A stretch of DNA of 37,253 nucleotides from a virus (lineage: Duplodnaviria; Caudoviricetes): IMG/VR virus record IMGVR_UViG_3300020584_000002, positions 1 through 37,253 of that record; one strand, written 5' to 3'. Shown piece after piece: positions 1 to 37,253 of the stretch (position 1 is the stretch's first letter; each line of letters begins with the position of its first letter). Made by a program: the position numbers and the translations under genes. The notes under the pieces were generated by a model, which was not told where the DNA came from, ran no database searches, and saw only the letters and a list, made by a program, of their open reading frames with translations.

Positions 1-4
1 CCTT

Positions 5-295
5 ATGGCACGAAAGATCAAGAACCTATCCGTCAAGACACGAGAGTACAAAGATAGAGATGGCAATCCCAAAGCAAACTGGGTAAATATTGGAGTCATC
101 ATGCAGAATGACCAAGGCAAAGAATTTATGTTGTTAGATAAATGGATAAACTTTGCAGGAATACCTGACTTTAGTGGTAAAGAAAATTCTGGATCAATAA
201 TGGTAAATATGTTTGACGTAGATAATGACTACCAAGCAAACCGCAAAGACATACCACCATCATATAAAGGCAACGATAACGATATACCATTTTAA
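5..295 (+). CDS. Small SSB-like (single-stranded DNA binding-like) protein
   Basis: 96 aa; 'EYKDRDGNPKANWVNIG' beta-hairpin typical of short phage OB-fold proteins and an acidic C-terminal tail ending DNDIPF like the bacterial SSB tip. Confidence 0.6.
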   Translation: MARKIKNLSVKTREYKDRDGNPKANWVNIGVIMQNDQGKEFMLLDKWINFAGIPDFSGKENSGSIMVNMFDVDNDYQANRKDIPPSYKGNDNDIPF

Positions 296-298
296 TAA

Positions 299-372
299 AA
301 TACCCCAGAGTGAGCAGACCAGAAGAACACTCTGAGGTATTGGCTCTAGATTATGGGGTAGAGACTAGAGCC
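299..372 (-). terminator. Tandem hairpins / probable terminator or structured RNA between convergent genes
   Basis: Minus strand: GGCTCTAG-15nt-CTAGAGCC immediately followed by AATACCTCAGAGTG-15nt-CACTCTGGGGTATT then TTATT. Confidence 0.55.
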
Positions 373-386
373 TAGTAGACCACCCT

Positions 387-443
387 TTATTTCTTCGGTG
401 GCCTACCTTTTTTTGTGCCGTATGTTCCTTTTCCTTTTGGCAT
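387..443 (-). CDS. 18-aa basic peptide MPKGKGTYGTKKGRPPKK (cyanophage-type mini protein)
   Basis: Read manually; AAGGAG SD just upstream on the minus strand; resembles a small-peptide family I recall from marine phages. Confidence 0.65.
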   Translation of the reverse strand: MPKGKGTYGTKKGRPPKK

Positions 444-460
444 AATAATCTCCTTTTATT

Positions 461-736
461 TTAATTATGAAAGAATTTTTTTATTTTGTCCATAGTATTT
501 AATTCATCTGCTCTATGTTTTTTATCTAATGTAGCTTCTAGTTCTATTATTCTTCCTAACAAACTGGCGAGAAATACATCTTGTCTCATCTGATGTCTTA
601 TCAAATGTGTGCAATACCTTTTAACACCATTTACATCATCACTTTTTAAAACTTCTCTAATACGCATTTCAACCGATAGCTGTAACTCTATAGGTGGCTC
701 TTCAATTTCAATGTTGAGAAATTTTTCTTTATTCAT
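461..736 (-). CDS. Hypothetical protein (91 aa)
   Basis: ORF track; start overlaps the stop of the upstream 736-900 ORF (TAATG coupling). Confidence 0.7.
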   Translation of the reverse strand: MNKEKFLNIEIEEPPIELQLSVEMRIREVLKSDDVNGVKRYCTHLIRHQMRQDVFLASLLGRIIELEATLDKKHRADELNTMDKIKKFFHN

Positions 737-900
737 TAATTTAATTTTGGAAATAAATTTTGTTCAAGTAGATCAACTAACTTATCGTCTAATGTATTTG
801 AGGTCTGAGTTACAAATGCACGACATAAATCTATTACTAATCTTTTACAACCTGTTGTTGTAAGGAAGCGTAATAGTATAGGCTTCAATAATTTGTACAT
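736..900 (-). CDS. 54-aa amphipathic protein (MYKLLKPILLRFL...SNTLDDKLVDLL), cyanophage-type
   Basis: Read manually, below the ORF-track cutoff; 'KPIL..FL...K.LVIDL......SNTLDD..V' pattern recalled from cyanopodovirus late regions; translationally coupled to the next gene. Confidence 0.7.
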   Translation of the reverse strand: MYKLLKPILLRFLTTTGCKRLVIDLCRAFVTQTSNTLDDKLVDLLEQNLFPKLN

Positions 901-931
901 AGTTTGTTTGTTTTTCCAAACATAGCAAATA

Positions 932-1093
932 TTATTTAATTTGTCCTTCCAACCTACTTACAGATTCACTTAACTTATTAAGTCTATAATAAATATCTCT
1001 GATATCTCGCTCTCTTCTGCTACTCATGTTGGATAGAACCATAACTAATGCAGTAGCAGATGCTCCTATTAATGCACCATATATCTCAGGCAT
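932..1093 (-). CDS. 53-aa single-TM plus coiled-coil protein (holin/spanin-like candidate)
   Basis: Read manually: MPEIYGALIGASATALVMVLSNMSSRRERDIRDIYYRLNKLSESVSRLEGQIK; N-terminal hydrophobic helix and heptad C-terminus. Confidence 0.65.
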   Translation of the reverse strand: MPEIYGALIGASATALVMVLSNMSSRRERDIRDIYYRLNKLSESVSRLEGQIK

Positions 1094-1138
1094 TGCCTTT
1101 ACCAGTAATTATGTATAGTATGACTAATAAACGCAGTT

Positions 1139-1405
1139 ATGCCAGATAAAGAAGAAGAAAAAGAAGGTACTGATTGGGCTGAAATTTTTGGTCATGCTGT
1201 CCGCTTTATGATTTTGGTGTGGTCCTTAGCGATGATGACCCTTGGATACATGGATAAGATTAGAAATGATGGAGCGTTTCTCGCAGGATTAACTAGCGGT
1301 GTTTTAGGTAGCTACGGCATTTCTGTGAATAAGAAAAAGGGTGGCATTAATAACAGTAAAGACAGTAAGATAGAGGATAATAATAAAAAAGCTACAGCAA
1401 AATGA
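1139..1405 (+). CDS. Two-TM membrane protein (holin-like candidate)
   Basis: 88 aa; two hydrophobic segments and a charged, basic C-terminal tail; function is inference. Confidence 0.6.
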   Translation: MPDKEEEKEGTDWAEIFGHAVRFMILVWSLAMMTLGYMDKIRNDGAFLAGLTSGVLGSYGISVNKKKGGINNSKDSKIEDNNKKATAK

Positions 1406-1761
1406 AAAAATTATTTTTACTTTGTTTATTAGTATTACCAGTTTCTGTTTCTGCTAACCCTCTTCCTGCGTGGACTACCGGCAGTAGTAACAGAACAGAG
1501 AATACTACTCAGACTATAACTCGCTCCATAGTCACAGAAAAATATGGGTCAGAGATAAATACTTGGGAAGCTACTAATATATCTGTGGCTGCGTCCGCAG
1601 GTATTTCTGGCGGTGACGCAGTATTTACTGTTGACGATTCTAGTTTACCTTGGTCGCTCAGTATAACATCAAGACCAGCTGGTCTTATTGAGCAAGTAAC
1701 TCAGAATGATACGATTAACACAACGAGCGTTATTACTTCTTTGTCTGTCTTTAGTCAGTAA
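1402..1761 (+). CDS. Secreted/exported protein, Ser/Thr-rich beta protein
   Basis: Classic signal peptide MKKLFLLCLLVLPVSVSA; ATGA coupling with the previous gene. Confidence 0.7.
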   Translation: MKKLFLLCLLVLPVSVSANPLPAWTTGSSNRTENTTQTITRSIVTEKYGSEINTWEATNISVAASAGISGGDAVFTVDDSSLPWSLSITSRPAGLIEQVTQNDTINTTSVITSLSVFSQ

Positions 1762-2245
1762 TTCTGTTAAAGCAGAAACTGATGTTATAGCACAACCAAA
1801 TGCGGTTGGTAATTCTAGTATTATCAATCAGAATATGAATATAAATAATGGGATGACAGGTAAGCAACAGTTTAATAATTTAATTTGTAGCCAACCAACA
1901 ATAAGTATTACACCATTTTATACAGGCAATGATGCTCGTAATCCTGATCCAGAAAATGGAACGTATAGTGTTAACCAAGGATGGGGTGGACAGATATCTT
2001 TTATGATTCCACTTGGTAACGACAATGCTACCTGCTCAGAACTAGCAGCCGTAAAGCTAGACCTAGCCAAAGAAGAACTAGAAAAAAATATATACGATAA
2101 AAATCTTGTTCGTATTTTGAAGTGTCAGCAACTTCACGCATCCGGCTACATGATAAATCCAAAATCGGAATGGGCTTTCCTATGTGCCGATGTTATAAAC
2201 ATTAAAGCATATGTCAAGGCTAATCGGGATTCTTTTGACGATTAG
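1706..2245 (+). CDS. Secreted/exported protein with four Cys in the mature region
   Basis: Signal-like N-terminus ending SVKA; Cys in CSQP, TCSE, KCQQ, LCAD; overlaps the previous gene by 56 nt. Confidence 0.7.
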   Translation: MIRLTQRALLLLCLSLVSNSVKAETDVIAQPNAVGNSSIINQNMNINNGMTGKQQFNNLICSQPTISITPFYTGNDARNPDPENGTYSVNQGWGGQISFMIPLGNDNATCSELAAVKLDLAKEELEKNIYDKNLVRILKCQQLHASGYMINPKSEWAFLCADVINIKAYVKANRDSFDD

Positions 2246-2708
2246 TAATTTCTTTTTTTAATACCTTTTTAAATATTTTTGTCATTACTTTTTTTAATTG
2301 ATTAATCACAGATTGAAGAATTATAGATCCTGTAACGGCTGCGGTGGCCGACACCCCAGATGCTATGACAGAGCTGGCTATTACTTCTGGTGAAGGCACA
2401 GGGAAATCGTAATTTATAAATGGTATATTAAATGTAGCTACCCCTTCTTGATTTGATAAAAGCTCTGTGGTTTTTGGCAGGTTGTTCAGTACTTGCGGTG
2501 GTTGTGTTGCTGATACTTCCTCCGTTGAAGATGATGATTCTTCTGAAACAGAAGATTCCTGATCTTGAAGCCCCCCCTGTACCTGTTCCAGAGAAGGTAG
2601 AAGTAGAGGATCTAGGTATGGAACTTCGGCCACAGGTGGATAGAAAATTGTTGAATCTGGATTAAGAATATAATTTGTATCAGGTAAATCTGGATAATAA
2701 ATTTCCAC
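2220..2708 (-). CDS. Pro-rich membrane-anchored hypothetical protein
   Basis: GTG start directly after the tail-fibre stop; Pro/acidic N-terminus, hydrophobic segment, Lys-rich C-terminus. Confidence 0.65.
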   Translation of the reverse strand: MEIYYPDLPDTNYILNPDSTIFYPPVAEVPYLDPLLLPSLEQVQGGLQDQESSVSEESSSSTEEVSATQPPQVLNNLPKTTELLSNQEGVATFNIPFINYDFPVPSPEVIASSVIASGVSATAAVTGSIILQSVINQLKKVMTKIFKKVLKKEITNRQKNPD

Positions 2709-5700
2709 TTATGCCTGTGATTCTGTCCAAGAAATTCTACCTGTCACGTTAAATGGGTTGCTTTGAGATACTGTTGAAGGGTCTTCATTAAGCCTTGCGA
2801 CTATAGTTAATACGTCAGGACCATCTGGGAACACATTGTTACCACCAAGTATTGAGTTACCTAATGTAGTAACACCTTCTAGTTCTTGTGTTGTAACAAC
2901 AGCAGTTCTTCCAGAACTACCAGTACCACCCTGCGCTCTAAAGTTAAAGATATCAAGACCACCTGATATTTGGTCTACGTTACTGTGATAAATTAGCTGA
3001 CTCAATGATGGATTCTCCACTCTTGACCAATCAGTATTAGTAATCAATGCGTTTAGTCTTAGTGTAATAGTACAGTTGTGAGTAGATAGAATACCAACCG
3101 ACCTTAAAATTAATTGCATTCGGTTTACAATCTCACGTTCACCAAGGAATCCGGGAGTGTTTGTATCAACTGATGGTGCAAGTCTAATACTTATAAGTGG
3201 TACATCATAAACAACTGGAACACCTGTAGTAGATGCAGTAACTGTGTAGTTTGAGTTAGTGTTAGTTGTACCTGTAGGTTGTTGATTAATTAATAATAAG
3301 TTTCTAAATTCTTCAGTAGATGCATCCCAATAATTTGTTCTTGTTCTTAGGTTAACCTGATATGGTTGTGCAGGTAATCCATAGTATGTATTTGGGTTTC
3401 TTGTTCTAACATTGTTACCTAAGTTTGCACCAGTAATAGGTACATTGTTTGGTACAGAATTATATAAGAAACTTGGTGTTTGTATTTGTAATGCACGACC
3501 TATATTTCTCCATTGGTTATTCCAATATAAATGGTAATCATATAAGTACTCAGCGTTAGCTCCAACAGTAATTGTATTAGCACCAGTAATCTGAATATCC
3601 TGTGAACTAGCTGTAAATTGATATGCATTATCTGGGTCAAACCCACCATCCATGATCACACTTGTTCCCCAATGAGCAAGTGCCGGCACGAAACTTGGTG
3701 TTCCGACATTCTCAATTTCATAACGTGCTGGGACGTTTCCAGATCTTAAATAAGCTTCACGGAATACATTGTTATGAATAAACTCATGGACATAAAATAC
3801 TTTGCCGTGGTTATCTTTAAATCCAAATCTTACTTTACCTGCTCCATACCAACTGTAATCCATGTATGCCATTTGTATTCTGGCAGGATTTAGGTTAAAC
3901 CCAGAAGGTCCTGTGCCATCACATTTGTCTATGTTCCATTGTGTTTGTGGAATTTTGGTAGTCATTACTTTTGTAATTACAACACCGCTGTTTGAAACTC
4001 CACGATAGGTAGGAAGAATACTAATATTAGTGTCGCTAGTTATTTTAGTAACAACATATGTCTGACCTTTAATAACAATACTGTCGTTTAAACTTAATTG
4101 TTTTGTGTACTTAGTACCAACACCAGTAACTGTTCCTGATCTAAATGTAACTCCACCCTCTCCACTTATCTGTGTTGTAGCATTACGTCTACATACACTC
4201 ATAACAGAACCATCGTATTCAAAGAATAAACCATTTTGATCGTCATACAAACCGCACCTTAAATCACTACCTGTCCAACCTTGTAAATAAAATTCTGGAA
4301 TACCTATAGGACCGACTGCCGCTGAGTGTGGTGTATTAGTTAAGGTTATTTGAAATTCATATTCGTCAATAATGTTTCCTACAGTAAACGTGCCGTTCCA
4401 ATAATTGGTTTGACCAGATACTTCTTCTGCTCCAGTTATTACAATTGAAAGACCACTAACTAATCTATGTGGGTATCTAGTTTTTACATTTGCAAGTGTA
4501 CCTACTGATGTAAAACTATCTATTTGTATTGAAGGACTAAAGTTAACAGCAAACGATACTTGTATACCCTTACCAGATTGATATCTAAAGTATCTTCTAG
4601 TTTGCCTGATCATACGACTATCAGGGTTCTTACTTGGTATCAGTTCAACACCACCATCGTATGGTCTATGTATTGCAAAACCATCTGCCCTCATTAACAA
4701 TGATGTACCAATGGTAAAGTCAGCGTCACTTACTGTGGCAGCTTGAGCAGATTCTAATTGCAAACTACCTATACCAGTAACAGCTTTAACTGTGTTTGTA
4801 TATGTGTTACCAATGTCAGTTAATTTATAAACAGTAACTGTGTTACCTACGTCTGTAACAGCAACGGTATTAGTTCCGTTAGAAGCATCTGCTAAAGTTG
4901 GATGCAATGTAAACGTAGTATTAGCAGTAACTTTTACATAATAAAACCTACCATTTGTTGTTCCGGGAGGGGCAGCACTTGCATCCATAACTACCATGTC
5001 TCCAGTAGACAATCCATGTGCTGGGCTAGTTGTAAAGACGGAAGTGTTGGTATTGATAGAAGATACTGACTTAACTTCTTTGGTAGGTGTAGCGTAAATA
5101 GATATTGTATCTCCAGTATTAAAGAACGATGTAAAGTTCGTGTTTGTACCTGTAACTGTAAACGAATCTTGGTCAGCACTAACTGTTCCCCCGCCGATTA
5201 CCTCACCGACTAAACTGTCTGTTTTTAATTGTTGTAAACCATCACCTTGGGATGTCAACGTAATGTATGTACCTGCATTTGCGTTAGTTAAATCTGTTGC
5301 TAATCTTATCCAGTTACGACTTACTCTAATAACAAAGTAAGTTGTTCTTGTAGCTAAACCACCAACTTCAACTTCTGTTATAGCAGGTGTGTTTGCTGTC
5401 GATCCCATACCTGCATGGTTGGAGCAATAGTAGTACAAGGTAGCAACACCAGATGCAACAACTATTTCTACTTTGGCATCAGTACCTAGTGTGCCAGAAG
5501 TTGTAACTCCTGTTGTATATTCAGTACCACTATTATGTGTACCATCAGATGTCAAACTAAATCTTAATGGGTGTGATCCTCCACCTGCGTTACTTGCATC
5601 TGATTGATCAAAGATATATTTATGTCCTTCTTTTAATTCTAGTGTTGGTTGTTGTACACCATCAATATAAAACTTACCTGCGACTACAGTTACTGCATAT

Positions 5701-8700
5701 GTAACAACAGTACCAGTACTACCATGACTATATTCTATATCTTGTCCAGTTACGAAATTATGATCTGGAATTCTTATTGCATCCTGTTCTATCCATACTG
5801 ATGAATTAGGTGTGAAGTTAACAATTCTGTCCTGTATTTCTGAACCTGCATTAAATGTAAACTTAGTGTCATCAACTATGCTTGCGATTTTATATACACC
5901 ATCAGTAGATCCCGGTGTAGTTGCGTTAAAGATCTGTGTGCCTACACCTTTAGTAGCAAGATCTACTACGTTTGTTTTTTGAAATGTACCTGTACCAGTA
6001 AATGGTTTTGCAGTATAGATTTGTCCATAATAATCATTTATTAAACAAGCGTCATAAGTTTGATGAAGAATAATATAGTTAGCGTTGTGCTTGTAAACGT
6101 AATAATATGCACCAGATTGAAATGGTGATACTGGACTTGAACTTGTGTACTTAACACGATCACCTGTATTAAATGGGTGACCAATCATATACCAATAAAC
6201 AGCATTACCAGCTATATAAGAAGTATTTTGTGGAACATCTACCGCAGTACCAGTTACTTCATCAGCGGTTGTAGATAGTTGAAACTTATCTGTTGTTGCA
6301 TTTTGTACAAAGTATGTTGTTCCATCAACAAGTGGATGTATTAGTTCACCACCATTTGCGTTATAAGTAACTGCATCTCCATTGTTTAATCCATGATTAG
6401 TTGCGTGTATATAATCTCCACTAGCAACAAGTGTAAAAGGAATTATTAAATCATATGTAGTAGCAGCACCATTACCGTAGTTACCAAAATTATTAAAGTA
6501 AGTATAATCTGTCCATCCAAATCGTATTCTATTATTATCTACTTTTTCAACTCTCCATCTATAACCATTAGACAAACCTGATATCGCAGTAGAGTTAGAA
6601 GTATGGTAAACCTGATCGCCAGTTTCTAATCCATGATTAGGGAAATATAAAGTATTGGCATCAGGAGCCCGCCTTACTTTAATCATAATACCTGCCGAAA
6701 CAGCACCTGATAATTGCTTAGTAGAGCCACCTAATTGATCTGAGAATGATACTGTTAATCCATCAGGTGAAACAGTTTTAGGATATACAACTTGACCTCC
6801 ACCTATTTCATAGCTTAATAGCATACCAGAACTACTAAATACAGTTATGCCACCAAAGGTTGTATAGCAAGCCATTAATAATTGATCTTGCCCTGCCGTT
6901 ACATTTAAATTATCTATAAAAGTAATAGTGTCTTCTGCTGTATTTGCTGATCCTGTAGCACGATATGCTTTAACAAAACACCCTCTTGATATACCTGCCG
7001 CAGCTCCTGCATTACTTATACTAACTGGAGTTGTACTGTTTTCAGTTAAAGTTAAATAAATTTTAGTGGTACTTACTACTCTAACGTAATACCAACGTGA
7101 ATCTGTTAATCCATATATATTACTATTACCATAACCAATAAAATATACATATGGTTTATTGTCTACTAACCCATGAGGAGTAGTAAATTCAATTGTATTA
7201 GCAGTTGCGTCTACACCAATAGTGCTATTAGTACCTGTACCCGGTACAAAGAAAAATGCATCTTCTGGTAACCAGTTCTTAGGTTGAGGACCACCTAAAG
7301 CCCAACCACCTGTTTCACCAGTTGCTTCAGTTCTTAACTTAAGACCTACTCTTAAAAATGTAGATATGTTATTTGTTGTGCCACCATAGTTAGTCATATT
7401 AATAACTGTGGAATTAGCAGGGTATAAGTTAACACCTTGAAATCTAAATCTGTTTGGGTATGCAGAATCGGCAGCTATTAATTGGTAGTAACCATTATTA
7501 GTAAACCCTCCGGGGATAGATGTAGAGTTGTAATAAACTTGATCACCATTTACCCAACCACCTCTAGGTAAATAAATACTGTTCATATCACTCTTACTTT
7601 GCTCCTCCATAGGAACAATAATTCCATTAACAGTAGCACTTGTCGCATTAAAAGTAGCACCACCTACACTTAATAAAAACTTAGCTTGGTTTTGTGTACC
7701 TGATTCGGGAGCAAGATAATATGAGTATGGAGTAGCGTCACCTTCAAAGTAATACATAAAGTAAGTTGAAGGAGAAGTACTATAATTAAGACCACCTATT
7801 GTTGTATAAAAAGGTCGATATGGTGTATTGGCATCACAGCCCGGAGGATGTGTACCATTAGCATTAGTAAAGTTTTGATCAAACGTCCACACTTCTGTTG
7901 TTGTATTTACTGAAGATGCGTAAAGACCCCACATTAAACAAGAACGCATATGACCTGCGTTAGCTCCTTGGCCTGTAAGGTTTACTCTGTTTAATCCTGT
8001 TGGTCCAGATATAGTCAAATATATTTTTTTACTATCTACAACTCTTACCCAGTAAGGTCTTTCTGCTAAACCACCCGGTGTGCTGTTTCCATATCCAGTA
8101 ACCCAGTATGCAGCTTCACCATCAGCAAATACATGGTCTTCATCAAATTCTATTTCATTAGTTGTAGTGTTAAAGTTAACATCACTATCTGCCTGTCCAC
8201 CAATAATTACAAACATTCCACGTTTAGGTGTCCAGTTGTATGGATTAATAGCACCAATAGCCCATTTAGACTTGTCACCAAAACTGGTGGCTGTCAAGTG
8301 TGTAAATGATTCGACCTTTGTTCTAGCGTTGTTTGGCTCTACATTTGCTGCGTTAACAGAAATACTTTTACTACCTAAACTATTACTTAAAAAGAAACTA
8401 GTACCTACGCTAAAGTTTGTAGGATCTTCTGTTTCTACTGTTAATGTAGATGGGTTTGCTGCGTCTGTTGTAATTGCATTTAATGCAGATAATTGAAACT
8501 CAGTACCTTGATAAACAGAACCAACAAATATTTGTGTGTATGTATCTAATATAGAACCAGTACCAGATTGTGCTGATTTGGCTTTGTATTGAAAACTAGT
8601 AGTTGAAGGTATAGCAGTAACAATAAAAGCACCATCGGCAGAAATGCTGTCAGTACCTTGAACAATAATTGGATTACCTATAGATAGGTTATGACTTTCA

Positions 8701-9197
8701 GTAGTTACAACAGATATAATTTCACTATTATTTGTTTTAGTTACACTAGATAAACTTAAACTTTCATCACCATTACGACTATAAAATGTAGGAATATTTT
8801 TAACTAACTCTAATGTTTCCCATTTTGTAGATTGCAATCCATATTCAAAATCAGTATCAATTAAGTTTTCTGGATTACTTACTCTTAATTTAGATACAGG
8901 ATCTACATATGTTTCAGCAGGTGAAATTGCTACGCTATCTTCCTCAATAAATATTTGCAATACATCTGTGTCTGACATAGATGTAGTGTCATAATTAAAA
9001 GTTAATGTTGTAGTTTGTGCAGCAAGATCATTAGAAAATCCAGTTAAACTAAAAGCAGTTTGGTTAAAAACAAAAATGATTACGTTATCAGTAACATTAC
9101 TGACCATTAATAATCTTTCTCTTTTATATACTCCTTGTAAAACTACCTGTTTGGCAGATGCATCAAAGGTATAGTCGTGTAATAATTTTTTTGCCAT
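2709..9197 (-). CDS. Giant tail fibre / receptor-binding protein (2162 aa)
   Basis: Thr/Gly/Asn-rich; many 'HGL..GD.V.Y....GL....YYV......F.L' beta modules; cupredoxin-like insert; C-terminal 'WYGAGKVRFG' domain; follows the tail adaptor gene. Confidence 0.8.
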   Translation of the reverse strand: MAKKLLHDYTFDASAKQVVLQGVYKRERLLMVSNVTDNVIIFVFNQTAFSLTGFSNDLAAQTTTLTFNYDTTSMSDTDVLQIFIEEDSVAISPAETYVDPVSKLRVSNPENLIDTDFEYGLQSTKWETLELVKNIPTFYSRNGDESLSLSSVTKTNNSEIISVVTTESHNLSIGNPIIVQGTDSISADGAFIVTAIPSTTSFQYKAKSAQSGTGSILDTYTQIFVGSVYQGTEFQLSALNAITTDAANPSTLTVETEDPTNFSVGTSFFLSNSLGSKSISVNAANVEPNNARTKVESFTHLTATSFGDKSKWAIGAINPYNWTPKRGMFVIIGGQADSDVNFNTTTNEIEFDEDHVFADGEAAYWVTGYGNSTPGGLAERPYWVRVVDSKKIYLTISGPTGLNRVNLTGQGANAGHMRSCLMWGLYASSVNTTTEVWTFDQNFTNANGTHPPGCDANTPYRPFYTTIGGLNYSTSPSTYFMYYFEGDATPYSYYLAPESGTQNQAKFLLSVGGATFNATSATVNGIIVPMEEQSKSDMNSIYLPRGGWVNGDQVYYNSTSIPGGFTNNGYYQLIAADSAYPNRFRFQGVNLYPANSTVINMTNYGGTTNNISTFLRVGLKLRTEATGETGGWALGGPQPKNWLPEDAFFFVPGTGTNSTIGVDATANTIEFTTPHGLVDNKPYVYFIGYGNSNIYGLTDSRWYYVRVVSTTKIYLTLTENSTTPVSISNAGAAAGISRGCFVKAYRATGSANTAEDTITFIDNLNVTAGQDQLLMACYTTFGGITVFSSSGMLLSYEIGGGQVVYPKTVSPDGLTVSFSDQLGGSTKQLSGAVSAGIMIKVRRAPDANTLYFPNHGLETGDQVYHTSNSTAISGLSNGYRWRVEKVDNNRIRFGWTDYTYFNNFGNYGNGAATTYDLIIPFTLVASGDYIHATNHGLNNGDAVTYNANGGELIHPLVDGTTYFVQNATTDKFQLSTTADEVTGTAVDVPQNTSYIAGNAVYWYMIGHPFNTGDRVKYTSSSPVSPFQSGAYYYVYKHNANYIILHQTYDACLINDYYGQIYTAKPFTGTGTFQKTNVVDLATKGVGTQIFNATTPGSTDGVYKIASIVDDTKFTFNAGSEIQDRIVNFTPNSSVWIEQDAIRIPDHNFVTGQDIEYSHGSTGTVVTYAVTVVAGKFYIDGVQQPTLELKEGHKYIFDQSDASNAGGGSHPLRFSLTSDGTHNSGTEYTTGVTTSGTLGTDAKVEIVVASGVATLYYYCSNHAGMGSTANTPAITEVEVGGLATRTTYFVIRVSRNWIRLATDLTNANAGTYITLTSQGDGLQQLKTDSLVGEVIGGGTVSADQDSFTVTGTNTNFTSFFNTGDTISIYATPTKEVKSVSSINTNTSVFTTSPAHGLSTGDMVVMDASAAPPGTTNGRFYYVKVTANTTFTLHPTLADASNGTNTVAVTDVGNTVTVYKLTDIGNTYTNTVKAVTGIGSLQLESAQAATVSDADFTIGTSLLMRADGFAIHRPYDGGVELIPSKNPDSRMIRQTRRYFRYQSGKGIQVSFAVNFSPSIQIDSFTSVGTLANVKTRYPHRLVSGLSIVITGAEEVSGQTNYWNGTFTVGNIIDEYEFQITLTNTPHSAAVGPIGIPEFYLQGWTGSDLRCGLYDDQNGLFFEYDGSVMSVCRRNATTQISGEGGVTFRSGTVTGVGTKYTKQLSLNDSIVIKGQTYVVTKITSDTNISILPTYRGVSNSGVVITKVMTTKIPQTQWNIDKCDGTGPSGFNLNPARIQMAYMDYSWYGAGKVRFGFKDNHGKVFYVHEFIHNNVFREAYLRSGNVPARYEIENVGTPSFVPALAHWGTSVIMDGGFDPDNAYQFTASSQDIQITGANTITVGANAEYLYDYHLYWNNQWRNIGRALQIQTPSFLYNSVPNNVPITGANLGNNVRTRNPNTYYGLPAQPYQVNLRTRTNYWDASTEEFRNLLLINQQPTGTTNTNSNYTVTASTTGVPVVYDVPLISIRLAPSVDTNTPGFLGEREIVNRMQLILRSVGILSTHNCTITLRLNALITNTDWSRVENPSLSQLIYHSNVDQISGGLDIFNFRAQGGTGSSGRTAVVTTQELEGVTTLGNSILGGNNVFPDGPDVLTIVARLNEDPSTVSQSNPFNVTGRISWTESQA

Positions 9198-9203
9198 TGC
9201 GTT

Positions 9204-10340
9204 TTAACCTCCTAAAGCAATTGCATATGCGACACCATATGGACTAGAAACTTCTAATTGTTCATTGCCACCTTGGTTTTTAAGGGTAAATACAATATCT
9301 ATCCCTTCAACAAATTTCTGTGTCATAAACCCAGTTGTTGTATCGGTAGCACTTATTTTTACAGCACCACCTGCTCCCGCTGATTGGGCTGCTGCCGCTG
9401 CCGCCTGTGCGTCAAGCTTGGCTTGATTTGCATCAGCTGCATCGCTTGCCGCATTTTGTGCATTTGTTTGTGCAGTATTTGCGTGAGTTGCAGCCGTTAC
9501 TTGTGAAGAAGCAGCATTGCTTCTATGACCATCAGCTAAAGTTGCAGAACTTGCTGCAGCATTTGCTTGAGTAGTTGCATCAGTTGCTTGTTGAGTAGCG
9601 ATTGCTGCCTGTGCTGTTGCCGTGTTTGCAGCGATACCTGCTTGTTCTCCATCTATTAATAAATCCCAATTACTTATACCTGCATTAGTTTTTAGTGGTG
9701 TAGAACCACTAGATGTATGTGCTGTTTTACAAATGTATACATTGTAATTAGATGCATCTCTAACTATATCTCTAATGTTATATGAAGTAGATGCCGCCCA
9801 ATCTCCTTTATTAACACCTAATTCTTGTGCTACTTGAAACTCACCTTGTGAATCAAAACCTAAAATTTTATTAGCACGAGCATTAGCATCTTCAGTTATT
9901 TCTAAACTACCAATTGTATTTGTTAAAGCAAATCTAATAGATCTATCTAATACTTCTTGTTGTTGCTGATGTAAAATTACTGCTTTATCGAGTGCATCGT
10001 TTATAACTTCTGGGAAAAATCCACCTTGGTTTGTTAGATCTGTTCCCTGTGTAGGTTGTACGTCAGAAGTAATAATTAAATTAAATCCAGTTGCCAAATT
10101 TTGTGCTACACCACCAGATACTAAAGTGATGCTACCACCGGGGTTGCTGTTTTGATCTGGGTTTAAAAGAACAGTATAATCAGTTTGTAAAGTTAAAGTA
10201 GTTTCAGTACTTGTTGCGGTAGTAACTCTAACTACAACTATTTCTGCTGCAGTAAATACTTTAAATGCAAACGGAAAAGTACTAGCATTTCCATTACCTA
10301 CAAACAGGTTCGTCTTTCTTACTGTAGAATTAATCGTCAT
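9204..10340 (-). CDS. Tail fibre adaptor / short fibre
   Basis: N-terminal 'GNGNASTFPFAFKVF...DYTV...GGSITL' T7 gp17/BPP-1-type anchor domain, W-Y-C-H carbohydrate-binding-like module, Ala-rich coiled coil, C-terminal YAIALGG. Confidence 0.75.
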   Translation of the reverse strand: MTINSTVRKTNLFVGNGNASTFPFAFKVFTAAEIVVVRVTTATSTETTLTLQTDYTVLLNPDQNSNPGGSITLVSGGVAQNLATGFNLIITSDVQPTQGTDLTNQGGFFPEVINDALDKAVILHQQQQEVLDRSIRFALTNTIGSLEITEDANARANKILGFDSQGEFQVAQELGVNKGDWAASTSYNIRDIVRDASNYNVYICKTAHTSSGSTPLKTNAGISNWDLLIDGEQAGIAANTATAQAAIATQQATDATTQANAAASSATLADGHRSNAASSQVTAATHANTAQTNAQNAASDAADANQAKLDAQAAAAAAQSAGAGGAVKISATDTTTGFMTQKFVEGIDIVFTLKNQGGNEQLEVSSPYGVAYAIALGG

Positions 10341-10367
10341 TGACGAAACAATTTGTATATCTTATTA

Positions 10368-10401
10368 AAGATACAATTACTTTTATTGGTTACGGTCACA
10401 C
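10368..10401 (-). promoter_or_regulatory. Late promoter motif, copy 1 (tail fibre operon)
   Basis: GTGTGACCGTAA-N16-TATCTT upstream of the 10340 start. Confidence 0.75.
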
Positions 10402-10406
10402 CTTAT

Positions 10407-13400
10407 CTACCTCCTACTTCCTTTACTAGATTTACCTGTGAGAGTACCTCTAATAAAATCTGCCGTATTTTCTGGATTTACTTTTCCTGAGTAAACATCT
10501 AATAAATAACCGCCAGTTCTACCGACAGGAGTAACTGGTATGCCAGAAATTATTGTAACTAAAGCACTTATATCTCTTATCTGATAACCGCTAATACCTT
10601 TACCTTGATAAAGATCAACAGGAATTTTAACTAAAGTCCGACCACCTCTTGTTAATAATTCTATAGATGGACTAGAAACCATACTGTCATTCCAAGGTTT
10701 ATCATCAAACTGATTTATAGGAATAAGCAATGCATTACCAAAAACTGGAACAAATGCTTTTTTATAATTTATAAGATCTCCTAATACTGCTTTCATCATG
10801 TCATCAGCTATCATGCCATCATCATCTTCATCCAAGAACAAATTACCTGCAAAAGTTCTACCAATAAGACCTGCAATAACAGCGGGCATCATAATTGCAT
10901 AAAGATACATATAAAATAATTGTTCTGTACCTTTGCCTTTATTATTAAATCCAAGATCTCTTGTTATTTTTTGATATTGATTATTGTCTAAGTTAGCTAT
11001 GTTATTAAAGTAACCAGTAAATTGACTTATAGATTGAATTATAGGATTCCAGTTTTGGAAACCTGCTCTGTCTTCTGGTAGTAAACTATCTTGTGTCATA
11101 CGAACAGCGGCATCCGCTTGCTTTATAGCTTCTGTTTGTACATCTATATCGCTCATAGATGTAGGTAATTTTTGATGTGTTTGGTTATATACTGCCATCC
11201 ATACAACAGCGTCTACTTGGTTTTGAAATGTTTGCTGTAAAAAATATGCGTGTTTTGTAGACCAATCTTTAAATCTGTCAAATCTATTTGGATTAACTAA
11301 TAATTCATTTAATCTATCTTGTATATCAAATATTTGGTTAAGTTGACGATCTGCCATAAAGGGTGACAAATCTGCAATTGCTTGCATAGTACCTTGTCTA
11401 TCTTGCATATAATTTTGTAATGAACTTATCATCTGTACTGGTGTTGCTTTTAACATTGCAGGAAACACACCTGTGTATTGTTCTATAGCATTCTTAAGAT
11501 TAAAGAACATAACTGCCATACCACCTTTTTTTCTAGTTGTATTTAATCCTTGATCAAATTCTGGTCCTAATCCAGTAGGAGCAAAAGTTCTTTGCGATAC
11601 AACTGTTTGTAACCAAGGTTTAATTAAATAATCTAATTTTGTAGGATTTAATATTTGTAATTTTTTCTGGAATTCTTTGTTATTTACTATTTTTAAAGCA
11701 TCTTTTACTTTAGGTTGCACATATGCATAACGCAAAGAATCATCTATATGTTTAGTCATATAATTTAAATTTAACGATAATGGTTGTGCAAAATTTTCAT
11801 TACGTTCTTTTGTCATGCCGTTTTCTACCATAGGTAATGACAATCTGAACTCTCTTTCTAATTGTTCAACAGTTATTTCTACGTCTTGTTTAGTCATATT
11901 AGGATCGCCTTTTGCAGGAACATATCCACCTCTAAAAGTACCAAACTCATTAACAATAGGTGTAGCTTCTACCGTTTTAAAATAATATCCATTAAGTTCT
12001 CTATGTGCTTGTTGTAATAGTGGCAACATTTTTTGATTTAAATCCCATACAGCTTGCATAAAGATATAATCAGTTTTTGTTAAAAAACCTTCATCTTTCA
12101 TACGTTGTACAAAATTATCCCAATGTGTTCTATTTAAAGTGCCATCTTCATTTAACGAACCCCAACCTCTACCTAATAATAATTTTTTTAGATTACTATC
12201 ATTGCCTGTATGCAACATAGCTCCAAGTAATTCTACTTTTCCTATACCATCAGAATCTGTACCAAATGTATATGGAGTTGATTCTTCAGAAACTTCATTA
12301 AATTCAAATGCAGTTATTTTAGTTTCTTTGCTACCAAAATCTAAGGCAGCTACTAACTCAGTATATTCTCTAGTAATTACATATTGTTGTTGTCTATATT
12401 CATTTAATGCTTCTTTTATTGGATAAAATAAAGTGTTATATAAATATCCTAATTTACCGTCTTTTAATTGTAGTACTGCCGAACCAAAGCCTTTCATAAC
12501 TTCATCTGCACCATCTATAAGATCAACAAAACTTTCCATACGTTGCAAATTAGATCCTAATGTCAAAGCAAATTTATGTAGTTTTTGTTTCCAACCATTA
12601 TTAACTGCTTCTGATTTACCCGGTGGATTAATTTGTCGTTCTCGTGCCGCAGGGCTTTGAGATATTCTTTTATCTAATAAATCTAATATTGGTTGTAATG
12701 CTTCTTGAAAAGCGACTAATTTATTACCTTGTCTTATTTGTTCATCTCTTAAAGATTGATACCATAAAGTATCTAGCGTATCTTCTACATTATAAAATTC
12801 ACTAACTGTTAAAGATGTTAATTCTGTTTTTCCACTTTTTTGACTTGCTTTTAAAATAATTGGTTCTAGTTGTTCGTATGTAAATGGATTGTATTCTTGT
12901 ATTTGTTTCATCTTTTCTTGTACATTTATTCTTTGTTTTGCAATACCATAGGAATACAAGATAGCTCTACCTGCATCTATTAAAAACATATTTCTTTTTG
13001 ACTTATTATTTTTATCTTTAAACTGTTTATCTGTTTGTAAGAACTTTTGAAATTTTCCATTTTTCTTAGTTGCATTATCGTATCGTTTTAATATTTCAAC
13101 TGATTCTTTTGCTAATTGATTTGCTATTAATTGTGATCGTTTAGCTTCTACAGCCATTCTTAAACTCTCTGGATCTTTTTTACCTAAATGTTCTTCTGTT
13201 CTTTTTCTTGCTTTTTCTTCATCACGAGTATAATCACTAACTCTTATGTCTTCTAATTTTGTATTAGCAAGTATGTCTAATGCAGCCTCATTTGCTGCCG
13301 CAATTTGTAAACGAACTGGTTGTGTAGATTTAGATAAAAATTTAAGTTCTAAAGAAATAAATCTTGCTCGTGCTTCATTGTGTAAAGCTTCTTGTAATCC

Positions 13401-16400
13401 TAATTGTATTTGTTTTTCATCAACTAATTCAGAATATTCTTCTAACATACGTTTTTCTGTTCTTTCTTTGATAACTTCCTTTATATCTCTTGCACTTAAT
13501 ATTGCGTCTATCATATCTAAACCACTCTTGTAACCAAACAAATCTGCTACATCTTCTATACTTTGACCCTCTTTAGCTAACATACCTGACTTACCATAAC
13601 CAAGTTCTTTCATTTCAAATTTCATATCGTGAAATGGAACTAGTTGTTTTACGCTCTCAATAGAGATTTTATTTCCAGATTGAACTTTTATTTTTTCGCC
13701 TTTGTCATTTCTTGTTTCTCCTTTTTTTAAATAATTAATTAATCTATATACTGTTTCGTTTTCTACTTCTTCAGTAACTTCTGCTTCTACTTTTTTATAA
13801 GTTTTTTTATGTTTTCTTTGTAAATCAGCTAAATATTTACTTTTAGCATTTTCAAACCAACTTAATTGTGCCATGCTTTTTTGATTTAATATTTCTTTAG
13901 ATTCATCAAATGCTTCTTGCAATTGTTGTTGATAATTAGCCCATTCAGAATCTGACATACCACTTTGCTCTTTTGTTTGGAACATTGCTTTCATTCCATA
14001 CATTTCGTTAGCTAATATTATGTCTTGATTAGTTGAAAGCATACGATCCATAACACTTCTTACTTCATCTGTAAGAACTGGTAAGTCTTTACCAAATAAT
14101 GCTCTATATGTGTTATTAAGATTATATTTAATGTCTTGATAAACTTCTTCAAGAAATCTTGCAAAGTCTCTAAATATTCTGCGTAGATGTTGTTTTTTAA
14201 CTGGCACTTTACCTGTATGCAAATAGATTTCAAAATTTAATGCAAATGCTTCATGGTATTCTTTTTTCTGTTCTATAGACAATTTGCTCCATGTATCTAT
14301 ATCTTCAACACCCCAGAAATCAAGTAAAACATTAAAGTCATTTATTATGTCGGCAGGAGCATCACCACTTAAAACAATGTCTTCCATAACTGACAACATA
14401 TAATGACCAGTTTCATGGAAAAATGTAGATATATCTGAGTCTTTATTTAATAAAGTTGTAAACGATTTTGGATCAAACCTTCCTTTAGGTCCTTTGCTAT
14501 CTCTTCTTTGCTCATAAAATTCGCCAACTTTTACAGCAATAGACCCGCCGTATCTAAGGTTTCCTTTATCGTCTTGAAGTCTGATGTTGAAATCTTTTCG
14601 TCCGTTAGGGAATTCATCATTGAGTTCAAGGATTCTAGGGTCAACCCTGATGGGAACTGCTGTATTACCATATCCAATATCTGTGATAGCTCTGGTGGTA
14701 ACGTAGACATCAGGTTCTCCAGCACTTCTAAGTTCTCCTGTTGATCTGATTGCTTCTGCGTTTTTTCTACTGGTGTGGTGGTAGAGGGTAACTGTTCCGT
14801 CTGGGTTGATGGGGAGTCCTGTTTTTTCGTCAATGTTTGCGTCTTCTGTATCTTGTTGTTGGTAAGTTTCTCGAATTCCCTCGTCAACTCTTCTTCCATC
14901 ATCATCTCGTTGAATTCCTGTTGACTGCTCATTGGACTGTAACTCATCATCAACCTCCTTTATTGTGCTTTGTATAAGATCATCTGATATACCCATTGTA
15001 GCAACAAACGATGCAGCAGCATTAGCATAGTCAGGAGCTTCATTATCCTCATAACCTGTTTCAACAACTGCTTCTTTTAATTTTGCAGAATCATATAATT
15101 TTTTTTCTGGATACCATACAAGTGCTTGCAAATCAGCCATTGTTAAATTTGGATATTCTTTATTTAAAATTTCTAAAACTTGTGAAAATACTTTGACAAT
15201 GTTTCTACGTTCTACAGGACCACTTGGTGTTTCTTTTTGTCCATCATTGTCTTTAGCTAAACCATTACCTTGTTTACGCAATAAATCACCAAGACTTACT
15301 GTTTCGTCACCTTTTCTAGGTTTACCCATTATTTCAACAAATGTATCGTAATTTTTTTGATCTTCATCAAATCTTGCTATTAATTTCATTTGCATTGGCA
15401 CACCTTTACCTGCAGATTTATTTTTAATAGCTAAAGCAACATTATCAATATCTCCTAAAGTAAGCTTTCTACCTATTAATTTTTCAAATGCTTTTTTCTG
15501 TTCTTTAGATAATGCTCTTATAATTGCTTTAATATTTTTTCTTTTTTGTTTTGCTAATCTTTCTCTGTCTAAAACTAACGTACCTGTCATGCGACCCCAT
15601 GTACGCATAGCCCATCTATCTACAGTTAGTTGTTCATAATTACCATATAGATTTGCAAAAAATCCATTACCAATTTTAGGACCAATAATTGCAGAACCGT
15701 AAACTATATCTCCTAAACTAAAATCACTTGGTATTTTTATTTGTTTTCCATCTCTATCTAAACCAACAAATTCTTGCACTTCTTTTCCTGTATGTTTAGT
15801 TCTCATAAATTTTTCTAATTCTGCAAAAGGTTTTTTATCTAACAAATCATTTAACCTTCTAAAAGATTTTTCCATTGCTGCTCTAGATTCACCACCTGTT
15901 TCTTCACCTAATTCATTAAGCATTAATTCTGGTAAACGTCCTTTTCCTTCTCCTAATTCTTGTTCTGACATTAACCATTTTTCATAAACATCTGTTGCAT
16001 ATTCAAAGTTTTTATCTACTTTAATACCGTTACTTGTTGTTGCTAAAGCCCATTTAAAAATGAAACCATGTCTTTTATCAGTAGCAACTTTTGGATATTT
16101 AAGAGCAAGTATTCGTACTGCTTTAGTTACTTTTTCGTCATACCAACCAACAGCATTTGGGTTTTCTATCAAAGCATATCTTGCATCTGCTAATAAAGTT
16201 TGTACAAGATATTTTTCTGCTTGTACTGTAAATTTAGAAAGATCAACATTATTTTTCTTTGCTTCTTTTTTAACACGGTTTTGTATTTCTAATTTAAATT
16301 GTCTGTTAGTTTTAAAAGGTTTACTTTTTGCAAATTCAAAATTTTCTACAATTTTTGCAATTTGATATACAGCTTGCGGTACAACATTACCTTGTTCTTG

Positions 16401-19097
16401 TTGACCTCGTTGTTCAAAAGTTTCTAATTGTTGTTCATATATATTGTCAATTTCTCTAGACCAATTGTCTTTATCGTTAACTGATTTAACTGCATTACTG
16501 TCAAATACAACTACTTCTGTCACCTCGTTAGTATCAGGATTAACAACTAATACACCATCATGTCCTTCTTGTATTAACTTTTTTCTGTAACTAGTTTTTG
16601 CTCCTTTACCACCTTTTTGCAATTGTTCTTTAATGTTTGGATTGGTTTCTCTGTATGGGTTTTCTAAACGCACATACGAGGGCATAACATCAGGATCTAA
16701 ATTCTTTTGTTGTTTGTATGTTTTAGCGTCATTTTCATTTAATGAAAGATATATACCTCTACCAAAAATTCCTATGTCAGGTCTATTTGTATTTTTTAAA
16801 TTGTAACGATCAAAACTACTTGTAGTACCGTGGTATAAAACTTGAGGAGTACCATCGGCATTTTTCATTTTTGATTTACCAAACCAATTTTTAAACAAAG
16901 CACTATCAGTTTTTACAGAACCATTTTGATTAAAAAAGTCATTACCAAAATCTTGTGGTTTACCTTCATAAATTACGTTATAAAAATATTTATTTATAAA
17001 ATCCTTGATATTCATATTATTTCTTTTTGCAAATGTCAAAGCAAAAGCTAAAGGTAAATGTGTTAGCTGTGTGGCAACTTCTTTAGTGTATTTACCTGTA
17101 GCTACTAGCTGTTCTTTTATTTGTGCTTTATATGCGTTAGCTTCTCTTTGTGATTCTTTAAATTCTGCTGTTTTTGTTTTTATATCTTTTAATGTTTGGT
17201 CTAACATCTTATCTTTAATTTTATAAACTTCTTGAAATTCTTTTTGACTATATGTATTATTGCCAAGACGTAGATGTGGCCTTAATATATTGTGGAAATC
17301 TGAACCTGCAATATTAGCTAAATAATCACCTTGAGTTATTTTTATGCTTTTACCAACAAGACCTTCATCAGTTGCTTTTCTTAATTGACTACTTAAATTT
17401 TTATCAAATAGTTCTAATTGCTCCATTGAAATATCATTTTCATCTAATTGCTGTTGAAAAGTTTCTGCATCTACATACCAATCTTTAACACCAAATCTGT
17501 CTCCAACTAAATCCATATAGTTTTGCCATAAATTTTTGTTTCTTTTTTTTGTCTTATCATCTTTTGTTATTTCAAGCATTTGTTCAATATATTGTTGATC
17601 ACTATCTGATTGCCTAACATTATTTGCTGTACGCATATATCCACCACCAGAAGTCACAATTCCAAATGTAACCATTCCTCTAAAAGTATCCCACATGACT
17701 CCTTTAATCCTGTCCATACCTTCTTCCATATCAACAGGATTTGTTTCATATGTAGCCATTTCTGCAGCTATGTTAAAACCAATAATATTAATTAATTCTT
17801 GAACTACTTCAGTTGAAGTTTCTGACAATATATTAGTTGCTATGTCTTTAAATATATCTTGTGTAGCAGAATAAACTGTGAGTTGTTGAAACTTATCACT
17901 TAAAGAATCTTTAACAGATCTTCTAAGAAATCTTTTATTTAACATAACCCAAGAAGATTCTAACTTAGGACCTAATCCAGATCTTCCTAATGAACCTTGC
18001 AACCATTTATTAGTTCCTATTTTTACTAAACCTTTACTAGCTATACTAGATGTACCTTTAAATAAAAATGGCAATCCAATACGTTCTACACCAGCCGCAA
18101 GGAATCCCACCATATGAGCTTGCCTTGCAGCATCTTCATGAGATAATCCACCAACTCTGGTTATAGCATCTAAATAAGAATTACCACCTTCAACCATGTA
18201 TGAATTAATCGCCATATAATTAAATGCGGCTGGTAATCCTGTAGTAGCACCAAGAACTCCACCTATAGCAGTACCTTTACCGGGAACAACACTACCTGCT
18301 ATTGCACCAAGCTTTGCATTAATTTTTGCAGTAACTAAACCTGTTGTTGCAGCCGCAGGTAGTTGTCTTGACCATTGACCCGCGTAATACGCACCTGCTT
18401 CTATCCAATTAACACCATCCTCGTTATACATTGCAATTTTTGCATCAATTTCTTTTATCCGAGCTAATTTTTCTTCTCTTGTTTGTTTTTCACTAAAAGC
18501 ACCAAATATGTCAGCTGCTATAAATTTTTTAATTCTATCGCCTTGGTGATATTCATTATCTGGATCACCTGTCATTAATTGATATCCTAATAATCCTCTT
18601 TCGTTAGTTAGCCAACCTTTATGTATACCTTGTTGTAACCCAACACCTCCACCGTATATCCATCGGAAAGGCATAGTTAAAGCTCTACCAGTTGTGTAAT
18701 ATTCTTGTAAATGTTCTATGTTGTCATGTGCTAATGCAGCAAACCGAGGATCTTCTAATTGTCTTGCTAATATTGGATTTATTTTTGCAAAATTTTGATT
18801 AAGAATATATTCTTCACGTTTTCTTTTTTTTATATAATTGAATGTTTCGTCATCATTGTTTAATTCAAAATCTGCTGGTAAATTAAATTGTTCTTTAAAT
18901 TTTTGTATTTCACCAACTTTATCACCGTCCATTTCACTAACGGCTTTTAAAGTTTGTCTTATATTATTCCATTGCCTATCTTGTTCAAATTTTGCATATT
19001 CAATATCTAATGCATCACCAGTTTTATTAAAAACATTAGATGAATTATTATTTTCATAATCACCTAGATCTTCGTACTTAATTATTTTGTCATCCAT
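10407..19097 (-). CDS. Large internal virion (ejectosome-type) polyvalent protein, 2896 aa, with ART, glycosylase-like, ART and zincin domains
   Basis: Third internal-protein position as in T7 gp16/BPP-1; motifs FKNWFG..LYHGT..GIYLS..EVVVFD; GWYD..GPKI..TVDRW..QALVW; LYHHTS..VYVTT; FFHETGH..HEAFA. Confidence 0.8.
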   Translation of the reverse strand: MDDKIIKYEDLGDYENNNSSNVFNKTGDALDIEYAKFEQDRQWNNIRQTLKAVSEMDGDKVGEIQKFKEQFNLPADFELNNDDETFNYIKKRKREEYILNQNFAKINPILARQLEDPRFAALAHDNIEHLQEYYTTGRALTMPFRWIYGGGVGLQQGIHKGWLTNERGLLGYQLMTGDPDNEYHQGDRIKKFIAADIFGAFSEKQTREEKLARIKEIDAKIAMYNEDGVNWIEAGAYYAGQWSRQLPAAATTGLVTAKINAKLGAIAGSVVPGKGTAIGGVLGATTGLPAAFNYMAINSYMVEGGNSYLDAITRVGGLSHEDAARQAHMVGFLAAGVERIGLPFLFKGTSSIASKGLVKIGTNKWLQGSLGRSGLGPKLESSWVMLNKRFLRRSVKDSLSDKFQQLTVYSATQDIFKDIATNILSETSTEVVQELINIIGFNIAAEMATYETNPVDMEEGMDRIKGVMWDTFRGMVTFGIVTSGGGYMRTANNVRQSDSDQQYIEQMLEITKDDKTKKRNKNLWQNYMDLVGDRFGVKDWYVDAETFQQQLDENDISMEQLELFDKNLSSQLRKATDEGLVGKSIKITQGDYLANIAGSDFHNILRPHLRLGNNTYSQKEFQEVYKIKDKMLDQTLKDIKTKTAEFKESQREANAYKAQIKEQLVATGKYTKEVATQLTHLPLAFALTFAKRNNMNIKDFINKYFYNVIYEGKPQDFGNDFFNQNGSVKTDSALFKNWFGKSKMKNADGTPQVLYHGTTSSFDRYNLKNTNRPDIGIFGRGIYLSLNENDAKTYKQQKNLDPDVMPSYVRLENPYRETNPNIKEQLQKGGKGAKTSYRKKLIQEGHDGVLVVNPDTNEVTEVVVFDSNAVKSVNDKDNWSREIDNIYEQQLETFEQRGQQEQGNVVPQAVYQIAKIVENFEFAKSKPFKTNRQFKLEIQNRVKKEAKKNNVDLSKFTVQAEKYLVQTLLADARYALIENPNAVGWYDEKVTKAVRILALKYPKVATDKRHGFIFKWALATTSNGIKVDKNFEYATDVYEKWLMSEQELGEGKGRLPELMLNELGEETGGESRAAMEKSFRRLNDLLDKKPFAELEKFMRTKHTGKEVQEFVGLDRDGKQIKIPSDFSLGDIVYGSAIIGPKIGNGFFANLYGNYEQLTVDRWAMRTWGRMTGTLVLDRERLAKQKRKNIKAIIRALSKEQKKAFEKLIGRKLTLGDIDNVALAIKNKSAGKGVPMQMKLIARFDEDQKNYDTFVEIMGKPRKGDETVSLGDLLRKQGNGLAKDNDGQKETPSGPVERRNIVKVFSQVLEILNKEYPNLTMADLQALVWYPEKKLYDSAKLKEAVVETGYEDNEAPDYANAAASFVATMGISDDLIQSTIKEVDDELQSNEQSTGIQRDDDGRRVDEGIRETYQQQDTEDANIDEKTGLPINPDGTVTLYHHTSRKNAEAIRSTGELRSAGEPDVYVTTRAITDIGYGNTAVPIRVDPRILELNDEFPNGRKDFNIRLQDDKGNLRYGGSIAVKVGEFYEQRRDSKGPKGRFDPKSFTTLLNKDSDISTFFHETGHYMLSVMEDIVLSGDAPADIINDFNVLLDFWGVEDIDTWSKLSIEQKKEYHEAFALNFEIYLHTGKVPVKKQHLRRIFRDFARFLEEVYQDIKYNLNNTYRALFGKDLPVLTDEVRSVMDRMLSTNQDIILANEMYGMKAMFQTKEQSGMSDSEWANYQQQLQEAFDESKEILNQKSMAQLSWFENAKSKYLADLQRKHKKTYKKVEAEVTEEVENETVYRLINYLKKGETRNDKGEKIKVQSGNKISIESVKQLVPFHDMKFEMKELGYGKSGMLAKEGQSIEDVADLFGYKSGLDMIDAILSARDIKEVIKERTEKRMLEEYSELVDEKQIQLGLQEALHNEARARFISLELKFLSKSTQPVRLQIAAANEAALDILANTKLEDIRVSDYTRDEEKARKRTEEHLGKKDPESLRMAVEAKRSQLIANQLAKESVEILKRYDNATKKNGKFQKFLQTDKQFKDKNNKSKRNMFLIDAGRAILYSYGIAKQRINVQEKMKQIQEYNPFTYEQLEPIILKASQKSGKTELTSLTVSEFYNVEDTLDTLWYQSLRDEQIRQGNKLVAFQEALQPILDLLDKRISQSPAARERQINPPGKSEAVNNGWKQKLHKFALTLGSNLQRMESFVDLIDGADEVMKGFGSAVLQLKDGKLGYLYNTLFYPIKEALNEYRQQQYVITREYTELVAALDFGSKETKITAFEFNEVSEESTPYTFGTDSDGIGKVELLGAMLHTGNDSNLKKLLLGRGWGSLNEDGTLNRTHWDNFVQRMKDEGFLTKTDYIFMQAVWDLNQKMLPLLQQAHRELNGYYFKTVEATPIVNEFGTFRGGYVPAKGDPNMTKQDVEITVEQLEREFRLSLPMVENGMTKERNENFAQPLSLNLNYMTKHIDDSLRYAYVQPKVKDALKIVNNKEFQKKLQILNPTKLDYLIKPWLQTVVSQRTFAPTGLGPEFDQGLNTTRKKGGMAVMFFNLKNAIEQYTGVFPAMLKATPVQMISSLQNYMQDRQGTMQAIADLSPFMADRQLNQIFDIQDRLNELLVNPNRFDRFKDWSTKHAYFLQQTFQNQVDAVVWMAVYNQTHQKLPTSMSDIDVQTEAIKQADAAVRMTQDSLLPEDRAGFQNWNPIIQSISQFTGYFNNIANLDNNQYQKITRDLGFNNKGKGTEQLFYMYLYAIMMPAVIAGLIGRTFAGNLFLDEDDDGMIADDMMKAVLGDLINYKKAFVPVFGNALLIPINQFDDKPWNDSMVSSPSIELLTRGGRTLVKIPVDLYQGKGISGYQIRDISALVTIISGIPVTPVGRTGGYLLDVYSGKVNPENTADFIRGTLTGKSSKGSRR
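14531..14950 (-). CDS. Putative overprinted gene in the +1 frame of the polyvalent protein (~139 aa)
   Basis: AAGGAGGT at 14960-14953 followed by TG-ATG-ATG; frame open for 140 codons; the host frame avoids NTA codons throughout the overlap. Confidence 0.55.
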   Translation of the reverse strand: MMSYSPMSSQQEFNEMMMEEELTREFEKLTNNKIQKTQTLTKKQDSPSTQTEQLPSTTTPVEKTQKQSDQQENLEVLENLMSTLPPELSQILDMVIQQFPSGLTLESLNSMMNSLTDEKISTSDFKTIKETLDTAGLLL

Positions 19098-19099
19098 AT

Positions 19100-21622
19100 T
19101 TAAAATCCTCTCATCATATTTATTTTTAAAGATTTTTCATAACTATCTGTATCTTTAGGTCTACCTGTATCGTAATATTCTTGTGCCATATTTGCATATG
19201 TTGGAGCTATACCTCTATTTAATAAAGCTTTTTGTATTCTAGATTGTAAATTTGTTGGTATATCTTTTAAATAAACTGTTTCTGTCAAACCATCTCCTTT
19301 ATCAACCTTTATATAAAGTTGTTCAAAATCTCCTTTTTTATATTCAAAAAATGATTTTGTATTATCTTTAAACCTTCCATCGTAAATAACTTCATCAGTT
19401 AATATCTCTTTAATTATTGCTTTTCTTTTGCTGTAATCTATTTCTATACCATTGTCATAATAAAAATTTAAACGATCTCTATAAATTGTTTTTAATCTAT
19501 GATATTTTTGTGGGTCTTTATCTTTCATATCTAACATATCATTTTCAGCTAATGCTGCTTCAAAAATTTGTGGATCTATTTTTAAACCATTAGTTTTTGC
19601 TTTGCTTGATTTGTTTTTATTAAGTTGATTTACATAATATTCAAATTGTCCTTTACTTAATTTAGGCATATAAACTTTTAATTTATTTTCATCTGTCAAA
19701 ATTTCTTCTTCATTTTCTTCTATTTCTACAAGTGCATTAGTATCTGACTCAGGTGGATGTCCTCCTTTTAATGCAATTTGATCTTCTTTTGTAAACATAT
19801 TTATATCGATACCATTTGCTTTTAATAATTTCCAACCATCTGGTTCTGAAAAAGCAATGTCTTGTGCATTTAAATATGCACCGTTATATCTATTTAATCT
19901 TTCTTCTTCTTTCTTACGGTAATTAAATTTTAATTCTTCTAAAGCTACTTTTTGTTTATCGGGATCTTTTATCGTTGCTATTATTTTCTTTTCAAAAAAC
20001 TCATATGGAGGTAATTGTGTTTTTGGATTTACTTCAACATAAGTCTGACCATTTACATGATCATAATTAATTTCTTTATTTATTATTAATAAATCATTAG
20101 TTGTTGTATCTATATATTTACTTGATTGTTCTTTTGCAATTTTTAATTCTTTTTCAGTTTCTGCAATTTTTAGTTTTAACTCTTTTTTCTTTTTTACATA
20201 AACACCTTTACTTTTCATCTTACTGTTTTTTGTCTTTAGCTTTTCTAATGTTTTTGTTAGTTCTTGCACTTTTGGAGTGTATGCTTTATCTATTTCAGCA
20301 ATAAATGATTTATTAAAATTAGCTATAATTTCCTTATTTTTTTCTACAAAATACGTTTGATCGTTTTCATATTTATCTTGATCTATATCTGCATCTTTAA
20401 CTGCATTTGAGTAAAGTGTATCAGCTTTTTCAACACCTAATTTTTGTATTGCAAACAAATGTACAGTTTGATGTTGAGGTATAATTCCTCCAAATGATGT
20501 TGATTCGGGATTATAATATTTTGATGTTGCTCTAGCTTGTTGTAAAGATTCAATATTTTCACTACTTGTTGCTTCTACATTTTCCATTTGATCAGCATTT
20601 TGACCGTCTATAACCGCTGAACCATTACCATTATCAGTTGTATTATTACTGTCTAATGTCATTAAAAAATTTGCTGAATGTAAAAAATCATTATTGTTTG
20701 TATCACCTTCATATTCCAAAATGTTATTGCATATTTTTACAGCACAAGCATCGCTTTGTTTTTTTTCTAAAGTAGCTAGAGCTTGTACAGTTGTTTGGCC
20801 ATCTATAGTTTGTATTAATGTTCCACCTATTGGCATACCTTGTGCGTGCATTGCAAAATATTTTTTGCCTAGTTCTGATTTTTTTTCATCTTGTCCAAAC
20901 CAATCCAATGCCGAATCATATATACCTTTTGTATAATCTTGTAGCATTTCTAAATATTGATAACTAACCTCACCTTTTGTAGGATCAATGTTCCAATTTT
21001 GATCTAATGCATATGCTTGTATTTCTGCTATACCACTTCCAAAACTTGTCCAATAATCACTACCCGGTTCATTAAAACGTGTGATACTTTGTATTGAATC
21101 TATTTGATGAGTGTTAATTTTTGCTTTACTTTCTTTTTGTTTTAATAATCTTTGTTGTTTTATAGAATGTTGTGTAATTTTATTTTGTGCAGATTTAATA
21201 CTAACTTGAGACATATTTTCAAGCATATATTTAACCATTCCATTACTTGATTGGTCTGTATATTTTTTTAAAATATTTTCTATATTTTTATTGGTATCGT
21301 CAAAAGCGTTTTTAGGATCACCCTCAATAGTTTTGCCATTAGACAATACAGCACTTGCTCCTTCTAAATTTGTATAGTTATCAACTTCAGCTTGTATATC
21401 TTCATGTAAAGCGTTATATAATTTTTTTGCTTCTGCGTCATTTAATTCATCGTCTAATTTAGTAAGTGTTTGTCCTAATTGTGTTTGTGCTTTACCAAAT
21501 CTTTCTATATCATCCGTAACTACATCTTGCATTGGTGTTACTGTACCACCAGAAAATTGAACTTCAGAACCTGCTTGAAGTTCTACAGATGGAACTGATT
21601 GATACGGTACTCGTTTAGCCAT
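19100..21622 (-). CDS. Internal virion protein (T7 gp15-position), 840 aa
   Basis: Helical, charged; N-terminal 'RVPYQ..P.V' style; lies between the gp14-like gene and the giant internal protein. Confidence 0.65.
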   Translation of the reverse strand: MAKRVPYQSVPSVELQAGSEVQFSGGTVTPMQDVVTDDIERFGKAQTQLGQTLTKLDDELNDAEAKKLYNALHEDIQAEVDNYTNLEGASAVLSNGKTIEGDPKNAFDDTNKNIENILKKYTDQSSNGMVKYMLENMSQVSIKSAQNKITQHSIKQQRLLKQKESKAKINTHQIDSIQSITRFNEPGSDYWTSFGSGIAEIQAYALDQNWNIDPTKGEVSYQYLEMLQDYTKGIYDSALDWFGQDEKKSELGKKYFAMHAQGMPIGGTLIQTIDGQTTVQALATLEKKQSDACAVKICNNILEYEGDTNNNDFLHSANFLMTLDSNNTTDNGNGSAVIDGQNADQMENVEATSSENIESLQQARATSKYYNPESTSFGGIIPQHQTVHLFAIQKLGVEKADTLYSNAVKDADIDQDKYENDQTYFVEKNKEIIANFNKSFIAEIDKAYTPKVQELTKTLEKLKTKNSKMKSKGVYVKKKKELKLKIAETEKELKIAKEQSSKYIDTTTNDLLIINKEINYDHVNGQTYVEVNPKTQLPPYEFFEKKIIATIKDPDKQKVALEELKFNYRKKEEERLNRYNGAYLNAQDIAFSEPDGWKLLKANGIDINMFTKEDQIALKGGHPPESDTNALVEIEENEEEILTDENKLKVYMPKLSKGQFEYYVNQLNKNKSSKAKTNGLKIDPQIFEAALAENDMLDMKDKDPQKYHRLKTIYRDRLNFYYDNGIEIDYSKRKAIIKEILTDEVIYDGRFKDNTKSFFEYKKGDFEQLYIKVDKGDGLTETVYLKDIPTNLQSRIQKALLNRGIAPTYANMAQEYYDTGRPKDTDSYEKSLKINMMRGF

Positions 21623-22218
21623 TAAGTCTTCTTAATAAACATTGATGAAGGTAAACTGCTTATTACATTACTTGTTCCTGTTAATAAACTACTGGTCATA
21701 TTCATCCAAGGACTTATTGATGATGCTGTAGAAAACATATTATTAGCACCTACTCCATACATATGTGCTTGTATTCCTAGTCCTACACCTTCTAATCGTT
21801 TATCATTTACAGCTTTAACTTTATTTGCATTCATAGTATGTTTATCAATTTCCATCATTATGTCATTACTAAGCATGACATCTTTATTACTACCTACACC
21901 TCTTTGACCACCTCTAGCCGCCATTGATACTCTTCCTCTTCCTTTTGCAGCAGCTTGTTGTAACGACAACATTTGCATTCTTTTATTAAAGACCATGTTT
22001 ATATGCTGTGCCTGACTCTCTTTCATGTCTTTATTAAATAAAGCCATGTCTTTTTTATGCTGTAGCTGTAAAGCCATTGTTTTATATTTATATTTTTCTG
22101 CACCTGCACTAAAAAACGAGCCAATAACACCTGATAATGCACCTGACGCTTGCATTCCTATGCTAAATTTTCCTAATCTACTCAGGTCTGACCAACTAGT
22201 TCCACCTGTGTTTGCCAT
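21622..22218 (-). CDS. Internal virion protein (T7 gp14-like), 198 aa
   Basis: Gly/Ala/Met-rich termini, 'GRVSMAARG...VGS' motif; position after tail tubular B. Confidence 0.65.
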   Translation of the reverse strand: MANTGGTSWSDLSRLGKFSIGMQASGALSGVIGSFFSAGAEKYKYKTMALQLQHKKDMALFNKDMKESQAQHINMVFNKRMQMLSLQQAAAKGRGRVSMAARGGQRGVGSNKDVMLSNDIMMEIDKHTMNANKVKAVNDKRLEGVGLGIQAHMYGVGANNMFSTASSISPWMNMTSSLLTGTSNVISSLPSSMFIKKT

Positions 22219-22242
22219 ATTAAAACACCTATATATTTTTTA

Positions 22243-22276
22243 AATATACAATTATATTATCGCTTTACGGTTACAC
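22243..22276 (-). promoter_or_regulatory. Late promoter motif, copy 2 (internal protein operon)
   Basis: GTGTAACCGTAA-N16-TATATT. Confidence 0.7.
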
Positions 22277-24741
22277 TATCCACCCACAGCCACTTCGGTG
22301 GTTAATCCTACAATAGTTAATGGTAATGGATCTGTTTGACGAATAAATATTTGACCATTATCTTGCCATGTAGGGGTCAACATAATTTTTATATCTTCTG
22401 TTTTTAAATTAGGTGGTGTTCCATATGGTTCTGTAGTACGTTGTTTTGCTTCTATTAATTTATCAGCACTAGGTCCTGCAAAAATACCAGATGATTCTAA
22501 TACTCTTAACCACACATGATTTAAATTTTTTACTCGACCTTGCCCGAAAGCTTCTATTTGTAATGCCAACGGTAATGTTTGTAAATCACTCTCATAAGGT
22601 AAACCAAGATGTACAACACTAGCCGCACGATCTAAAGTAACACTTCCACTAGCAACAGTTTTTTGTGGATGTACTGCACCATCAGCTAATATATTTATTT
22701 TTTTTCCCTCTAAAAAATTAAGTCCTGTTATTTTATTTCTTGCTACTTCAAATGTTGTAATAGCTGTATTACGCAAACTTACTGGTAAATCTTTATCTAA
22801 TTTTGCAGTTGCTACTGTTTGACTAGCAGTAGATAAAATAGTGCAACGATAAAACGTAGATCCGTCTACTAATACAATCGCATCATCTTTATCGTCTACA
22901 CTTGGCGGTGCATTAAATAAATTATAGTTAGCTGTAACTACAATACTTTCTCCTTTTTTATAAGTTGTACCGCCTGATATAGTTACTGTTTTATTTGTAT
23001 CTGTATTTGTGCCATCATATGTTGCACCACAATCAACAAAAAAATTATCTCTTTGTGTTTTAAATAATCTTGTACCCATACGTTCTATATATCTTTTATT
23101 AGCACCATTAATATTTCTTTGTATAACGCAATATGTAACATCATCATTACCTTCAGAAACACAAGCTACGCTTTCAAATAAACCATCTGTATCATGTTGA
23201 TGCCATGCACCTAATTGTTGTTCTGGAACATAAGTTAAACCTAACAATTTTCCATTACTACTAGTCATCCATACAATAGGTATTGGAGCTTTAGATAATG
23301 CCATATCTATTGTTGTCAAATTATCAAACAAATGAGGTGCCCGCAAAGATAAATCACCTGTAATAAATCCATTAGCTTGCCAGTTATATCCTAATTCTCT
23401 AACGTGACCACCACGAGCAGCAGCATATACCAAACTATTATTAACAATTACTGGTTGTGAATTGTTTGCTCCAATATAAGATTGTGGTTTTACAGAAATA
23501 GAAGATGGAGTTATAGCATCACTATTAATAGAAGTTATTCTCCATTCTGCCGACCCTGTAAGAAGTAGCAATTGCGTTAAAGGAACAATATGTCTAATAG
23601 TATTAGCTTCTCTTGCAGCAACTCTAAACTCAATACGATCATCATCTTGTATTGGTAAACCAAAAGACATATTACTTTCAGTACCTGATTTAGTCATCCA
23701 AATATCTTGTGGTCCATTATTAGTACCTGCAAAAACTCTACGTTGTTCAAAGTAAGATACAGCACCCGGATAATTACCAGTACCAACAAAATCATTTTCA
23801 TGTATTGGCGGTGTTCTAGAAAAATCTGGGGCAACATTATCGTCTACTAATGTAGTTGTAGTTGTCTCTCCTAAAAATCCATATATACCACCTTGTTCTT
23901 TGTAAACTCTATATCTTGTCGCACCTGTAACGGCATTCCATGTAATTGTATTTTTTGCTCCAGTAACAAAAATATTATTATCAACAGACGCAGAAGATGA
24001 TTGGTTGCTTTCTTCTACTAAATTAGTACCTATTGCAGTTACAACGTATTTATGAGTTAAATAAGTATCAGCGTTAGTAGTTGAAGAACTTGGAATATAC
24101 ATAGCAGCTTGCACGTTTGTTGGTGTCGGCAAAGGTGAACCAAAATTTATTACTTTTAATTCCCATTTAGTTGCACCTAATCTTCTTAGTTCTCTTGGTG
24201 CATGATTAGGATGCACTAGCGTCATAACGTCAGCGGATTGCACATAATGTACATCAAACAATTCTGCTTCTGTATATGGATGCGGTACTTCATATATATA
24301 ATTTGCAGGCATTGCATACCAATAAGCTGTATTAGGTGGTGCTTGGTTTGTATGAGCAACTGTACAGTAATAATTAACACCTCCTTGCAAAGCAATATCA
24401 CCAACTGTATATGCAGTAGCATTGCTCCATGCAGCACCGTTTGAATATAATAATGTTTGACCTTGTGTATGAAACCTAAAATAATTATTACCAAATTCAA
24501 TAACCATTGTTTGCACAGTAGAAAAAGTAAAAGACAATAATCTTACTTTTGTTGCACTATCTTTTACTTCATTTACATACGCAAAACCTGATCTGTTCTG
24601 TGCAGGTCCTTGTGGTTTTACAATAAAATTACGAACTAAGGCTGCACCTTGTTGAAATTTATTATCTCCAATACGACCAAACATTTCTGGTGATATTTCT
24701 CCTCCAGAAAAAGTTTGTTTAAAATTGCGTGTAACTGGCAT
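22276..24741 (-). CDS. Tail tubular protein B / nozzle (T7 gp12, P22 gp10-like)
   Basis: FSGGEISP start, QSADV, YPGAVSYFEQRRVFA, AWHQH, RQTDPLPLTI C-terminus. Confidence 0.9.
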   Translation of the reverse strand: MPVTRNFKQTFSGGEISPEMFGRIGDNKFQQGAALVRNFIVKPQGPAQNRSGFAYVNEVKDSATKVRLLSFTFSTVQTMVIEFGNNYFRFHTQGQTLLYSNGAAWSNATAYTVGDIALQGGVNYYCTVAHTNQAPPNTAYWYAMPANYIYEVPHPYTEAELFDVHYVQSADVMTLVHPNHAPRELRRLGATKWELKVINFGSPLPTPTNVQAAMYIPSSSTTNADTYLTHKYVVTAIGTNLVEESNQSSSASVDNNIFVTGAKNTITWNAVTGATRYRVYKEQGGIYGFLGETTTTTLVDDNVAPDFSRTPPIHENDFVGTGNYPGAVSYFEQRRVFAGTNNGPQDIWMTKSGTESNMSFGLPIQDDDRIEFRVAAREANTIRHIVPLTQLLLLTGSAEWRITSINSDAITPSSISVKPQSYIGANNSQPVIVNNSLVYAAARGGHVRELGYNWQANGFITGDLSLRAPHLFDNLTTIDMALSKAPIPIVWMTSSNGKLLGLTYVPEQQLGAWHQHDTDGLFESVACVSEGNDDVTYCVIQRNINGANKRYIERMGTRLFKTQRDNFFVDCGATYDGTNTDTNKTVTISGGTTYKKGESIVVTANYNLFNAPPSVDDKDDAIVLVDGSTFYRCTILSTASQTVATAKLDKDLPVSLRNTAITTFEVARNKITGLNFLEGKKINILADGAVHPQKTVASGSVTLDRAASVVHLGLPYESDLQTLPLALQIEAFGQGRVKNLNHVWLRVLESSGIFAGPSADKLIEAKQRTTEPYGTPPNLKTEDIKIMLTPTWQDNGQIFIRQTDPLPLTIVGLTTEVAVGG

Positions 24742-24744
24742 TAA

Positions 24745-25413
24745 TTACCTCCCAGATGTCCAAGGAACTATATGCTCTACTGTTATATCTCTGTGTAAGT
24801 TATCTTGTTGTTTTGCAGTACTTAAATATGAAATCATTGTTTGTGTACAGCGTTTAGCTTCTGCTGCTCCTTGATCACCTTTTATAACAGGACCTGCCAA
24901 CATAGAAGCAAGATGCCAAGACAACGTATTAATAAATAAAGGAGAAAATAAAGTTGGATCAGTTATAAAAGCTTGATATCTCAACATTGCGTTTTCTTGA
25001 TTTGTATAAATATATGCTCCTTCTACTGCAAATTGTTGTGGTGTATATTGACCTGCCACAATTGTTGGTGCGTAATTAGATGTTATTCCACCCGGTGTAT
25101 CTCCTGATGACATTCTTGTAGCGTAATCATTTTGTGCTGTTGGAGATATAACTGCAACAGGTGTCATCATATCTGTAGGGGCTTGATACGCATAATCCCA
25201 TTGATCTAAGGTATTTGTCGTTAAAGCTAAGTTATCTCTTTTAGCTGCAAAGTTCCATGTGTGCATTTGCAACAAAGAATCTCTTGCTATTGGATAAAAC
25301 CGTGCAGATTTTTCTGCTTGTGCAGAACCTTCTGGTGGTTTTATAGAAGCTATTGTTGCATCATCACCCAAATGTGCAAGGGCAAGGTTGCAAATATCTA
25401 CTTCGGTTGCCAT
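24745..25413 (-). CDS. Tail tubular protein A / head-tail adaptor (T7 gp11-like)
   Basis: 'EVDICNLALAHLG', 'HTWNFA', 'WDYAYQAPTD', 'F...L...LA..LA.P' motifs. Confidence 0.88.
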   Translation of the reverse strand: MATEVDICNLALAHLGDDATIASIKPPEGSAQAEKSARFYPIARDSLLQMHTWNFAAKRDNLALTTNTLDQWDYAYQAPTDMMTPVAVISPTAQNDYATRMSSGDTPGGITSNYAPTIVAGQYTPQQFAVEGAYIYTNQENAMLRYQAFITDPTLFSPLFINTLSWHLASMLAGPVIKGDQGAAEAKRCTQTMISYLSTAKQQDNLHRDITVEHIVPWTSGR

Positions 25414-25425
25414 AACAAATCCTAT

Positions 25426-25461
25426 AAAAAGAGGGAGGTAGCAGTTTTACTACTAGCCCCC
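25426..25461 (-). terminator. Rho-independent terminator after the capsid operon
   Basis: GGGGGCTAGTAGT-AAA-ACTGCTACCTCC stem then CTCTTTTT. Confidence 0.7.
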
Positions 25462-25485
25462 CATGAATTAAATAGAAGACCTAGC

Positions 25486-25782
25486 CTATTTGCTTATTGC
25501 TTCAAGTTTTTGTATTAGAGAAACTTTTGTTTGTCTTCTATCTAGCTCAATGCCGATAGTACGACCATATTCCTCTAACTGACGTTTTGTCATAGCTTCA
25601 TAGTCAATAGCTTGATCTTTAGCTGAATCCAAGGTTGTGTTAGACGGCACAGGTAGTTCAGCTTCAGATCCGCTTATCAACTCTAAATGCTTACAAAATT
25701 CACCATTATACTCGAACTCTTCACCTACATCTCGTAGAGAATTACCCACGAAACATTTGGTTTTAGCTTTGTAAATTGGCAT
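25486..25782 (-). CDS. Small head-associated protein with C-terminal HeH/Rho-N-like module
   Basis: 'YEAMTKRQLEEYGRTIGIELDRRQTKVSLIQKL' helix-extension-helix pattern; GGAG SD. Confidence 0.65.
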   Translation of the reverse strand: MPIYKAKTKCFVGNSLRDVGEEFEYNGEFCKHLELISGSEAELPVPSNTTLDSAKDQAIDYEAMTKRQLEEYGRTIGIELDRRQTKVSLIQKLEAISK

Positions 25783-25795
25783 AGGTCACTCCTAA

Positions 25796-26227
25796 TTATA
25801 CTACGGTGAAGCCAGAAGCATAATACTTCCTACCGTCACCTATAGTCTCTACTATATCAGCAGTTATTTTACCGCCTGTGTAAGTACCTGCAACTGTATA
25901 TCTTGCACCTAGATACTGTTGACCTTTGCCAGCAATTTCTGGGTTAAGACGTACAACTACATTTTTGCCTAATGTAAGTGCTGCTGTAAGGATTGCATCG
26001 CTGCTACCAATAACAGTAGGACTAGACAAGTTAGCGTTTGCACTAGTAATAACCTCAAACTTAATGCTTGTACCACCTGCCATTGCAGTTGTTACAGCAA
26101 AATTCATATATAGAGGTGTACCTTCACCTATGTCTCTAGCTGTAACTAGATCAATAGTGTCAGTAGATACAGCAGTTGAAGTTACCGCTTGATCTTCGCT
26201 CACTCGGAGCAGTTTGTCTGTAATCAT
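25796..26227 (-). CDS. Capsid cement/decoration protein (BPP-1 Bbp16-like)
   Basis: 'MITDKLL..SEDQAVT..A.STDTIDL...RDIGEG.PL' and 'YLGARYTV.G....GKITA'; directly after the MCP. Confidence 0.85.
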   Translation of the reverse strand: MITDKLLRVSEDQAVTSTAVSTDTIDLVTARDIGEGTPLYMNFAVTTAMAGGTSIKFEVITSANANLSSPTVIGSSDAILTAALTLGKNVVVRLNPEIAGKGQQYLGARYTVAGTYTGGKITADIVETIGDGRKYYASGFTVV

Positions 26228-26253
26228 TTTAGACTCCTATGTTAATAAACAAA

Positions 26254-27273
26254 TTAAACTACACGAGTTTCTGTGTTAAGCAATGCGTCTACTCTTCTTA
26301 GAGGAACACCTAAGAATGATAAGTAACTTTGTGCTGAACCAAACTGTGTTAAACCTTCTTGAATAGCCAAGACGTTTTGTGACTTATCAAGTGCTGAAAT
26401 AGCCATACCTGAGTGTACAGATCTGTTCATATAGAACGCTGCTCTACCCATAGCCATGTTTGGTATTCTGTACAATGCTCTTGCCATAAGCTTAATTAAA
26501 GCTGTAGCTGCAGTAGGTGCTTGTGTACCTGTAGAACCAATTAAGTCAGAAATGTCAATATTGCAAATACGAACAACGTATCTCCAATCTTTAACAACTA
26601 GACCATTCTTCCATTGGTAACGAGTAGCAAAAGCTTGTAGCCTTGTACCATCGCTGTTGTAAACAGTTTGCTCGCCTAGATCTTCGTGTGTCAGACCCGC
26701 TTTAGATCCTTTAGGAAAAGGACAATAAACAGTATTATCACCCCAAAGAACTAAATAAACAGAAGCGTTATCAGAACCTGTGCCACCTGCATCAAGGATG
26801 TTAACTGCGTTATCTGCTGATAAATCGCCATATCTTGGTGCTAATCCTAAAAATTTCTTAGGATCTGTTCCGGGGTTGCCGTAAAACATTGTCTCAGCTT
26901 GTGTCTGGTTCATTGCTTCCAAGAACGCAGTATCTTCTGATAAACGGAATTGTGCTGTATTACCGTTTAACATTGCTAAGTCTTTGTCTACTTCAGAACG
27001 AGCTTCTAGGATTCCGCAAGCTTCATCAATCTGAGCAGTTGTTGATTTGCTTGATGGAATACCTTGGTTTAATGCTCTCCAGTAAACACCGGGTAGTCCT
27101 GTTCTAATAACTACACGTTCACCAGTAGGTAAATTACCTTCTTTGAACACGCAATCGTCTAGGATTTCGTTGCTTTGTGATAATAATTCTGCAACAATTG
27201 GAACTCTACCGTCTGGGTCAGATCTTTTTGCCCAATCCGCTAGGGTTAAATTTGATGATGAGAGAGTAGCCAT
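26254..27273 (-). CDS. Major capsid protein (BPP-1 Bbp17-like)
   Basis: 'TLADWAKR.DPDG', 'RTGLP...WR.LNQG', 'GLVVKDWRYVVRICNID'; 339 aa; GGAG SD. Confidence 0.92.
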   Translation of the reverse strand: MATLSSSNLTLADWAKRSDPDGRVPIVAELLSQSNEILDDCVFKEGNLPTGERVVIRTGLPGVYWRALNQGIPSSKSTTAQIDEACGILEARSEVDKDLAMLNGNTAQFRLSEDTAFLEAMNQTQAETMFYGNPGTDPKKFLGLAPRYGDLSADNAVNILDAGGTGSDNASVYLVLWGDNTVYCPFPKGSKAGLTHEDLGEQTVYNSDGTRLQAFATRYQWKNGLVVKDWRYVVRICNIDISDLIGSTGTQAPTAATALIKLMARALYRIPNMAMGRAAFYMNRSVHSGMAISALDKSQNVLAIQEGLTQFGSAQSYLSFLGVPLRRVDALLNTETRVV

Positions 27274-27286
27274 TTAAATCTCCTTA

Positions 27287-27958
27287 CTAATTTTGCTGAT
27301 TAGAATATAGTGCGTTAGCTATGCCGTTAAAATCTTTTGGTACACCACCTTTGGCATATGCACCTTGAGAATTACCAACATAACTATCTTCACCAATTGC
27401 CTTACCTGCTCGGTACATGAACCTGATAATCTCAGGATGATTTCCCAATCCAGATTCTGACAGCAGCGACTTCAAAGCATCAGTACCAAAAGCGTTAAGT
27501 GAAGCTTTAGCTATTTCAAGATTAGTATCTAAGCTTTCACCACCAAATTCTTGGTCAGCTTTAGCTTCGTTCGCCCAATCTTGTTTAGCGTCTTCGACAA
27601 CTTTTGCTTGTCTTGCCTGCATAACAGGTGCAACTTTGTCTAATACTTTTTGTGCAGCTTCCTGTGAAAGGTCAAGTTCTTTAGCGACTTCCCCGAAAGC
27701 AGTTAAGACTTCGGAGTCGAGTTCTTCGGGTGCGTCAGCCACCTTACTATTAAACTCGTAGGCTTCAGGTGCACCTTCTTTAGGGGTTTCCTGTTCGCTA
27801 GTTTCACTTTCAACAGCGGATTCATCCGAATCTTGTTGATCTTCTACAGTTTCAGCTTGCTGCTGTGATTCAGTAGTTGCATCAGTTGATGTATCTACTT
27901 CTTGCTGTGTACTGCCTTCATTGGTTTGGGTTGGCTCTGTCATCAGCGAGTCTGACAT
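27287..27958 (-). CDS. Head scaffolding protein
   Basis: Acidic N-terminus, 'APEAYEF', 'GLGNHPEIIR', C-terminal 'A.ALY'; upstream of the MCP. Confidence 0.82.
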   Translation of the reverse strand: MSDSLMTEPTQTNEGSTQQEVDTSTDATTESQQQAETVEDQQDSDESAVESETSEQETPKEGAPEAYEFNSKVADAPEELDSEVLTAFGEVAKELDLSQEAAQKVLDKVAPVMQARQAKVVEDAKQDWANEAKADQEFGGESLDTNLEIAKASLNAFGTDALKSLLSESGLGNHPEIIRFMYRAGKAIGEDSYVGNSQGAYAKGGVPKDFNGIANALYSNQQN

Positions 27959-28262
27959 TTTTTTGCTCCTTAATCATTGTCGGATACAACTCAGGGCAGA
28001 GAGTGTGGATTTGGTTGAGGAGTTGCAAACCATAGTTCCTGTTACCTTCACCAAATGACATTGTCATTGCGTTAGTGTTGAACGATGATCGAAATACACC
28101 TGCCATTTCCAGAAGTCTCCAGATAAATCTGCGACCCCTCTTGCTGCTCATGAGCCATTTGATGTCCGACTCTTCATTTTGTCGGTCAATCTTTTCTTCA
28201 GACTTTTTATTGTCTTTAGATTTTTGTTGACCTTTGAGGTCGAGAGGATTGTATTCACTCAT
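27918..28262 (-). CDS. Conserved head-module protein (Bbp19-like)
   Basis: 'WLMSSKRGRRFIWRLL..AGVFRSSF...MSFGEGNRN.GL'. Confidence 0.8.
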   Translation of the reverse strand: MSEYNPLDLKGQQKSKDNKKSEEKIDRQNEESDIKWLMSSKRGRRFIWRLLEMAGVFRSSFNTNAMTMSFGEGNRNYGLQLLNQIHTLCPELYPTMIKEQKNVRLADDRANPNQ

Positions 28263-28267
28263 GTATT

Positions 28268-28301
28268 AATATATCTAGTGATAACTGGGTTACGGTCACA
28301 C
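28268..28301 (-). promoter_or_regulatory. Late promoter motif, copy 3 (scaffold/capsid operon)
   Basis: GTGTGACCGTAA-N16-TATATT; ATG only 5 nt after the -10. Confidence 0.75.
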
Positions 28302-28303
28302 CA

Positions 28304-28450
28304 TTATGCTTTTTTGCTTTGGCTGTCTCTTAATGCTTTAGCTGTTGGTGCACCTTTCGACCCCGGTTTACGCATTTTTTCACCAGAACCTGCCTTAATT
28401 CTTTTACGTTTTGCGTGGATGTTCGCCCAAAGACCTACGTTTTTAGCCAT
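28304..28450 (-). CDS. 48-aa basic protein (GLWANIHAKRKRIKAGSGEKMRKPGSKGAPT family)
   Basis: Read manually; motif recalled from a widespread small phage protein; collinear with its neighbours. Confidence 0.8.
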   Translation of the reverse strand: MAKNVGLWANIHAKRKRIKAGSGEKMRKPGSKGAPTAKALRDSQSKKA

Positions 28451-28452
28451 AA

Positions 28453-28614
28453 TTAAAACATTGAAGGATAAAGAGTTTTTAGTTTGTTTAATTCTTTTTC
28501 TGCTTGTGGAGAAAGCATTCCTGCTTCTTCCATAGTTTTATATGTTTGTATTTTTCTACGTTGAAGGTTTGTTATAATTCCATCTTTTTTTTCTTTTTTC
28601 TTTTTTCCAAACAT
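28453..28614 (-). CDS. 53-aa Lys-rich hypothetical protein
   Basis: MFGKKKKEKKDGIITNLQRRK...LYPSMF; TAATG coupling with the upstream ORF. Confidence 0.65.
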   Translation of the reverse strand: MFGKKKKEKKDGIITNLQRRKIQTYKTMEEAGMLSPQAEKELNKLKTLYPSMF

Positions 28615-28772
28615 TAATTTGTACCACCGTATAATTCTTCTGCTAAATCTTTCTTTTTTGTTTTCTTCTTACCTTTACTAGCATTATGACGTTCTAACAT
28701 TTGCTTGTATTTCATTCTGAAATCAGCCGTCATGTCTCCATAATTAAAATTGTCTGGTGTTTTTTTGTCCAT
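28614..28772 (-). CDS. 52-aa Lys-rich hypothetical protein
   Basis: MDKKTPDNFNYG...DLAEELYGGTN; starts right after the portal stop with a GGAGG SD. Confidence 0.7.
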   Translation of the reverse strand: MDKKTPDNFNYGDMTADFRMKYKQMLERHNASKGKKKTKKKDLAEELYGGTN

Positions 28773-30452
28773 TTAAACCTCCATTGGTGATGGTGAATTG
28801 TAGCCACTAAACTGACCGACTATATCCATCATAGATGGATCACCAGTTTTTGAGTCATTTAATTTTACTGCATTTTCTACAGCTTGTTGTTGTCGTTCTG
28901 CTTGTGCTGCTGCTTGTTGTGCGGCTGCTCTTTCTTCACGAATCCTAGCTACTTGCTCACCTGCAACTACTAATTTAGGATCAACACCTAACATATCAGC
29001 ATAACTATCAGCCCATACGTCAGAATCAAACTTATCAAGTACTTCGGGTTTCATTTGTGCAACCATACCTAAATTATTAACATATCTATCTACACTATTT
29101 GTACCAATTGCACGTTGTGCCTGTGCCAACATAGAAACAAATTCTACGCTTAAATCTTGTCCTTGCAATTCTTCTGGTGCAGGTGGTATTAAATTAGCTT
29201 CTATCATCCTGTTAAATGTGTTGTCTATCAATGGATCTAGCAATTCATTGTGCAATCTTTCCAGTACAGGACCTAACATAAGCAATTTTTCTTCATGTCG
29301 TTCTGCTACTTCGGTAGCGGTCATGCGTGTATCGGTAGCATTTGCCAACATTAAAAACAAATCAGCATAAAAACTACTATTAATACGTTGTCTTACGTCT
29401 TGTATGTCCGCCAACAAGTGATTTAAATTTAGATTTACGTTAAATGCTGTCTCAATTTTGCCTTGTTGTCCATCAACAAAAGTAACACCGCCCGGTAAAC
29501 TGTCTACATCTCTGTTTTTCATGTAGCTTGGTACTTGTAACGGTGGTTTTGTTTGGTAATCAATGCCCTGTGCTTTGCGTAATTGCTCATGCTGTAACTG
29601 TTTTATGTCACCTAATGACTCCATCCCCGGTGAGTTACCATAAATATCACCACCTGCTAGACCCCATCTAGGAACAACAACAGGAAAATCTTTATATCCA
29701 CTTTCTCTTAAAGTCTGTTCTCCTTCACCACCTTGTTCAAAGTAACAAGATTTAAATGCCATGTTTAAATTATCTTTTTTACTAAAGTCACGCTCTCTAT
29801 CACTTCTTGGTTCTATTGCATGAATAATAGTTATCCATGTATCAAGACTACCTCTGTCATACAGGTTCTTAACAGACGTTGAACATTTGTTATATCCAAA
29901 CTCTCTAACTACTTCACTAACAGTTTTTTGAAACTCTCTGTACAAAGTATTAACTTTACCCTGATAATCTGTAGCAATTGCATATTCTCCTATGGTTACT
30001 GGGTAATGATGTATAGCAGTTTTAGGATCAGGCAAAATAATAGAACCTGCAGTACCAAATGCACCCAATTCTTCATACATACTGTGTAATGTTCTGTATG
30101 TATTAGACTTTGCAAACACAATTTGCATACGTTCTGTTACATCATCTAGCCATAACTTGACAGGTGTATATCTATTTAACTCTGGGTCATTAGTTCCTAA
30201 CCGAAACCAAGGTCTTGCAGGTGATGTTGCACCCGCCATCATGCCAGCACCTAATGTTCTTAATGCACGAGTACCAGTATTGTCATATATAGAGTTATGT
30301 CTTCTATGTCCTTTGTTTCTGTCTTGTACAAAATAACGTCCGTTTCTTGGTAACAGATATGTTGTCACTTCTTGCCAATGTGACCACCACGTTGCCCTCT
30401 CAGTTCTAAGATGACCCCATCTTGTTAACAGATCAGCACGTTTTGTTTTCAT
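28773..30452 (-). CDS. Portal (head-tail connector, T7 gp8/Bbp21 family)
   Basis: 'TSPARPWFRL', 'PRW...GDIYGNSPGM', 'MTATEVAERHEEKLLMLGPVLERL'. Confidence 0.95.
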   Translation of the reverse strand: MKTKRADLLTRWGHLRTERATWWSHWQEVTTYLLPRNGRYFVQDRNKGHRRHNSIYDNTGTRALRTLGAGMMAGATSPARPWFRLGTNDPELNRYTPVKLWLDDVTERMQIVFAKSNTYRTLHSMYEELGAFGTAGSIILPDPKTAIHHYPVTIGEYAIATDYQGKVNTLYREFQKTVSEVVREFGYNKCSTSVKNLYDRGSLDTWITIIHAIEPRSDRERDFSKKDNLNMAFKSCYFEQGGEGEQTLRESGYKDFPVVVPRWGLAGGDIYGNSPGMESLGDIKQLQHEQLRKAQGIDYQTKPPLQVPSYMKNRDVDSLPGGVTFVDGQQGKIETAFNVNLNLNHLLADIQDVRQRINSSFYADLFLMLANATDTRMTATEVAERHEEKLLMLGPVLERLHNELLDPLIDNTFNRMIEANLIPPAPEELQGQDLSVEFVSMLAQAQRAIGTNSVDRYVNNLGMVAQMKPEVLDKFDSDVWADSYADMLGVDPKLVVAGEQVARIREERAAAQQAAAQAERQQQAVENAVKLNDSKTGDPSMMDIVGQFSGYNSPSPMEV

Positions 30453-30455
30453 TGA

Positions 30456-30776
30456 TTAACCGCCTAATAATGTGTTACCACCTAGTTTAAGTTTCTCAGG
30501 ATCTACACCTTGATTACCTGTAAGCATTGTACCCGCAGGACCTGTTAATGCAGCCTGTTCCTCTTTTGCAGACAATGCACTTACATCTGCTTTCTTTCTA
30601 TTTGCTTTGTTTTGATCTATTTGTGCCCGCTCTTTTGCTTCTTTTGCCCTTTGTCTAGCTTCTAAATTAGCTTGACGTTGCATTTCCATCTGCTTTTTCA
30701 TCTGCTTTTTCTGGTTTTGACCAGTTTTATATGCAGAATATGCACTAATTGCACCAACAACCGCTGTAAATACCAT
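30456..30776 (-). CDS. Small virion/assembly protein upstream of the portal
   Basis: Hydrophobic N-terminus, coiled coil, 'GTMLTG.QG......LG..TLLGG' C-terminus typical of this locus. Confidence 0.7.
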   Translation of the reverse strand: MVFTAVVGAISAYSAYKTGQNQKKQMKKQMEMQRQANLEARQRAKEAKERAQIDQNKANRKKADVSALSAKEEQAALTGPAGTMLTGNQGVDPEKLKLGGNTLLGG

Positions 30777-30778
30777 AA

Positions 30779-31234
30779 TTAAAGTTCCTTTGAAAACATG
30801 ATTTCTTGTACACCATACTTAAGTTTTGGTAGTAACTTTGATAAAGCGGTGTTTTCTTTACCGTGCCATAACATCATTTTGCATCCGATAGATCTTGCAT
30901 GATCTTCAGTTACTTTGATTAACTGCAATCCTAAACGTCCACCTCTAAATTCTTTTTTGATAAACAAAACGTCATTTTGAGTGTATTTTAGTTCTGCATA
31001 ATGCAAATGATACGTTATCAAATTAAGAGAATAACCAATACATACGTTGTCTTGCATTGCCAAATAAACAAATAACGCTTGTTTATTATTTAATTCTTCA
31101 TACAAAGGCCAATTAACATCTAACTGCATTAATTCTTTGTTAAGAGCAATCTCTTGGTAATGCTCTTCAAATAATGGTGATGCTTTGTCCTTCCAATCAG
31201 AAAGCGTTGCAAGTTCAATCGTAGGTTTTGACAC
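30779..31234 (-). CDS. GNAT-family acetyltransferase
   Basis: 'DVLFIKKEFRGGRLGLQLIK' acetyl-CoA motif A. The ORF track starts at 31288, but GTG at 31234 lies downstream of the late promoter and is the more likely start. Confidence 0.8.
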   Translation of the reverse strand: MSKPTIELATLSDWKDKASPLFEEHYQEIALNKELMQLDVNWPLYEELNNKQALFVYLAMQDNVCIGYSLNLITYHLHYAELKYTQNDVLFIKKEFRGGRLGLQLIKVTEDHARSIGCKMMLWHGKENTALSKLLPKLKYGVQEIMFSKEL

Positions 31235-31247
31235 TCTACTTTTGTTT

Positions 31248-31281
31248 ACAGTACAAGCTGATTCATTAGTTACGGTCACAC
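31248..31281 (-). promoter_or_regulatory. Late promoter motif, copy 4 (GNAT-portal operon)
   Basis: GTGTGACCGTAA-N16-TACTGT (TG extension present). Confidence 0.72.
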
Positions 31282-31333
31282 TAGTCATAAAAGATATAAT
31301 ACTTATAACTATTATTGGAATTAATTTTAATTA

Positions 31334-32659
31334 ATGCAAGTAAGTCTCGATTATACCCCTCGTGAATGGCAGCGACTTTGTCATATAAACAAACAAAGGT
31401 TTAGTGTCTACGCATTGCATAGACGATCAGGTAAAACTGAACTGGCAATCATGGAATTAATAGACAAAGCCATGAAAACAGATAAAGATCTTGCCATATT
31501 TACCTATGTTGCTCCCTTCTTACGTCAGGCTAAAGCTATTAGTTGGGCGAGATTAAAACAAAAACTAGAACCATTAAGACAACGCTCTGCTATAGAAATA
31601 AATGAAGGTGAATTATCTATAAAATTTAAACATAACGGTGCAATTATTAGGTTATTTGGTGGTGATAATCCTGATGCTATGCGTGGATTAAGACTTGATG
31701 GTTGTATTTTGGATGAGGTTGCCAATATAAAACCAGAATTGTGGATGGACATCGTACAGCCTTGTCTATCTGACCGTTTGGGTTGGTGCATTTTTATTGG
31801 TACACCGTCAGGTATTAATCTATTTAGCGAGTTGTATTACAAAGCACTTGATGAGGAAGATTGGACAGCTTCTAGATATACCGTATATGACACAGATTCG
31901 TTGCATCCTTCTGAGGTAGAGCGTCTTAAACGTGATATGAGTGAGACTAGTTTTGCTAGGGAATATCTATGCGACTTCTCAGCACAGGGTGATGATCAGT
32001 TAATAGCATTAGCAGATACCGAAGAAGCATCTAAACGTGTGTATCAATTAGATCATGTGAGACATTCGCCAGTAGTGTTAGGTGTAGATATTGCACGATT
32101 TGGGGATGATCGATCTGTAGTGTTTCGTAGACAGGGTAGACAAGCTTTTAAACCTGTTATTTATCGTGGTATAGACAATATGGATTTAGCTACTAGGGTT
32201 GCCAATCTTATGGAGGAGCATAAACCTGATGCTGTGTTTTGTGATAGTGGTGGTGGAGGTGGTGTAATCGATAGATTAAGACAACTTAAATATGACGTAA
32301 TCGAGATACCGTTTGGTGGTAAGGCTACATATCCCGATAAGTACATAAACCGTAGAACTGAGATGTGGTGGTTAATGAAGGAGTGGGTAGAGGAAGGTGG
32401 TGCGATACCTGATAATGTGGCACTCAAACAAGAATTGGCTACACCCATATACTGGTACGACAATGTGGGTAGGAGAGTGTTGGAGTCTAAGGATCAGATT
32501 AAGAAGAGATTACAGGGTGGTGGATCACCTGATCTTGCGGATGCTCTAGCTCTTACATTTGCCCTTCCAGTTGGTAAGAAACAACCCGAAGACATATACA
32601 TTAAAAGACGTAAAGAAGCTACACAGAAGGCCGATTATGACCCATACAAAATACTTTAA
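31334..32659 (+). CDS. terL: Terminase large subunit
   Basis: Walker A HRRSGKT, Walker B ILDEV, FIGTP coupling motif, nuclease LGVDIARFGDD and SPDLADAL. Confidence 0.95.
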   Translation: MQVSLDYTPREWQRLCHINKQRFSVYALHRRSGKTELAIMELIDKAMKTDKDLAIFTYVAPFLRQAKAISWARLKQKLEPLRQRSAIEINEGELSIKFKHNGAIIRLFGGDNPDAMRGLRLDGCILDEVANIKPELWMDIVQPCLSDRLGWCIFIGTPSGINLFSELYYKALDEEDWTASRYTVYDTDSLHPSEVERLKRDMSETSFAREYLCDFSAQGDDQLIALADTEEASKRVYQLDHVRHSPVVLGVDIARFGDDRSVVFRRQGRQAFKPVIYRGIDNMDLATRVANLMEEHKPDAVFCDSGGGGGVIDRLRQLKYDVIEIPFGGKATYPDKYINRRTEMWWLMKEWVEEGGAIPDNVALKQELATPIYWYDNVGRRVLESKDQIKKRLQGGGSPDLADALALTFALPVGKKQPEDIYIKRRKEATQKADYDPYKIL

Positions 32660-33200
32660 ACGTATAGCTCATGGGTTAGACGTTGAACCATTGCTTGAGT
32701 TGTTGGATGCTAGACCAGAGTTATGGGATGAGATAACAACAAGGCAAACATTTACCAAGTCACCACATAAAGACACCGAGACTATCTATGTTCGAGGGGC
32801 ATTGAAGATGTCTCCTTACTATCTTCTTTACGACATTGGAGCATATGACTATCCATGCATGGAATATCTCAAGACAGCATTAATACCATTGATGCGACCA
32901 ATATTAAACAAGCTACAAGTTAAGGAGTTAGGAAGGGTACTAATAGTTAACTTGAAGTCCACTAGTCAAGTAACAAGACACATCGATCAGGGAACATATG
33001 CAGATCACTATGAGAGGTTTCATATCGTACTAAGAAGCAATCAACATTGCTTTCTAACTAGTGGCAACTGGGTTCTAAACCTTGAAGTAGGAGAGGTATG
33101 GTGGTTTAACAATAAAGTTCTTCACTCCGCAGAAAACAATGGAGATAGCGATAGATGGCACATTATCTTTGATGCTGTTATTTCTCAGGAACTCCAGTAA
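32637..33200 (+). CDS. 2OG-Fe(II) dioxygenase, aspartyl/asparaginyl beta-hydroxylase family
   Basis: HxD (HID), RFHIVL, GEVWWFNN..LH.A.N....R.H...D; likely start is the ATG at 32637 overlapping the terL end. Confidence 0.85.
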   Translation: MTHTKYFKRIAHGLDVEPLLELLDARPELWDEITTRQTFTKSPHKDTETIYVRGALKMSPYYLLYDIGAYDYPCMEYLKTALIPLMRPILNKLQVKELGRVLIVNLKSTSQVTRHIDQGTYADHYERFHIVLRSNQHCFLTSGNWVLNLEVGEVWWFNNKVLHSAENNGDSDRWHIIFDAVISQELQ

Positions 33201-33663
33201 GTACTGTTAATGCAACTCCACCATCATGGTCTACCCCTAGACGATCTCCAAACCGCTTGGGGTTGAACTTAGCAAGCATTTTCATTCTTGTTTCAACTCT
33301 GTTCTTTTGCCAATTAATAAAGCTTGGATCGATGCGTGTGTTCCCTTCAGAGCCACAATAAACAGGAGGAGTATCAATTAGCTCTAAACACTCCTCAAAT
33401 AGAATCTCACACCCTGTATCCCTCGCCCGTGCGAAGGCTGACCGAAACTCCTCATCTTTATCCAACCATTTATAAATAGTTCTCCATTGAACGCTTCCAT
33501 TTGTACGGCAATATTCCCTCAAAGTTTTACCGTGAGCAATCCAATCACAAATTTTTTTAGCTTCAACAGGATCAACTTTCTCTGTAGGCCGTCCGAGTTT
33601 TGTAGATTGTTTTCCAACGGTCTGGAGTTTGACAGCGGATTTGTCCTTTAACGATTTTTGCAA
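33178..33663 (-). CDS. terS: Terminase small subunit (Sf6/P22-like)
   Basis: 'GRP....ICDWIAHGKTLREYC...TIYKWL..DEEF...ARAR', 'ETRMKMLAKFNPKRFGDR'; TTG start with AGAGGT SD. Confidence 0.88.
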   Translation of the reverse strand: MQKSLKDKSAVKLQTVGKQSTKLGRPTEKVDPVEAKKICDWIAHGKTLREYCRTNGSVQWRTIYKWLDKDEEFRSAFARARDTGCEILFEECLELIDTPPVYCGSEGNTRIDPSFINWQKNRVETRMKMLAKFNPKRFGDRLGVDHDGGVALTVLTGVPEK

Positions 33664-33850
33664 TTGTACCTCTGGGTAAATTAAAAACTTTCCCTAATGT
33701 TCCATAACCTAAATTAAATTCATCTCTTAACAATAAAATAGAATCAACTACAGATTGGTCTATAGAATAATTCCAATGACTAGAATTAATACGGTAACCC
33801 TCAGAATTTACTTGAACATACTCTCTAGTAACCTGAGTAATGGGAATCAT
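33572..33850 (-). CDS. Helix-turn-helix protein upstream of terS
   Basis: 'LGYGTLGKVFNLPRGTIAKIVKG' HTH pattern. Confidence 0.7.
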   Translation of the reverse strand: MIPITQVTREYVQVNSEGYRINSSHWNYSIDQSVVDSILLLRDEFNLGYGTLGKVFNLPRGTIAKIVKGQIRCQTPDRWKTIYKTRTAYRES

Positions 33851-33875
33851 TAATAAGAAAGGTAAAATTAACCAT

Positions 33876-33904
33876 AATATAAAGAAATATTAGATAAATC
33901 GCAA
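33876..33904 (-). promoter_or_regulatory. Sigma70-type promoter for HTH-terS
   Basis: TTGCGA-17nt-TATATT. Confidence 0.55.
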
Positions 33905-33922
33905 TATTTTTTATTTTTTTTC

Positions 33923-33951
33923 TTGACATATGTATGACATATGTATACACT
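33923..33951 (+). promoter_or_regulatory. Strong sigma70 promoter with an overlapping 11-bp tandem repeat
   Basis: TTGACA-17nt-TACACT; TGACATATGTA x2 at 33924-33945; T-rich UP element. Confidence 0.8.
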
Positions 33952-34011
33952 TAATAGTAATCGGTATGTCGAACCGATTGTTTCCCTAACTAATTTAATT
34001 AACTACAGACA

Positions 34012-34311
34012 ATGGAAGAGACTTTCACACCAAACCAAATAGTAGAAGAAGCTACATTGTGGTTTATGACTTTCAACGGTACATATGCAAGATTGCTAAA
34101 GCGTACTAAAGCCGAGGGTAAACGTGCATTTGTTGTATTTTGCGATCAAGCATTACACACAGACTATAGAGATGTTAAGGGTAAAGGAGTTAAAGATGCA
34201 TTTATTAATGCTTTTATGTCTAGCTCTACTATTGCTAACATCACTAGCAAAGATTTAGTCCAAGGTTCTGTTGAATATAAAGAACTTGTAGACGCATACT
34301 TGGGTGAATAA
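34012..34311 (+). CDS. Early hypothetical protein (99 aa)
   Basis: ORF between a strong promoter and a terminator. Confidence 0.75.
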   Translation: MEETFTPNQIVEEATLWFMTFNGTYARLLKRTKAEGKRAFVVFCDQALHTDYRDVKGKGVKDAFINAFMSSSTIANITSKDLVQGSVEYKELVDAYLGE

Positions 34312-34326
34312 TTTCACCCTTTTTTT
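34302..34326 (+). terminator. Rho-independent terminator
   Basis: GGGTGAA-taat-TTCACCC followed by T7. Confidence 0.8.
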
Positions 34327-34352
34327 ATTCACATTATTTATTTTTTAAGACC

Positions 34353-34646
34353 ATGCCAATGTCACTTTGCGATTATCCAATAGTTACCGATCAGGTTACA
34401 CATGATTGGAAATACAGAATAGTATTTACTATTGATTGTGATTATGAGGAATTAGTTCAAGCTATCGACCTCGACTATGTGAGAAGAGGAAACGATTTAA
34501 AAGTTTCTTGTTACTCTGATTCAGATAATGAATTAGAAAACTGGTTAGAGCCAGAGTACGACAAATTTTGTGAAAACGTACTCAATCCAGAATTAGCAGA
34601 GTCATGCAGTTATGCGGTTGTTTATCGCAAAAAAGGAGCTAAATGA
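34353..34646 (+). CDS. Acidic early hypothetical protein (97 aa)
   Basis: ORF track; ends with an AAGGAG SD for the next ORF. Confidence 0.7.
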   Translation: MPMSLCDYPIVTDQVTHDWKYRIVFTIDCDYEELVQAIDLDYVRRGNDLKVSCYSDSDNELENWLEPEYDKFCENVLNPELAESCSYAVVYRKKGAK

Positions 34647-34696
34647 TGGCTTTTGCACTATTTCCTTATTTACTTTTATTCCTAATCCTTATTTGA
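34643..34696 (+). CDS. 17-aa hydrophobic peptide MMAFALFPYLLLFLILI
   Basis: AAGGAG SD, ATGA overlap with the previous stop, fills the gap exactly. Confidence 0.5.
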   Translation: MMAFALFPYLLLFLILI

Positions 34697-34697
34697 C

Positions 34698-34847
34698 ATG
34701 ACACCATCAGAACTCAAAGACCACATGATCGACCAGTTAAGAGATCTTAATTACACAGATCATCAACTTATAGATTCATTTGTAAGATTTCTCCCACAAT
34801 CACAATTAGAGGAGTTACAAGATTCAATCCAAAGACAGGAGTTTTAA
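34698..34847 (+). CDS. 49-aa hypothetical protein
   Basis: Read manually: MTPSELKDHMIDQLRDLNY...SIQRQEF; tightly packed in the operon. Confidence 0.7.
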   Translation: MTPSELKDHMIDQLRDLNYTDHQLIDSFVRFLPQSQLEELQDSIQRQEF

Positions 34848-34849
34848 AA

Positions 34850-35059
34850 ATGACTTTAGCTAAACAACAACTATGGCTAGTAGAACAATTTCAAGCTTAC
34901 TGCAAGAAACATCATCTACCTAATATGTCAGCGGATGATTTAACTAGCCCTCCATATAGGGAAAAGTTAACTGGTCAGCAAATAGATTGGTTACAGACGT
35001 TTATACACGTTTGGGAGGTTGTAGAATACGATGTAAACCAAGATTCTGGCAATACATAA
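34850..35059 (+). CDS. Hypothetical protein (69 aa)
   Basis: ORF track; AGGAG SD. Confidence 0.7.
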   Translation: MTLAKQQLWLVEQFQAYCKKHHLPNMSADDLTSPPYREKLTGQQIDWLQTFIHVWEVVEYDVNQDSGNT

Positions 35060-35155
35060 TATGTAGGTTGACTAGGTGACATTGTTATCATTAAAGCGTA
35101 AGTAATCTTTCCTTAAAGAACCGCCTTACCGCCTACACTTCACACTAAAAAGACT

Positions 35156-35183
35156 AGAGGGTATAAAAACCCTCTTTTTTTTT
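35156..35183. terminator. Bidirectional Rho-independent terminator
   Basis: AGAGGGT-ataaaa-ACCCTCT plus T-run on +; A-run at 35147-35151 gives a U-tract on -; lies between convergent operons. Confidence 0.8.
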
Positions 35184-35185
35184 GG

Positions 35186-35332
35186 CTAGTCGTAAGCATC
35201 TCTTTTTTTTAAAATATAATATTGAGATTGACATTTGTTACATTCTAAAATGGTTCTTACAGAAAATGGATCATTTTTTATCTCTTTTTCAAAAACCAGA
35301 GATAATTTATTATCACACCAATAGCAATTCAT
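35186..35332 (-). CDS. 48-aa zinc-ribbon protein (CxxC...CxxC)
   Basis: Read manually: MNCYWCDNKLSLVFEKEIKNDPFSVRTILECNKCQSQYYILKKRDAYD; ATGA overlap with the mom-like stop. Confidence 0.75.
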   Translation of the reverse strand: MNCYWCDNKLSLVFEKEIKNDPFSVRTILECNKCQSQYYILKKRDAYD

Positions 35333-36018
35333 AATAAATTTAATTGTTTTATTATTTTAGTTTTAATTAAATTATTTTCTTTTTTTCTGTGTATCTGATA
35401 ACAATATATGTGCTTCGGTGGTTTGTTTATATATCTAGCTTTACCTTCTAACAATGCTTTTTTTATTTCATAAGTAAATGGTTTGTAGTTTTTATTGTCA
35501 TCAACAGACCTTATAGCTTTATCATGGTAAATTTTGCCGTTATAAAGTATTACCTTACTTTTATCCGTATATCCTTTATGTTTAAAATTACTAGCTTTAT
35601 AAATAGTTCCATTATGGTTATAAAAAGGATCTGCATAAGAAACTATGGTTTTATAATTAGTAAATTTTTTTAAAAATTTAATTGTTTTAGCAATAAAAAA
35701 ACTTTCTGTATTTTTCTTTGTATCATCTACGCAACATAACCTTTTAAGCTCTATAACCTCGTCTTCTCTGTTGCCGTACTTTTGCCATGTGTTTGCCATA
35801 GACAATGAGCCATAGATAATAGAGCCTACTAAATCATTATGGTGATACAAACCAAACACATGGGAAACTCTTAATCCATTAATATTTTTAGAATAATGCC
35901 AATTTTCAACAAAATTTCTAACTTGCTGTATAGAAACAGGTTTAACAATAAAATCTTTTACATGAACACTACTAAAGTTAGTTTCTGGATCAGCTAACTT
36001 AAATAATGTTTGTTGCAT
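35329..36018 (-). CDS. mom: Mom-family DNA adenine modification enzyme (GNAT fold)
   Basis: HYS, ELKRL, NTESFFI, IVSYADP..H.GTIYKASNF motifs characteristic of phage Mu Mom homologues. Confidence 0.85.
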   Translation of the reverse strand: MQQTLFKLADPETNFSSVHVKDFIVKPVSIQQVRNFVENWHYSKNINGLRVSHVFGLYHHNDLVGSIIYGSLSMANTWQKYGNREDEVIELKRLCCVDDTKKNTESFFIAKTIKFLKKFTNYKTIVSYADPFYNHNGTIYKASNFKHKGYTDKSKVILYNGKIYHDKAIRSVDDNKNYKPFTYEIKKALLEGKARYINKPPKHIYCYQIHRKKENNLIKTKIIKQLNLL

Positions 36019-36019
36019 A

Positions 36020-36265
36020 TCAATTTCTACCGAAAATAATATCGTGGGGAGTCACGTTTAAATCTTTATCCCAACAAACAGTTAAAACCTTTTGTTGCAT
36101 ATTAGAAGGAACTAGTCCAGACTTAGACCACTTCCAAATGCTACCGCTATTTCTACCTACGGCTCTAGCAAGTGGCCTGATACCACCAAACTCTTCGATA
36201 AGAATGTCTACTGGTGATTTGTAATTTTTTGTGTTATCCATGTATTCTATGTTGGCATATTTCAT
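36020..36265 (-). CDS. Cro/YdaS-like HTH regulator
   Basis: 'FGGIRPLARAVGRNSGSIWKW...G.VP' pattern; divergent from a strong early promoter; start may be the ATG at 36241. Confidence 0.8.
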   Translation of the reverse strand: MKYANIEYMDNTKNYKSPVDILIEEFGGIRPLARAVGRNSGSIWKWSKSGLVPSNMQQKVLTVCWDKDLNVTPHDIIFGRN

Positions 36266-36296
36266 ACAAAAAGTCTATAGGTAATTTATCAATTGT

Positions 36297-36325
36297 TTGA
36301 CAAAGGTATACATCTATGTTAATGT
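36297..36325 (+). promoter_or_regulatory. Sigma70 promoter
   Basis: TTGACA-17nt-TAATGT with TG extension. Confidence 0.7.
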
Positions 36326-36425
36326 GTTTAATGAGGGGGCATGGGTAAGCGACCCCAGAGGAATATGCTTTTTAACTCGAACCTCCCCTCTTTCACTTTC
36401 CGTTAACTAATTTCTATTAACTAAC

Positions 36426-36920
36426 ATGGAACAGACCAAACATCAAATCAATTTACCCGAAGCTGAGATACATATGCTTATCTCTAGTTACGAGGTTAAA
36501 TTAAAAAAATTGATAGTACCTTTACAAAGGTATGAAACTGGAATCGTCATCCAAACTTGGTTGGCAGATGAAAAAAATCTCAGAAGATCTAACTCTTACT
36601 GGAGATGCGTACCAGTTAAATTTAAAAACAGAATGGCAGATTATCACAATTATGTCGTTGATAAAGCTCCAGATCCGTTAACTGACGTTGTTTACACAAG
36701 AAGATTTAGAAATTCAAGTGTATTTCGTGAATGGTATCTAACAGAGATTAGACACAGATACAACGAGATCTATGCAAGGATTATGCAATTAGCACAATTC
36801 GTTGGATATGATTACAGCCATTTAGTTGGACAGCTTAACTTCTCAGATTTAGAGCAAGCAAGCATGGATTGGTATTTAGAACGTAATGCTAGACCACCAT
36901 TAGTTAGAGGTGGTGTATGA
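36426..36920 (+). CDS. Early hypothetical protein (164 aa)
   Basis: ORF track; first gene after the promoter and structured leader. Confidence 0.75.
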   Translation: MEQTKHQINLPEAEIHMLISSYEVKLKKLIVPLQRYETGIVIQTWLADEKNLRRSNSYWRCVPVKFKNRMADYHNYVVDKAPDPLTDVVYTRRFRNSSVFREWYLTEIRHRYNEIYARIMQLAQFVGYDYSHLVGQLNFSDLEQASMDWYLERNARPPLVRGGV

Positions 36921-36994
36921 CTACGTTTATCGTATGGGGATGCATAAGCATCCTCATTTTTATTTTCTTAAAAAATACTATCAACCATCCTTGA
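36917..36994 (+). CDS. 25-aa hydrophobic peptide MTTFIVWGCISILIFIFLKNTINHP
   Basis: GAGGTGG SD, ATGA overlap, fills the gap exactly to the next ATG. Confidence 0.55.
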   Translation: MTTFIVWGCISILIFIFLKNTINHP

Positions 36995-36995
36995 C

Positions 36996-37232
36996 ATGAA
37001 AAATTTTACATCACAAACAATTCAAGACCATGAAGGTAAAAACCCATGGCAGTTTTCAGTAGACACCACTAGAAAAGCATTTTATAAAATGTTAGAGAGA
37101 GATGACGATTGTGTAGCAAACGTCTTTGATTTAGTTTTTAGTGAGTTAACTATTGCTCAGATGGAAAACATCAATGACAATATTGATGCAAAAATTTGGA
37201 AGGAAATTTATTTAGAGGAGAAAGGCCAATGA
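36996..37232 (+). CDS. Acidic hypothetical protein (78 aa)
   Basis: ORF track. Confidence 0.7.
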   Translation: MKNFTSQTIQDHEGKNPWQFSVDTTRKAFYKMLERDDDCVANVFDLVFSELTIAQMENINDNIDAKIWKEIYLEEKGQ

Positions 37233-37253
37233 GATGCTTTACTATCAAAGTTT
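37229..37253 (+). CDS. Start of a gene truncated by the window edge
   Basis: GAGGAG SD, ATGA overlap, frame open to the end (MRCFTIKV). Confidence 0.5.

Follow-up and report, generated by a model that had tools for sequence, protein, structure and literature searches.

The stretch of DNA analysed here (the window, 37,253 nucleotides; IMG/VR record IMGVR_UViG_3300020584_000002) is a linear virus record that is 87% complete and belongs to a podophage, with portal, Bbp16, Bbp19, GP7 capsid, tail and terminase genes recognized by Pfam and PHROG; we take 'BPP-1-like' to be the proper label for it. The same phage also carries a gene for a Mom-like DNA modifier (Pfam/PHROG). Behind the internal-virion and tail genes lies a giant gene (Table 1) whose product contains LPD22, ART-PolyVal (residues 747-878), a glycosylase-like domain (GL), an ADP-ribosyltransferase-fold domain (ART2), an HExxH motif at residue 1561 and phrog_9880. 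Several disparate domains, including an LPD and ART-PolyVal, are combined in this one protein encoded among virion genes, and because LPD22, ART-PolyVal and phrog_9880 are present it is regarded as a polyvalent protein in the sense of the main text of Iyer et al. 2017 (PMC5512222). From the gene position and that main text, we infer that the giant protein is packaged and injected.

Table 1. Features of the overprinted locus and its host gene (positions in the window)
Feature	Position	Strand	Remarks
Giant host gene	10407..19097	-	2896-aa polyvalent protein; within virion-gene block
GL, glycosylase-like domain of giant protein, residues 909-1384	14946..16373	-	predicted HhH-GPD fold, DUF7178-related
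GL invariant residues K1141 and D1160	15677 and 15620	-	invariant in 45/45 rows
Candidate extended -10 TGCTACAAT	14995..15003	-	sole TGnTAnAAT on the window's minus strand
Shine-Dalgarno (SD) AAGGAGGT	14953..14960	-	Lys-Glu-Val in main frame
Overprinted gene, +1 relative to giant gene, 138 aa	14531..14947	-	probable start ATG at 14947; ORF caller picks TTG 14953
N-terminal module, residues 1-36	14840..14947	-	motif PxSxQExxNE, then helix; predicted GL active-site plug
C-terminal four-helix module, ~residues 63-138	14531..14761	-	over ART2; predicted helices
ART2, ADP-ribosyltransferase-fold domain, ~residues 1427-1531	14505..14819	-	fold and weak profile match

Inside the giant gene, the +1 frame is free of stops over 142 codons, while the next longest +1 run in the 2896 codons measures 58. 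Resampling of synonymous codons according to usage in the rest of the gene predicts a mean of 9.46 stops and yielded no stop-free draw in 20,000, and none of 2,000 whole-gene shuffles reached 140 codons (maximum 119). The long open frame claimed in the preliminary description of this locus is therefore confirmed, as is the claimed switch away from TTA, ATA and GTA: leucine is encoded by TTA in 1 of 8 cases within the overlap versus 166 of 249 outside, isoleucine by ATA in 0 of 11 versus 97 of 161, and valine by GTA in 1 of 8 versus 51 of 148. The gene had been placed exactly over ART2, which does not hold: the overlap corresponds to main-frame residues 1384-1522, of which roughly the first 40 codons belong to the GL-ART2 linker, ahead of ART2. 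The N-terminus, described as acidic and helical, is only mildly acidic, with 7 D/E versus 4 K/R in residues 1-36. The window copy of the small protein has no Pfam match, no PHROG match and no usable Atlas match, and its structural model (pLDDT 64) found no Foldseek match at E <= 0.001. Kinship with phrog_1371, to which 33 of 57 members of the small-protein family match weakly (best E 4e-6), was rejected, the matches being taken as chance or convergence; mycobacteriophage Dandelion gp242, a possible phrog_1371 counterpart, was likewise rejected, with 32 columns aligned at a probability of 35% and other frames that are not ART-like. Three RNA runs contain the locus (shares 0.05-0.09), as short contigs only that are blind to level, strand and start.

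A protein search with the small protein revealed 95 candidates, 62 of which are called open reading frames. In 74 of 74 distinct full segments, some of them retrieved with the small protein itself and hence pre-selected, the linker and ART2 parts contain no +1 stop, as compared to ~10 stops per 100 codons in both flanks; the frame is also open in all 58 loci with a complete ART2 (window counted) that were retrieved by the upstream domain alone. GL-linked ART2 copies form one clade (support 98/82, in a tree that omits a random 50 of the 75 GL-linked rows), and the 74 segments therefore stand for a single origin and not for 74 separate events. For pairs with 55-70% identity, differences at 4-fold sites amount to 0.057 (linker) and 0.185 (ART2) versus 0.387 and 0.482 in the flanks, the sequence pairs compared not being independent of one another. 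Second-frame residues Gln9 and Asn13 are invariant in all 74 segments although the main frame varies at these places, and in the C-terminal helices several leucines and prolines show the same behaviour. Judged by these codon patterns, the C-terminal module is under selection. According to the preliminary description, homologues of a genuine gene should keep the open frame and the SD and evolve slowly at synonymous sites, and a high-GC donor as the source of the codon skew would speak against it. Both frame and SD are kept, 4-fold sites are slower in the overlap than in the flanks, and the donor fails as an explanation: third-position C is raised without G in the overlap (C3 0.32, G3 0.03), unlike in ART2 copies elsewhere (0.31/0.21).

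The start region is conserved at the nucleotide level. The SD, noted at this position from the outset, is present in the window and kept in homologues, where its GAG codon occurs in 76 of 77 rows versus 14 of 196 in the rest of the giant gene, and the codon before it has AG as its last two letters in 74 of 77 rows (6 of 83 segments, lacking the anchor pattern, were dropped from the count). An NTG (ATG, GTG or TTG) occupies the start position in 74 of 74 segments over a main-frame residue that varies between N, D, L and S. Both the SD and the start codon are preserved by rare codon choices. Since NTG is fixed at 14947, the second ATG of the proposed TG-ATG-ATG start is most likely the one used on the sequence evidence, giving 138 residues; TTG 14953 overlaps the SD, and ATG 14950 is only 2 nt from it. 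In 49 of 74 segments, a +1 stop is located two codons ahead of the start. The hidden gene is likely translated from its own ribosome-binding site. An internal promoter, the remaining start signal proposed, fares less well: the candidate extended -10 exists in the window, and TGnTAnnnT is retained in 46 of 78 loci (a count that leaves out locus L153), all of them close relatives and with part of the pattern imposed by the main-frame protein, while a sigma-70 promoter scan listed no site at 14995-15003. The promoter is hence best viewed as a clade-restricted candidate and the weakest element of the hidden gene. Taken together, the 138-codon +1 frame is almost certainly a real gene, genetically inseparable from the giant gene as the preliminary description had it, conserved and with its own SD and start.

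GL is predicted to adopt the HhH-GPD fold. In a model of residues 909-1535 (pLDDT 82.9), the best match of GL in a wide fold search is the 8-oxoguanine glycosylase Tm1821 (3n0u; Z 9.9, rmsd 4.3, 194 residues aligned), and rows 1-22 of that search all have the HhH-GPD fold; for helical proteins, the tool regards Z values of this size as unspecific. Identity to the Tm1821-type matches is 13% at best, and GL has ~250 extra residues. Pfam returned a weak match to DUF7178, and the Atlas placed GL with DUF7178 clusters at 0.96, where its recognition value is low. Foldseek with the GL-ART2 model found nothing for GL at E <= 0.001, and a search by sequence found no solved relative at E <= 1. We take K1141, which follows an HhH-like motif, and D1160 to be the Lys/Asp pair of bifunctional glycosylase-lyases, their spacing of 19 residues to be that of OGG1, and the C-terminal QAxxW of GL to resemble the guanine-reading motif of OGG1. 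The fold matches also include non-glycosylases, the queuine salvage protein DUF2419 (Z 8.1) and the amino-acid:DNA transferase gp46 (Z 7.0), and GL therefore need not be harmful.

The first ~30 residues of the small protein, which the other frame reads as an R/G/D/E-rich linker, are by sequence its conserved core. PxSxQExx[ND]E is found at the same +1 spot in relatives with 37-50% GL identity in which other domains replace ART2; the locus GC of these ART2-less carriers ranges from 0.51 to 0.70. Among the 78 distinct loci retrieved by GL, the motif pattern, which was derived from these same loci, matched in 72, with a background of 6 in 6,781 other windows; of the six loci that did not match, five are close variants by eye, and L153 (30% GL identity) is a true miss in which the +1 frame is present and the motif absent. 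ART2 is truly missing from 18 loci; 17 of them carry the motif, and in nine of these 17 an SD-like 4-mer and a start lie within 22 codons, the script having found none in the other eight. Three of these loci are from GenBank phages, and the gene is unannotated in all three records examined, one of which is a named isolate, Limnohabitans phage DC33, with a predicted small protein of 71 aa. The GL profile matched 2,372 clusters at 50% identity, 1,305 of them at E <= 1e-30. A footprint test, which asks from the protein alone whether a linker could encode the motif, was positive (score >= 24) in 105 of 148 distant top representatives (one of 149 proteins was dropped) versus 10 of 444 random windows and 17 of 148 linker-like ones. 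The footprint is missing directly behind GL in at least 19 representatives, selected by eye, in which the catalytic Lys is nevertheless present; in 15 of these 19 a similar footprint appears in the protein ~325 residues on, behind an inserted domain, which is only a hint because a search for DNA of the GL clade without the adjacent footprint found none. The evidence points to the upstream GL domain, not ART2, as the partner of the conserved core.

Complex prediction is consistent with this assignment. GL with residues 1-36 of the small protein scored 0.90, the best of three controls 0.00; the score is the model's own confidence. Of 157 solved complexes 116 attained the mark, and of 215 mismatched pairs 2 did so, rates that are only rough here because the alignments were self-supplied. 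The runs share at least 92% of contacts with a partner pLDDT of at least 76. Gln9, Phe12 and Asn13 of the peptide are predicted to contact the G1139-P1140-K1141 loop and A1074, in an interface that also takes in D1160 and the D1285-G1286-Q1287 loop; G1139, K1141, D1160 and D1285-G1286-Q1287 are invariant in 45 of 45 GL rows. The contact list is headed by Gln9 and Asn13, and thus the second-frame residues fixed by selection are those that the model places in the cleft. These two lines of evidence are not fully independent, since the model saw the alignments; as GL has no solved relative by sequence, recall of a like complex by the model is unlikely. On the strength of the predicted complex, we think it quite probable that the small protein binds the GL cleft.

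ART2 itself is recognized by weak signals. Its profile match to Tox-ART-HYD1 (E 0.0087) stays below the cut-off, its fold matches are weak (TreTu, Z 6.0, rmsd 3.6, 86 residues aligned; a KptA-like ART, Z 5.4), and the H, Y and D/E columns of its alignment are conserved; no ART2 was found in annotated phage records. Behind GL, the +1 frame over ART2 is open in 76 of 76 copies, in contrast to ART2 elsewhere, where 36 of 43 copies carry +1 stops (copies retrieved with a query built from non-GL copies; 4 of 160 loci skipped). Of the seven open non-GL copies, five have stops nearby, L372 shows a long open frame of similar kind, and L286 is in fact a GL-type locus in which an indel is apparent; L372 as an independent overprint has a p-AU of 0.164. 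Since ART2 is stopped elsewhere and the overprinted copies form one clade, the ART2 frame is the older one. The C-terminal helices are accordingly a younger extension of the small gene over ART2. These helices may stabilise the inhibitor; that they block ART2 is possible and, in our judgement, somewhat doubtful.

We favor, with a probability of about two in three, the reading that the small protein is a built-in inhibitor of GL whose first ~30 residues would sit in the catalytic cleft. The preliminary description had suggested a cognate inhibitor of an enzymatic domain, for which an inhibitor remains likely with upstream GL as the predicted target, and had named ART2 as the target, from which the conserved core now points away. 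In the proposed mechanism, the giant protein would be produced late, enter the head and reach the next host by ejection. While phage DNA is being replicated and packaged, a glycosylase-lyase with an active Lys/Asp pair would nick it. The small protein would be made from the same late mRNA, in this clade possibly also from an internal promoter, and would bind the GL cleft of the nascent giant protein, keeping it inactive until ejection strips the plug. After entry, GL could attack host or competitor DNA, or repair damaged incoming DNA; unscheduled nicking in packaging would be costly whichever role GL has. As the gene lies in the linker bordering GL, enzyme and inhibitor would travel together when polyvalent modules are shuffled. 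In this marine clade, the gene was lengthened through the +1 frame of ART2, gaining four selected helices. A broader and tentative version, with the odds slightly against it, is that each injected polyvalent enzyme module carries its own active-site plug encoded in the +1 frame of a linker, the small protein described here being a two-headed inhibitor of GL and ART2.

Several other readings were weighed. It is hardly credible that linker composition, a recent sweep, RNA structure or a high-GC donor produced the open frame as a side effect: linkers rich in R/G/D/E do contain few +1 stops, ART2 is also more conserved than the flanks at the protein level (0.81 versus 0.61 and 0.58), and chance leaves the core open in the five GC-rich non-GL copies, but the resampling result, the fixed second-frame residues and the slow 4-fold sites argue against it. 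The C-only skew rules out the high-GC donor, and all 11 non-GL ART2 copies from loci below 50% GC carry 1-8 +1 stops. Third positions are not conserved on account of RNA structure, since over ART2 the RNA folds no better than shuffles (fold z-score -0.10). A programmed frameshift would instead yield a shortened protein in which GL is fused to its own plug, with the SD-like site stimulating the shift. SD-stimulated frameshifts are known, for example in prfB, the SD sits at the frame border, and several distant loci (L151, L238, L244 and L246) have a +1 frame that extends far upstream without a stop and lacks both a strong SD and a start close by. We nevertheless consider this reading very improbable, because many segments have the +1 stop just before the start, and an NTG that is kept despite a variable main-frame residue is a signature of initiation.

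Two further readings accept the gene and differ in its function. An immunity factor for ART2 alone would fit the frame that stays open to the end of ART2 in every GL-linked copy, the second-frame residues fixed over ART2 while main-frame ones vary, and a 4-fold third-position entropy of 0.38 versus 0.91 and 1.16 in the flanks; ART2 resembles toxins with immunity partners (TreTu, RhsP2), and L372, with an unrelated upstream domain, has a +1 frame over ART2 with the same C3/G3 skew. Against it stand the persistence of the motif where ART2 is missing, the lack of the overlap from ART2 in most other contexts and the predicted seat of the N-terminal peptide on GL, and we rate it as improbable; an inhibitor with two heads would make this reading and the favored one each partly correct. 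It is unlikely, though less so, that the peptide occupies the GL cleft as a folding or assembly partner or as a packaging signal, with no guarding of a harmful activity. The same motif linkage and complex prediction fit this function, the fold neighbors of GL allow it to be an enzyme of DNA repair or modification and no toxin, and some GL clades lack the adjacent footprint. The predicted site is, however, the invariant catalytic Lys/Asp pocket and no mere surface patch, and other enzymatic modules in relatives have SD-led +1 frames of their own (for example behind the zeta-toxin domain of L151); a separate +1 frame behind each different module fits one-to-one inhibitors.

The built-in inhibitor offers a testable answer to the question of how virion cargo that attacks DNA can be produced with the phage's own genome left unharmed, and it would explain the DNA-level conservation of 'floppy' R/G/D/E-rich linkers in these giant proteins. 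If it is correct, co-expression of the plug should make these enzymes clonable, and the +1 frames of linkers would become a hunting ground for new enzyme inhibitors. On the broader version, the GL plug would be the first HhH-type glycosylase inhibitor of such kind, in a family of more than 1,300 clusters, and naturally entangled toxin-antidote cassettes would constitute a general, unannotated second gene layer in polyvalent proteins. The extension over ART2 would provide a dated case of a protein module born by overprinting.

In the openly accessible literature covered, no description of such a gene was found. The host protein shares LPD22, ART-PolyVal, HExxH and the virion-gene setting with the polyvalent proteins of Iyer et al. 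2017 (PMC5512222), the main text of which contains no match for 'overlap' or 'glycosylase' and has immunity and antitoxin passages without nested inhibitors. Rpn is a likeness in mechanism: as described by Zhong et al. (10.1101/2023.05.02.539157), a small protein from an intragenic site blocks the DNA-attacking enzyme of the same gene, much as the small protein here, made from inside the enzyme's gene, is predicted to block that enzyme. Rpn-S, however, is in frame, identical to the C-terminus of the toxin and part of a bacterial anti-phage system according to the same source, whereas the hidden gene is out of frame (+1), unrelated in sequence, predicted to encode an active-site plug and located in a phage virion-gene block; the frame and the different sequence rule out membership in Rpn proper. 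Ugi, p56 and SAUGI are reported to be small DNA mimics that occupy the DNA-binding cleft of uracil-DNA glycosylases and so inhibit them, a mode of action like that predicted here; two of the three come from phages, and the enzymes inhibited by Ugi and p56 are those of the host. They are encoded by separate genes. The peptide described here is a single helix with the phage's own HhH-type domain as its predicted target, and this predicted target, of HhH-GPD fold and not a uracil-DNA glycosylase, places it outside that group. GL shares the fold and an invariant Lys/Asp pair with HhH-GPD glycosylases (Tm1821 OGG, endonuclease III, OGG1) and differs from them by its additional residues and low identity; we know of no nested inhibitor for these enzymes. 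In lambda, Rz1 is a complete +1 gene inside the larger Rz gene, whose product it partners; these spanins are membrane lysis proteins, whereas the partner here would be one enzymatic domain of a 2896-aa multidomain protein. What the present locus adds to these systems is the motif and its association with GL, together with a predicted plug for the active site and a dated extension across ART2.

The hidden +1 genes, too, look modular in sequence, because the +1 products of the related loci L242 (Limnohabitans phage DC33), L247, L248, L249 and L153 (at 4262-4522) carry a second module of conserved sequence (roughly GLTxExAxxMAxxFGF) in their C-terminal part; this module precedes another enzyme-like domain. 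Mycobacteriophage Dandelion gp242 (L410:1183-1650) showed a weak likeness to the last helices of the small protein (32 columns, probability 35%), which was taken as chance.

Further +1 ORFs led by a Shine-Dalgarno (SD) sequence were found in related giant genes. That of L151 harbors two extra ones (62 and 51 aa), each located behind another module, and L241 (MW202722) harbors two additional ones of 68 and 61 aa, both unannotated. The first of these in L241 and the second ORF of L151 lie behind the same inserted domain and, by eye, bear a faint likeness to each other.

ART2, the ADP-ribosyltransferase-fold domain overprinted by the C-terminal part of the small gene, was also seen away from GL, the HhH-glycosylase-like domain directly upstream of that gene's start. 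Four small ART2 proteins of 216-401 aa (P0082, P0084, P0090 and P0092) lack GL and do not lie within giant proteins. At the GL-type locus L286, an apparent indel at about 2400-2440, right behind the start of the small gene, is either a real lesion or an assembly error. In L372, the domain upstream of ART2 does not align with GL, yet has a glycosylase-like look by eye; judged from sequence, the +1 ORF over ART2 at this locus may be an independent overprint.

Coordinates of additional +1 ORFs and of other genes in the window
Feature	Location	Strand	Remarks
L151, second +1 ORF	L151:7358-7543		SD-led
L151, third +1 ORF	main-frame codon ~2116		SD-led; behind Pfam zeta-toxin domain
L241, extra +1 ORFs	main-frame codons ~1538 and ~1608		SD-led
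L372, +1 ORF	L372:2421-2867		148 aa; over ART2
Nested ORF within tail gene	window 24222-24500	-	92 codons; TTG start
Terminase large subunit and Asp/Asn beta-hydroxylase-like gene	window 32559-33200 and 31334-32659	both +	
Mom-like DNA modification gene	window 35329-36018	-	PF25680

Elsewhere in the window, the ORF nested in a tail gene showed no SD-led start at its internal AGGAGG and is probably a chance occurrence. The virion block and the small terminase are encoded on one strand, and the genes for the terminase large subunit and the Asp/Asn beta-hydroxylase-like protein on the other. The product of the Mom-like gene could protect the phage DNA against GL or against host restriction.
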